Shown here: positions 1 through 64,000 of the stretch, piece after piece
Numbering within the stretch: the stretch's first letter is position 1
Layout: each line of letters starts with the position of its first letter
Assembly (NCBI RefSeq): GCF_036588685.1
Contig: NC_086375.1
Span: 77,748,001 to 77,812,000 of the forward strand
DNA from: Mytilus trossulus
Taxonomy: Eukaryota
DNA length: 64,000 bases
Reading direction: 5' to 3'
Position numbers and translations under genes: made by a program
The notes under the pieces: model-generated
Seen by the model: the letters and a program-made list of their open reading frames with translations, nothing else
Databases searched by the model: none
Told to the model about the DNA's origin: nothing

Positions 1-3000
1 TTCTGAATTTCAGTATTTGGTACATAATAAACACTCAATAAAATTAAGCAGATATAATGTATCAGTGGCAATCCCATATCCATATGGCGTTTAAGAGTTG
101 GAAGGAATACAAAGTCAGTAATAAGAAGATGTCCATGAAGTCGCCAAAACTGTTATAGGGTATAATATTTTCTGCATGCATTAAATTACAAATTTATTTT
201 TGTATTTAAAAACAAAACTACTTTAAGTATTCATTATTGTTTAATCTTCGATGCTTAATCTTAATTTGTAACTATGTAATGAGTATTGAACATCATCAAA
301 CTGTAATTGCGTATTTTTTCACAAAGTATTCTAGGGTCGAATAATACATGTTTCACATTTATATGCATGCTTGTTCGACATATTTGATCAGGATAATTCA
401 TGCTTACACTTAAAGAAGTCACTTCTTCTGAGGTTTGACAATTATTTAGTAAGTTTCCACAAAACATTTACCTATTTGTGATTGACTACAAACAAAATCA
501 TTATATTAAAAACCCTCAAACTACTTTTTTTTACATTTCAGTATTTTAGTATTAAGGCACATATGAATAGAGGCAATAGTAGTTTATAAAGTAATAAATC
601 CATATTTAGTGTAAAAACGTTTAGAAACCCATTGTAAATAACTCCAAACTGAACATTTTCACAAGTCTATTTAAATACTTTCGTAGCCCGAAATTATAAA
701 TTTTGTTTTACATGTTTGGAATAGAGCTAGAAACTACTAGCATTTCGGGAAAAACGGAAAAACAGCCGTATTCATTATTGTTTCATTTTAACATTTTAAT
801 TCTTATATTGTATATGAACAACAGCCTTTCCCACAAGTAAATTCCAAATATAAATGTCAATTTATATCTAGCTCTTCTGTTTATATCAAATGTTACCAAA
901 ATTGCTAGATGTTATGTAGTCTAATAATAGCATTTACTTATATATTTGAATGAATTAAAGAATGTTTCTAATTTTGCATTTATTTTGTCCAATCTTATTA
1001 TTTATGTTGCTTCCTTTTGTTTTGCAGATTCTAAAAATTAACGAGCATTTAACATCTTGTATGTTTAAAACTGTTCTAAATATCATATCATGTCATTGAT
1101 ATTACAATCTAGGAGTAAAATATAGTAACAGGACAATTAAACTATTAAGTCAAAAATCGATTACCAACACCATACCAAAAAACCCACCAGAAGACCACAA
1201 AAGACACACCAGTATACAATACACAACTGAAAAACTTCATCAAAACCCCACAAAATAAAGCAAGAAATCAAAAAGTTTGTTTAAAATCCACTTACAAATA
1301 TCGTTCTAGTGAGGTACTGTTATTTGATCATACAGTATCAAAGATAACATATCAATATAACACTTGATGTCATGGCCAGACAACATGTGTCACAAATCAT
1401 AAACAAAGAAAAAAACAATTCAAACAATGATAATAATTTTTGGTTGTTCTAAATCTTCTATTTGTTTGTTTTTTTGCGTTAATGTTCATTTACAGAAGGC
1501 AAAAATCTCTCTTAGATGGAAATAACGCTTAAATATTCATTTATGTTCGTCTGTTTTGTTCTATTTTGTTTACTGTATACATGTGTGTTAACACAGTAAA
1601 TACTCATAATATTGTACACTTATTTGAATTTGAGCTTGTTGTTTTTGTTATATTGCAATCTCAACCTGTTAAACACTAGAATAATGAACTTTTTCAACTT
1701 GTAGGTAACTCTCTTTTAATGTAATGCGGGTGTGTGAGTTTGTTTCACTTATCCCATCTGAAAATTTTACTCATTCCAGCCACGCGCAATTCTTGAAGAT
1801 AGCTCTATTTTTAAAGATAATATCACGATTATAACAATTTTACTGATAATGATATAAATGGTAATAGTAAGTATTACTTAAGTTTCATGAAAGATAGTTA
1901 GATAAATTGTGAATATTAAAACTGAATAGTTAGTCCAAACCTTTGCCATATTACGTATACCATTCTGGATAGTCCAAAATCCAATAAGATTAATGGAAGA
2001 ATTTTGTCTAAATAAGAGGTCATATTAAGGCACATGATTATTACAATATCTTTACAGTCATCTCTGTTGACGCCTGTAAATAAGTATGGATAGAATATGC
2101 AAATTAATGTATACTTTTATTTTATTGCCTCCTATTATAAATCTGCACTTAAGTCTAAAGTGGTAAGAAATTATAAGACACATACACACGGAATGCACAA
2201 TATGTAAGCATACAATATACCAGTAGCAATTGCTGTGATACATTATTATTGTTTTGTTTCTATAATAAACAAATTCGATATGGTTTAGTTTTATTTTAGC
2301 CAGGCTGTGTTCATGTCAAAGTCTGCTGATACCATTTGAAATAGGTGTTTTTCTGTTAGTCTGGGTTTCATTCCAGTGATCACCATGTCTGTTTCTAAAA
2401 TTTACAATTAGAGCCTAAACTAAAACTTTTTCCAGATAAAATATCGTCTATGGATGTGATGTACATATATTGAAAGTCAAGAACACGGAAACCCTTACCA
2501 TAAGAAAGAAAGAATAAATCTTCAATGGCCATCAAATATGAACCATTCATACTTATCTTTCGATACTTTTAGTGTTTGTGTCAGTATTTAAAAATTCAGT
2601 TTCACAAAGCTACAATAGATAACATATAGTTCCTTTCTTCCACGAATACAAATGTTACCAATCTCGTGGTTAATAATAAAATATCTAGTTAAAGAGGAAA
2701 ACCCTGTTGACTTTAAGCCAAGTTCAAAGGTCTATGCTATAACATTTCTAAATGACATTAAATAATGTGTGACTAAAGAATTTGGTGCCCAACTTATCAA
2801 TTTCACGAGTCTATTCACTGGAACAAAGCATAAGAGTTTCCAAATTGAAAAAAAATACACAGTTCACTCCTTTTATTCCTTAAATATTTTAAAGCCACAT
2901 ATACAAATAAAATACAGACATACTTTATGATAGTGCATTCCATACCTTTTAAGAACAGTTACAATTATTCACTGTTATATTCATATTTGTTGTGGTTACA

Positions 3001-3208
3001 GGTAGAATGATCGTGTATAATATATGTGTAATAAAGTTACAGATAATTGGGAATCGCCAAACCATTAACAACACAAAATAATAACATGGCTTCGATTTTA
3101 AGCATTCTACATTATATGCATTGTAATGATTTCTATTTCTGTTTTCCCTGTGGTCAGTTGATGTTTTCAGTGGCATCGATGGCATCCTAAATAGCTTAAC
3201 ATGTAAAC

Positions 3209-6200
3209 TTACATGTTGTTATAGTATAAAGTGCTAGTCATAATGTGGTTTGCAAAAACTGATACTGTTGTTTTTGAAATATTGTAAAGATTCAGTTTCT
3301 CCATTAGCGATGAACAAAGTTCACTATTTAGGTTCATTTTCTAGGAAACAAAATTATGTCATTTTTAAAGAGTATTAACAACAATATCAAACTCCAAGGG
3401 GAACTAAAAAGCGGAGAAGTCCATAAAACCTGACAAAACAAACATCCGATTGTATTAATAAACAGAACAAATTGAAAACAACCGCCATATACCAGACTTG
3501 TATCAGAAATGTCCCGATGAAAATGATGAGTCAACATAACCTTAAAAAGGAAATGCCATCGGATGAATATTGGGTTTTATTTGTCCAATAGAACAATTGA
3601 AATATTTGACATTATTTGTGTCAGCAGCTGCGTGAAAAAATCTCCAAATAAGGCAAAAATATTTTAAAACAAATATTACTTTTTTTTTATTTAAAAAAGC
3701 ATAACAAAGAAAAGAAGATTAACAAGAATATATCAAAGGAACACATTAGTATTATTTTATCAAGTTCAAAAGTAAATATCACTTTAATTTTCTGTTTTTC
3801 CTTCTGTAATATATTACTTGCAATGTCAAAATCAAGTTCGATATCAATAACTGAACAAAAGTTAATATAAGAATCCAGTCACGTGTCAATAAAATAGATG
3901 TTGATATTCTTCCAAAACTTTGGAAAACACAAAGAACTGACGATGTCCCAGATAACTGTCCCGTGTCATGGTTTTTGTGATTGGTGTATATCTGAATTAT
4001 CTATAAAAAAAAAATCAACAATTGTTATTAATTATGCATCCAAATATAGCTAAACAAAAATCAAATATATTCAAGTAAAAAATAAAGTCAACAAACGTAT
4101 ACTGCTGTTCAAAAGTAATAAATCAATTGAGAGAAAACAAAGCCAGGTTAAAAACTTAAGCCTAGGGAAACACATCAAACTTATGTGTCCTTTCAATAAC
4201 CTTCGTATATAGCCTTGTATTAATTAATTCTAAAATTATGATCGTTTCCTGTGTTCTCGGCATGTATTGGTTTATTGGTTTTATATTCATTATTTGGGAA
4301 AAAATAGGGTTTAATGTCATTTGTGTCTTTTGTTTTCTGTGTTTTGTTTTGTAAACATCTGATTGTCTTCTTTGTATTCATGCTGTAAGTACTTTTGTCA
4401 TTTTTCATCTAGTGCCTCTGTATTGGCAAGTTTCAAATGATACATTTTGCTGTACATATTCTTATAGATTTTTCCTACAGCTAAGGTTGCATCTACGCAG
4501 GCTTTGACAAATGGTTTAAGTTTTTTTTTTAATATCATACTGTTTGTTATGCTTTACAAAACGTTTATTTTATTTTTCAAGTTCATTGAATTTTCTTCAG
4601 ACACATATGATGCATATAAGGTAAACCAAATTAAGTTTAAGTTTTGGACAAAACCTTTGCTTCTTGCAGTTTTTCCTTCATTTGATAATATAATAGTACT
4701 AATAACAAATGACTTATTATACATACCCTGCTTATACTTAAAACAGGTATACTGCAAATGTTTAAATACGTTATGAATTTCGTTGGCACCAATGGTATAA
4801 TAAGTGTTAACATTATGATAGTGTAGAATAGCATAAAACACACTGCGCTGATAGGTCTGTCATTGTAACTGAGTAGAAGCAGGACCAATACAACCATTTC
4901 CACCATTAGAACTAGATTTTCTCCCCACGCACTAAAAAAACCATAACACAATAGAAACATTACCTTTTGGTTTTAGTCAAAAAATTAAATAATTTTGTTA
5001 TATTTCAAATGGCTAAAATGAAATCGATAATGATTTAATTATTAAATTGATAGAACTTTGGTACTGTCAGGCTTAACTGGAAATATTATATATTCCAAAT
5101 TGAAATTAAAGGCTTATGAATTTTGCAATATGATATATGGTTCAAATTCCTTCTGGGAAATCTACAATTGCTAAATGTCAAGTGAAGTATATACTTATAT
5201 TTATGTTCAATATAAACATAGATTTCCTATGTAATAAACTGTGATAAAACTGTATAGATTTTATATATTCTTTCGTTTTTTCTTGCTTGTTTGCCTTTTT
5301 TGTTTGATTAGTCCCCACAAGATATGGTTAAAAATACAAACAATGTAGTTGAAGTTGGAACTGCTGTAGGTGTCCCTACATTGCCATTCGTAAATTCGAT
5401 AGTAAATGTTCTCCGATGACTTGCCAATTTAAAAAACAAAAAAAATGTAAAAAATGAAAATCCATTTTTTTAATTAATAACAACACTTCATATATGCATT
5501 ATACATAATGACCTGTCTGAACAATATGTATACCTGAATGTGAAGTTCTCCTGAACGCAATATGCAACTTTCGATGAGGATGCTTGCAACATCAAAATTA
5601 TACTAACAAAGCTGACACCACTCGCGTTCCTTCTTCGGAGTATTTTAAGTATTTGTGGAATCTGACCTGTAAACAAGATATAAGTTTTAAATAGGATAAC
5701 TCAAGAAGATGATTTTAATTGTTTTTCTTTTAATTAAGCAATGCAAATTTTTGGTGATCGGTCCTCGATTTGGAATGGGGTATTTACAATCTTATTTGTA
5801 GTTGACAACTGGTTGTCTTCATCTTTTCAATGATCAACTCTTGTTGGTCTACCGCAACGGATGTTATATATATTAGGAGAATCCTTGTCATAATGTAAAT
5901 AAAATGAAATTTTTTGTCATAGAACATGCATGCCAAAACTAGCTCATAATTCTTTTAAGCGAGTACTTTTGTCTCATTTACTAGAACCCTTGTGGACATT
6001 AAACTTAAAATATAAAAGATGCAACAAGATTGTTACGTGTTCTGAAATTGGTTCAGGCAACTGTGATTTATAATAAACGCTTTCATTTTGATTTCCCTTT
6101 TGTCCGCTGCAATGCATAAGTATTAAATGCCATCTACCCACGCCTTATGTGATAGCATATCACAGGTATGCTAAAACACCCCCTGTTTTGGTGATTTTAA

Positions 6201-9120
6201 ACTCCACTCAATAATATCAAGAATAAAATGAACGAAAGGAAAATCAAACACTTTAATCTGAAAGACACTTAGTCGCAACCATGAGTTGGTTTCCCTTTTC
6301 ATAGTGTCTCAGTTTTCAAAACTAACGGAAAAGATCTCTCATGTCAACTGATTACATTCTGACATCATATCCGGCGTTATGATGTTTATGGCACTAACCC
6401 TTACAACTGGATGCGATTTTGGAATCATGTGGAAGAGTGTTTGCTTGCTTGTTTGTTTGATTGATTTTTGTTTGCTTATAGTCAGGTATCAACGTCCATT
6501 ATATTATACTATTATTGTAACTTTATATTGTATTATGGAGAAGACTTCATAAGTATGATTTACTTGTGTCTAATCCATTTTGCTTTAACTCAGCAAATAA
6601 GATATGTTTAAACTAAACTATCAACGTAACTGTTCTCATTGCGTTTTAGAGTTAATGCTCACTGCCGTTTTTGACTGATCTATACCTACACTTGTTTGTT
6701 ATTAGATTCACATCCATAACTGATTTTTTTTGTATATAAAATAGTATATTGCTGTGTCACATTTAAACGTATTTTAATATGATATAAACAGATAATCATT
6801 TAACGCTTCATTTAAGCGTAACGAAAATAATCAAGTTCAATGGTTTGGACGACTTATATGCCGTTTTCTTGTTTCTCCTACGAAGGTTTCATAGTTTTAT
6901 TTAGTTATGGTGCTATTGTGCTTGAAATTTATCCTTTTTGTATAAAAATTAATGTATATTACCAGTGAGCGAAAAAATTATGCTTCAATTCTAATAAGGT
7001 AAAATGAATTATAAATGAAGGAACCTTGGAACAGTTAAAAATAAGAAGTCAACAATTTATTACATTCTGAAAATGAAATGTCACTAAATATTCATTTAGC
7101 AAATTGACCGAAATAAACGAATTACAGTTGAAGATTTGCATTTATGAATATATAAAAAAAAATAGTTAACGTCACTGCATTTTCTATATTTTCAAATTTG
7201 CAAAGTGGTAAATATGTGAAGTCTAATTTACTCGAGATGTCGTCAGTCCGGTCGATCAATTTTTGACTAGAATTTCCTTTTTATTCATAAGGCAGATCAC
7301 AATAGAAGTATATCATACGTACTCATAGGGTATGCATGAATATGAATCATCCTCTTGAGACAAAATAAATATTATTTATTAAAAAAATAGATGGTATTTT
7401 AATTACATAATTCATAATCGAAGTAATAAAAACCCAGAGTTTCCAGTAGCAAAGACGTCACGCATAATCAGGAAGAGTACAAATTAATAAATGATGTTTA
7501 GTTATTGTTACTTACTGATCGTAACTGTTCCAATGAGGAAATATCCAAAAAATGTCGTCACAAGAGTCAGCATACATTGCCCTGTAATAGTATCGTCAGT
7601 ATGAATATCTGTTGACATTATATACGAAATATTAAATGAAATGACTTCTAAACAAGAAAGTTCATTTCAATATTAGTTTAAGTATATAGGAAATAGTTTT
7701 GACCTACTCATTAGCCTGGTGAATCTATTTATAAGTTAAGTGTAAAAAATTTTGTACATTAACCCTTGTATTTTGTTATAGTCATTTTAGTTGGTTTACA
7801 ATACTTCCAATGTTACAGAAATATTTGATGTATTATACTGAAGTTGCTTAATGGTTCCTTCTATATAAGTTTAAGTTTTCAAATAAAAGTTTTAGATGCA
7901 TATGAATATATTTAATGTTCCTGCAATACAATGAAAGGTGGTAAGATCATATTTGACAAAAATGGCAACTTTGATACATTCATATATATATAATCATCTG
8001 ATGAGTAGAGCCTTTTTCATCTAATTTTTATAGTTCGTCCTTATGTTGTTTCGTTTCACCTCTGTCCCAGATAAGGGGAAGGGCTCAAATCACGCTAACA
8101 TGTTTAACTGGTAACATTCTTTTTTTTGTACATTAAATAGGCCGTTTGTTTTCTAGTTTGAATTGATTATATAGTTGACTATGCGGTATTGGCCATGGTT
8201 ATTGCTGAAGGACGTACGGTAACCGATAGATTTAATTTGTGTCATTTTGTCTCTAGTGGAGAGTTGTCTCATTGGCAATCACATCATCTTTTTTATAATT
8301 AATACATATAATGAAGTGAGCGCAATTCCCTTTAATCGTGTCTGGTATTGTTACTTTTGGAAAGAAATAATTCTTAAAATTCATGTTATGGGCTATATTC
8401 TACATATTTAGAGTAAATGAAACGTTTGTGGCCTATCATTATTATGGCTCCAAACAATACTGAAAAACTGAAAGAAAAAATCAAATAAACCCAACTCAAA
8501 TTCAACCAAATTGTGACAATTTAAAAAAAATGGTTGAAAATTTTATTTACATCAGAATGACAGAAATGTCACTAAAATGCATATTAGATTTTTTGTAATC
8601 TGTAAAATCCCGCTATGTAGAATTGATACTAATTTCATTATTTCAGGGAAAAGAACAGTTTATAAAAACCTTTTGGAAAATGTTATAAATAGTCAGACAT
8701 GAACGACTCTATGATGTCGTTGAAATATTTTTCTTTTAAAAAAATTTGAACATCACGATTCTTCTTAAAAAACATTTTATACTTGAGGATACACATAAAA
8801 GCAAGATTAACGATAAAGTTCTTTAGTTCTAAAAAGAATAGATTAGTATGTTTATGATTTATGCATTTTTCAATATTAATAAATTGTCCCCCGTTTCGAT
8901 GGGATTGTATAAAACTCAAATAAAACATTGCGATATTTATCTTGTCATGATAATATAGCTATGTTTCACCTGAATTCAGAATTTAAAATGGTTTTAAATA
9001 TTTAAAACCTATCTACTCACGTTGTGGAAGTCGATGACGTTCAACCAACTCTTGAAAGCATTGAAAATAATGATCAGGATTCCCAGATGGTAAAGTTGTT
9101 GTTAAATCCCATCCACCCAT
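3209..9120 (-). CDS. MPDU1: MPDU1-like (mannose-P-dolichol utilization defect 1 / SLC66 PQ-loop) membrane protein, 6 coding exons, ~248 aa, divergent
   Basis: Phase-consistent GT-AG exons at 9120-9021, 7581-7516, 5666-5534, 4931-4727, 3540-3430 and 3340-3209 (stop TAA). Motifs: CFQELV..QCMLTL, QIPQILKI (PQ loop), GVSF, FSAWGE. Exon sizes of 100/66/133/205/111 nt resemble the vertebrate MPDU1 layout as I recall it. The last two exons are less certain. Confidence 0.8.
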
Positions 9121-9913
9121 TTCTTATGATGTTTCTCAACTGAATCAAGTTATAATGAATTATCTTATATATAATATCATATGTATATTTATAATGAATA
9201 AACAGGGACAATGTAAACAATGATAATATTAATCACGCCATCATTAATCGACGCTATCACCGAGTGCATCTTTTTTGATAAAACCGTCTGACCATGTATA
9301 AAACATGCAAGTCAACATAAATGTCAGAGGTAAATAAAAACAAAACTTTCACCACCTAATAATATATTTTTGAACATTATCACATTAAATAATAACATAG
9401 TATAATAAATAACATCGTTTTCTAACAATATCGCATTACAAATGTACATAATAAAATAATATTACAAATAATATATTTTGTAACTATATCGATTTAATTA
9501 ATAACATAATATAAATTGGCATAACGTTACTCAATAATTCAAATGTAATAATTTGCTGAAAACAAAAGAAAATAAGAGAAGCAGCATCTATGCGAAATTC
9601 TTTAGTTACAACCCCCGATATCTTTTAAAATTATCTTTTAGTTTTTGAAGAGTAGCAGAAGGGAAATTTAGGTCAAATGGTAGAAAATTTGCGAAAATAA
9701 TTTCCTTATCAAAGAGTTATTGAACGTTTCTGAACATCGTGGACAATAAACATTATTAGTGGGGTTCCTGTTGCTGCGTCTTAAGTTTTCTATGTTGTGT
9801 TTTGTGTACTTCTGCGGGTCTTGTTTTTTTTTAGCCATGACGTTGTCTGTGGTTTTTTTTTCGACATATGAGTTTGAACGTCCATAAAATCATCATAGAT
9901 ATCAGGATAACTT

Positions 9914-9959
9914 GCACCAGACGCGCGTTTCGTCTACATCAGACTCACCAGTGACGCTC
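9914..9959 (-). ncRNA. Type I minimal hammerhead ribozyme motif with variant core CUGGUGA, in an interspersed repeat
   Basis: Minus strand reads gcgtca CTGGTGA gtct-gatgt-agac GAAA C gcgc GTC tggtgc. Stem I gcgtca/tggtgc pairs; the core has an A6G change. Confidence 0.6.
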
Positions 9960-10887
9960 GAATAAACAAAATCGTCTGGTATCTTTCACCCCTCTCTTGA
10001 GAATTTAATTTTGATTTAAAATATAGTATACTATAACTTCAAATCCCTTACTTAGGACACAAATGAGCATCAAATGATAAAAAAAAAAACAAGAAAATAA
10101 TTCAAATTTGTTAAATTAATGGCTTAATATTCAGTTGCAAATGCATCATTCCTATTTAGGAGGCAACCACATTAATAGGAATTTAAAACTTTTTAGAATA
10201 ACTGTGTTATAGCACTAGCTCGATATTACACGCAATGACCGTGCCAATTTTCAGACATAGATCATTGAATATAACCATCCAAAACCCCCATCGGATGTGG
10301 CTACCTATTTACACATCCCAAAAACGAAAATATGTCTCAATCATCCATTAAATTAATTGCTTCTGTAAATTACACCTATGGCCGAGCCTCAATTTAAATT
10401 TTTTTTTTCTTAAAGGCGCATTATGTACCAAAGTTTGAGGAGAGATATAATTTATGACTTAAAAGACATTTTTCCAAAAATTCCAAAATATTTTCAATAA
10501 AACTGATAGATACCGTGTGAGCTTGAGATTTAATCTACTGATCAAGGTTTTGTTCTTACCAATGGCAATTTTCAAACTGAGTTTGGTGAAGCTTTGGTCG
10601 AAAAAAATAATCGTGAAACAGAAAATATGTCAAAATTTCAGTCCACCAATTGCTGTTGTTATCAGAAAACCTATTGAGATTTTTTCATCCGAAGCACATC
10701 CTTATATATTATTGTTTTTGTTTTGTTTTTGCTGAACAGAAATCGTCAGAAAACAAAAGCAACATTTAAAAAAAAATCAGTTGATTTTGGCACTCTGATA
10801 TTGAACTATGACCTAGTTGCAAAACAATTATTAGGGATCTTGTTATTTCAATATATATATAGTTAATTCTCAAGATTCTAAATAATA

Positions 10888-11440
10888 ATGTTCTTATCCC
10901 AGGCAGACGGTCCGTATTGGGCACAACTTTTTGGAACTTTTGGTCACCAATCTTCAACTTTGTACTTGTTTTGGCTTTCGAACTTTTTTCATCTGAGCTT
11001 CACTGGATTGTCTGTCTTGTGTGGATGAAACGTACGTCTGGCGTATAAAATTTTAAACCTGGTACCTTTTGTTAGCTATTATTCGTGTGTTTCTCTGTCC
11101 TATATGTTCTCCCATTTATTTGTATATTAGTCTTGCCATGTAATGGTGTCATTTTGATGTTATATTTAAAATTGCCATAAAAGCGGGATATTTTGCATGC
11201 CCAAAAACCAAGTTCAATCCACCATTTTTTTTCTTAAAATGTCCTGTTCCAAGTCAGGAAAATGGCCATTGTTAGACTATAGTTCGTTTCGGTGTGTATT
11301 GCATCTTTTAAAATGTTGTTTTTCTGTTGTGTCGTTGTTCTCCTCTTATATTTGATGCGTTTTCCTCAGTTTTAGTTTGTAACCGTTTTTCTCAATCAAT
11401 ATATGAGTTTCGAATAGCGGTATACTACTGTTGCCTTTAT
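10888..11440 (+). mobile_element. Interspersed repeat (retrozyme/Penelope-associated type) with a degenerate hammerhead at ~10995-11045
   Basis: Shares aactttgtacttgttt...gagc(g/t)tcactg...gaaacg.gtctgg...aaatt...ggtac.ttt with 20385-20558. The catalytic core is eroded. Confidence 0.6.
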
Positions 11441-13327
11441 TTGAAGGTTTGACATATAATCTAAAATGGTATCATCCTGAAACAAAATAATTTTTGTATG
11501 TTTGTTCTATCAATTAGTGTAACCTTAACTTTTGACCATCATGTGACCTTCATTCGGTTGCAGTTACTATCCCAGGCGAATTGGGATGAAAGTCAAGAAA
11601 TAAGTCGCGAACTGTTAATTTATATTTTCTTGTCATGTAACTTTTGGTCATGAAGCTTTTGACGTACTCATACATTTATAGATCCTTGGTTTTTATATTC
11701 TTTGTTAATAAATCCAGAAATTAAAGCGCTTCCAAACTATCAAGTGTTATTTTCATGAAAGATACGAAGTAAGGATTACAGGCATATGCTTAATATATAG
11801 TACTAGTAATATACATACTTTAGTAAAATTTATGATATTCGCCCGAGATAACTATTATTTACTTGAATGTGAGTATCTAATGAATGAGATGTTTAAATTA
11901 GGAAGTCCAAAGTTCAATTTTGCTTTATGAAGTTTTAATAGTGATGTATAATCGTATGATATACATTGTACATGTTTTGTCAACCTTGAACATTGTAATG
12001 CCACTTTATATAGCTAACAAATAAAATAAACTCGCCTAGTATCAGGTCTAGACGGACGACAAGATAAACATCACAACCTTGGTCTCTGAAACTTCTCAGG
12101 ATAAATTGTACTTGAACGTATACTATGAAAACATGTTTATTTGGATTGTTCTTGTTTCTCCAACTTTGATTACGTTGTGTCTACTCTACAATAATTAATG
12201 TTTGATTGTTGCGTATAGAATGTAAAGGAGAAAACAGTATATACGTGTAACAAGGGTCTATATGGAATATGTATAAACGGACTGTATGAAGTGCTTGCAA
12301 GATTTGCTTGATCTATAACAGTTTGTTGATTTTTTCTATTTAAATAAAAATACGCAAAATTGTTCACCTCTACGGCAGCTATTTTTTTATATGCAGAGTT
12401 TCCTTCAATATACTTTCGAATTTATTTTTTTCGAAGAATTCATTTCTTATTTTATAACATGTACAACCTGTGTCACAGATTAACCCTGATGATCATTGCA
12501 CATCGCAAACTCTAAAGTATACAGAAGAGATATTTTATGCCCAAAAAATGCTACAAGAGAAATAGGGTTTGCGTTAGTGCAATGAAAGTACTAGTCTATA
12601 CATTTCTAAATATTTAATCAAAATATAAATAAGCTTTACATGGTTTGTGATATACTATCCGATACATGAATAATACATAAATTATGTTCCAATTAAAGGA
12701 TGAGGATACCGGGGTACCTCTGCACTACATGTCGGGTCAAATCAAAGGCATATTATATTTGTTTTTTTTCTACACAAACAGCGCGTTAAAGAAATTCAAG
12801 ACATACAAACACAATTTCGAATAAAAGGTCCACTGGAAAATATGTTTTCCTGCAGGGTTTCTGCCTATTCGGGATAGTACGTTAAAAATCCTTACTACGT
12901 TTTTCCGTTTGATACAAAGCAGGGTTCGTGTCATGATTAATGTAACCTTGTTATTGCTAACAAGTAAGCTCAATACAAAAAGATAATAGATTGATACATA
13001 GTCTAGATAGTCAAGGTGCAGTATCACAGATATGTGTGATTGCTAATGTTATTTAACCGATGTCTGCCTTTTCTCATGCAAGTTCGCTTTTTTTTTGTGT
13101 TCACAACATAGAATTCTACTATTGCAGCCTTAGACGAATTGAGCATTGTTCATATCAAATCAGAGTTTTAATGTGGAAAATGATATAACCAGCAAGTTTT
13201 ACAAGTTATCATAAATGAACCACCTCGTTGATCCAGTGAGGAGTGTATTGCTCGCATCGAGTGCTTAATATCGAAAGTTCCGTCCCCAGCGGGAAAGATA
13301 AGCGCTTTTCGTATTGATAATATATAA

Positions 13328-13512
13328 AATTGAGAATGGAAATGAAGAATGTGTCAAAGAGACAACAATCCGACCATAGAACAGACAACAGCAGGAGGTC
13401 ACCAACAGGTCTTCAATGCAGCGAGAAATTCCCGCACCCGGATGCATCCTTCATCTGGCCCCTAAACAAATATACTAGTTCAGTGATAATGAACGCCATA
13501 CTAAACTCCAAA
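13328..13512 (+). repeat. Abundant interspersed repeat; other copies at 20780-20963 (minus) and 58415-58676 (minus)
   Basis: Shared string aattgagaatggaaatg.gaatgtgtcaaagagacaacaa...gacc, visible as MGNVSKRQQ / MKNVSKRQQ in the ORF track. Confidence 0.8.
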
Positions 13513-14335
13513 GTATTATATACATACTCATCATGGACACTCAAAGCAAAACCTTCAATGGCTCTCATTTATCATATATTATAATGCTTTTCTTTAGGAA
13601 GATTAAATTTGATAGTCTCTTATAAATGTAGTAACCGCTTTTCTTAGACTTTGAGCGATTTATATATTGTTTAGACCAAGTCGATTTTTGAAAACTGTTT
13701 ATTAACCTCTAGATATCTTTTCGTTGACATCTATTTCATACCTCTTTTCATTAATATACATCCAAGTGAAAATTAAAATAAAAGATCAGTGATAAGTTAT
13801 AAAATAAATTGGTAAATGGTGCATATAGTTTTGTTTGATTTTTAACAATTATTCATAAGAACTCAAACATTACAAATTTCTTCGGAAAAGGACCAAACAT
13901 TTAATTTGTGAGATTTTGTGATTTCGGAGGGACAGAGTTAGACGGAAAATGTGATAGTAATAATGATTTTGACCGTAATTTCAATGATATCTTATTTTAT
14001 TTCATATCGGTTTATAATTACCTTCTCTGATTGGATAAAAACGGGCTACATGACATTCTTCAGTAATAAATTCGAACAAAACAAGAAAATCGGTCGTTAA
14101 CTTTGACGCGTTAACGACCGATGGGGAGTGGTTTCTCTGTAAATGACCGATAGGACGTGGTTTCTCTGTTAATGACCAATGAAGCGTGGTTTCTCTTTTT
14201 AGGGAGATATCCCTATTTTATATTTTATATTTAAGTTGTTTACCATATGTTTTCGTAAATTATAAAATAATAGAAAACTTACTTTAGAATTCATAATGAT
14301 ATACTGAAAAATGCAGTTAAATGAATGGCAGTGAC

Positions 14336-14587
14336 TTAGGCAGCAACCATTTGATTTTCTGGGGGAGGGGCTATGGATTTTTTTCCCAGACAAACTTTAT
14401 TTTTCGCCTTCTTCTATTTTTTTTCGCGACAAGTCGAAAACCATTTTTTTCTTTCAATTTTAGCATTACATATAGTGGCAGCTAAGGGTGAAACAAACAA
14501 TATGTTTTTTCTCAGGGTCAAGAACAAATTATTTTTTTCTCCAAAAACTGGAAACAAACTTTTTTCCAAAAAAATCCATATCCCCTG
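14336..14587. mobile_element. Short MITE-like foldback fragment
   Basis: Inverted match ggggctatggattttttt (~14367) with aaaaaaatccatatcccc (~14568-14585). Confidence 0.45.
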
Positions 14588-16217
14588 CCTTATGTATGTA
14601 TTACTACGTCTGTTCGTCACTCTTTGCTATAGAAATCGTTCAATAACTCGAGTTTGCTATGAACATTTTTAATTTATAAGAATTTGTAAAAACATGCTTC
14701 CTCAATAAAATAAACATAATAGTTATTGAAGAATTTGTCATTATCGTGATACATGGAGTGCCCGTAGAACAATGGTATAACCTTATTCACTGTAACTGCG
14801 GTCCTGAATCTCACGCCTACGACTCAGTCATTATCACTTTCTCAGTCAATACCACTGACTATCCTGTGGGCAGTCCATATTATAGTATACATGAATTTTT
14901 TATAATGGCCCTGTTATATGTCCAAAGTCTGTATTAATGGCCGAGGAAGTCTGTAATGGCCCAAGGCAACAAGTTTTCAAATTCCTGCTGTCACTTCCCT
15001 TTAAAATCACATGGTCTTCCCTATAGTATATATATGTTAAACATGTATATTGAATTATTGTTTTCATTAAATATTATCTCTTGCTAAGTGCCTCTCTGGA
15101 TCACTAGAATGGATAATAGTATAATGCACTGTTCAAAGGGAGATAATCTCAGCTCAGCTAAGATTGATGTTAAAATTATTTCAAAATTCGTATATTCCGA
15201 AACTCTGAAATGACGGTGGTATATACTGGTTAACGTCTGTCCGTGTTTCCGTCAGAACGTCTGTCTGACCATTACCGGTTTCTCGGAATCAACGTTGTCG
15301 TAGTTTGCCGTTATTCACTGTACAGAACTGATATAATGTATTTGAGTACATTCTAACAGTTTGAAAATTTCTACTGGAGATAAAATAGTAGATAAACTTG
15401 ATTTAACAATTGTCAAACATCAAGCTGCAACTGAACACTGAAATATTCCCCCTTATGTTGTTTTGTAGCTTATAAGTTTCGTTTCATATCTACATTATGT
15501 AAATACTCAGCTAAACATATAATGGGTTATTTTGACTTGTGCTCTATAGGTCTTACAACCCTAATTGAACTTAAATGATCTTAAATATATTGAAACAGAG
15601 CTTACGGTAGTATTAACTGTTTCTGTTGTGATTTAAATGTCCATGAAAAGCTACTCTCTGTTAAAGTTCATATGGTGTCACTGACAATTATATGATTTCT
15701 ATACTTAGTAAATATTATTGCATACACTTCGACACGAACTTAGATAAGAGATATTTCTTGTTGAATTAAATGGTCTTTCAATATATCTTGTGAAACTATA
15801 TTTCTGTCAGTCGAAACGGTTATTCCCTTTCATCATTTTAAAACACTTAAATACATTTTAGAAAATACTTAAAACTGGACATGCACAGAAATGGTTCAAA
15901 CCATTAGTTTTTGACTGATAATATGCTTTTTTAGTTTTTCTTTATTGGAGAGACGAATTCGAAGTATACTAGTCTATTAGTGATAAGTGTACCGTTTGAG
16001 AACATTTTATACTATAATAAAGATAAAACAAATATTCACAATTAATAGACGATTTTTGCTTTTCCTGCTTGTGTATATACAATATATTTTGTAAACAAAA
16101 TGCAAAAAAAATATTTTCGCCTTTTCGACTTCGCCTTTTCACGATTTCGGGTTTTCGCCTTATAGAATAGGAAAGGCGAAAACGTGAAAAAGCAAAATGG
16201 CCTTAACTGGCCACCAT

Positions 16218-16341
16218 ACATTACCATGTCCATTCACAGACACTTATCTCTGAAGAAAAATCCTGTCTCTGAAGAAAATAAGAGTACCTAAAAGGATTTT
16301 TTTCTTCTGAGACAAGTGTCTGTGAATTGACATGGTAATGT
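16218..16341. repeat. Palindromic (hairpin) MITE-like element upstream of GALM
   Basis: acattaccatgtccattcacagacacttatctctgaagaaaaa is inverted as tttttcttctgagacaagtgtctgtgaattgacatggtaatgt; arms of ~43 bp. Confidence 0.75.
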
Positions 16342-16507
16342 GTTTAAAGTTTAAAACTTTTAGAATGCGGAAAGAATGAACGAGTTTTATACTGGTATAT
16401 GGTTGTCTACCGGAAAAGATAATAGGTCAATTTGATTAGATAATGAATTCACACAACTTTTATCATACTGTCGTACACTTATTACTATCCTTTTGAATAC
16501 ACACAAA

Positions 16508-19500
16508 ATGTCTACTGTGAATATCTTAGAGGAAGATTTTGGGAAAACAAAGGACGGCTTGTCTGTAAAAAGGCAAGTTTAAAAATATACTAATTACTTT
16601 CAACTATGCACAAACGCATTTTAGTGATCACTTTTAAAATATATTGACGTCCTGTCCTATATTTTTCAGGTTTACACTGAAGAATCAAAATAATGTTACA
16701 ATAAGAATAATCAGTTATGGAGCCATAGTGACTGACATCCTAGTCCCAGACAGAAAAGGCGATGTAAAAGACATTAACCTAGGGTTTGATGATATCAAAG
16801 GTATACCTTAAATAGCTTATAAGGTATGATAAAAGACATTGTCAATTTTATCACATCTTCTAACTTTTATTAACATTTACATTGGCAACATTTGGTGGCA
16901 CATCCAGAGCTTATATACAAAGATGGTTCATATCAGTGATTTTTATTTTAATCGGGTGTTTTAAGTTTATTCCTTTAAACATTATTACCTATACAACAAA
17001 ATCTGGCTTATCCAGCCTCTTGATCCATTGTAACTTTTACAACAAAATCTAGGTGACCATAGATGGTAAGGCCAACAATCCCCAATCTCGTTTATATTGC
17101 ATTGTTCCCTCCCACAATATTGACAAACATCCCTTCAGTCAAACTGTTTAATCAGGTTTTGAAATCTTTATTTTTTAAAGTATAGCCCTGCCAAATTGCA
17201 AACACCAACATGTTGAATACGTTTTCTGTTTTTTTGCTTAGGATACGAGAGTCCACGTCAGAGATATTTTGGTGCTTTGTGTGGTAGAGTTGCAAATAGA
17301 ATCGCTGATGGGAAGTTTACATTAGATGGAACTGACTATAAACTTGCGATTAATAATGGTCCAAACCATCTTCATGGAGGTTTAAAAGGTTTTGATAAGG
17401 TATTCTAATATGACGTCCTTATTACGCTTTGAAAACAAAGTCGTGTTCTAATGAGCATAAAAAATATGTTTGACACATGCGCACGAACTTACTGTGTATA
17501 TAAGTGTTATTTCCATCGTTATCTTTAAAATGCAGCAGCTAGCATACAATTTTATTATATCATTTTTATATAACAACATATATTTACCCTGCTCGTGGTT
17601 TTTAAACTTATCAAATATGAATTGTAATGCACAGACTCCTCGGGGAGGAAACGGGAAAAGCCAAACGTTTTTATGGTATTTTTCTACGCTCCGATCTATA
17701 AAAATACTGCATTTGTCCTATTAGAATCGAAATAATTCCTTCATGTCATGTTCTTTGCTCATTTTAACATGGGTAGGCATTATATTTGACCACATTTTAC
17801 ACGCTCAATGTAAAATATCGACAAATATAATGCCTACCCATGTTAAAATGAGCATAGAGCATGACATGAAGGAATTATTTCTTAATTTTATGCTAATTTT
17901 TATGTTATTATATCGGAAAAGACTTCTACGCTTATCAATAACACAATATAAAGACTTTTTAGTCAGCTTTATTATGAAAAATAAATCAAATATCTTAAAA
18001 AAAAAGAAAAAGACGATGTTTTATTTCCATTAATACTCACACAGGGAGCATAAAACAACATAAGACATTAATAAGGCAATAACAAAAAGAAACAACAATA
18101 CATTAGTATACATACAAAGAAAAACCTTTAAAAGGAGGAAAAACCAGTTTAAACATCATGAAGAACACACAGATATAAATACACGTTTACCTCCTTTTAC
18201 TATCCTCTACTCTGATATGAAAAAAATGCTTTGTACATCAAAAATTTAAATAACCCAATATTATAGTACCATCAATCTACAGTAAGTTTGAGATTCCAAC
18301 GAACAATTTTATTCTAAATATATATGGTAACACTGTCTCAATGATGAACTTACTGAAATTTTCACAGCTGATAATACATTAGGATTATAATTTTAAATTG
18401 ATAGAAACGATCTTCATTATAGTAAAAGTATATTCCAACAGGTTGTATGGAAAGCTGATGTCAAAGATTCAAAAGTAGTGATGTCGTACACAAGTCCAGA
18501 TGGTGAGGAGAATTACCCCGGGGAACTAACTACAACTGTTACATACGAACTGACCAATGATAACGAGTTAATCATAGATTATACAGCCACTACTACTAAA
18601 GCCACGCCCATTAATGTAACCAATCATTCCTATTTTAACCTTGCGGGACAAGTAAGTTTAGTAAAGCTCCGTACGCGTGTATCTATTTTATTTTTTCTCT
18701 CTCCAGGAATAAATTAAAACAATATTTAAAAGAAGTGGTTATTACAAATTGAAAATAAAAGGTGTATTTCTTGCCAACAAAACAAATAAACAATCAAGCA
18801 GGTCAAATCACTGTGATTTCTACTCTGATCTACTCTGTTGGACATATTTTTGTCATTAGATGCATTGCAATTTGTTTTCTGGACACTGAGTAATCATTCT
18901 TAAAACGATGTAATCTTAATTCTAGTTGAATTATGTCGATCTACGTCTTTCTTAAGTACGCTGTGTGTCCTTAATTTATTGTTAGTACAACTTTTTATTT
19001 TTTTACAGGGTTCTGTTAATATAGATGATCATGTTATCAAAGTAAATGCTGACTATTATACTCCTTTGAACGAAAACGTCATTCCAACAGGTGCGTAATG
19101 CTAGCACATATCGCATCGTAAGTACGAGTTATGTGGCAGTATCACTGTAAGCAATGCATTTTGCAGATCTTTGTAAAAGATTAGACAATTTGTTAGTTTT
19201 CCTCAATATAAAATTTGAAGCGGGGCGCAGACAAATACATGAACGTTTCCATGAAAAATTAAAAATTAAAAATAACAAAAATAAACTCCGAGGAAAATTC
19301 AAAACGGAAAGTCCCAAAGCAAATGGCAAAATCAAAAGCTCAAACACATCAAACGAATGGACAACAACTGCCATATTCCTGACTTGGTACAGGCATTTTT
19401 CTTATGCAGAAAATGGTGCTATAGCTAGATAAACTTCTCACTTTCATGACAATCTCAGAAAGTTCCATTACATAGACAATGATGTGTGAACAAAACAAAC

Positions 19501-21908
19501 AGACATGTTATGTAAAAATGGGTAAAAAAATGGGTAAAGCAGTCATCAGCGTGTAATCGATTTCTATTCGGAAGTAGATTGCACAAAGTTTGAATAAATA
19601 AAGCAATTACAATAGGGATTATGTAACTATAAAGAATCCTACCAATTTAACATCTTTTATATCATGTTGTTATGTATTTAGATATATATGTTTTAGATAT
19701 GTGTCATTCAGTTTTATATGTTTTACGGAATTGTACAAGTGATGTCCGGAAACGCCTTTGTATTTACTCTCTCTTTAATTAAATGTCGTCAACGTCAGAC
19801 GTGTCTTTATTGCTTGAGCTAGTCCCAACCTAAAACTTATAACGAAGACGAGGCGATATCGTTTCATGGTGGGGGACCCGGGCTGTCTATGTGAAAACCA
19901 GAAATCCTGTGTCCGGAAACGCCTTTGTATTTACTCTCTCTTTTATTAAATGTCGTCAACGTCAGACGTGTCATTATTGCTCGAGCTAGTACCAACCCAA
20001 AACTTATAATAATACGATGCGATATCGTTATAATGTCCTTTCATGTTACCAACCACGCTCTCGATTTAGATATCGCGATACAATTATTAATTTATTAGTC
20101 ATAATTAAATGATCGTTTATGTGATTTCCCCCCTTATTCTACCTTTTCAGGTGAAATTGCTCCCGTAGAAGGAACCCCATACGATATTCGGACAGCAGTA
20201 CGCCTAGGAGATCAGATAAAAAAAGTCAACAATGGAAAGGGGTTTGACATAAACTTTTGTGTAGGAAAAACTGGCGAAATGAAAAAATGTGGCAGGTATA
20301 ATTATATTTTGCTTTGGTTGTTGTTTTAAAAGCAATACACAATCTAGTGGAATACCGAAACATTTTGAATTTAAAAAAAAACTAAGAATCTTCTTGTCCC
20401 AGGAATAGATTACCTTAGCCGTATTTGGATCCTCAATGCTATTTAACTTTGTACTTGTTTAGCTTTTTAACTTTTTTATATGAGCGTCACTGATGAGTCT
20501 TATGTAGACGAAACGCGCGTCTGGGGTACTAAATTATATTCCAGGTACTTTTGATAACTGATCCAATATAACACCGAATAGAAAACTAAGTTTTAACACA
20601 GCAAGCATTATCTAAAATCGTTGCTTCAGTAAAGTAAGCAGTTCATGCTGTATAGTGACACCCATCGTGTTGCTCATAGATAGTAAAATCTGATGACAAG
20701 TGTCATTTGGTGGCGTTATATTGGAGGAAAAGAGATTTTGTATGATTTTCAATTTTAGTTCATTTTTATATATTTCGGAGTAGTATGACGTCCACTATTG
20801 CTGAACTAGTACCCATTTTCTATTCAGGAGCCAGCTGAAGCAAGCCTCCGGTTGCGAGATTTTCTCGCTGTGTTGAAAACATATTGGTGTCTTTTGGCTG
20901 TTTTCTGCTCTTCGGTCGTATTGTTGTCTCTTTGACACATTCCCCATTTCGATTCTCGATTTTACCATGTTAGTCATTACACACCCCAAAGTGTTGATGT
21001 CTATAACACGTACGAAATGACAAGTGGGCGTTACAGAACATAACCTGATTAAGTCAGTTGATAACCAGTTACATGAGCGCGCCAAGGAAAGGTCTTGTCC
21101 ACGCTGTTATACAATGATTCTAAGCGTATATGGAAAATCGTCGAGGAAATAAAATATTTAAAACTTTTCAAAATATTATGAAACATAATTGCCCAATTTA
21201 AAAACAGGACAATATTCATTGTAAATATGTCACCTATGTCTACAAATCTGGCAAAAATGATATCAATTGATGACATTAAGTCACCAAAAGAGTTACTCCA
21301 CTAATTCCTTCGTGAATGTTTTTTGACAATCTAATTTATACTTTTATAAAGTCATGGTTCTTTTTTTAACTTTAGTGTCTCACATAATTTTGTAGAGTAG
21401 AACATCCACCCTCAGGACGAGTTCTGGAAGTATCAAGCACAGAGCCTGGTTTACAGGTATACACATCGTACTATCTAGACAATGTCCAGGGAAAAGCAGG
21501 TGCTACATACGGACAGTTTAGTGCCTTCTGTTTAGAAACACAACATTATGCTGATAGTGTCAATCATGTAAGTAGTCTAGAATTATTTTTCGTAATCAAC
21601 TTAATAAATTCAGTCATTTGCCTCAGCTTAGTTTTTCAATTAATTTCCTTCAGTTTACTTATTTTGTTTGCGTCATACTAGATGGCAGAATTTTTATGAT
21701 GATTTTTTTAGTTTGAATTCTATTTAAAGAAATGAATTGCTCTCATAATTTACCGCCTACAAAATGAAGTTAAGAATAAAGATATCTATATTAGAATATT
21801 TTTATTTTTATTTCTTTTTATTTACTTCAGGATAATTTTCCAAGTACGATCCTTAGACCTGGTGAAACGTACAGACATACTACACATTATAAATTCAGCA
21901 CTATATGA
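16508..21908 (+). CDS. GALM: Aldose 1-epimerase (galactose mutarotase), 8 coding exons, ~346 aa
   Basis: Exons 16508-16572 (GC donor), 16670-16800, 17242-17399, 18442-18651, 19009-19090, 20151-20295, 21396-21567 and 21831-21908. Motifs: [60 protein letters not shown] at ~21982. Confidence 0.96.
17729..17881. repeat. Near-perfect palindromic MITE in GALM intron 3
   Basis: gaaataattccttcatgtcatgttctttgctcattttaacatgggtaggcattatatttg and its inverse at 17823-17881; arms of ~60 bp. Confidence 0.85.
19270..19550 (+). repeat. Interspersed repeat; second copy at 56217-56440
   Basis: Shared aactccgaggaaaattcaaa...aaacacatcaaacgaatgga...catattcctgacttggtacaggcatttt. Confidence 0.8.
19743..20029. repeat. 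Tandem duplication, period 167 bp (~120 bp duplicated), in GALM intron 5
   Basis: tgtccggaaacgcctttgtatttactctctct...gcgatatcgtt begins at 19743 and again at 19910. Confidence 0.85.
20484..20527 (+). ncRNA. Type I minimal hammerhead ribozyme with intact core, in repeat 20385-20558 inside GALM intron 6
   Basis: CTGATGA 20490-20496; stem II GTCT/AGAC (20497-20500 / 20506-20509); GAAA 20510-20513; palindromic stem III C-GCGC-G; GTC cleavage triplet 20519-20521. Stem I has one mismatch. Confidence 0.75.
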
Positions 21909-23511
21909 GAGAAACGGTGAAATCGGTACCACATTTGGAATCACTTTTGAAGAGAAATCCAAAATTGTTGTTATTGTAACAAATAAAGAAATTTATGTCA
22001 ATGGAATTAACCAATTTCCCTGAATTCACCTTTGCACTTTTAATATTATAGAATGTTTCGTAAGCTTCAATTTTATAGCTGGAAGTATAAAAAAAAATTA
22101 ACTCAACTTGCCTATTCTTGTGTTTGTCGTTTAATGTTACATCAACCCCTCCTCATTGGAGAACTTAAAGTTGATGGAAGTACTTTGATAAGGTTTGTTA
22201 CATATATTCAATGTTTTAATGTTAATCGGGACGATTAAGAGCTTGACATATTGAATGTTAACCTATCTATAATGGAATACCATTTGTTTACGTCAAGTTA
22301 TCTGCGGATTGTTTCTGTTGTGTGGTGATGTCTGCAAAGACTTATCATTCATATTAACTAAATATTCGTGTTCCTAGGAACTGCATGAAGGCCGTTATAG
22401 TAATCAATCGTCGATTAACCAGAAGTAAAATTCAGTCACTGATTGCTGCTGTGACTTTACCATGACACCAAATGTTCTCAAAATCACAGGGATTTACATT
22501 ATCCCATAATTTATTATCAAAACAAGCTTGGTATCAGATGAAACTGCATGGAGTTCAAAAGTTATCATCTGGAAACTACTGCTTTGATCCCGAAACCCAA
22601 TTTTTACTTCCGGACGACACTCATAACGTTAGTCAGATAGCCTATTTTCTACCATTACTTACCTTCTATAAACAATCGTAACTACTTGGCCATTCTCGCT
22701 ATGCAGTACAACATTTCTTCGTGCAACCAGAAAGGCCGAGTAGTTCCAAACTGATTATTTTGCAAATTTGGGATGCGCATGTAAATATATCGAAAAGAAA
22801 AGAAGGGGTCGAAATTACAAATACGAGTTGTGGGATCAAAAATTATATTGTTTTGATAATCCATCGCTTAATTGGTTTTAAAAAAGAGGCGAAAGATTTC
22901 AGAGGGCCATTCAAACTCTTTAGTCGAAAATAAATAGACAACGCCATGGAAATAAAAAGAACGCGATCAAATTATTATTATTATTTTTTTAACGATAACA
23001 AAATAACAAATATTTTTATTAAATTATTTCCTGTTATGTAAATATCTAAGAAACCCAGGTCGCATACTTAGGGACGGACCCCTGTTTTTTAACAGCCTCA
23101 TTTGACCAGGGAAAATATCATATGAGTTTAAGCTTCACACAGTTTTCATAATTATACATTTATAGCTAACCAATACAATTGATTTTATGTCAATAAATAC
23201 GTTACCATCATAAATTCTGAGTGCATCCATCTGCGCAAGTCTGACAGGCGGAAAACCCCAAATAAAAATATCATCCAATGAGAAGAGGGATGACCAGTGC
23301 CCGTATAACCATGCCTTTATATCATCCATTTAATTTCCGCCTGCGCATCGAGACGCACGTATTTTTGTATTTTACACAACTTACAAAGAAGACTAAAAGT
23401 TTTTGTTTTTACTATATTGAATATCGTAGGTATCGCCATACCATTATTTATTTGACATTTTTTTGTTATTATATTGTTGTTATAAGTGTTTAACTTCATA
23501 CTTATTTAATT

Positions 23512-24721
23512 ATGGAGTTTAATGCTCCCAGTCCTTACGAGGCCATTACAGGTGGTGATGTTTTCTTAGACGGTTCGTTACCTTTTCCTGTGACCGTTAC
23601 AGCGGTAGGGCAGGGAACCCCTCCTAATAGTAGTCAACTAACCGACGTTTTGACTTCTTTACTTCGGTGACTACTAAGACCTGTCAACAGACCCAGCATG
23701 CAGGTTCTGTCGGTTATGATGGAGGTGTCCCTACCACTACCACTGTTACACACACCCTTTCTAGATTGTTTCGCAACCTTCTGTTCCTGTGTCTTTATCT
23801 TCATCTGTAATTGGTCAGTCTTCTACCAATTCTGGTAAAGAACCGGAGACTGAAGATGCTCCTTCCTTCTTGAAGGATCTCAGAGATTCTGTCTATACAA
23901 TCATGAGAGATGTCAACAAGGTGCCTTTTCAGTCACTTCCCAGATCCAAGAAACTAACCTCCACTTTTGAGGCTTCATGTGGTCTGTCTGTAGATGATAA
24001 TAAATAGTAGTTTTCCACAGTCTAATCATATGTCCAACTCTTTGCAGATCATTAATGATGGGATTGTGGCTAATGAGTCCCAATTTTCCCAGGTTAGTGG
24101 TTTCGGTCTTCACTTCACTTTATTCACTGAGCAATTCCGCTCTAATGATTATGAACTGTTTTACTCTATTTTGGGTAAACTAGTACCCAAATGTGACAAG
24201 GTGTTTTCATCTACTATTTCTTCTAAACCCGCCGATGGACTGCGTCTTATGCAGTCTGTTTGGTCTAAAACAGAGAATCTTCTTAGAAACGCTTCTCATG
24301 TTCTAGGCACTGCTGAACATTTCTTATCAGCAGTTGCCCCAGTTCTTAAAGACTCTTCTCTTCCACCAGAGGTCAAACCTTTCCTATTACAGGTAGACAA
24401 GGCAAGGCAAAGGTGTCCGATAATCTTAAGGATGCTTTAATCAAGTCTCATTTGGATGAGAAGATATTTGGGATATCACTTGATGAGGTACAGAAGCATC
24501 TCAATCAAACTCCAGCCCCAGTGAAGGTAAATGTATTTCTTACGGGAAATAATTCTAAACGAGGTAGTTATTCTTCTGCTGGAGGCTCATTTTATAATTC
24601 TCAGGAAAAGAGGAGGAAAATCACTAATGATGGAGGTAATAAACCTAAAAATTCTTCAATCCCTAGGTCTAAACCTAACAGTTTTAAAAGAGGTGGCAAG
24701 AGGACCAACCCCTCTTCCTAG
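23512..24721 (+). pseudogene. DIRS ORF1 (gag-like), fragmented
   Basis: Broken ORFs 23789-24007, 23994-24440 and 24413-24721 lie between the left ITR and RT, with a basic C-terminus. The call is mostly positional. Confidence 0.55.
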
Positions 24722-24743
24722 GAAGTTGCCCCTTCGTACGTGA

Positions 24744-26700
24744 CTGTCCGAACCCAATCCAAAGATGTACTACAAAGCTCCTCTCTCTCAATTTCCAGTA
24801 GGGGGGAGATTAACTCATTTTCTAAAAACATGGATAAGTATTACCTCAGATTGTTGGGTTCTGTCAGTAATTCGAGGGGGATTGACTCTTCAATTCAAAT
24901 AACAACCACCTCTTTCACCTGTTCCTATTCCACTGTCCAATACTCAAGATCCACAGAAGTTTATTCTTCTGTCAACAGAAGTAGAGACTCTTTTGACAAA
25001 GAGGGCAGTGGAGGAAGTCCCTGTACCTTCAATATATCCAGGTTTCTATTCTCGTCTCTTCCTTGTATCGAAGAAGACCGGAGGAATGAGACCAGTCATC
25101 GATTTGTCTATCCTCAACTCTTACATGATTATTCCCCATTTCAAAATGGAGACCAATCGTTCATTAAGAGCTTCTATTCTTCCAGGTATGTGGACAACAT
25201 CCCTGGACCTGACGGACGCTTATTTTCATGTTCCAGTTTGCCATTCATACCGCAAATTCCTTCGGTTTGTTTGGAACAAAATGGTTTACCAATTCAGGGC
25301 TCTCCCTTTTGGTCTGTCAACTGCACCACTAGCTTTTACCAAACTTATGCAGGTAGCAATTGCTCACTTTCATTTACAGGCTATTCATATTCATTCTTAC
25401 CTGGACGACTCACTGATCAAGGAATTTTCTCCCGAGAAACTCTATCTGAATACCGATGTAGTCATCAGATTGCTGCTCTCTCTGAGGTTTCTCATTTTGT
25501 GGAAAAAGTCGGACCTCATGCCGTCTCAGGACTTTATTTTTCTAGGCGAACATTACCTTACTCATCAGTGCATAGTTCGACCTCCTCAGGAAAAGTTTCA
25601 GAATCTTTGTTAAAAAATTCATCTGTTTCTATCTCAAAAAACAGTCACTGCTCGCCAGTTTTCACAACTGGTAGGTCTCTTGAATTCTCTAGCCGATGTT
25701 GTTCCACTTGGTCGCCTTCACATTCGACCTCTTCAATTTTATCTACACCAACTTTGGCTCACAGCTACACAGAGTTGGGAGTTTCCAGTTCCAATCATTC
25801 ATCAGGAATTGTTTCCTCATTATTTTGGTAGACTTCTCAAGCAAACGTTTTGAGAGGCCAACTTCTGTCCTCTCCAGTTCCAAATCAGACTCTGTTCACA
25901 GATGCCTCCAACCTCGGTTGGGGGGCTTATCTGGAAGGTCTTTCAGTGTCAGGAGTGTGGACTCCAGATCTTTTGAAGGAACACATCAACATACTAGAAA
26001 TGAAGGCAGTGCGTCTTGCCCTGTCTCATTTTCAGCCCCAACTGCAGAACAAATCTCTGGTTCTAGCAACGGACAACACCACTGTGGTGGCTTATTTGCG
26101 AAACCAAGGGGGAACTCATTGTTACGAGCTGTATCTTTTAGCAAGAGAAATCCTTCTTCTTTGCAATCATCTTCATCTACAGATTGTAGTTCGTCAAGTC
26201 CCAGGGAAACTCAATGTGTTAGCAGATGCTCTGTCAAGAACACTTACCCCAGTCAATACAGAGTGGGAACTTCTACAATCAGTATTTCAGGCAATAACAC
26301 TTCAGTGGGGGTTTCCCCGTGTAGACCTGTTTGCAACAAGCATCAATTACAAAGTTCAAGTGTTCATGTCTCCTGTACCAGATCCGAAAGCTTACGCAGT
26401 AGACTGCATGAGTGTTCCTTGGGACGGGATGTTCGCTTACGTTTTCCCACCGTTCAGATTTCTGTCACAAGTTCTTCGGAAGATCTCATTAGAGCAAGGT
26501 TTGATCATTCTTATTGCTCCAGCTTGGCCAAACAAGCCTGGTTTCCAGATCTTCTTCATCATCCTGTGCTCGTCCACTGGTTCTACCAGTACAACACAAT
26601 CTTCTGTCCCAGTTCAAGGGCAAGATACTTCATCCCAATCCAGAGAAGCTACATCTGTTTGCGTGGCTTCTCTCAGCGATAGCTTCAAGGAGAGAGGTTT
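24744..26700 (+). pseudogene. DIRS ORF2: reverse transcriptase, RNase H and Dam-like methyltransferase domain (stops and frameshifts)
   Basis: PVGGRL..F...W; FYSRLFLVSKKTGGMRPVIDL; SLDLTDAYFHVP; ALPFGLSTAP; YLDD; RNase H LFTDAS/HINILE/TDNTT/NVLADALSR; MTase VDLFA...YVFPPF. Confidence 0.93.
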
Positions 26701-28667
26701 TTCTGAATGCGCAGACAGACATCTCTCCAGGGCAGTCAGAGATTCCACTAACATCGTCTATGATGCCAAGTGGACTATCTTCAATAGTTTGTGTATTGAG
26801 AAGGAAATTGATCCTTTCCACATTTCTGTACAACAACTAGCAGACTTTCTGATCCACCTTTTTGAAGAGAAAGGATTATCTCCCTCTTCTATTAAAGGCT
26901 ATAGATCAGCTATTTCTAGGACGATTCAACTGTCTGGAGGTCCAGACTTTGGTAATGGTGAATATTCATTTCTCTTTTAGTTAAGAATTTCACTCTTGAA
27001 CGCCCTAGACAGAGAGTTTTAATCCCGTCTTGGAATTTGAGTCTTGTTTTATCAGCTTTAAAAAAAACATCCTTTTAAACCTGCGGAAAAGGTTGAAATC
27101 AAGTTTTTGTCGTATAAGTGTTGTTTCCTTCTTGCCTTGGCCTCTGGTAGAAGAAGAAGTGAAATGCATGCTTTTTCCATTGCTGACTACTGCCTTCGTT
27201 TTAATAGGGATAAGTCATCTGTTACCCTTTTAACGGATCCAGCTTTTTTTAGCCAAAAATCAAATTCCTGGTAGAGGTTCAGAACCGATAGTGATTCCAG
27301 CCCTTCCTGATGATTCAAGTTCTAAAGTACTCTGTGCTATCCGAGTCTTACTTTTATATCTTCAGAGAACTCGAAGTTTCCGCACCTCCTCAAATTCCAG
27401 GTTATTTATTCCTATTAACCAAGGAAAACAAGATTTGTCTGTTAAAACCATTTCAACTTGGATCTGTAAAACTATTCAATTAGCTTACAGTTTTTCTAAT
27501 GAAGAACTTCTGAATAGTATGCATGTTAAAGCCCATGATGTTAGAGCTATTTCTACCTCCTGGGCCCTGTTTAATAATGCTTCTTTATGCCCGCGTCACA
27601 CTGTCCCGATTTTTACGCCGATGGCAACACGATTATGGAAATTTCAAAATCGGGACTGATCGTATCCAGATCGGGCTATTCGTAGTGCCATCTTTAACAA
27701 TCGTAGAACCATCGGCCATTGTTTTAGCGTTCGGGTACAAATTCGGGAAGGGTTCTAAATTTTTTAACATGTTAAAAAATCCCCGAAGGTGCGTCCGATG
27801 TTGAGGGTTCGTATTGAGTTCGTATCACCATCCTCACCATCGTAATGTCACCGGGAATATATCTTTGAACATCGTATTGCATTCGTGTTTCCATCGTTTC
27901 CATCGGGCAGTTTTGACTCTACGATGTCTACACGAATGAATCACGAAGCTACCCGAAGGTCTTACGATGGCAACACGACTTCGTGAAGACCTCGTAATCC
28001 CGTCTTGTTGCCATCGAATAAAAGTACGAAGGCGACTAGATGGAACTACGACGGCAATAAATCCAGCTATATGTAAGTTAATTTTCGCGCTAAAATACAT
28101 TTAAAGTGCCATGCGCGATATGCAGTAGTCAGTGTAATACAACAGTTAAGAAAGACGTTCACAAAACATGGAGCTCATATCATATGATTCTATGAGAACA
28201 AGAAAGGCGACAGCGTTGTTTCTATAGTTCAAATGGAACAAGAAGAGCAGCTATTACAGGCTTAGGATTTACTTTTACAAATAAAATATTATTTTTTGTC
28301 AATTTTTCATATCAAGTAACACAATGAAAATCATAAACGCGCGTCGTACACCAACACTGCAGGTACACGTACATAGGGAAACCAACTTTTTCTTCATTAT
28401 TCTGATTTTTTATGTACCGTCTGAATTGTTGTCACACGAATGTTTACTCCATAATCATTTTGTTTTCTATATTTCATATTTTGCTGCATTTGTTGCTTTC
28501 CCCACATCCTTCCTTTTGTCTATATTATTATAATCTTCTCCTGGAAAGAGCTCTTTTTGAATAAAAGGGATCAACGAACCCATTACCTTACCTTTAAGAG
28601 AGTTCAGTAAACATGCATATAATTATGGGTGATTATTCAGACTAGTGCACACATTTTACCGTCGTTC

Positions 28668-31050
28668 AAACAAGGCAATGCCGAGCGTTGAATCCCCTCG
28701 TATGTAACATATTGGGGACAAATATGGACACTATATTTGTATATGATACATGCAGAAAAAGGTAAATTGAATATGCATGTTTGATACATAAACTACTTTT
28801 TTTAAGAAATCAACCAAAACATTCAGTAACTGGAAATACCTTTAATATTTTCTTTAGAACCAGCAAGTAAACTAGAGGCTCTAAAGAGCCTATGTCGCTC
28901 ACCTTGGTATATGTGAATTAAACAAAGGAAGCAGACAGTTCATGACAAAATTGTGTTTAGGTGATTGTGATGTGTTTGTACATCTTACTTTACTGAACAG
29001 TCTTGCTGCTTACAATTATCTCTATCTATAATGAACTTTTCGTGTAGTTTCAGTGGAAAATGTTAGTAAAAATTTACAAATTTTATGAAAATTGTTAAAA
29101 ATTTATTATAAAGGACAATAACTTCTTAGGGGGTCAATTGACCATTTTGGTCATTTTGACTTATGTTTTAGTCTTAAATTGCTGTACATTATTGCTGTTT
29201 ACAGTTTATCTCTATCTATAACAATATTCAAGATAATAACCCAAAACAGCAAAATTTCTGTGAAATTACCAATTTAGGGGCAGCAACCTAACAACAAGTT
29301 GTCGGATTCATCTAAAAATGTATGGGCAGATAGATCTTGACCAGATAAATAATTTTACCCCCATGTCAGATTTGCTCTAAATCCTTTGGTTTTTGAGTTA
29401 TAAGCCAAAAACTGCATTTTACCCCTATGTTCTATTTTTAGCCGTAGCGGCCATCTTGGTTGGTTTGCCGGGTCACAAAACACAGTTTTTAAACTAAATA
29501 GCCTAATAATGATTCTGGCTATGTTTGGTAAAATTTGGCCCAGTATTTTCAGAGGAGAAGATTTTTGTAAAACATTACTAAGATTTACGAAAAATGGTTA
29601 AAAATGACTATAAAGGACAATAACTCATAAAGGGGTCAACTGACCATTTTGGTCATGTTGACTTATTTGTAAATCTTACTTTGCTGAACATTATTGCTGT
29701 TAACAGTTTATTTCCATCTAAAACAATATTCAAGATAATAACCCAGTTTATCTCTATCTATAACAATATTCAAGATAATAACCCAAAACAGCAAAATTTC
29801 TGTGAAATTACCAATTTAGGGGCAGCAACCTAACAACAAGTTGTCGGATTCATCTAAAAATTTCAGGGCAGATAGATCTTGACCAGATAAACAATTTCAC
29901 CCCCATGTCAGATTTGCTCTAAATCCTTTGGTTTTTGAGTTATAAGCCAAAAACTGCATTTTACCCCTATGTTCTATTTTTAGCCGTAGCGGCCATCTTG
30001 GTTGGTTTGCCGGGTCACAAAACACAGTTTTTAAACTAAATAGCCTAATAATGATTCTGGCTATGTTTGGTAAAATTTGGCCCAGTAGTTTCAGAGGAGA
30101 AGATTTTTGTAAAACATTACTAAGATTTACGAAAAATGGTTAAAAATGACTATAAAGGGCAATAACTCATTAAGGGGTCAACTGACCATTTTGGTCATGT
30201 TGACTTATTTGTAAATCTTACTTTGCTGAACATTATTGCTATTAACAGTTTATTTCCATCTAAAACAATATTCAAGATAATAACCAAAACAGTAACATTT
30301 CCTTAGAATTACCAATTTAGAGGCAGCAACCCAACAACGGGTTGTCTGATTCATCTGAATATTTCAGGGCAGATAGATCTTGACCTGATAAACAAATAAA
30401 CCCCATGTCAGATTTGCTCTAAATGCTTTGGTTTTTGAGTTATAAGCCAAAAACTGCATTTTACCCCTATGGTCTATTTTAAGCCATGGCGGCCATCTTG
30501 GTTGGTCGGCCGGAGCGAAAAACACATTTTTTGAAGCAAGATAAATCAATGATGATTGTGGCCAAGTTTGGTTTAATTTGGCCTAGTAGTTTCAGAGGAG
30601 AAGATTTTTGTAAAAGTTAACGACGACGGACGACGACAGACGACGGACGACGGACGCCAAGTGATGAGAAAAGCTCACTCGGCCTTTTAGGCCAGGTGAG
30701 CTAAAAAATGATCAACCAATTTCCTGTGTATTATGCTATTTCAAGGAGAAAAAACAAGTTCATCTGCATGATCTTGACCTTTGGCCTTGAACGTAAAATC
30801 TGTCCGATCATTACAAGGAGGAACAATATACCAAATGTGGTTAAAATCTTTTGAAGCATATTGGTTTTAGAGTGTCCACAACCTGGTGATATTGCCTTGT
30901 ATTACAACTGCCACTGTGACATTGACCTTTGAACTTTAAAGTCAATAGCGCTCAAGAGTACATACCAAGTTTTGAGCATTTTGGCACTAGAGTATCCATA
31001 ACAATTTTATCTACACGCAACTTACATGTAGTGTGCGAGGGGATAATAAA
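28668..31050 (-). mobile_element. Helentron-associated (HINE/DINE-like) non-autonomous element A, nested in the Harbinger MITE
   Basis: Minus strand starts tttattatcccctcg and ends cgaggggattcaacgctcggcattgccttgttt (subterminal inverted repeat tcccctcg/cgagggga, T-run ends). Confidence 0.6.
28869..30708 (-). mobile_element. Helentron-associated (HINE/DINE-like) element B with an internal ~500 bp tandem array
   Basis: Minus strand: ttttagctcacctggcc...ggccgagtgagct, (GTC/CGTC)n microsatellite at 30620-30657, about 3 tandem units (gggtca anchors at 29131, 29633, 30175), then ccaaggtgagcg, hairpin aggctctttagagcct and ctagttt. Confidence 0.85.
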
Positions 31051-31134
31051 CTAAGTTTTATAAGAATTAGACAAAAAGATCGATTTATCGTAAGCTGCAC
31101 ACGACGTCTTTTAGACATCGTATGGCCATCGCGC

Positions 31135-31225
31135 CATCATCGTAATCCATCATGTAGCCTTCGTAATCCATCGCGAAGCCTTCGTAATCCATCGTGTAGC
31201 CTTCGTGATCCATCGTGTAGGCTTC
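31135..31225. repeat. 21-bp minisatellite (~4 copies) in the Harbinger subterminal region
   Basis: Unit cttcgtaatccatcgtgtagc. Confidence 0.85.
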
Positions 31226-31638
31226 GGCTGAGATATGAAGCTTAAATACCAGTCTTCGGTTAACCTTCGTATGTCCATCTTTTGCTATCGTATATAATTT
31301 CGGCACCATCATATAGACTTCGTTATTCATCGTACTTGCTTCGGTCACTTTTTGGTATTTTAACGAGATCGGGACCAACTTCGTACGAACTTACAATTTT
31401 CGCATTCGGGTGTCCATCGTATATAAAAATCGGGACAGTGTGACGCGGGCATTAGAGGAAGTCTTATCTGCAGGTTTCTGGAGAACTGAAAATTCTTTCA
31501 TTTCTCATTATCTGCAGTCTTTAGCTACTCAAGCTCAGAGTTTGTACTCCTTAGGACCTTTAGTTTCCACACAAAGAGTTGTGTTCCTCCTGCATCTTCT
31601 GGTTCAGGGGATTCAGCTTTGTGTTAGATTCTATATTT

Positions 31639-31737
31639 CACTCAGAATTTATGATGGTAACGTATTTATTGACATAAAATTGTACATGTTTAAAGTAAAA
31701 TGAGATTGTATTAAATAAATACTTACCATCATAAATT
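31639..31737 (+). other. DIRS internal complementary region (ICR)
   Basis: The first half is the reverse complement of the left terminus (23182-23223). The second half is the reverse complement of the right terminus (31914-31970), with 2 mismatches. Confidence 0.9.
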
Positions 31738-32032
31738 AAAGGTCCCTCTCCTTCCTCCCCTGTTTTTTCCTATGTCTTCTTGTTTACGTTGGAAAATTAA
31801 ATGGATGATATAAAGGCATGGTTATACGGGCACTGGTCATCCCTCTTCTCATTGGATGATATTTTTGTTTGGGGTTTTCCGCCTGTCAGACTTGCGCAGA
31901 TGGATGCACTCAGAATTTATGATGGTAAGTATTTATTTAATAAAATCTCATTTTACTTTAAAAATGTACAATTTTACCTCATACGCATCACTGGCACTGA
32001 AATACATTATAATTAATGTATATATATACCCG

Positions 32033-32704
32033 GGGTGGTGTTCTCGAAGCTATCTTAGGATTAGGACGTGTCCTAAGTCTATCTTATGACAAGTCTTTGT
32101 CCTTAGTCGTGTTCTCGGAGCTCTCTTAACTTATGATATATCTCATTTTTCGTCCTAACTTTAGGACACCCAATAAGGTGTCTTAAAAGCATCCTTTCTT
32201 CATCCTAGTGTAATAATGTTTGGATTTCGCTTTTGGCTCATTATTTTACGTGAAAATGAACATGAAATGAAACGCACCATCGGTCATAAACTCGTATATA
32301 AAGAAATTGTGCATGATTTTAAACTTTGAACTTCGTGTTTCACGATACGATTACACTACAAATTTAATTCTCATTTCAAAACAAATTGTTTTCGAGTTTA
32401 AATAACACTCCTTTTTGATATACTTACATTGGTAATCATGCATTTAATTCTGTACATGTTATTATAAAATTCGTAAACAATTTTGTTAAATAATTTCGTC
32501 ATTAATAAATGTTTTATCAAAAAATTACTTTAACGATTTAAAATTTCGACTTAGGAAATGTTTAGGACGTCCTAACATAAGATTCGTCTGAGAGAGCTTC
32601 GAGACACAACTTAAGAGTGTCCTAAGTCGATCTTAAGTCTATCCTAAAATCGGTCTTATCTATGACTTAGGACGAATCTTAGGATACCTTCGAGAACACC
32701 GCCC
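32033..32704. mobile_element. Harbinger-like MITE (672 bp)
   Basis: TIR gggtggtgttctcgaag / cttcgagaacaccgccc; CCG duplication at 32030-32032 and 32705-32707; cttagga/cctaag subterminal motifs. Confidence 0.8.
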
Positions 32705-33012
32705 CCGGTTCACTGACTTACATTATACATGTGTTGATTTAAACGTAAAAACTATATATTTGATTACAAAACAATAATAGTTAAAGCTAAAATTTGAAAT
32801 TATTGAATAATGTGAATGAACAAAAGTTGAAATGATTATGTGACTTACGTATGGATTATAAAAGTATAAAGCACATGTGGTGAGTACTGGGGCCGTATGC
32901 ATAAAACATCTTAACTTAAGTATTCCTTAAACTTAGATTTCACTAAGAATTTCCTTAGTTAAGTCAAATTCTTAAATGGTATGCAAAAACTTACTTTAAA
33001 AGTCTTCACTAA

Positions 33013-35175
33013 AGCCTCAGTCACACTGTCACGTTTCGACAGCTAGGTTTTAGTACGTGTAGAAATGCTACGTTTCATGGCTTTTTTTTTGTCATTATTA
33101 ACGGTCCGTACGTTTAACTAGGTTTACGCCACGTTTTGATACGTTCTTCTACGTATTGTTTCGTTTTGTTACGATTTGCTAGGTTATTTTATAACTACAA
33201 AGTGTACGTTCTACTAGGTTTTAATACGCTTCAGTACGTATAAACTACGTTTTACTACGGTTTACTACGTTTCACTACGTATTACTAGGGTTTAGTACGT
33301 TTCTAAATCGGTTCAAGTGCGCTTTTGCACGATTTCCTACGATTTAGCAAGTTTATTGCACGCAGTATCACGTGTCACTACGCTGTGATCACTTATCATG
33401 AAACGGCATCATTATTCAATAAAATTTAGAAAGGACAGAGATTCAAAGAGGGAGCAGAGGAACTAAAACAAATCTGGAGACATTAATAGAGGTACACTTT
33501 ATAATTATTAATACATCTGTCATTGTAATTAAATTATTTTGTTCCCATTTTATGGTCTAAAAATTTAGATTTTTTGTACTCAAAAGAAAGATTTTATTGT
33601 TTTTTCTTTCAGATAAGATTTTTGTTGAGTGGATACATGAATCACGAAAAAACATTTAAAGCTTTGGTTAGAACATTGTCAATGCTTTCCCTTTTATAAT
33701 AATTGCTCTTTTGAAATATTCTACGTTGCACATTGTCCGTTTTAAATCCAATTTTCCTCTTACCGGTATTTGATTTATCTTTTAGTGTGTTTCAAACCAG
33801 ACCGTTCTGATGAGGACCAGAGGCAGAGGAAGGGGTCGTGGTTGGCGTGGCAGAGGCCGCATAGTTAGTGTGGCGCCTGAGACTGAAACAACTAATACAC
33901 AAGAAACAAATGAGCAAACACAAAATAGTGATACTGAACAGCCAGCTAATACCAATAAAGAGAAGCGCAAAAGAAGCAAGCCATTAGAAATACCACAAGA
34001 AAAGCAGGATGAGGTGGCAGATTGGTATAGAGAAAACGAACCTCTATACAACAAAGGTACATGTATTTATTTGCTATAATTTAAAATATTAATACGGAGA
34101 ATAAATGTCAAAAGATGTTAACCCCACCAGTAGACATAGATAAACTTACAGCATGGTCTTTATATTTAAAAATCAATGTGACCGATTTTTTTCTTCTCTT
34201 TCAGCTCATTATCAGTACAAAGATACTGCTCTCAAAAATACACGATGGCAAGCAAAAGCTAATGAGCTAGGGGTAGAGGATTGGAAGACTCTCAGGACAT
34301 GAGTTGAGTCAATGAGATCTCAGCTCGGAAGACTGACACGAGAAGGCAATAAATCTGGTTCAGGGAGAAAAGATGATACTCAAAGAGACAAATGGATCAA
34401 AGAAAAATTGGGCTTCTTGGGTCCACATATTGCCAGAATAGAAACCAGAGGAGGAATAAACGTGTGCAATACAGTTGTCTATTACTTAATATTTCAGTTC
34501 ACTTTTTTTTTACCTTTTATTGTTATTTCCTTTGTTGAATTCCCGTACCTTTTTTCTTTTTCTAAATGGTACTTAATGTTCTGTTTCTACGAAATTCATT
34601 TTACAGCTGTTTCATTTCAAAAGTTTGACTTTATCTCGATATATCTTGTATATATACACAAATAATGTTCCGATTATGTCTGAATATTTCAGCTGAAAGA
34701 GAAACTCTAGGCAAAATACGGAACAGAAGAAGGTAATCATGCGTAGTAATACGCATCGATACGTAATAATGCCTAGAATAACGTGATGAAACCTATTAAT
34801 GCGTACCATGAAGCGTAATATACCGTACAAAAACCTAATGCAACGTGGCAGATACGTACTTAAACGTAATAAAACCTAGTGATTATAATCAAATACGTTT
34901 TAGAACGTATCAGGTGCGTTTCTAATACGCATTTCTACGTTCCTTCTACGTTTTACTGCGCTTTTCTACGTTAGTACTACGTTTTCATTTTTAGTCACGT
35001 TTGTATTGTGCAGACCAATACAAACGGCACCGATCACGTATCAATCTACGCATAACTACGTATATAGCCGTTTTAAGTACGGATCGATACGATTCACTAC
35101 GGATATTGCCGTTTCGCTACGTTTTGAAAACGTAGCAAAACGGGATAGCCGAAACGTGACAGTGTGACTGGGGCT
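33013..35175 (+). mobile_element. Harbinger deletion derivative retaining the MADF/Myb-SANT gene
   Basis: TIR agcctcagtcacactgtcacgtttcg / cgaaacgtgacagtgtgactggggct; TWA flanks; dense TACG/CTAG motif arrays at both ends; no transposase seen. Confidence 0.85.
33810..34461 (+). pseudogene. MADF (Myb/SANT-like) DNA-binding protein of the Harbinger element, two exons, premature stop
   Basis: Exons 33810-34056 and 34205-34461: RG-rich N-terminus, VADWYRENEPLYNK|AHYQYKD..K..RW..KANELG...LRT*VESMRS...KSGSG...RDKWI...FL..HI. TGA at 34300-34302 sits where a Trp is expected. Confidence 0.8.
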
Positions 35176-38100
35176 TTAACTAAGGAATACTTAAATCGGA
35201 ACCTTTCTCTAGTTACCGTATGATATATATTAGCTCATCACATGTACTCATGCGTCTTAAAGTTTGTTATGATTATTTAAATTTAATGATCAATGCATGC
35301 TTTTATTTTAAAGAGCTTGGGTTACATTGATATAGGTATGTGAAACAATTCAATCATGATAATGTAACATAGTATCATGATGAACAATTGGCGTATATAT
35401 GACAACGATTTTTATGGTTGATGTTTTGACGGATGAGCATTGGAAGAAAAATATTTCGGTAATCCAAAATTTTCCTCTACTTAATCTTTAATTATCTTTC
35501 ATGGGTGTATTTTTTTTCTGGAGACAACACTATGTCTTATAAAACATTATCAAGGTTTCAGTGGCGTAGCACAAGACTGAGTGTAGCATTGTAAGCATAT
35601 GCTAACAAATAATTTTACAAAGCATTTTTTTTAATAAAATGTTCACTTAATCGTTCAGCTTATTATGCTCTGCCATCTCCCTTCCCAGACCTCTTGTTTA
35701 CATATGCTTATGGTTTAAAAAAATCTATTTTGATGTGAAATTAAAATTTCTATCACTTGTCTTTTACAACAAAAAAAGGGGGAGGGTAGATTTTTTTTCT
35801 CCAGAAATCCATATACCAACTTGGATAATTTTCAAAAGTCCTACGATCTTTACTAAAACAAATTATTACAGGAAACATATTCTCCACATCTTAGCGTACT
35901 TAGCAATATTTTCAAAATTGCAATATATTTCACTGAATACTATATAAGGTTATATGAAAAAATAATTCAATACGAGTAAGGTATCATACATACCTTTTTA
36001 TAACCGATGAATTTCATGGGGACTTCTGACTGCCGTAACAGTGATTCTAAACAATTAATCTAATTGTTTCAACAAAATTGAGGCCCATGCCCCCCCCCTT
36101 TATGAAAGTCTTAAAACTTTTCAATTTGTCCCTGTAAGTGATTTTCTTTAAGGGCCCTTCATCTTTAGAATAAAACTGAATTGAAAATTAAAATGACACC
36201 CCCCCCTCCATACACATACAAAAGAAACCCCACACTCATACATAAAATTGGGTTTTGCATGCTCTCTCCTCATTCCTTGATTCGGGTTTAACTAACGGTT
36301 ACAATTGATACCCTGCGGTGTATTTTAACCATTTAAAAAACGTGCACGTACAGAGTAAACAAAAGAAAAATAGTAACATGAATTACATGTGTGTAAAAAC
36401 TGAGTACTTTTCGGTATACACAAGAACCAGATCGGGAAGTAGAATATATATATATATATACCCACTGTTATCTCTTGATTTAGTGAGTATACATGATTTG
36501 AAGAGAATAACGATGATCTTTAATATTTACTTATTTTTTAGCAATAAATAAACGAAAAAATTAGTATTATTACTGATATATACATTAATCAATCAAAAAC
36601 GCAAACTTTCGACTGATTTTTAACTATTTTTGAAAATTTAAGGTAACTCTATAGGTAACTTAGACTTAAGTGTTATCTTATGCGTTTCCTATGTATAAGG
36701 AGTTTTATGCATTCCACTTAAGTTTTGTGGGCGTGCCTTAAAACAACTAAGATTTTTCTTAGGAAATACTTAGTTTAAGATTTTTTATGCATACCACTTA
36801 GATAAAAAGGGCGGAGTTTCCTTAACTTAAGTGTTTACTAAGGAAAATCTTAACTTAAGTAGCTTTATGCATACGGGCCCAGATGTATAAGAAACGTGAT
36901 GCGTGAATTTACTTATATACATATCAATATGCACAGACATAGATTCAAATAGCAATTACAGTACAAATATTTCTTTCTGTAAAAAAAACCCAAAAACAGT
37001 ACCAAACAAACATATTGTTCCCTGCGTTCTTCCTAAGATATAGTATCATTATAACATATGGAATTAAACACACCTTTAGTTTAGTGCAGTTGAACTAAAA
37101 ATATCTACCTGCATATATCCGATAAAGAGTTCAATTTTTAATCTACATATATATTTTATTTCTTACCGTAGTAAAAGTAGTTTTAATTCATTTTTCATAT
37201 GCAATTTTAAACAAAGCCTGTATAGACTGCATACTCAGTTTATTTTTTTCGAATTTGCATGTATTACGTATTTCCCAAATAGTCCATTTAAAATAAAGAA
37301 TTATTGCGTAAACAATTATATTATTCGAATTGTCTAAACAGATTCCTTTTAGAATATCTTTTTTCAACGAGTGCATCTTTATTTATTAAGTTACACAGAT
37401 CAAAAGATTAACGCGATCAAATTAAAGACAAGCATAAGTACACAAGACATAATTAGAAAACTTAAGACTGAGCACCACCACGAACCAGACCAAAAACCGG
37501 GGTAACATATTTTACGAAAAAAAAGCTCGAATGTGGTTAAATAGTTATAAGAAGATGTGGTCCGACCAAGTTAAAATTTGTAAAAATAAACCATTCAAGT
37601 ACGGTCTTCAACACGAAGCCTTGGCTCATATCGAAAAGCAAGATGTAAAGGGCACAAACAAATAAGTGCAAACCCATTCTTCTTCTTCTTCCAAATCTTC
37701 ACATCCTTTGTAGGACAACCACACCGTTAAGGCATGTAAAACAAAACCCACCACCATACAAGTAGGAATATATATACACTATAATTCGGATAGTTCCATC
37801 CTCCACCGCTATATACAGGATCACTTTTGTAGTTTCGCATATATCTTGTTGTATGTATTCTTAGTTGCGTTTAAAATTGTTAGGCTAGTTACCGGACATA
37901 TATACAATGGGATTATATATGTTTACGTAGTAAAATAGTTCATTCTTAAGAGACAATGTAGTAAAATAGTTCATTCTTAAAAGACAATGTTGTAAAATAA
38001 GTTGCTACACTCAATTTCGCACTGATAAAAAGAATAATAGATTTGCAGCAGTAAAATGTAAAATAGTTCGCCTTTCGTGATATGATAAAAAGATCTAAAA

Positions 38101-38580
38101 GTTAAAAGAAAATCACTTTCTTTCCTTTTCATATACTTAAAGTTGATTAAAATGTTCATATTGCCTAAAAACTTAATCCACGCATAGAAATAGACAATTT
38201 CACATCATAAAATATAAAACAGGATTTTTAAGATTTCGTTGCATCTATATATTAGCACTTTGTGCGACGTTTACGATCTAGGCACGCACTGTAATGTAAC
38301 AGCAATTGTCATATGTTTATTAATATAGTTCTAAACGCTTGTCTTTAAAAGGTAAAAGATTTTATCTCACATCTATATTGGCACCGGCACACCCATATTA
38401 CGTATTTGTTGCAGCAATCTGCATAATGTTCATTGTAAATATGGTCAAATTACACCCATGAATTCCGAAGCGTTTGAAATTAACATGTTATACAGTGAGC
38501 TCGACTTATTTGAAATTGGCTGCCCTACACACCCAGACCCAACCCTACCATAAACCCTGATCAAATCATCTTCCAATCAG

Positions 38581-41500
38581 CTATGGTTGAAGTAGAAGTT
38601 TACATCTGGCGCTGTATATAAGGTATATGAGACGTTTTGCTTGGTGTTCTATCTTTGAGACTTCTTCACTGTTCAGACGAAGTTGTCGTTGTACCATGGT
38701 TATGTCCATCAATATCTGTATTTTGGTCCCTTCATTAAGAGATTCCCACTCTATTTTGCTGTTGCTTGTTAATATGTTCTCTATCTCTTTAATTACAGGT
38801 CTTCTGATGTTGTCCCAAGCTTTACATTTGATCAATAGATGTTCAACCGTTTCCACTTCCTGGCTGCATGCGTTGCATATTTCCTGGTTTCCTTCTTTGT
38901 AAATTTTATATCTCAGGGGCTGCAGTGAGTAGGTTCCAGTGAGGAGTTTTAGTTTGATTGGAATTCTAAAACGGTCTTTGTTGGTGTATCTTTTGATCTT
39001 CAGTATGCTGTGGATTTTGCCTGCCATGAAGTTGTCTGTTTGAAGGTATTTTAGCCCTTGATACAGGTTGGCAATAACTGATATTTCTTTGACCCAGTGG
39101 TTAGCAATTTGTCTTTTTATTTGATTGACAGTGGTTTTAGTCACATCTGCATTATTCAGACGGTACGCACAGTATTGGTGAACCCTACTAGGTCCGCGTT
39201 TTTTTCTTCCTAATTTGAGCATGTCTTTTAGAATAAATGAAAACTGGTATGATATGTCATGTCTAAAAGACAATAGTTTTATAGTAATACCTTTGAAATA
39301 ATAAAATTATAACATAAAATTAAATCAAATAACCCTATAGGGAAAAAAAACGTCAAAAAATATGAGCGTAACTTGTAACATGGAAATCGAGTTTTTTTAG
39401 TAATTTGAATCAGAAAATCTTATTTTTGCACGCAAATTAGCGGGAAATGCTATGCACAATTTTAGCACAATTCGCTACGACGTCGCATCCGACGTTTTGG
39501 GCATTTTTTTCAAATATGCGAGTTAGAAGATGCATTGAAATGTTCAAAAGATGATGTAACAAGACATATGAAATAGGGTGAACAATTACAATGGATTCTA
39601 CGGTGAGAAGTTTTATAGAATGCAATAATATATAAACGAAAAAAAAAACATATATTCTTAATGTGCTTTTAATTCTGTTTACAAATAGTACAAAAATATG
39701 GTTTGGAAGTGGAATTTTCGAATCGAATGTTAACTTTTTGCTTGTCTAGTCCATTGTGTTACCGTGTGCTAAATGCACAAATTATGTACGTTTTCATAAA
39801 TATGTTGTACATTCGAACGTAAATACAAATCAATTATGTATCTTATTCTTTAATTTGTGTATTGTTTTCGTAATGTGTTTTTAAAAGTCTTTCTCATATA
39901 AAAGGAATTTTGAATAAATAATGAAAGACAAAAAAATAATAAGAAAATCGAAATGTCTAGTCTGATTTGTTACCGTGCAATCTTGTAACGTTTTTCCGTG
40001 ATTTTCAACGTAACGTTTATTTTGTCATTTTGATTTTTTATGCATAAACTACGTTCTTGTAGGCCAAAACAAATTTTACCACCACTGAAAGAATAAGATT
40101 AAATAAAGAAAGAAAGGAAAAAAAAGAAGAGAACAAAAAGCGGGATGCGAAGATTTAGATGCAAACGTTAACACAGGCTTCAATAACCATTTTTCTGACG
40201 TTACAAACGTAGCACCAATACTGTGCGTAACGTCTCAGCATATCAATGGCTCTGCCGAGGTTGTATTTGAACATGACCCTCTGTACTTCAATATACCAGC
40301 TGTGGCTTCCTGAGGATTTTACAGCTAGTTGTCTTTTACCAAGCTGTTTTTCAACACTATTGTCTGATTGCTGACATATGTTACTAAAGAATGTCATCAT
40401 TTTGGTATGGATTTGTGCCTCGACTGGTAGGATGCCGGTTAGAATGTACACTGCTGGATCAGGAGTACTCATAGGGACTGAGAGAATTTGTTTGAGCATC
40501 TTTTTCTGGAACTTCTCTAGGGTTTCCAAGTGTGCTGATTTTGGTGTCAGAAGCTCCATCCCGTAGAGTAGTACTGGTGATATGTAAGTCTTGTATAGAT
40601 GGATTAAGCTTTCAGGATCTAATCCGTTTTCTCCATGGAATCCACTTCCGAACAAGGCATAGGCACTTCTTCTTGCTTTCTTGACATTTTCTTCAACATT
40701 GGACTCAATGTTTTGTCTCATTGATGTTGTCCTTATTATACCAAGATGTGTTGATTTTGTGACGTTTGGCATTGGATCTTTTCCTAACTGGTAGTGTTCT
40801 GGTTCACAATTGTTCTTGGTTGGCTTAGGTTTGATGTGTATTGCCACACTCTTCTGGGGTTGGAGCTTATAGCCTTCCATTCCTGCGTAGTCGGCAGATA
40901 TATTTATTTGTACCTGCATATCAGGTGGTCTTTTTCCCAATAATGCTATGTCGTCTGCACATGCTGTAGTATTGCAAAGGACATTGCCAATTTTGCATCC
41001 TAGGCCTGATTGCTGTAATCTATTCAGTAGAGGGTTAACATTTACCTTGTATAAGTCAGTGCTGAGGATTCCTCCTTGGCGCACACCTTGGCTCACTGGG
41101 AACTCGTCAGCAATCATTCCTTCCCATTTGATGGCACTAGTTGATTGCCAGTGCATACTCTGTATTATCCTCCAGAGAGTGTCGTCGATACCGCAATGAA
41201 ATAGTCGTCGCATGAGGTGACTGTGTACCACTACGTCAAATGCAGACTTTGCATCTAGTAAAACCAGCTCAAATTCTTGGTTACTGTCTACACTCTCTCG
41301 ATAGACTTCTTCCACAACCAGACCTGCGTTCAGTGGCGATGATTTTGCTGTGAAACCTCGTTGGGTTGGATTTTGATCTTTAAGGACTCTTGGTTGTATT
41401 CTATCCCTGATTATTGCCTCTATAATCTTGTTAACGACTGGCAGTACTGTTATACCTCTGTAGTTGGCAGCATGACATCGGTCTCCCTTGTTTTTGAAGA

Positions 41501-43184
41501 CAGGTGCAAGAAGTCCTTTCTTAAGTATGTCTGGGACATAGCCATGTTTAAATACCAGATTGATGAGCCTTAAAAGTAGTTGTTCTAGCTTTTCTCCTGC
41601 ATAGATGAGGTGCTCAACAGTGATGCCATATATGTCTGCAGATTTACCTCTATTTAGGGTCTTTATGGCCTTCTTAAGCTCTATCTGTGTTGCCAGGGGA
41701 GTTTCCTTACTTTTTACCATGTCGTTGATTAATTTGATTTCATATTCAACCAGTTCGTGATAGTGTTGGTCCTTCAGCTGGGATGATTTTTCTGCTGATG
41801 CTAGATTTCCAAAGTGTTCAGTAAAGCCTTCGATTACTTGGTCACCCGAGTAGAGATTATCATTTACATGTAGATCCATTATACCAGTTCTGTTTCTATT
41901 CCTGTTGCCTTTTACTAGTTTGTGATACAGCTTACTGTCTCTTGTTCTTGCCTCCAGTATCTCTTGTTTTTCTCTGTCACGCTCTCTAGCCTGCTCAACT
42001 TTCACCTGCTTTTTAAATTCCTTTCTGCTGTTGACTCTGTCTTGATAAGACTTGTCATCTGGGTTGGTGGGTTTCCCATTTCTACTCCATATATCATAGC
42101 ATTTTCTCATCTCTTTCAAGCTACCTTTGATGATTGGTGTCCATACTTTCAGTTTTGGTTTTGCCTTGTACTTGGATTTATTAGATGAGCTCTCATTTGC
42201 TGCGTTTGTTAGCATTTGGTGCATCTTACTGATTAGGAGTTCGGCATCATCTGCTGTCTCGGCTGGGCTTTCTGCCATCGTGTCCACCTGCCTGTTGATA
42301 ATTGCCAAGTATAGATCTTGGTCTACTTTGTCCCATTTTATAGTTGGTTGAAGTTGCTGAAGTTTGCTGTTTTGATTTGTACCTCTTTTTGGTATCCCTA
42401 TCTTAACTTCACATTTAATAGGATAATGGTCGGAGTGGTTACTTATGACATCTTTCAGGACCTCTTTTTCTGTCATCTCCATATGTCTGGACTTATACAG
42501 GAAGTAGTCAAGTTCGGAACATTCTTGGCCATTTGTCTTAATAAAGGTCTTCCCAGTATTCTCATAGCCTAGCCTGTAGTCTTCGATTAGTTGTTGTAAA
42601 TACTTTTTCCTTTTGTTTTGCCTTTCATCATTTCCCAGATCTTCATTGAGGTCTCCTCCAATTATAATTTCATGTGTGTCTTGGTATTTAGTGATGATCT
42701 CATTTAGTTGGTCAATGGTGTCCAAGAACTCATCTGTACTGTTTCGCCCTCCTGTTGAAGGTAAATACACTGATACCAACAGTAGTTTTTGATCTTTCCC
42801 TGATATTTCTACACATTGGATCCTCTCTTTACCATCGTCCAATGGTCTGACTTGACTATCTATTTCGTTTTTCCATATAACAGCAACCCCTCCATGTCCC
42901 CTTGGTAGAAATGTTGGTTGTATTGGGTCATATTCATCACTTCCTTTTGCAGCATAGTTGGTACATTTGCCAATTTCTTGTAGATAATGTAATTGTGCAT
43001 GAAATAGCCAGTGTTCTTGAAGCAAAAGTATGTCGTAATTTTCCATTAGATCGTGCAAGGCGTATATGTTGGATTTTGCATTTTTACAGTTGAATGATAT
43101 AATTTTCAGAACTGTAACGCCTTCTTCTTCTGCTGTTTTTGCTAACTTCTGTATTTTTGGAGGCTTGGCTGGCACAAAAAATCC
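38581..43184 (-). CDS. LINE ORF2: APE endonuclease, RT and C-terminal CCHC; intact apart from the DNA transposon at 39159-40234
   Basis: ISFNC, LLLQEHW, GGVA, SVYLP, GGDLN, ELDY, HSDHYP; NYRGIT, LLDAKSAFD, GVRQGG, ACADD; C..C....ETVEHLLIKC. Removing the insert plus one TCA restores AIDML|NNADV (~1170 codons). Confidence 0.93.
39159..40234. mobile_element. Non-autonomous DNA transposon with 3-bp TSD (superfamily uncertain)
   Basis: 22-bp TIR gacggtacgcacagtattggtg / caccaatactgtgcgtaacgtc; TCA duplication at 39156-39158 and 40235-40237; AT-rich non-coding interior. Confidence 0.88.
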
Positions 43185-45148
43185 TCGTTGTGGGTTCTGG
43201 TTTTGTTGAGGGACTCTTGATTATGGCTCGTTGTTGTCAGTCTTGTATTATTGTGCCAATCATGTATACCCTAGTTGTTGTGTTCAGCATATCTTCGATC
43301 TTTGACGGTGACATGTCTCCTATCAGGTGCGTGTGTTGCTCTGGGTTGTAGGGTGTCAGATTGTCTGTTGTTGCTTGGCTGTGATACTCTCAGTGGGATG
43401 GTGTTTACAAATGGAACACTTGGCTGTACAGTATTACGTATTAGTGGTATTCCAGCTAACATAGGTTGTGGGTGGCTATTTTGGTTGATAAATGTTGCCA
43501 TATTTGGTTTCTGGATATGTTGGTTGATAAATGCTGTCATTTTAGGTTGATGGTAGTCTTGTCTGGATTCAGGTTGTTGCTTATGCTGTACCTGTAGATG
43601 TATATTTTCATTCACGATATGGTGTGCCATGTTAAGGTTCATTACGTATGAATTTGATGCCGTATCATCTTTAGGATTCTCATGATCGTCGTTGAGTTTG
43701 TGGAGAAGACTGGGATCACCTTGACTTGCTTTCTCATACTGTTTAGTGGTGTTATCAGTGCTCAATAGGCTTGTGGCTACGGAATCAATCTGCTTTTCTA
43801 CCTGGTCCATCACCATTGATGCTAGTTTTTCGTGTATTCATTCTGTTATTCAGCTTCTTCTGCATTTGTTCAAAGATTCCGGGCTGTTCTTCTCCAGGTT
43901 GCTTCTTATTGTCTGCTGTGCTACTGTTTCCCTGCAATTCCTCAAGGCGACGTCTCATTGTTGTTACCAGTGATTCTAATTCAAAGTTGCGGGCTTCCAA
44001 GTATTGTACTCTTGTTTCAAGCAGTATTGATTTTGCCTGGTCTTCTTTTAGAGTTTTTTCTCTGATTTTGAGTTGTTCTTCAGCTTTTCTTAGTTTCAGC
44101 TCTCTTTCTCTCGTGTCTTTTGTTTTAGTATCTGTTTGGTCTTGTTTACTCTTTGAGGCTTTTGTGAAGCAAGTTGTTTGACCATCACTGCATACTAGAC
44201 AAGATGAATGGGCTATGTTTTGGCAGATCTCACATGAGTCAGCATTATCTTCTATTGTGCCTTCACATATTCCACATAATTCAGCTTCACATACCTCTTC
44301 TTCTCTTGCAGCACCTGCGTCTGCTAGTATACTTGAAGCGTTGTTACTACAGGTTGGTAGGGCGAGCTGCTGATATTGGCTGTCAATTGGTTGTGATGTT
44401 CGAGTGTTTTTTGCCTCTCCCTCAATAGCTATAATACCATTGCATATCTTACATGTATAGTTGTCGTCATTCTCCTCCTCTAATTCTATCTCCGCTATTT
44501 CTTGGGATGTCATCTTCTGGCATTTGTAATGGACCAAGTGCTTTCCTGAAGTACAATAGGCGCTACGTGTTCTACAACTTCTATTGCATTTTATGCATAG
44601 AATGCCAGCATTTACATTTTTATCGCATGTGGCTTGTGTGATTTTGGCTCCAACAGTCTGCTCCAGTCTTTCTCTCATGAGGTTGTTTAGTTGAGTTAAA
44701 TTGACTTTGGACTTTCCACATTTGGCATTTTGTGCTATCTGTCTTATTTCTGTTAGGTCCACATCGACAAAACGGTCTTGGTCTTTTCCGTTTACCAATA
44801 TCTTGCTCTTGGTGTTATAGAAGTTAACAGTGTAACAATAATCCTTGTTGTTGTACTTATAGCTGTGTTGTACAATTATGTTGCCCGATTTTTCTTTTTC
44901 TTCTTGGATTAGTATATTTTCTTGTGTCATTCTACTGTAGTTGCTTGTCTTATTAGCTCGAACGTAGCCGCGTCGGCAGTTATGACCAATCCACCTCCTG
45001 TTTTTTTAAATTCAAGGTGGGCCTCTCTTTTAGTTGCCTCTAGCTTGTTCATTAGTGCTCTCTGGATGTTAAGGCTGTAGTCCTTGGTGATCTGTCTCTT
45101 GTTTGGTATGCTGCTCCCAACCTTGCTGATCTGCTGGTTGTCCTCCAT
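43142..45148 (-). pseudogene. LINE ORF1: PHD-finger and coiled-coil protein, with two frameshifts and one premature stop
   Basis: Pieces 45148-44927, 44930-43785 and 43816-43271, continuing in frame past TAG to 43142 (..EDFLCQPSLQKYRS*). Two Cys/His clusters (CIKC..C..HLVHYKC..YTCKIC; CGIC..CEIC..AHSSC) and an E/K/L/R coiled coil. Confidence 0.8.
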
Positions 45149-45632
45149 ATTGTCAGCTGTACACAATCAGTGGAGAGGTACGTAGTGGATAATCCCACGG
45201 TCGACAGCTTTCCACCGACTGTGTACTGGCTTTGACGTTAACAGGCTATATTTTGTTTATGCTGTAGATATATTTTCCTGGCGATGTTCCTGCTTTTCCT
45301 TTATTTGTTTATATTAATAATAGTTATTTAATTTCTAATACAACTCTTTATTTATAGAAGCTGTATAAGTAGCTTTATATTTAAGCTTAAGAAAATTATA
45401 TATTTATTAATGTTAGGCTTAATTTAGACCTGATGGTACAGACGGTGTGAATATACAGCTATTTATCTATCTTCTTGGACGTATTCCTCTTGGTGGACGT
45501 CTTCCACAATCAGTATGGGTATAGTTGTACCTGTCAGTTGTAGGTTCTAAGTCTGCTGGCAATCAGTGAGTAGGTACGTCGTGGATAATCCCACTGTCGA
45601 CTGCTAATCACCAATCCACAGCAAACTCCACC

Positions 45633-46376
45633 TTACTGTTGGTAACAATGCCCCTGTGCTAACCTTCCAATCTTTTTAAGCCACACTCTGGCCAGTAGCA
45701 CTGAAGGATGAATTCCGTCTATGTATAGATTGAAGTTATATCTGTCCGTAACCCTTTTGTGTCTGTTTTTTTTTTAGCTCTTTTGCTGGTTATGACTGAT
45801 GTCGACTGATAATGTAGGTGGAAAGACCTGTATCTGTTGGTTTATTTCTCGTATTTTGCTGTTTAGCTCTAATATGTGTTTAACCAATACGCAGTCCTGG
45901 TTGATAAACTGGTTAATATCTGGGTGGTCTCTGCTTTTGTTCCAATGATAGATCGAGATTGGGGGTACTTCTAGCAGCGTTACTTTGCATCCAGGATAAT
46001 TCTGTACTATTTTTACAATTTCATTTAGGTTATCCACTGTGTCTTTTATGGCTTCAGATGGATCTGGATGTAGTTCTACGTATTTAGTTTTGTAGTTGTA
46101 GTATGTCAGGTCACATGTACCTAGCCATACATATATGGAGATGTTGTCGAGTTGGCCTATCTTAGTGGCTATGTTGTCTCTTAGCCACTGGACTCCTTTC
46201 TTTGTTGTCCTACCTTTCTCACTCCAAAATTTGATTACCCTACTGATTCCTGGTCTTATCTGTCTCTCTAGGTAGTTTCCTTTACTGTCACTAAATAAAA
46301 CAGGTGTCAGAGCTTTATCTCCCTTTATTGGCAGATCAGGTTTTTTCAGATAGTCATTTAGTTTCTTTATGGACAT
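45633..46376 (-). pseudogene. Stand-alone SGNH/GDSL esterase-like ORF at the 5' end of the LINE (one in-frame TAA at 45774-45776)
   Basis: Block I VLFSDSKG, block III VWLGTCDL, and block V YIDGIHP read in the same frame beyond the internal stop; ends GHCYQQ*. Confidence 0.78.
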
Positions 46377-46833
46377 ACCAGTTGGACACTATTTGGTGTT
46401 GTTATATGGAAATGGGGGGAGGGGAGGGGGCAGGACAGCCAAGCTTTAATAAAACGGTGAAAAATTCAATTCACAGATAATATAAGTTCGCGACTAGCCT
46501 ATTTTGACAAAGTTAATATATCAAATATACCAAATATATGCTGGAGTTTGGTCAGTTGTACCAAAAACTTTCGGTTCGGGTCGAAACCCACGTGGGTTCA
46601 ACGGTCAGAAATGTTCAGCTATTTATGGATGATTTTCCTGGTTTGAACGTTTGTATGTATTTGTTTTCCAATGACTGTTTGAGTGTTATTGTATGGTTTT
46701 TGGTGGGTTTTGCTATGGTTTGCTACACTTATTCACAAATTTCTTCCAAATTTTTCCTCTGCTCGAAAAAACACAAGATGTCAGCCGGGCCTCGTTTTCG
46801 GTCTCTTTCAAACGGGGAAACCAACGATCTAAT

Positions 46834-48118
46834 CACATGGAAAAAAAGTATTGCAACACCTTGATTTTTTAAAACTTCAAAAATCAGCCTCTTTATTTGG
46901 ATGAAATATAATAAAATATGTGTATAATATTATTGAAACATAGTTTATAATAACATTGGCATTGAAACGAACAAAAAATGTTTGGAAAAAAATGATTTAT
47001 ATAACCACAATTTTAATACCAAAATGGAGTGTTTTTTGTACAAAAAAAATGCATTTTACAACTTTTACTGTAGTCGAACTTTACAATGTTTTACAGACAT
47101 TTTAAAATTATTCCTTATATGACTGTTCATATCATGGTTGATCGTTATACGCCAAAGAATTAGTACTTTGTGCGCAGCCTCCATTCAAACGGATAACCGC
47201 TTTTCTGATTCCTGCCATAAATCGACTAATTTGTTTCTAAGCTAGCAGCAACCATTTCTGATGAAGGTCATTGTTTATTTCATGATGTGTTTAAACTGGG
47301 GTGTCCTTTCGCGCACTTTCCGCCCAATAGTGTCCCAAATATGCTCGATATGGTTGAAATTCGGGCTACGATCGTGCCAAGGAAGATGAACCGAGTTCCA
47401 TTTGAACATTGGATCTTCCTCCACGATGCTAATTTCCAATTTTGGCGATCTCTGCACTACATTGGATACGGAAAACTGTGTGTCTGTTCGTTAGCAAAGG
47501 TCTCCGAAATGGTCTTATCGCACGAAACCAATAGCGATGAGTCGATATCGAACAGTTCTTGTTAAAAGGCTCCTGTATGGCCACCACTCTCTTTTTAGGA
47601 TTGTCTTGTATGCAATGGGTTTCCTTCTGACCAACCTTCATTATCCTTGATTTTCCTTAGCAAATGGTATAGGGGGTCTTCATTATCTCGGAATGTCTTT
47701 AACAGCGTTTATTGTCTGATTTATTCTCAAAACGACTTATGATGAAATGGTGATGACCAACAATATGTGCAGTTTTTACAGCGACATCCCTGCTTCCCTT
47801 ATGCTGATAATCTGCCGTCTTGCTGCAGTTAAGAGTTGTCAAGGACCCATTATAAGGTGTCAATCACATAACTTTAAAAAATTGGTTATTTATAGGGTTG
47901 AAAACAATGAGGATAAAAACAACTGTTTTGCTGTTTACGGGTACAGTAGCTGCATGTGCAGATAAAAAAATTATAGAGTCGATATTCATTGATTAAACTC
48001 AGGTGATACTTAAATAATGTTTAACTAGTTCTATTTTACCAAATTATATCCCAAAAAAATGAAAAGTGTTTTTTTAATTCCAATTTCAATTTGGTGTTGC
48101 AATACTTTTTTCCATGTG
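46834..48118 (-). mobile_element. Degraded Tc1/mariner transposon
   Basis: TIR cacatggaaaaaa(a)gtattgcaacacc / ggtgttgcaatacttttttccatgtg followed by TA. Transposase remnant LPWHDRSPNFNHIEHIWD (WPxxSPDLNPIE-like) at 47275-47457. Confidence 0.85.
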
Positions 48119-48433
48119 TATATATGAAAAAAAGGGAATTGAGAAACAAACCAATGGACCACATCAACAAACGACAACTACTGGAGATCAGCTTCCTGAC
48201 TTAGGACAGGTGCAAACAAATGCAGTGTGTTTTAAGTCCACAAGGCAGCGGGTTCAAACATGACTAGTGTAAAACCATTTAAACGGGAAAACCAACAGTC
48301 TAATCTATGTAAAACACGAGAAACGAGAAACACTTATGAACACTTATGAACCTGTTACCACATCAACAAACGACAACTACTGCACATCAGATTCCTGACT
48401 AAGGACAGATGCAAATAAAAACAGCGGGTTTAA

Positions 48434-49189
48434 GGTAGCACAATACAAAGATTTTCAATGCTGTAACTTTCTTATGAATGCATACAAAATAATAAAAGAG
48501 GTATACATAGATAGATAAAAGATTAACTTTTAAATGAATGCAATATGTTTATTATGCAATCATTATGTAATCAATTATTATGTAATTAGTGGCAAAATCT
48601 CGGTCAGTTCACTTGAATGAATTTAGCTCTTTCATCTCTATAACTAGACAGAATATTTTAACGAACACATCATGGGCTTCAAAAGAATGTCCTCGCTTCT
48701 GAGGTCCTCGCCGCGATATAGCCTTTTTGTGCAAATGCGGCGTAAAGCAACCAACAATCAATCAATCATCAAAAAGGTGTCTTAAATTGTCCCTATAGTA
48801 ATTCATTCTCTCATAAATCTCTGTGTGAACATCCTAACCACTTAAAAGAAGATAACGTTTAATTAGGTGTAAAATTGGTTCGATACATTCTATCTGAAAT
48901 CTGAGACATACTTTTGTAGATAACGGCCATAGGAACAACATATAATAAAATCAATCCTCTAGGAATACCTATGAGGAAGCTAATTTCAATTGAAAGTGGA
49001 AATTTGAGGAAAATATTTTAGACACAGTTAACATTATAATTGGTTACATAATTGTTGCATCATACTAACATTGCATTTATTTTAGCTATCCATAACTAAT
49101 ACTTTTATAAATTTTCAAGCATTATTAAGAAAGTTACAGCATTTTCAAACTTGGGAGTTGGAGTTAAAAAATCTTTGTATTGTGCTACC
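48434..49189. mobile_element. Kolobok-like MITE
   Basis: TIR ggtagcacaatacaaagatttt / aaaatctttgtattgtgctacc; flanks TTAA and TAAA. Confidence 0.7.
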
Positions 49190-49699
49190 TAAAGTCAACA
49201 AGTCAAAATTTGTATAGATTTGTGACATTTATACAGTCTAAACTTGATTACAATTGTATGGTTTGAAAAAGAGTATTTGAAGGAGAAGAACAAAGCATTT
49301 ACGTTTTTTTTCAATTTTCAAAAATGATATGTGTATATGTAATGTTTATAACAAATAAGATTATGTTCAGTGGATACTTTAATAGTCATTAAAAATCGGC
49401 CGTGTATTTAGTAATTTGCTAATACGGATTTTGATCAGATTTTTAAATGGAAAAGCATGTATTTGAATAATGGTTTACTGTTTTATTTATGCTGTAATTA
49501 TTCACATGGTGATTTCTTAAGACCATGTCTCAGTGTACTTGAAATTTGGACATCCATGTTATAGTACACGTAAGATACGCACATAAGTTTATTTTTCATG
49601 ATCAGTATACAAACAATGGTTTGTGGTATATTTGTAAAGCGTATTTAATGTTCAGATTCTTCAAGAATAAGGAAACCTTTATATAGTTTTAAAGTTCAA

Positions 49700-49893
49700 C
49701 AGTTGCTGATGTTGTTTGTTGCACTGTCTAGAATTTTTTTGCTGGTTGATGTTGTTTGTTGTAATGTCAAGTATGTTTTCTGGTTGTTTGTTGTACTGTC
49801 GAGTATTTATATGCTGGTTGATGTTGTCTGTTGTACTGTCGAGTATTTTTGCTGGTTGTTTGTTGCACTGTCCAGTATTTTTGCTGGTTGATG
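49700..49893. repeat. Minisatellite, ~39-bp unit (with ~30-bp variants), about 5 copies
   Basis: Unit gctggttgatgttgtttgttgtactgtcgagtattttt. Confidence 0.85.
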
Positions 49894-50813
49894 GTATAAA
49901 AAGAAGATGTGGTATGATTGTCAATGAGACAGCTGTCCACAAGAGACCAAAATGACACAGACATTAACAACTATAGGTCGCCGTACGGCCTTCAACAATG
50001 AGCAAAGCCCATACCGCATAGTTAGCTATATAAGGCCCCGATAAGACAATGTAAAACAATTCAAACGAAGACTTTCGATCACTTTTTGCTTTCATGTTAC
50101 TCTTTCATGTAATATTGTATTGAATAACAGGAAATAAATACAATAACATTATAACAAATAACATCTTCTCTCATATTTTTTTATAGTAACATTTTTCACG
50201 GATTTCTAAAGAAAACTTTTTTTTAAATTTCAATAAGCATCCAACTTCTAATATAATACATTTTACAAGCCTAGAGGGAATGATATCGACCGAGGTCCAC
50301 TATTTGTTAGATTCTTCTTTTTCTACTTATCCTTCTTTCATTTGATAAGTAAATAATCTTAAAATGAGTACATGCACGTATGCAATCTTAAGATTAGTAC
50401 ATGCCATTAAACTTTACTTCTGATAATTTATTATAAATCAAAATAAGTTACAATGTGCAAACATTGACATGTCATCTTTGTGATGACCCGAAGATAAAAT
50501 CAAATAATATCGGCCTGATACGTAAAACCATTTCTCTGTTTTGTTTTCAATTCGAATTGAAATATTAGTTTTTCTACTTTCTTACTGGTAACGCGCATAT
50601 TATTATATTCCTGTTTCGAAGAAAAGGTATAAGTTTTGCTACCAATTCATGCAAAATGCCTTCTTAATCAGTGTCAAAGATTTTTATTGATCTGTTTTCA
50701 TTAAATGAAGAATTTTATTGGTATATCTCCTGAACTGAACCTCATCATAGAATGATCGATTTTCTGCTCTCTAATATTGTATCGTCTGCTTTATCTTTGT
50801 CCTTGTCCTCAAG

Positions 50814-53800
50814 ATGGCTAACCAAGCAGACGTTATTGTGGTCGGAGCTGGTTTAAGTGGTAAGTATATTTGTATTCATGTCATTTTTTCAATATTTATG
50901 TGAACATGCGATTTTCGTCTTTGGTTGTATCGTAGCAAGGCTAAAAGTATGCTCAATTTAGTTATGGATTGATTTACATAATCTCTGTAAATGAAACAGG
51001 GATTACATCACGTTCTTTGTTTGTTTATTTTATTGGACATTGCATACATTATGTTTTGTTATTGGTCAAGTGGGAAATAAGGCTGATGACGTTTTTTGAA
51101 TATACGACGCATATAATTTTTGACTGATTTTTTTATTTTTAACTTGTTCAGCGAAAATGCTAGAACAATCGATACTTATACAAATGAATAAGGATATATG
51201 GTCGGAAAGTCGAATGACAAATGAAACTCGTAAACAAAACATTTCAAAATTTCGGCAAACTCACAATAAAGACTGTTAAATTGTGTCATTCGGAAAGATA
51301 AGCATAAAAAAATATCATACAACGCATATGCAGCCTTCATATATCACGTTGATTTCATATTTTATATAGTGTTATATAATTTTATATGAAAGTGATTGTA
51401 CTCTCTCATTAAATAATATGAATGTAATATACAGGAATTCCTTAGAAGCTAACCAACCATGATATGCACTTTACACACTTTTCCATGTAGACATTGAAAG
51501 ATCTTAAGACAATCATAAGTACACAAAATACTTCACAGAATTTAAGCTACGTGGTAGATGTGTTTCATATTTGCTGTTGCAGAGCAGCCCTGTTTAAAAT
51601 CGGTCTTTTCTGGGGAAAAAAAAAGGTTTGTGTAGAAAAAGGAGCGGGGTGGTTGGAGAGGAGCACAGGTATCTATCATTTAAATGATAATCACTTACCG
51701 ACTAAGCATAACAAATATATTGTCTATAAAGAAAACATTTTATCCTTATTTTAATTTTCTTATTCTTTTTGGTCGAAAATGTGTGGTGTTTTTGTCTTGT
51801 TTTGTAATACGGTATCTTTTTTTCCTAGTGCTATATTTCAACATCTGGTGCACGTGTTTATTAAAAGAAATAGCTTATACATTTTACCAGGTATGATCAA
51901 GCTTAAATAGTTTGTGTCATTATTCCATGATGTGCATATAATGAAGATCTAGGACAAGATTACAAGTTTAAAGTAAAGAGTAATCAAGTGCTTCACGTTG
52001 ATACTTTTTTTTTTTTATCGTCCCGATAATTTACTTTATTTTTAGATTTTCAGTTTAGATAACAAATTTTTGTTCAAATGTTGATAATTTGATAATGTCA
52101 GTATTATGTCAAACTGTCGGTATCACGACAACATCAAAAGAAAATCTAAAGCATATATGGAAGCGATCGATTCTGATGTAATTTATTATCTTATTTTTTA
52201 ATGGAAAACGTACCAAGCTCGAAAACAGTCGAGATATTTTGCATATTTACCCCCCCCCCCCCCCCCACCAAAAAAAAAATAATAATAAAAAATCCTCAAT
52301 TTTTAAATGTTTATGTATTAACATTCGCATCTGATTTCCTTCCGATACTGTGCTAATCAAGCACAAGGTACTTATCTTTATATGTTTGTAACATACTAAA
52401 TTGCTGCATTCGATGAACATTTAGGATAAGCTTTCATCAGAATCTGTAGAAGTTGAGACGGGAATCAAACACGATAATAGCATTTTGGATGTGTACTTTA
52501 TGATATCTCTGGTGGAGCGGTTGCCGTTGGTTGCTTTCTATATTAACTTGTTTTTTTTTTAATGTTTTAATCGGATAGAAACACATATAAATAAAAAAAA
52601 ATGTCCAGAAACATACATAAGTTCGTTGTTTTTCTTTTCTTTCTTTCATATTTTGTCATGCCTAAGCACTTTCATAGCTAACTAATCGGTTAGTTTTTTT
52701 GGATTTTGCTCATTTTCGAAAGCCGTACCTTGACATATAGTTGTTTAAATTTTCTAGTGAAGAGTTGTTTCGTTAATTGGCAATCAAATCAGATCTTCTT
52801 ATCTTCGTACTGGTTTGTTCAGTATAGCTTTTTTTCAGATTCTTCGATTGTTGTAACCACTATTATGTCCTCTTTTCTCATCTGTTACTCACCTACAGAA
52901 TTAGACTTATCACTGGATTTGTAGTTACATTAACAACCTTTGTCACGTGTGGAGCTAGTTGTACCTTTCCAGAGCACCTGCGATCACACCTTGTTTGTGG
53001 CAGGGTTGTGTTGATCAGACTTTTGTTTTCTATGTATATAGATTATAATTATTACGTTTTTTGTTATGGCTGTAATGCCCATCGCATTGTCAGTTCGTTT
53101 TCTAATTATGAGTTTAACTATTCTTTTGGTATCTTCCGTCTTTCTTTATAGAAGTCATTATAAATAATTAAACTCGATGAGTAGCACCAGATATCAACCA
53201 TGGTTTCTGGGTGGGTTTGTTTTTCTCATTCTTTAGTATTCTGTGTTTTGTATACTGTTGGTTGTCTTTTTGTCGTTTTAAGATGATAGTTTTTTTTTAT
53301 CTCTTTTGTTTAGAATTTTCTCGGTTTTAGTGCTGTCAGCGTATTATGTTTTTGGCTTGTCAATTTTGTGTTTTGCTAGTAACAGTGTCTTACGCTTGAA
53401 CCTCTTTGTGTATCGTACGATTATTTTTGTATCAACAACTTGCGATTTCAATCAATATCTGTCAGGATTCTTTGTGGTATGAAGAGTTTAATATATATAC
53501 ACAAGGACTTATTACTCGAACTTAACTATTGTATATTGAAGCTATTCGTTTACAAAAAAGCAATTAGGTCATATGTATAAGCCAATAAAGACCGTTCAAT
53601 CAGAATATTGCCTGCTGATGAACATATCAAATACTATCACAATTACCAATACATTCTTTTATCGACATCATTTAACAAACTGTCAACCAACGAGTGTCTT
53701 TTAAGGTATTATTTGATGAGTTCATGATCGATATATAGTCTCCTGCAATACTATATGAATAAAAGAAAAACTGCGTTTACTTGTCTTCTATCTTAATTGT

Positions 53801-56800
53801 GACAAGAAATCAATGAATTATGTATACGTGAGTGCACGCAAGAAAGACAACAACGCTGATTTATAAAGTTGATGAGCTAAGATGCCAAAACAAACATTTT
53901 GTGCATTAACTTTACTGTCCTTTTTTGTGAGGTATCGTTAGTACATAAAACAATCTTGTATGATATGAGAGCTGTCTTAATCGTAGATACAGAGAAGAAT
54001 ATAGATATATGAAAATGTGGTGTAAATGCCAATGAGACGACTCTCCATCCAAGTCACATTTTATAAAAGTAAACCATTATAAGTCAAATTACGGTCTTCG
54101 AAACAGAGCCTTGGCTCACATCAAACGGCAAGCTATAAAGGGTCACAAAAAAGACTAGTATAAAACCAATATACGAGAAAAACCAACGGTCTAATCTATA
54201 CCGATCTATACCAAGTCCACTGCTTCGTCTCTTGTCTTGACAAAATTAGAATTATGAAAGAGAGTCGAAATATCTGAATGGGACATGCAAACTCAGAAGT
54301 CGAAAATAAACTGACAACGCCATGACTAAAAAGGAAAATGAAAGACAAACAGACAGTACACTCAACACAACATAGAAAAAAAGAAGACTGGCCAACACGA
54401 ACCCTACAAAATTTTGTAATGGCAATAAATGGATGAAATTAGAGGCTTCTGAAAATCTGGCGAAAATTGTAAAACAAGAGGAGAAAAAAAGTCATTTTTG
54501 ATCAAGTGCAAGAGAAGAGTAGAAAAAGGCAACAGTTAAATAAAACTAACGGAATTAAATAATATCTATTACAGGTTTGTCTGCTGCGAAGCTATTACAC
54601 GAAAAGGGAACTGAAGTTCTTGTTCTCGAGGCACGAGATAGAGTGGGTGGACGGACATTTACAGAACACGTAAGAAACCAAAATTATTAGTATTACACAC
54701 GTAAAAAAACCAACACAGAAACTACACATATAAACATCATATATTCGTGTTTGACAAGCTCAACTAATTTCTATATCACTTTAATTATGTAATTTCGAGA
54801 TAATATGCCTTATGTGTTCTTAGTCAAGCATTTCAGTGTTAAGTTATTCAATCTTTGCTTAAGGTATAATTTTAAAGAAGGTAAATTCATTACTTCCACA
54901 GAAGTTTACACGGTTTATCATTGTACCTCTTAATTCATTCCTGAAATTATTGAGTACAAGTTCTTGATTTGTTTAAGCGATAGTATGAAGTTTCAAGTTG
55001 TTTTAAGCTTGAAGCCGGGTCTGCTTACGTGTCTGGTGCACCACTGAGTACATCAAGTTTTAAGTGGGGTTCGTGTTGCTCAGTTTTTGTTTTTCTTTGA
55101 TGTGTGTTTTTGTACTGCTGTTCTTTATCCTCTATTTTTCAATGTCATAAGAAGACGATACCTCGTCGAAATAGAGGGAAAATAAAGAATAGTAAGGCAA
55201 AGCAAGAATGTTCAGCACTATACAACACTGGTGTTTGTATAAAGCATTACTTTAGGCACCTTCTAGATATTTAGTTGATTCGATTTACGTCATATTGTTC
55301 AATTTGCTGTCTCGTGGATTATTATATTATATCTTTCTACTTTTATATATTGGAAAACACTATATGCTGCTTAACTGTAACTTATTTGTTGAATACAGAC
55401 TTTTATGTATTGTCATTCATTAAATATATGTTACAGGCATTTTCTAAATTTAGGCATTTTGTAAAATGACTGAATTTTCAGGCAATTTATAAAATGCCAG
55501 TTACTTGACAGGCATTATACAAAATGACTAAAAATACATTTTGTAAAATGACTGAAATTTTGGGACAAAATTCAAGAAATTGCTGTTCAGTTTCACGCAA
55601 TTTGTAGAAGAAAAATATCAATGACAAAAGTGGACAAAAACACAATATATTGCAAACAAAATAACTTATGGTTCCGAAGAATTAATTTATGTTCCAAAAT
55701 CCAGCTGGGATAGATGTATGTCATATGATATGTTCTTTTTAGTGAAACTATGTAAAAGTACGTACTCACTTGTAATTCAGATACCAGCAGTGAACTTATA
55801 ATTTTTTATGACAGAGAGACAAATTTGTCTGTCAATAGAACAAAATTAATAATAGAATTTTCAAAACAGTAAAGCGAAACGTATGTTGACTAAGATTTTT
55901 TTTTAATTCACTGATTGCTGTTTGTTTGCTTTCAGTGTCAAATATGTCATGTATTTTGAGACGTGACCAAATTTATATGGGTTATATCTGTAGGGGATTG
56001 ACCTGAATAAAAGACTGCCGCTTGCAATTAAAATGAAGGTATTTTGGATAGGGACAGACATTCCACCTGCAGAACACCCATGAATAAAAAAAATAAAGTT
56101 CTTAACGTGTATAAAGTGTTGCATTTAACTGACATATGGCAATATATTTAATGTTCCCTTTCAGAAATATTGAGCATTTTAAATTTTTACATTCACATCG
56201 AAACAAACTCCGCTCTACAATAAAAAGTAAAAACACAAAAATACCGAACTCCGAGGAAAATTCAAAAGGAAAATCCAAAATCAAAAGGCAAAATCAAAAG
56301 TCCAAACACATCAAACGAATGGATAACAACTGTCATATTCCTGACTTGGTACAGGCATTTTCTAAAGTAGAAAATGGTGGATTGAACCTGGTTTTATAGC
56401 TAGCTAAACCTCTCACTTGTATGACAGTCGTATCAATATGGGTTTCGCCATACAATTCGTGTTTTGTTGTGATGCAAATATATGGTTGGCAGTGTCATCA
56501 GATACATTTTAAAAAGTCCAGGACAAATATTGTGTAACAGTTCTGTCACCTAAATATTTTGAGAAATGATATATAATTGTTTTTGGAATATAATTCTGTA
56601 AAATGTATTCTTGATTTTCAAAGGTTTCAATTGTTTCGTTTTTTTTAACATTTCATTCTAAATCAATTTCAGGCAGTTTGTAAAATGTCTTTCGATTTTT
56701 CCAGGCATTTTGTAAAACGCCTAGAAAAATTAGTCACCATGTATAATGACTGAATCTTTCAGGAATTTTAGAAAATGCCTAAAACTTTTAGGCATTTTTT

Positions 56801-59800
56801 AAAATTCCTGCAAGCGGAGGAAAGGTACTATATTGTAAAGAAGGACACAGATACATTGTTCAACTATCTCTAAAAACATTATCCAGAAAACTAAATATAG
56901 ATAAATGTTATTCACAACAGTAGTTGATATTTTTCATTGGACTTTATAGAATGGCAGGAATTATAATTTCCTATAAATAGAATCGTTATAGAAGCGAATC
57001 TAGAGAACAAAATGAGCAATCAATAACGCACTTATTAAAAACTGTATACAATCGTATATGTAGAATGAAAATGATTTTAATTAAATTCATTCCAATTAAT
57101 TTCATTTAAGAATCCAAAAGTGAAATATGTCGATCTAGGTGGTGCATACGTGGGTCCAACTCAAAACCGCATCTTAAGATTAGCAGATGAATTTGGCATC
57201 GACACATACCTAACAAATGAAGTTGAAGATGTTATTTTTTATACAAAGGTAAGTGGCATTATCCTGACTATCATGCAAAATGGTAGAAGATGCCAAATAA
57301 TGCTTCTTTTACATTTTGTTGTTTCGTATGGTCATTGTGTGCAACCAACTTGACATGCGCAATGCCAGATAAATACAAACCTTCTCCAGATTTTTTTCAG
57401 GTTATACGATCATCATCAATGAACGAAAAAACACATATACGTCTTGGAACTTAACCGAAATATGTAATACAAACCAGACGTGAACTTTTAAACGAACACA
57501 TGAACAATTATACGGCTTCATGATACCTTAGAAATTCAGAAGTATGATTTATCAACATGGAAAACACAAACACAGTATTTAATTTACAACATTGAAACCA
57601 CTCATTATCAAATTAATTAGGACAATCACATTGAATATTTTCTAATTCCCGAAAATTTTGCGAACTTGCTTGGATCAAAAACCTTTAGACAGCGTTTTCC
57701 CCGGATCTTAATTAAACATAACGAGGGAGCATATCCCAAAAAGAACCGCCATTAATATCATTATATTTAACAAAAGACAACATATTCATATCTTTCTTTT
57801 ACTCTAAATCGATACTTAATTGTAAAACACTGAAGTAAGTGAGAATGTCCTTTATTTGAACTGCTTTTAATGCCTTTTAGCTTATATATAACTGTAGAAA
57901 TTATGATATAATAGATTTGAACGAAGTATTATATACCAAATCTAAAACAGTTTTCACTTATAAAATGACAGTTCCAATGATGTTGTATTTAAGCACAAAT
58001 GTATTTGGCTGGTGCGACTCTAGGACGAAACCTACACAAGCAGTGATATCGATTCAGTGTATGTCATAACTCGTCAAAGATATCTGCCTTATTATTCAGT
58101 ACGCCATATATCTTCATGAATAAAGGCAACAGTAGTATACCGGTGTTAAAACGTCACAAATCGAATGACAATTGACAAATCCGGGTTATAAACCAAAACC
58201 GAGGGGAATATATTAACTATGGGAGGAAAACAAATAGTACTGGGAAAATGATGATATCATTTATATAGATATAAAAAGAGGAGGTATGAGTACCAATGGG
58301 ACAACTATCCATCCAATTCACAATTTATAAAAGTAAACCATTAAGCATTATAGGTCAAAGAACAGTCTTAAAACGGAACCTTAGCTAAAACCGAACAGCA
58401 TGCTATAAAGGACTGTCCCAAGTCAGGAGCCTCTGGCCTTTGTTAGTCTTGTATTATTTAAATTTTAGTTTCTTGTGTACAATTTGGAAATTAGTATGGC
58501 GTTCATTATCACTGAACTAGTATATATTTGTTTAGGGGCCAGCTGAAGGACGCCTCCGGGTGCGGGAATTTCTCGCTACATTGAAGACCTGTTGGTGACC
58601 TTCTGCTGTTGTGTTTTTTTATTTTGGTCGGGTTGTTGTCTCTTTGACACATTCCCCATTTCCATTCTCAATTTTACTAGTGTAAAACCATTCTAACGGT
58701 CTATCTATACAAAAGAGAAAAGAAAAATGAGAAACACTTATGGACCACATCAACAAAGGACAACCACCCTTATTTGAACCAATAGTGTAGCATCACAACA
58801 TATATTTATATATATATATATATATATACAAGTATACAACTACGTTTAAACCATTTAAGCGACTTGGTGGTCGAGTTGTCTAGCGTGTCGGATACAGGGC
58901 AGGCGATTTGGTGCCACGGTATCTCAGAAATATGAGTTCGAATCCCGGCTAGGAAAGAACAAAAAAATGAAACGACAAATTAACAAATCTAAAATTGTTG
59001 GGCTGATGTTTATATTTATTATTGTTACTTTGTACATTATTTCTGGGGTATGTAAATATAAAAGATATTTTAATATATATAAATTACAAACCGAAAAATA
59101 ATCAAAGAATGCTGGGAGATACCGAAAGTAAGTTAAAAATATTAAACATGTTGATAGAAAGCTACACACAAATATCGCATGGAAGGAATAATTGATATAC
59201 ATGCTCAATAAAGTTGTTTTGTTGGCAATCATACCATATCTCATCATTTATTTTTATATCAATTTTCTCTAAGTACGGATCAATTACATTAAAATCCCCC
59301 TGAACAATCTACCTCTAAAATGAAATCACAAAACTCCTGTTCACATACTACAATGCATTGGATACTGATCAATTAATACAATTTCACATGTTAATAATTA
59401 TACTCTCATACAGGATGGATACTTTAAATATTCTTCAATTTTAGGGAAAATCAAAACGATTCACTGGAACATTTCCACCAATGGGAAGTTGTCTGGCATA
59501 CATGGATATGAACAATTTGTTTCGACTTATCGACAAAATGGGCGAAGAGGTTTGTCTTGTATTGCATAAAACCCAACGATGAGAGAGAAAAAGAATAATG
59601 AATTGGCATTTTTTTCATGAAGGAGAAAACATATCAACCTGTAATTACATTTTCTTTAATAACGAAGAGTTTTACTGAACAAAGCCATATATCAATATAT
59701 TTAATTTTCTGTTACTTATAATGAAAATTGTTTTTGAACAGATCAAAATTAATGTTTTAAAATTGGAGAATGATTTCAATAAACAAGAATTTACTGCTAA

Positions 59801-62800
59801 CCGAACATGACAATACATGTATCGAGAAAAAATATTTGTTTTTCTAAAAATGCACATTCCTATTCATTTGGTCGAAAATACGTTTGTCTTAATACTTATT
59901 AGATACCTATGGAGGCGCCATGGGATGCACCGAAAGCAAAGGAATGGGATTCAATGACAGTCAAAGAATTTTTAGATAATAATGTGTGGACAGCGTAAGA
60001 ATTAATTATTTCATTAATTGTTTTATTCCAATTTTCTTTTTGGAACTTAATAATCCAGCATTTATTTTAAGGCAATTAAAATCAATATCTGTCATTAAAA
60101 ACTTTTAACAGAGACGCCTTATAATGGTACTTAATTTTTTTACGATCGAAAATAAAATAAATGACCTACAAAAACCCTCAATAGAGACGACCAAATAAAA
60201 AAAAAAGAATCACCAAAGACAAATTAAGGTTCATCTGCATAAGGAAAATTGAAAAATACGGCCGTGTTTACACCTCATAATTTACTTAAGTACAGTCAAA
60301 CTGAGGAAAGTTTTAAGGCATGGCAGGAACTAGATATATAAAGTTATATGTAGTATACGTTTCAGAAATTTAAATACTTACCTGGATTTCGATGTCCAGT
60401 TTGTTCCAGTTTGCAAAAGATAGCAAAAGAAACAAACACCTGAGTTTCATTTGATAAGGTCCACTCATTGACACAGTATAAATCACCTATTGTCTGCAGA
60501 TGTCAATTGTCCATCTATTGTTCATTTAAATCAATACTCCTCACAATATGTATAATATGAGGGGAGATTATCAACCTCTTTCCCATCTGAGCTTATTTTG
60601 GCACCTTCTTCAGGAACTTAAAAAGAACTGGATAGCAAAATCTAGTACAGTTATAAATTTCTAAAAAATAAAAAGCATTTAAAATGTATATATCTAGTTC
60701 CTATCATCCCTTAAAACTTTTGTAGGTGCATAGGTTTGTCTGTACTCAGAGTAAAATGTGTGGTGTTAATACGGCCATCTTAGTCTAAAGGTTATGGTGA
60801 ACCTTAATATCGGATACAAAAACACTTGCAGAAACAACTTTAACTGAGACAACAAAAAATTAAAGTCATACGAAACGAGTGACCGATTAAAAATAATGTT
60901 ATTCCCATTCTTAAACCAATGCATACAAACATTATAAACTTAGTCTTCTGTGCACGATTTTATCTTTTTTTTCGCATAAATTTCATATACTAGTAATCGT
61001 CATTTTGTTTTTCAATCGGTCAGTGTTGTTGTAAAACTATGACAGGTAATTAAAGTTCATGTTTTGAAGCCGTACTTTAACGATTGTCACCTGTTTGTCA
61101 ACAATCAACAAAAAAAAACATGGATATTGAGAAGGTGTTTAACATGTACAATTAAATGATAGATTATTTTTAAAAGAACATCCATGCGTATTGCGATCAC
61201 CGGATTTTTACGAGATGGGTCACACTGAGGTCACTTTGCATACGAAAAATATGTCGGGAAATTGCTTCCTGGAAGGAAGCATATAAAATAAAGTAACTTC
61301 TTCTTAATATGAACAAATTAAAGAATGTTCTTCAGAAAAAAGTTTATGTACATAAGTTTTATAATGAAAACTATCCATTGAGTTATAAAAACATATGCAT
61401 TATTTTTTTTAATTTGAGGTTTCTTATGACATTAAAACCGACACACAAAAAAATTGACAGACACAACTTCATATTTGACACAAAAATTTTGAAAAGAGAC
61501 GATACAACATGCAAAATCTTTTGACAAAAATATATCTATACCTTATAACTATTCAAACATTCCAGATTTCAGTGATGCGTACTGAATGCAAGGATCAATG
61601 ATAGGTTATAATAACCAATCGCTGACCTTTAAATACCTAATATAATGTGTTTGAAGTATATGTATTTGTAAGAAGAAAATGTGGTATACTATTTCTGTTT
61701 CATAGTGCAGCTAAAGCGTTTGCAACATGCTTCGTACAAGTGAATGTGACCTCCGAACCTTATGAGGTATCTTTATTATGGCTGCTTTGGTATGTTAAAT
61801 GTGCAGGAGGTTCCATGCGAATCTATTCGACAACTAATGGAGGGCAGGTGATTAAACAATGTCTTTGATGTAGTAAAGTTGTCTGTAGGAATTGCATTTT
61901 ATTATCTGCACGTTTTTAAAGTTCAATATATTTTTTAATTTTTGTATTTGTTTTAGTTTTCGTTTGTTTTGTATGTTATGTTTGATTGTTTGTTTTTGTT
62001 TTTGTTTGTCTTCCTTTTTGTATTTACAAATTGTTCAGTATTGTACGAAGATTCGGAACAGCATTTACCAACGTAAATATGACTTCTGAACCAGAAGAGA
62101 GTTCTTTGTTGTGGTTTTTGTGGTATATTCGTCAATGTGGTGGCTGTAGCAGAATAAATTCAACAGAAAATGGGGGACAGGTCAGGTTTGGTATTCGAAA
62201 TAATTTAACTAATAACATATCTACAGCATTTTTTTTAGTGCAAGATAAAAAGAAATTAACAATAATTCAGATTAACTTACTAACCTTTTACGTTTTATTT
62301 TACTTTTTTATGACACATTTGTATAGAGGAAATAGGGTTACTGATACCATTTTAGAAAATTAAGATAAAAAAAATGTATTTCCTTAAAAGTACCATCACC
62401 GCTATAACATGAAAGGCGGAATAAAATGAAAAGATTTTTCAAACTACAAGTTAGTGGCATTATTTTATTTAAATCAAAATATTTCTTTATTTCAGGAAAG
62501 AAAATTTGTAGGCGGTTCTCAACAGATAAGCAAACGGATTGTAGAAAAATTAGGAAAAGGTTTGTTTTCTAAATAAAAAAGCAGTTAGTTAAGAGTTGAA
62601 TATGGCCATGCTTGCCCCTCCTTTTATTAGCTCATCTGGCCCAAAATTGACCCCCTAGGGAGTTATTGCCCTTTTTAGTCAATTTTTAACAATTTTCATA
62701 AAATTTGTAAATTTTCACTAACATTTTCCACTGAATCTTTTGGGCCAAATTCATTATAGATTTAGATAATTGTAAGCAGCAAGAATTTTTAAGAAAGTAA

Positions 62801-64000
62801 GATCTACAAACACATCCTCATCACCAAAACACAATTGTGTCATTAATCCATCTGTGTCCTTTGTTTAATATTCACATAGACCAAGGTGAGCGACACAGGC
62901 TCTAGTTTATATTTCCAGTGCTATGTGTTATTGCGAATTTAAGAAGTATATACTAATGTACAGGAAGGAACGAAGGCTTTATATCCCAAGTAAAATATAA
63001 TATGTTTTATTGATTGATTAATGAAATATACTTGCATTTTTATCTCTTACAGGATGTCAGAATTTTCTTCTATTTTTACGGTGTGGGTTAGTTGTAAAGT
63101 TTGACTTGGAAATACTCATTCAGGTTTTTTTAACATTCATATTTGATATTTGATATTATGTTCCCTATAAACAAGTTTTTTCGTTTATGATTCGTGTTAC
63201 TCAGGCTCCAGTTGTAAAGTTGTGAACTCTTTACTGTTCTTTGTCTTATGGTCATGTTTTGGCCATAACGTTTATTTTCAACTTATGAAATTAATCACTC
63301 TTTGATTTATTTTGCCTCTCTATGCCAAAACATGCAGGAATAACTTTTTTTTTCATTTATACAGAAAAAGTTATCCTCAGTTGTCCTGTTTGTCATATAA
63401 AACAGAATGGTAGCGATGTCACAATTAAAGATCTCCATGGAAACACTTATATGGTCAGTTATATTTAGAATAGACGTCACTCAAGTTTCACTTTGTAGAA
63501 AAAAAACTATGGCTTCATAATTTTACCTTTTTCTATATATTTTTTATAATTTTTTTCTCTATCCAATGTTTAATCCTGAGAGAAAATGCATAACGTTATT
63601 GCTTAGACGGACGAGATAACATGATAAGTATGACAATATTTTAAGAATGCAATTATTGTGTAATTCTTTAAATGAATTTTATTGTTTGATATATTTTGTT
63701 CATATGATTTTATTTTTGAATATGTTATCATTATCTCTAGGCTCGTATAGTAGCTTCAGGTTTCTTTTCAAGTAAAAATTGTTGATGCTGTATACGATTA
63801 TCATTTGAAGTGATTTATACCATTTTTTTATTAACTATTTTTGCAGGCAAAATATGTGATAATGTCAGTTCCAGTACCACTACAAAACAGAATAGTATAT
63901 GAGCCTCCATTACCGGCAAACCGAAATCAGTTGATTCAGCGAATGCCTATGGGATCTGTAATAAAAACCTTTATGTATTATGACACACCATTCTGGAGGA
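50814..64000 (+). CDS. MAO: Flavin-containing monoamine oxidase (MAO-A/B family), 5' part; continues beyond the window
   Basis: Exons 50814-50859, 54575-54669, 57111-57248, 59445-59549, 59903-59994, [61706-61847 or 62039-62180], 62496-62559, 63365-63453 and 63847->64000. Motifs: [84 protein letters not shown]. Confidence 0.96.
54010..54200 (+). repeat. Interspersed repeat family; other copies at 37540-37676 + 46807-46833 + 48119-48240 (split), 48260-48430 and 58270-58770, with relatives at 49895-50070 and 8130-8295
   Basis: Shared gccaatgagac.actctccatccaagtcac...agccttggctcaca...ctataaaggg...actagtgtaaaacca...aaccaacggtctaatcta. Confidence 0.75.
55433..56811. mobile_element. Probable old non-autonomous DNA element bounded by arrays of a palindromic GGCATTTTGTAAAATG(A/C)C motif
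   Basis: Motif clusters at 55434-55560 and 56670-56810; ends caggcattttctaaa / ttttaaaattcctg are imperfectly inverted. Confidence 0.5.
58859..58995 (+). mobile_element. tRNA-derived SINE head in MAO intron 3
   Basis: A-box-like ggtggtcgagttgtcta and B-box gagttcgaatcc, followed by an A-rich body; no clean cloverleaf. Confidence 0.6.
61706..61847 (+). CDS. MAO: MAO exon 6a (candidate mutually exclusive exon; Tyr at the MAO-B 199 position)
   Basis: tttcatag| 142 nt |gtgatt; [47 protein letters not shown]. Confidence 0.9.
62039..62180 (+). CDS. MAO: MAO exon 6b (candidate mutually exclusive exon; Asn at the MAO-B 199 position)
   Basis: ttgttcag| 142 nt |gtcagg; [47 protein letters not shown]. 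Confidence 0.88.
62622..62908 (+). mobile_element. Internally deleted copy of HINE family B in an MAO intron
   Basis: ttttattagctcatctggcc...aattgacccc...ccaaggtgagcgacacaggctctagttt matches both ends of 28869-30708 and lacks the tandem array. Confidence 0.8.

Follow-up and report, generated by a model that had tools for sequence, protein, structure and literature searches.

Hairpins linked to a stand-alone SGNH esterase gene in Mytilus retrotransposons: a candidate multi-copy protein-binding site

We have found that two hairpins located in a 64,000-nt window of the Mytilus trossulus genome (contig NC_086375.1, positions 77,748,001 to 77,812,000) are members of a family of hairpins present in Mytilus retrotransposons that carry an SGNH-esterase gene (ORF0) ahead of ORF1. 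Sequence comparison suggests that the hairpin most likely works as a multi-copy protein-binding site, and that ORF1 is likely reached by leaky scanning past ORF0. A previous sequence-only reading of the window had described the two hairpins as an RNA motif framing the spacer between two genes of a LINE. The existence of a structured, covarying RNA motif, outside Rfam and kept across LINE families, is borne out here, all the motif evidence coming from one Mytilus genome. Its role is probably another than the reinitiation, IRES or processing signal that was then proposed.

The host element

The element lies on the minus strand of the window and is an APE-type non-LTR retrotransposon. ORF2 (38581..43175) codes for an APE endonuclease (Pfam PF03372, 6e-11), a reverse transcriptase (PF00078, 6e-20) and a weak zf-RVT domain, and is split at about 39158-40235 by an inverted-repeat insertion with 23-nt inverted ends. 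ORF1 (43142..45148, the 3' end being set by offset from the intact copy L145, where it codes for 742 amino acids) starts at an AUG in strong context and is broken in the window copy by deletions near 44938 and 44165. By eye, its product has Cys-rich and coiled-coil-like segments, and no Pfam match was obtained for it. ORF0 (45633..46376) codes in intact copies for a stand-alone SGNH esterase-like protein of 246 amino acids, with an early stop at 45774 in the window copy. Between ORF0 and ORF1 there is a spacer of 484 nt (45149..45632) with 37% GC, no AUG and three AATAAA (45408, 45352 and 45305). The 5' UTR occupies 46377..46790, with the 5' end of the element at about 46790-46840 and no AUG from 46800 to the start of ORF0. 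The early stop in ORF0, the deletions in ORF1 and the insertion in ORF2 indicate a decayed copy.

Adjoining the 5' end of the LINE is the remnant of a DNA transposon (46842-48111) with perfect 19-nt inverted ends; the RNA reads that cover its end come from many other copies. In the raw RNA reads, depth was zero across the ORF0, spacer and ORF1 of the window and almost nil across those of another family. The contigs of run X2 contain the element, and neither RNA ends nor strand can be read from such contigs. In the whole genome we scored 150 esterase matches out of 303 candidates, and the closest named proteins were from Mytilus. Both the RTEX and Proto2 clades are abundant in bivalves (PMC10294476).

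Twin hairpins in the spacer

Both hairpins are found on the minus strand and belong to the type that we call Ia. Copy A (45549..45628) has a long closing stem, an internal loop, an apical GUGG/CCAC stem and a GAUUAU loop, with its core at 45601-45574. Copy B (45159..45226) has the same core (45205-45178) over a different closing stem. The two share a direct repeat of 53 nt with 83% identity, at a distance of 396 nt. In the window, matches to the pattern GTCGAYNGTG-N5-14-CACNACGTAC fall at 45574-45601 and 45178-45205, where the sequence-only reading had placed the cores; the pattern has 14 matches genome-wide vs 0 with the reversed control. That reading had also described closing stems that differ in sequence and still pair, and this is so. 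The minimum free energies were -33.5 (A) and -33.7 kcal/mol (B), with z values of -3.86 and -5.24, and 0 of 200 shuffles folded equally well. The antisense strands folded less well than the sense ones (z of -2.37 for A and -3.87 for B). Model R2, itself built from the family of the window, scored copy A at 49 bits.

Copy A begins 4 nt past the esterase stop (TAA, 45635-45633), a stop that was correctly located as regards intact copies, although the frame of the window copy ends early. The gap of about 10 nt between the end of copy B (45159) and the ORF1 AUG (45148) is as claimed, and GUGGGA is present in both copies, that of copy B lying 45-50 nt upstream of the AUG. An Rfam search at the window hairpins gave no match at E<=10, and a search of eight further loci gave none at the motif at E<=1, hammerhead, HDV-like, twister and twister sister ribozymes included, in agreement with what had been judged by eye for the first two. 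We did not find a description of the hairpin in the literature searched, the coverage of which was limited, and Repbase reports may describe these elements.

A family of hairpins in Mytilus

Type Ia (C-R-A-Y-N-GUGG-loop-CCAC-N-ACG) had 56 exact matches in the genome vs 1 with the reversed control, and a second type (type II, GU-M-AG-Y-GUGG-loop-CC-R-C-R-CUA-H-AC) had 184 vs 0, numbers that being derived from exact patterns are lower bounds. There are further variants, i.e., type Ib, a GAAGG form, a short form in L152 and another in L268. Related hairpins appear 3' of divergent esterases, in numbers that go from 1 to 13 copies per spacer and reach an array of 20 in L274, and families with esterases 56% identical still share the core.

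In a set of 47 type II copies, pre-filtered by folding energy, 84.5% of the cells pair, which was matched by 0 of 500 shuffles (slid controls gave 30-46%), and compensatory changes affect 9 of the 13 pairs. In alignment A1, G-U exceeded A-C by 54 to 22, a difference inflated by the folding filter. With selection by the core only, the first pair beneath the core was kept in 16 of 19 non-redundant type Ia copies vs 8.2 when shuffled, and own-flank pairing in these copies was -12.3 vs -5.5 kcal/mol across families. For type II the first two pairs were kept in 49 and 31 of 49 vs 40.9 and 22.9, and the longer flank pairing was not upheld in this selection. GUGGG is invariant in type I and the following A nearly so. 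The apical stem of type I is likewise invariant, so covariation lends it no support, and its pairing is proposed from folding and by analogy to type II.

Viral contigs contained 18 matches to the window pattern, lacking the conserved loop and flanks and with inconsistent folds, which we took as chance. The idea of kissing through the GUCGAC palindrome is broken by the CAAC and CGAU variants. There are also possible likenesses, which fit one subtype only, to the uS8 site of 16S h21, to domain 5 of group II introns and to the U2/branch helix.

Location of the copies

All confident copies are on the sense strand. In 17 of 18 families the first copy lies at -5 to +79 nt relative to the stop of ORF0, and in 14 of the 18 the last one lies 10-90 nt upstream of the next AUG, over spacers that in other families measure 52-1848 nt. 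Hairpins are found besides 5' of ORF0 (L150, L160, L164, L198, L210 and L234), inside the open ORF1 frame (four in L195, two in L153, and also in L157, L197 and L270) and 3' of ORF2 (L162, L215, L221-223, L231, L232 and L272). The L098/L157 family has no copy in its 52-nt spacer and three further downstream, within and at the end of ORF1. A peptide-level reason for the ORF1 copies was discarded, since two reading frames are in use among them. The occurrence of hairpins in both UTRs and in ORF1, together with the copy-free spacer of L098/L157, is a poor fit to a start signal for the next cistron or to a site at which the RNA is cut. Arrays in units of 118-170 nt were observed ahead of ORF1, with 20 hairpins at L274:49-2399 and 13 at L163:2863-4630.

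Access to ORF1

A weak upstream AUG with few AUGs before the next start is the pattern expected of leaky scanning. Over 18 families, internal Met codons amount to 5 of 4401 in ORF0 vs 175 of 10923 in the next ORF, and a purine at -3 is found at the ORF0 AUG of a single family, that of the window, vs all 18 at the next AUG. Across ORF0 and the spacer, none of the 64 triplets is as depleted as ATG (160 vs 364 expected, a ratio of 0.44), and 122 of the 160 remaining AUGs have a pyrimidine at -3 vs 248 of 517. In the window, the ORF0 AUG has G at -3 and U at +4 and no internal Met follows it; the six AUGs found between the ORF0 and ORF1 starts all have a pyrimidine at -3 and none is in the spacer. 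The LTR element L158 is a poor fit to the pattern. Ribosomes would thus slip past the weak AUG of ORF0 and scan about 1.2 kb to the strong one of ORF1, and such leaky scanning from the cap would make an IRES unnecessary.

Hairpin type and esterase

We have compared the distribution of hairpin types over trees (FastTree) of the 17 elements having both proteins. On the esterase tree the type needs 3 changes, the minimum for four states, which 0 of 1000 shuffles matched, vs 6 changes on the reverse transcriptase tree (81 of 1000), the p-values being uncorrected for shared ancestry. Given the physical linkage of spacer copies to ORF0, part of this signal is accounted for by co-transfer alone. Copies located kilobases away also match the esterase type of their element, even in neighbouring reverse transcriptase lineages (L153 with type II and L157 with type Ia).

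Esterase presence changes 7 times on a reverse transcriptase tree of 35 rows, and the motif accompanies it in LINEs of a distant reverse transcriptase clade that lack this ORF1 (L151, L152, L154 and L159), which rules out the ORF1 protein as a general partner. In three of these (L151:3064, L152:3363 and L154:3217) ORF0 is directly followed by an ORF whose N-terminus is hydrophobic and which has a 2A-like GDIExNPGP motif ahead of a Cys-rich segment, APE and reverse transcriptase. Two Ty3/gypsy-type LTR elements (L158 and L214) have the same esterase ORF upstream of gag, and between both genes there are similar-looking GAG-loop-CUCGC hairpins that the models leave unscored.

Models R1 and R2 gave 0 matches at E<=1 in 14 esterase-less LINE loci, drawn from 20 picked by ORF1 homology and most of them read only about 2.4 kb upstream of ORF1; since the models miss known variants (L152, L268 and the LTR elements L158 and L214), this blank is no proof. 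Among the same 20 loci, four with an esterase and L272, which keeps an esterase remnant, carry a hairpin variant. For L265 and L266 the boundary of the element lies 400 nt upstream of ORF1. Both belong to a LINE family of 6.25 kb that lacks the esterase; its many copies are nearly identical (99.6% between two), and it was probably active recently. A de novo scan detected repeated hairpins in 15 of 20 esterase elements and repeats in 4 of 13 esterase-less ones, the latter judged by eye to be another motif.

The association has exceptions in both directions. No esterase was found over 8.4 kb upstream of the 20 copies of L274, and no recognised motif appeared in the 2.2 kb examined at the esterase loci L129, L139, L140 and L142. 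The spacers of L139, L140 and L142, which belong to a distant esterase clade, have in its stead long stems that pair GGUGAGU with ACUUACC. Besides, two esterase-less repeats carry the hairpin. One is a P/THAP-like DNA transposon (L286:171, 1506 and 9764; L287; L288) in which a type Ia copy lies some 90-130 nt past the stops of both outward-facing genes, with stems altered yet pairing. It has a TNP-like RNase H (3e-17) and divergent ORFs for a Pif1-like helicase and a PHD protein, no esterase was found in it, and its hairpins sit at the inner edge of both inverted arms, which are 76% identical. The other is a multi-kb repeat (L219, L226 and L229, about 4000-4150) with twin type II hairpins, no long ORF and no esterase, two copies of which are 98.8% identical. 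About 6 kb upstream of one copy of this kind there is an ORF of 1110 amino acids without Pfam match (L289).

The ORF0 protein

The predicted structure of the ORF0 protein is an SGNH fold (pLDDT 93.7). Searching the PDB by sequence gave nothing below E 0.9, and comparison of folds gave a Foldseek E of 4e-8 and, by VIA-align, a GDSL enzyme at the top (Z 17.9, rmsd 2.8 over 181 aligned residues). The catalytic Ser, Asp and His motifs are kept, with S31 invariant and D219 and H222 in 90% or more, and the block III position of the oxyanion-hole Asn is Cys (GTCD) in 29 of 29. Just ahead of the DGIH motif nearly all families have a Lys/Arg-rich insert (residues 201-213 approximately), which is the least ordered part of the prediction and the sequence of which varies, by eye, with hairpin type. 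The protein family is wide (593 representatives, with clusters of Mollusca and Annelida). The esterase was absent from the viral contigs searched, and metagenome contigs gave one short partial match.

The OSK domain of Oskar is an SGNH fold that binds RNA (PMC5785220). The ORF0 protein shares this fold (PDB 5a4a, Z 14.7, rmsd 2.7, 165 aligned), at rank 22 behind ordinary GDSL enzymes, and OSK lacks the catalytic residues and had no settled specificity in that review. Retrotransposons of the CR1/RTEX/L2 groups, such as ZfL2-1, also encode SGNH esterases with intact catalytic motifs, patchy over clades, and roles in RNP assembly and membrane targeting have been proposed for them (PMC3905857, PMC5408684). 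In those elements the esterase is a domain of the ORF1 protein, which also has a coiled coil and, separately, an arginine-rich motif. The mussel elements encode it as a stand-alone ORF0 placed before a distinct ORF1; its basic insert is internal, and the hairpin is linked to it. The isolated esterase domain of ZfL2-1 (pI 10.8) did not bind oligo-A27, and the available text of PMC3905857 describes no RNA target and contains neither "hairpin" nor "stem".

Candidate roles of the hairpin

Our first-ranked reading, to which we give somewhat less than even chances, is that the hairpin is an operator-like site bound by the ORF0 protein, serving RNP assembly and the gating of scanning. In its favour are the covarying fold, the spread of the copies over different positions, the tie between hairpin type and esterase, the SGNH fold with its basic insert (OSK being an SGNH fold that binds RNA) and the scanning signature. 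Each ORF0 protein would have as its target the internal loop and apical stem of the hairpin of its own family, the variable Lys/Arg insert probably making the contact. Bound in this way it could load onto the RNA of the element for RNP assembly and possibly membrane targeting, and hairpins placed in the scanned path would let it throttle the translation of ORF1 or of ORF0 itself. The coat-operator interaction of phage MS2 and dispersed viral packaging signals are cases in which an encoded protein, by binding the RNA, links the repression of translation to the assembly of particles. They resemble the mussel system in having a short bulged hairpin, several copies and an element-encoded protein, although the analogy is one of working and implies no homology, the mussel setting being that of eukaryotic scanning and of a protein with an enzyme fold. 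Against docking, the first copy hugs the ORF0 stop, which a pure docking site does not need, and ORF0 has retained the motifs of catalysis and resembles ordinary GDSL enzymes more than OSK. The exceptions described above and the failure of the isolated ZfL2-1 domain to bind oligo-A27 also weigh against it.

That proximity to the stop favours the reading that we rank next and consider unlikely, i.e., a host RNA-binding protein that takes the hairpin as a localisation or stability signal, for germ-line transport or for protection from nonsense-mediated decay following an early stop codon. The esterase-less DNA transposon that keeps a pairing hairpin just past two genes fits it too. Stem-loop localisation signals read by Egl-BicD are known, retrotransposon RNA included, such as the I-factor signal. 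A single host reader would, however, leave unexplained the sharp types between families and their match to the esterase tree, as well as the blank in the 14 esterase-less LINE loci, and copies in the 5' UTR and ORF1 misfit a post-stop role. Ranked behind it, and decidedly improbable, is the recruitment or holding of the 40S subunit, as an IRES-like element or a reinitiation signal of new geometry. Most copies are indeed in spacers, the last one usually close to the next AUG, and type I has its nearly invariant GUGGGA over an unvarying apical stem without covariation support. The sequence-only reading had likened this GUGGGA to the TURBS of caliciviruses, and UGGGA within a hairpin of a polycistronic RNA, in copy B 10 nt before an AUG, does recall those of caliciviruses and influenza B. 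According to PMC11921876, however, TURBS lie wholly upstream of the stop of the upstream ORF, inside it and 12-24 nt from an adjacent stop/start pair, with an invariant UGGGA free for 18S rRNA. The mussel hairpins are multi-copy and post-stop: copy A is downstream of the ORF0 stop, copy B is not covered by any AUG-initiated ORF, none ends near the ORF1 AUG, and the window stop and start are 484 nt apart. Their GUGG is predicted to be paired (probability 0.87-1.0). UGGGA occurs in the two copies of the window and in 15 of the 19 non-redundant type Ia cores (selected by a pattern that itself fixes GTGGG) and varies across types, being present in 10 of 62 spacer matches over 20 families, a set that omits two window-type copies of L145 missed by the descriptor. 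By these criteria the hairpins are not TURBS. The copies in 3' UTRs and ORF1 also disfavour a recruiting role, as does L098/L157, which without a spacer copy has the same pair of weak and strong AUGs, and the avoidance of Met in ORF0 points to scanning from the cap, since neither an IRES nor post-termination reinitiation needs it.

To RNA processing, either by a small self-cleaving ribozyme or at a nuclease site that releases sub-genomic RNAs, we give hardly any credence. Two stems flanking a conserved internal loop, the stems being variable, in a LINE, give the hairpins a superficial likeness to the twister-sister-like ribozymes of human LINE-1 and OR4K15, but these need internal loops of 5 and 6 nt and a CA cleavage site that is conserved (PMC11620745). 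The mussel hairpins conserve neither: their loop sizes differ between types and the long loop strand has no conserved CA. Up to 20 copies, and copies in ORF1, would fragment the template, and Rfam ribozymes gave no match at the hairpins in a search that did return type I hammerhead-like matches elsewhere in L080. There are two of the latter (L080:2966-3009 and 3321-3364, minus strand, 33 bits for a gathering score of 34), separated by 355 nt and located in a repeat that has inserted into a 2A-type LINE. It is no more credible that the 5' strand is a splice-donor-like U1 site, used in splicing or suppressing premature polyadenylation in AT-rich spacers. Many type II copies do begin with GUAAGU or GUCAGU and the window spacer has its three AATAAA, but there is no donor consensus in the window type (GUCGAC) or in the GAAGGC, GACUGC and CAAC variants, and the strand is predicted to be paired. 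No splice joints appeared in the RNA reads, at the very low depth given above. Very improbable as well is an element that acts at the DNA level, as promoter monomer or protein site, or a duplication that merely hitch-hikes and lacks any RNA role. The tandem arrays of L163 and L274 recall promoter monomers and the spacer copies are linked to ORF0. Against it are the closing stems replaced between copies with pairing kept, the excess of G-U over A-C (with the inflation mentioned above), the sense orientation of all confident copies and the conservation of the core between families with such divergent esterases.

Implications

A broader hypothesis, more doubtful than the operator-like site itself, is that retrotransposon esterases are sequence-specific readers of hairpins. 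ORF0 and its cognate hairpin would then form a portable protein-operator module, family-specific, translated from a weak AUG and gating the scanning to ORF1, that is swapped among distant LINE clades and Ty3/gypsy elements and is sometimes borrowed by esterase-less transposons. The structural study of a retrotransposon esterase reported, in its available part, neither an RNA-binding domain in the esterase nor a target. The hairpins described here provide a candidate target of 30-50 nt with natural specificity variants, which makes cognate and non-cognate binding directly testable. The clear leaky-scanning design of a three-ORF LINE bears on the translation of polycistronic retrotransposon RNAs in general. 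If the pairs proved to be orthogonal, these elements would contain a natural set of protein-hairpin tags.

Follow-up and report, generated by a model that had tools for sequence, protein, structure and literature searches.

Tandem, apparently mutually exclusive exons encode the substrate-gate segment of a Mytilus monoamine oxidase

Introduction

The closest mechanistic precedent for the exon arrangement described here is COQ-2, in which the mutually exclusive exons 6a and 6e, equal in length, reshape the core of the enzyme and change the substrate it uses; the event is found in helminths, annelids and molluscs. This switch decides between ubiquinone and rhodoquinone synthesis, and it has been demonstrated with RNA-seq support and genetics (PMC7434440). 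The mussel monoamine oxidase (MAO) gene analysed here is alike in having one exon near the pan-eukaryotic form and another that is lineage-restricted, and the COQ-2 event also occurs in molluscs (PMC7434440). The two systems differ in that the substrate switch, its RNA-seq support and its genetics were demonstrated for COQ-2, whereas a switch of specificity in MAO is a prediction.

The vertebrate enzymes MAO-A and MAO-B belong to the same family as the mussel protein, which along its full length shares ∼57% of its residues with the human enzymes, can be numbered alike as far as residue 206 and has the same catalytic residues. Moreover, gate residue 199 (208 in MAO-A), one of the positions that set the two vertebrate enzymes apart, lies in the 142-nt exon at issue. 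The vertebrate pair, however, stems from a whole-gene duplication and differs throughout, including at gate 326/335, whereas the mussel swaps 47 residues within one gene. Homologous exons in tandem that match in length and phase also occur in Dscam, 14-3-3 zeta and MRP1, which use competing RNA pairing; in mussel MAO, a search in the DNA of this one genome found no docking/selector complementarity, and exclusivity is enforced at least by the reading frame.

In bivalves and gastropods, serotonin, dopamine and related amines govern spawning and the beating of cilia as well as larval settlement and metamorphosis, and experimenters treat these animals with MAO inhibitors. If one gene yields two or three substrate pockets, expression, inhibitor and ecotoxicology studies that treat mollusc MAO as a single enzyme are incomplete. 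Splicing in molluscs would then do what MAO-A and MAO-B do together in vertebrates, and MAO would clearly join COQ-2 as the second mollusc enzyme with an active site that is re-specified through the choice of exon. Nature would also have run an experiment on a gate residue that medicinal chemists have already mutagenised. The practical value is modest, since the isoforms are already present in public annotation; what is new here is the location of their differences at the substrate gate and the consistent aromatic/polar contrast with which they reappear in other molluscs.

Results and Discussion

A MAO-A/B orthologue in which only exon 6 is duplicated

This genome has one close orthologue of vertebrate MAO-A/B, and the window, a stretch of 64,000 nucleotides from Mytilus trossulus, covers two-thirds of that gene from its 5' end. 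A gene model was built from the window plus 20 kb of downstream sequence by chaining GT/AG-bounded exons with a script. It comprises 15 coding exons of 46, 95, 138, 105, 92, 142, 64, 89, 160, 97, 112, 98, 112, 63 and 144 nt, and exon 6 is the only one that is duplicated. All exons in the window lie on the plus strand. The coding part of exon 1 (50814-50859, start codon at 50814) shows an exact spliced fit to the database proteins P0323 and P0329 (tblastn 100%). It is followed by exon 2 (54575-54669, 95 nt) with the GxGxxG region for FAD binding, exon 3 (57111-57248, 138 nt), exon 4 (59445-59549, 105 nt) and exon 5 (59903-59994, 92 nt), whose donor is common to both alternatives. Downstream of the exon 6 pair lie exon 7 (62496-62559, 64 nt), which provides the common acceptor, exon 8 (63365-63453, 89 nt) and exon 9 (63847-64000), a 160-nt exon with its last 6 nt beyond the window end. 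Six further coding exons lie outside the window, and the stop codon is found 9,418 nt past its end.

Residues 1-516 of P0329 aligned to residues 1-515 of human MAO-B (E 7e-199), and a similar match was obtained to MAO-A (E 3e-194). Pfam domain PF01593 is precomputed on the cluster that contains P0323 and P0329. In an alignment of 33 sequences, S395, G396, G397, C398 and Y399 were invariant and aligned to the SGGCY motif for covalent FAD attachment of MAO-B. K297 and Y399 were invariant and Y436 nearly so, and these residues align to K296, Y398 and Y435 of MAO-B. Both mussel isoforms have a phenylalanine at residue 327, which corresponds to Y326 of MAO-B. Judged by these features, the product of the gene is a full MAO-A/B orthologue with a predicted activity in monoamine deamination.

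The sizes of human MAO exons 2 to 6 (95, 138, 105, 92 and 142 nt) are identical to those of the mussel gene, and the exon 6 boundary would therefore predate the protostome/deuterostome split. Further downstream, the 150-nt human exon 7 is split by an extra intron in the mussel (64 nt at 62496-62559 and 89 nt at 63365-63453), and human exons 10 and 11, of 54 and 58 nt, correspond to a single fused exon of 112 nt.

A diverged MAO-like gene is present on another contig (G000:C2:88593779-88645503), with exons that are 45-73% identical to those of the main MAO gene; a single equivalent of exon 6 was found in it, ending in ...KMSDTSGGAQ|gt. The mussel thus has a MAO paralogue besides the exon switch. 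With this paralogue, and with a tandem MAO paralogue in scallops, the suggestion of the initial annotation that this lineage uses exon switching rather than gene duplication was too strong. As a separate feature of the locus, intron 5 contains an inverted repeat (60307-60345 and 60682-60720) with arms of 39 nt that are 87% complementary and 336 nt apart, and its appearance suggests the two termini of a small transposable element.

Exons 6a and 6b are equivalent in size and phase and have diverged for a long time

The two versions of exon 6 are located at 61706-61847 (6a) and 62039-62180 (6b). Both are 142 nt long and have the same phase, and both are preceded by a pyrimidine-rich tract ending in AG, followed by GT and free of stop codons in the common frame. 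By direct reading, the borders of 6a are tttcatag|TGC...CAG|gtgatt and those of 6b are ttgttcag|TAT...CAG|gtcagg. The intron that separates the alternatives (61848-62038, plus strand) measures 191 nt. A six-frame search of the whole 1.3-Gb genome returned 6a and 6b as the only close copies, plus one weak match in a different gene on another contig.

With 476 nt of coding sequence upstream (46+95+138+105+92), each exon encodes residues 160-206 together with the final base of the codon for residue 159. Each exon 6 peptide by itself matched human and rat MAO-A/B (E ∼1e-15 to 4e-12) and aligned to MAO-B residues 161-206. The peptides are identical at 27 of 47 residues (57%) and the exons at 80 of 142 nucleotides, and 16 of the 27 identical residues are specified by different codons. 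When 6a and 6b were compared as paralogues, pS was 0.84, which is saturated, and pN was 0.32; the duplication is therefore old, and both copies have been constrained. At positions 167, 170, 173 and 199, exon 6a has C, Q, V and Y, and exon 6b has A, N, M and N. The initial annotation had described this arrangement of tandem, stop-free, same-phase exons, along with its residue identities, its MAO-B numbering and an old duplication of which both copies were maintained despite heavy silent divergence, and it was accurate on each of these points. We refer to 6a, which is the conserved exon, as A-type and to the fast-evolving 6b as B-type.

Only transcripts with a single exon 6 keep the reading frame

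The length of 142 nt is not a multiple of three, and transcripts with both exons or with neither consequently run into early stops, in line with the frame argument on which the initial annotation had relied. With both exons included, the first stop falls at codon 223 (62087, within 6b), and with neither it falls at codon 164 (62509, within exon 7). Since 8-9 exon junctions lie downstream of each of these stops, both types of transcript should, by the general rule, undergo nonsense-mediated decay. Among the proteins on record, P0323 and P0329 carry one exon 6 each, and P0331, a Mytilus protein from a transcript assembly, carries 6a. The proposed mutually exclusive architecture is supported at the level of gene structure by the frame rule, by P0323 and P0329 as the 6a and 6b forms, and by recurrence of the alternatives in other mussels, oyster, scallops and abalone.

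A search for docking/selector pairing in the DNA of this one genome found no such elements in this locus and returned only AT-rich inverted matches of low complexity, and the 6a-6b intron was less structured than shuffled controls (fold z = +1.71). Steric exclusion is an unlikely cause of exclusivity because an intron of 191 nt is too long for it, and neither donor resembles a minor-spliceosome site. Most of the 6a-6b intron, which is without a stable fold, is occupied by T/G-rich repeats with a period of ∼18 nt (61911-62018) that extend into the acceptor tract of 6b. As a speculation, these repeats might be a candidate binding platform for a splicing regulator.

Both isoforms are on record and are predicted to keep the MAO fold

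A protein search seeded with abalone MAO led to a cluster containing P0323 (6a form) and P0329 (6b form), which come from the same contig as the window. Each is 518 amino acids long, and residue for residue they are the spliced translations of the gene model. They differ from each other at 20 positions, all within residues 160-202. The same cluster contains isoforms X1 and X2 of Mytilus galloprovincialis, from which the protein of this genome differs at 7 of 471 residues outside exon 6.

Modelling both isoforms had been proposed as a check, and the AlphaFold models were of equal confidence (pLDDT 82.7 and 82.5, pTM 0.84), with near-equal secondary structure over residues 159-210. The 6b model superimposed on solved MAO-B and MAO-A structures with TM scores of 0.90-0.94, and both models have a terminal helix at residues 490-517, as for the C-terminal membrane-anchor helix of the MAO fold. 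Stretches of low confidence were confined in both models (mbeb3204fc301 and m320ebae64fd0) to residues 54-59, 286-293 and 397-405. These include the flavin-attachment motif, where the low confidence probably reflects modelling without the cofactor.

The initial annotation knew of no description of such a switch. As far as papers are concerned this still stands, since full-text literature searches returned no description of an alternative exon 6 in any MAO. The isoforms themselves are not new to public databases, however, where predicted X1/X2 records already exist as automated entries in about a dozen mollusc genomes.

Alternative versions of exon 6 recur across molluscs

In M. galloprovincialis and two further Mytilus assemblies, equal-length isoforms were found that, when compared from end to end, proved to differ in exon 6 only. 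A more distant mussel is represented by P0152, a read-through open reading frame of 164 amino acids in which the end of a 6a-like exon is followed by an intron of ∼220 nt and a 6b-like exon. As P0152 joins these two elements, the tandem order 6a-6b is conserved in this mussel. Equal-length isoform pairs with differing exon 6 segments are also present in the oyster C. gigas and in the scallops M. yessoensis, A. irradians and P. maximus, and an annotated pearl-oyster (Pinctada) protein contains a B-type exon. Among the records listed, C. angulata has a B-type isoform only. The abalone H. rufescens has three isoforms, X1, X2 and X3, of 544 amino acids each; over their whole length these differ only in residues 186-232, which correspond to exon 6, indicating three alternatives. 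The differences between H. asinina X1 and X2 likewise fall in the exon 6 segment, and the deposited MAO record of H. discus hannai is of the X1 type. The alternatives are thus retained in related species, with four Mytilus assemblies and the more distant mussel joined by oyster, abalone and three scallops.

A maximum-likelihood tree of 43 exon 6 peptides grouped the polar-199 alternatives of mussels, pearl oyster, oysters and scallops with abalone X3 (support 97/88, from 47 columns). This B-type clade was lost upon removal of columns 40, 43 and 46, yet a tree constrained to contain it was no worse (AU p = 0.51). A single ancient origin of the B-type exon is likely on these sequence comparisons. 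We conclude that the exon pair is real, that its members are in all likelihood mutually exclusive, and that it is probably ancient.

The alternatives differ at the gate of the substrate pocket

Position 199 of MAO-B, which aligns with F208 of MAO-A, is the gate between the entrance and substrate cavities. The initial annotation had singled out the difference between the exons at this residue, Y in 6a and N in 6b, and the contrast proved to extend well beyond this genome. Wherever alternatives are annotated, the lineage has one or more exons with an aromatic residue at this position (Y in mussels; F in oysters, scallops and two of the three abalone exons) and another with a polar residue, which is N or H in mussels, H in oysters, Q in scallops and, in abalone X3, N. 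The published cavity-lining positions within exon 6 are 164, 167, 168, 171, 172, 188, 198, 199 and 206, and exons 6a and 6b of this genome differ at two of the nine, 167 and 199. The pocket differences listed previously, at 167, 170, 173 and 199, hold for these two positions, but 170 and 173 are absent from the published cavity list.

It is plausible from these substitutions that the isoforms have different substrate and inhibitor specificities. One alternative is that both isoforms are made and that the swap tunes stability, reactivity with O2, membrane or partner interactions, or sensitivity to dietary or environmental inhibitors, and not amine preference. On the published list, 18 of the 20 differing positions are off the cavity and seven of the nine cavity positions are identical, as this alternative would have it, and a swap of residue 199/208 reportedly changed substrate preference in rat MAO with little effect in human MAO. 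Nonetheless, the aromatic/polar contrast at 199 is the most consistent difference across lineages. Furthermore, solved MAO-B mutant structures with inhibitors (I199F, I199A and I199A/Y326A, according to their titles) exist since this residue controls ligand access.

Exon 6a is frozen and exon 6b changes fast

The A-type exon was identical at all 47 residues across four Mytilus assemblies. In contrast, between 1 and 10 of the 47 residues of 6b differed among the same assemblies, compared to 1.3-4.0% of the remaining protein. In the extreme pair, 9 of 47 residues differed in 6b against 6 of 471 in the remainder (p = 6.5e-7). The protein P0322, from another Mytilus assembly, shows these counts against this genome: 9 of the 47 residues of its 6b differ, three of them being newly gained cysteines, with 6 differences in the 471 residues of the remainder. 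Such a 6b could stem from a sudden run of substitutions or represent a divergent allele of old standing.

To describe where 6b changes, columns of exon 6 were called family-invariant when their conservation among all MAO exon 6 sequences not of the B-type was 90% or more, which gave 22 columns. Mytilid 6b exons retain 19-21 of these 22 invariant residues. The variable sites of 6b avoid them (4 of 22 invariant columns against 13 of the 25 others, p = 0.03), and several of these sites are cavity positions (164, 167 and 199). A dead exon would explain this pattern less well than a functional one on which selection is weaker or diversifying. At the sequence level, the fast change of 6b would agree equally well with relaxed constraint and with adaptive change.

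Is 6b used?

The most serious alternative is that 6b is a barely used or non-productive duplicate that was modelled by homology in the annotation, so that the gene effectively makes one MAO. All transcript-assembly proteins that were inspected have the A-type exon, namely P0331 as the one from Mytilus and 10 of 10 from oyster among those listed. Likewise in keeping with disuse, 6b changes ∼15 times faster than the remaining protein between two close mussels and has gained three cysteines in one lineage, and its donor has a C at position +3. A search with the 6b exon plus read-through against candidate fragments of 48-152 amino acids gave no match, a blank that does not speak for absence; when a 6b-like peptide was used in one metagenome scan, the only matches were two single-copy loci that are unrelated. 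Against disuse, polar-199 B-type exons are intact and in frame in mussels, pearl oyster, oyster, scallops and abalone, and such an exon is included in the annotated Pinctada protein. Moreover, the synonymous sites between 6a and 6b are saturated at a pN of 0.32, and substitutions in 6b shun the family-invariant columns. We consider it unlikely that 6b is a disused copy, and about as unlikely that both isoforms are made but differ in properties other than amine preference.

The reading that we favour, with a probability of about 0.72, is that one MAO gene yields two 518-residue enzymes through the swap of exons 6a and 6b, that 6a is the default form and 6b a minor or specialised one, and that the two should differ in the amines and inhibitors they accept. 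Each transcript would take either 6a or 6b, giving proteins that differ at the 20 positions in residues 160-202. Exon 6a would be the default because it has the aromatic Y199, is invariant in the genus and is the form in the sole inspected Mytilus transcript-assembly protein. Exon 6b, with the polar N199, would be the minor or specialised one, and the B-type form is probably minor or restricted in general, since the inspected transcript-assembly proteins, one from Mytilus and ten from oyster among those listed, are all A-type. The case for 6b expression is built on the predicted isoform records, on the annotated protein of the pearl oyster, which uses a B-type exon, and on conservation over long times. 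In the proposed mechanism, inclusion of 6b would take away the large side chain that forms the gate from the entrance cavity to the substrate cavity, and would alter cavity position 167, and from these two changes a difference in accepted amines and inhibitors should follow.

A wider version of this reading is put forward only tentatively. The gate-exon switch may predate the pteriomorph radiation, and possibly the split between bivalves and gastropods, and it may combine a frozen aromatic exon with a fast polar exon that changes quickly at pocket-facing positions. In that case one gene would give MAO two specificities, or three in abalone, and amine signalling would perhaps draw on them differently by tissue or larval stage.

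A possible third copy of exon 6 in this genome was also considered, at 60554-60613, the place in the neighbouring introns that scored best. Its best match was the abalone X3 exon (E 0.012, 39% over 18 amino acids), which is non-significant after correction for 43 queries, and the candidate was rejected as an exon. The weak resemblance is to the middle of exon 6, several 6b queries match this same spot, and it could be a decayed third copy.
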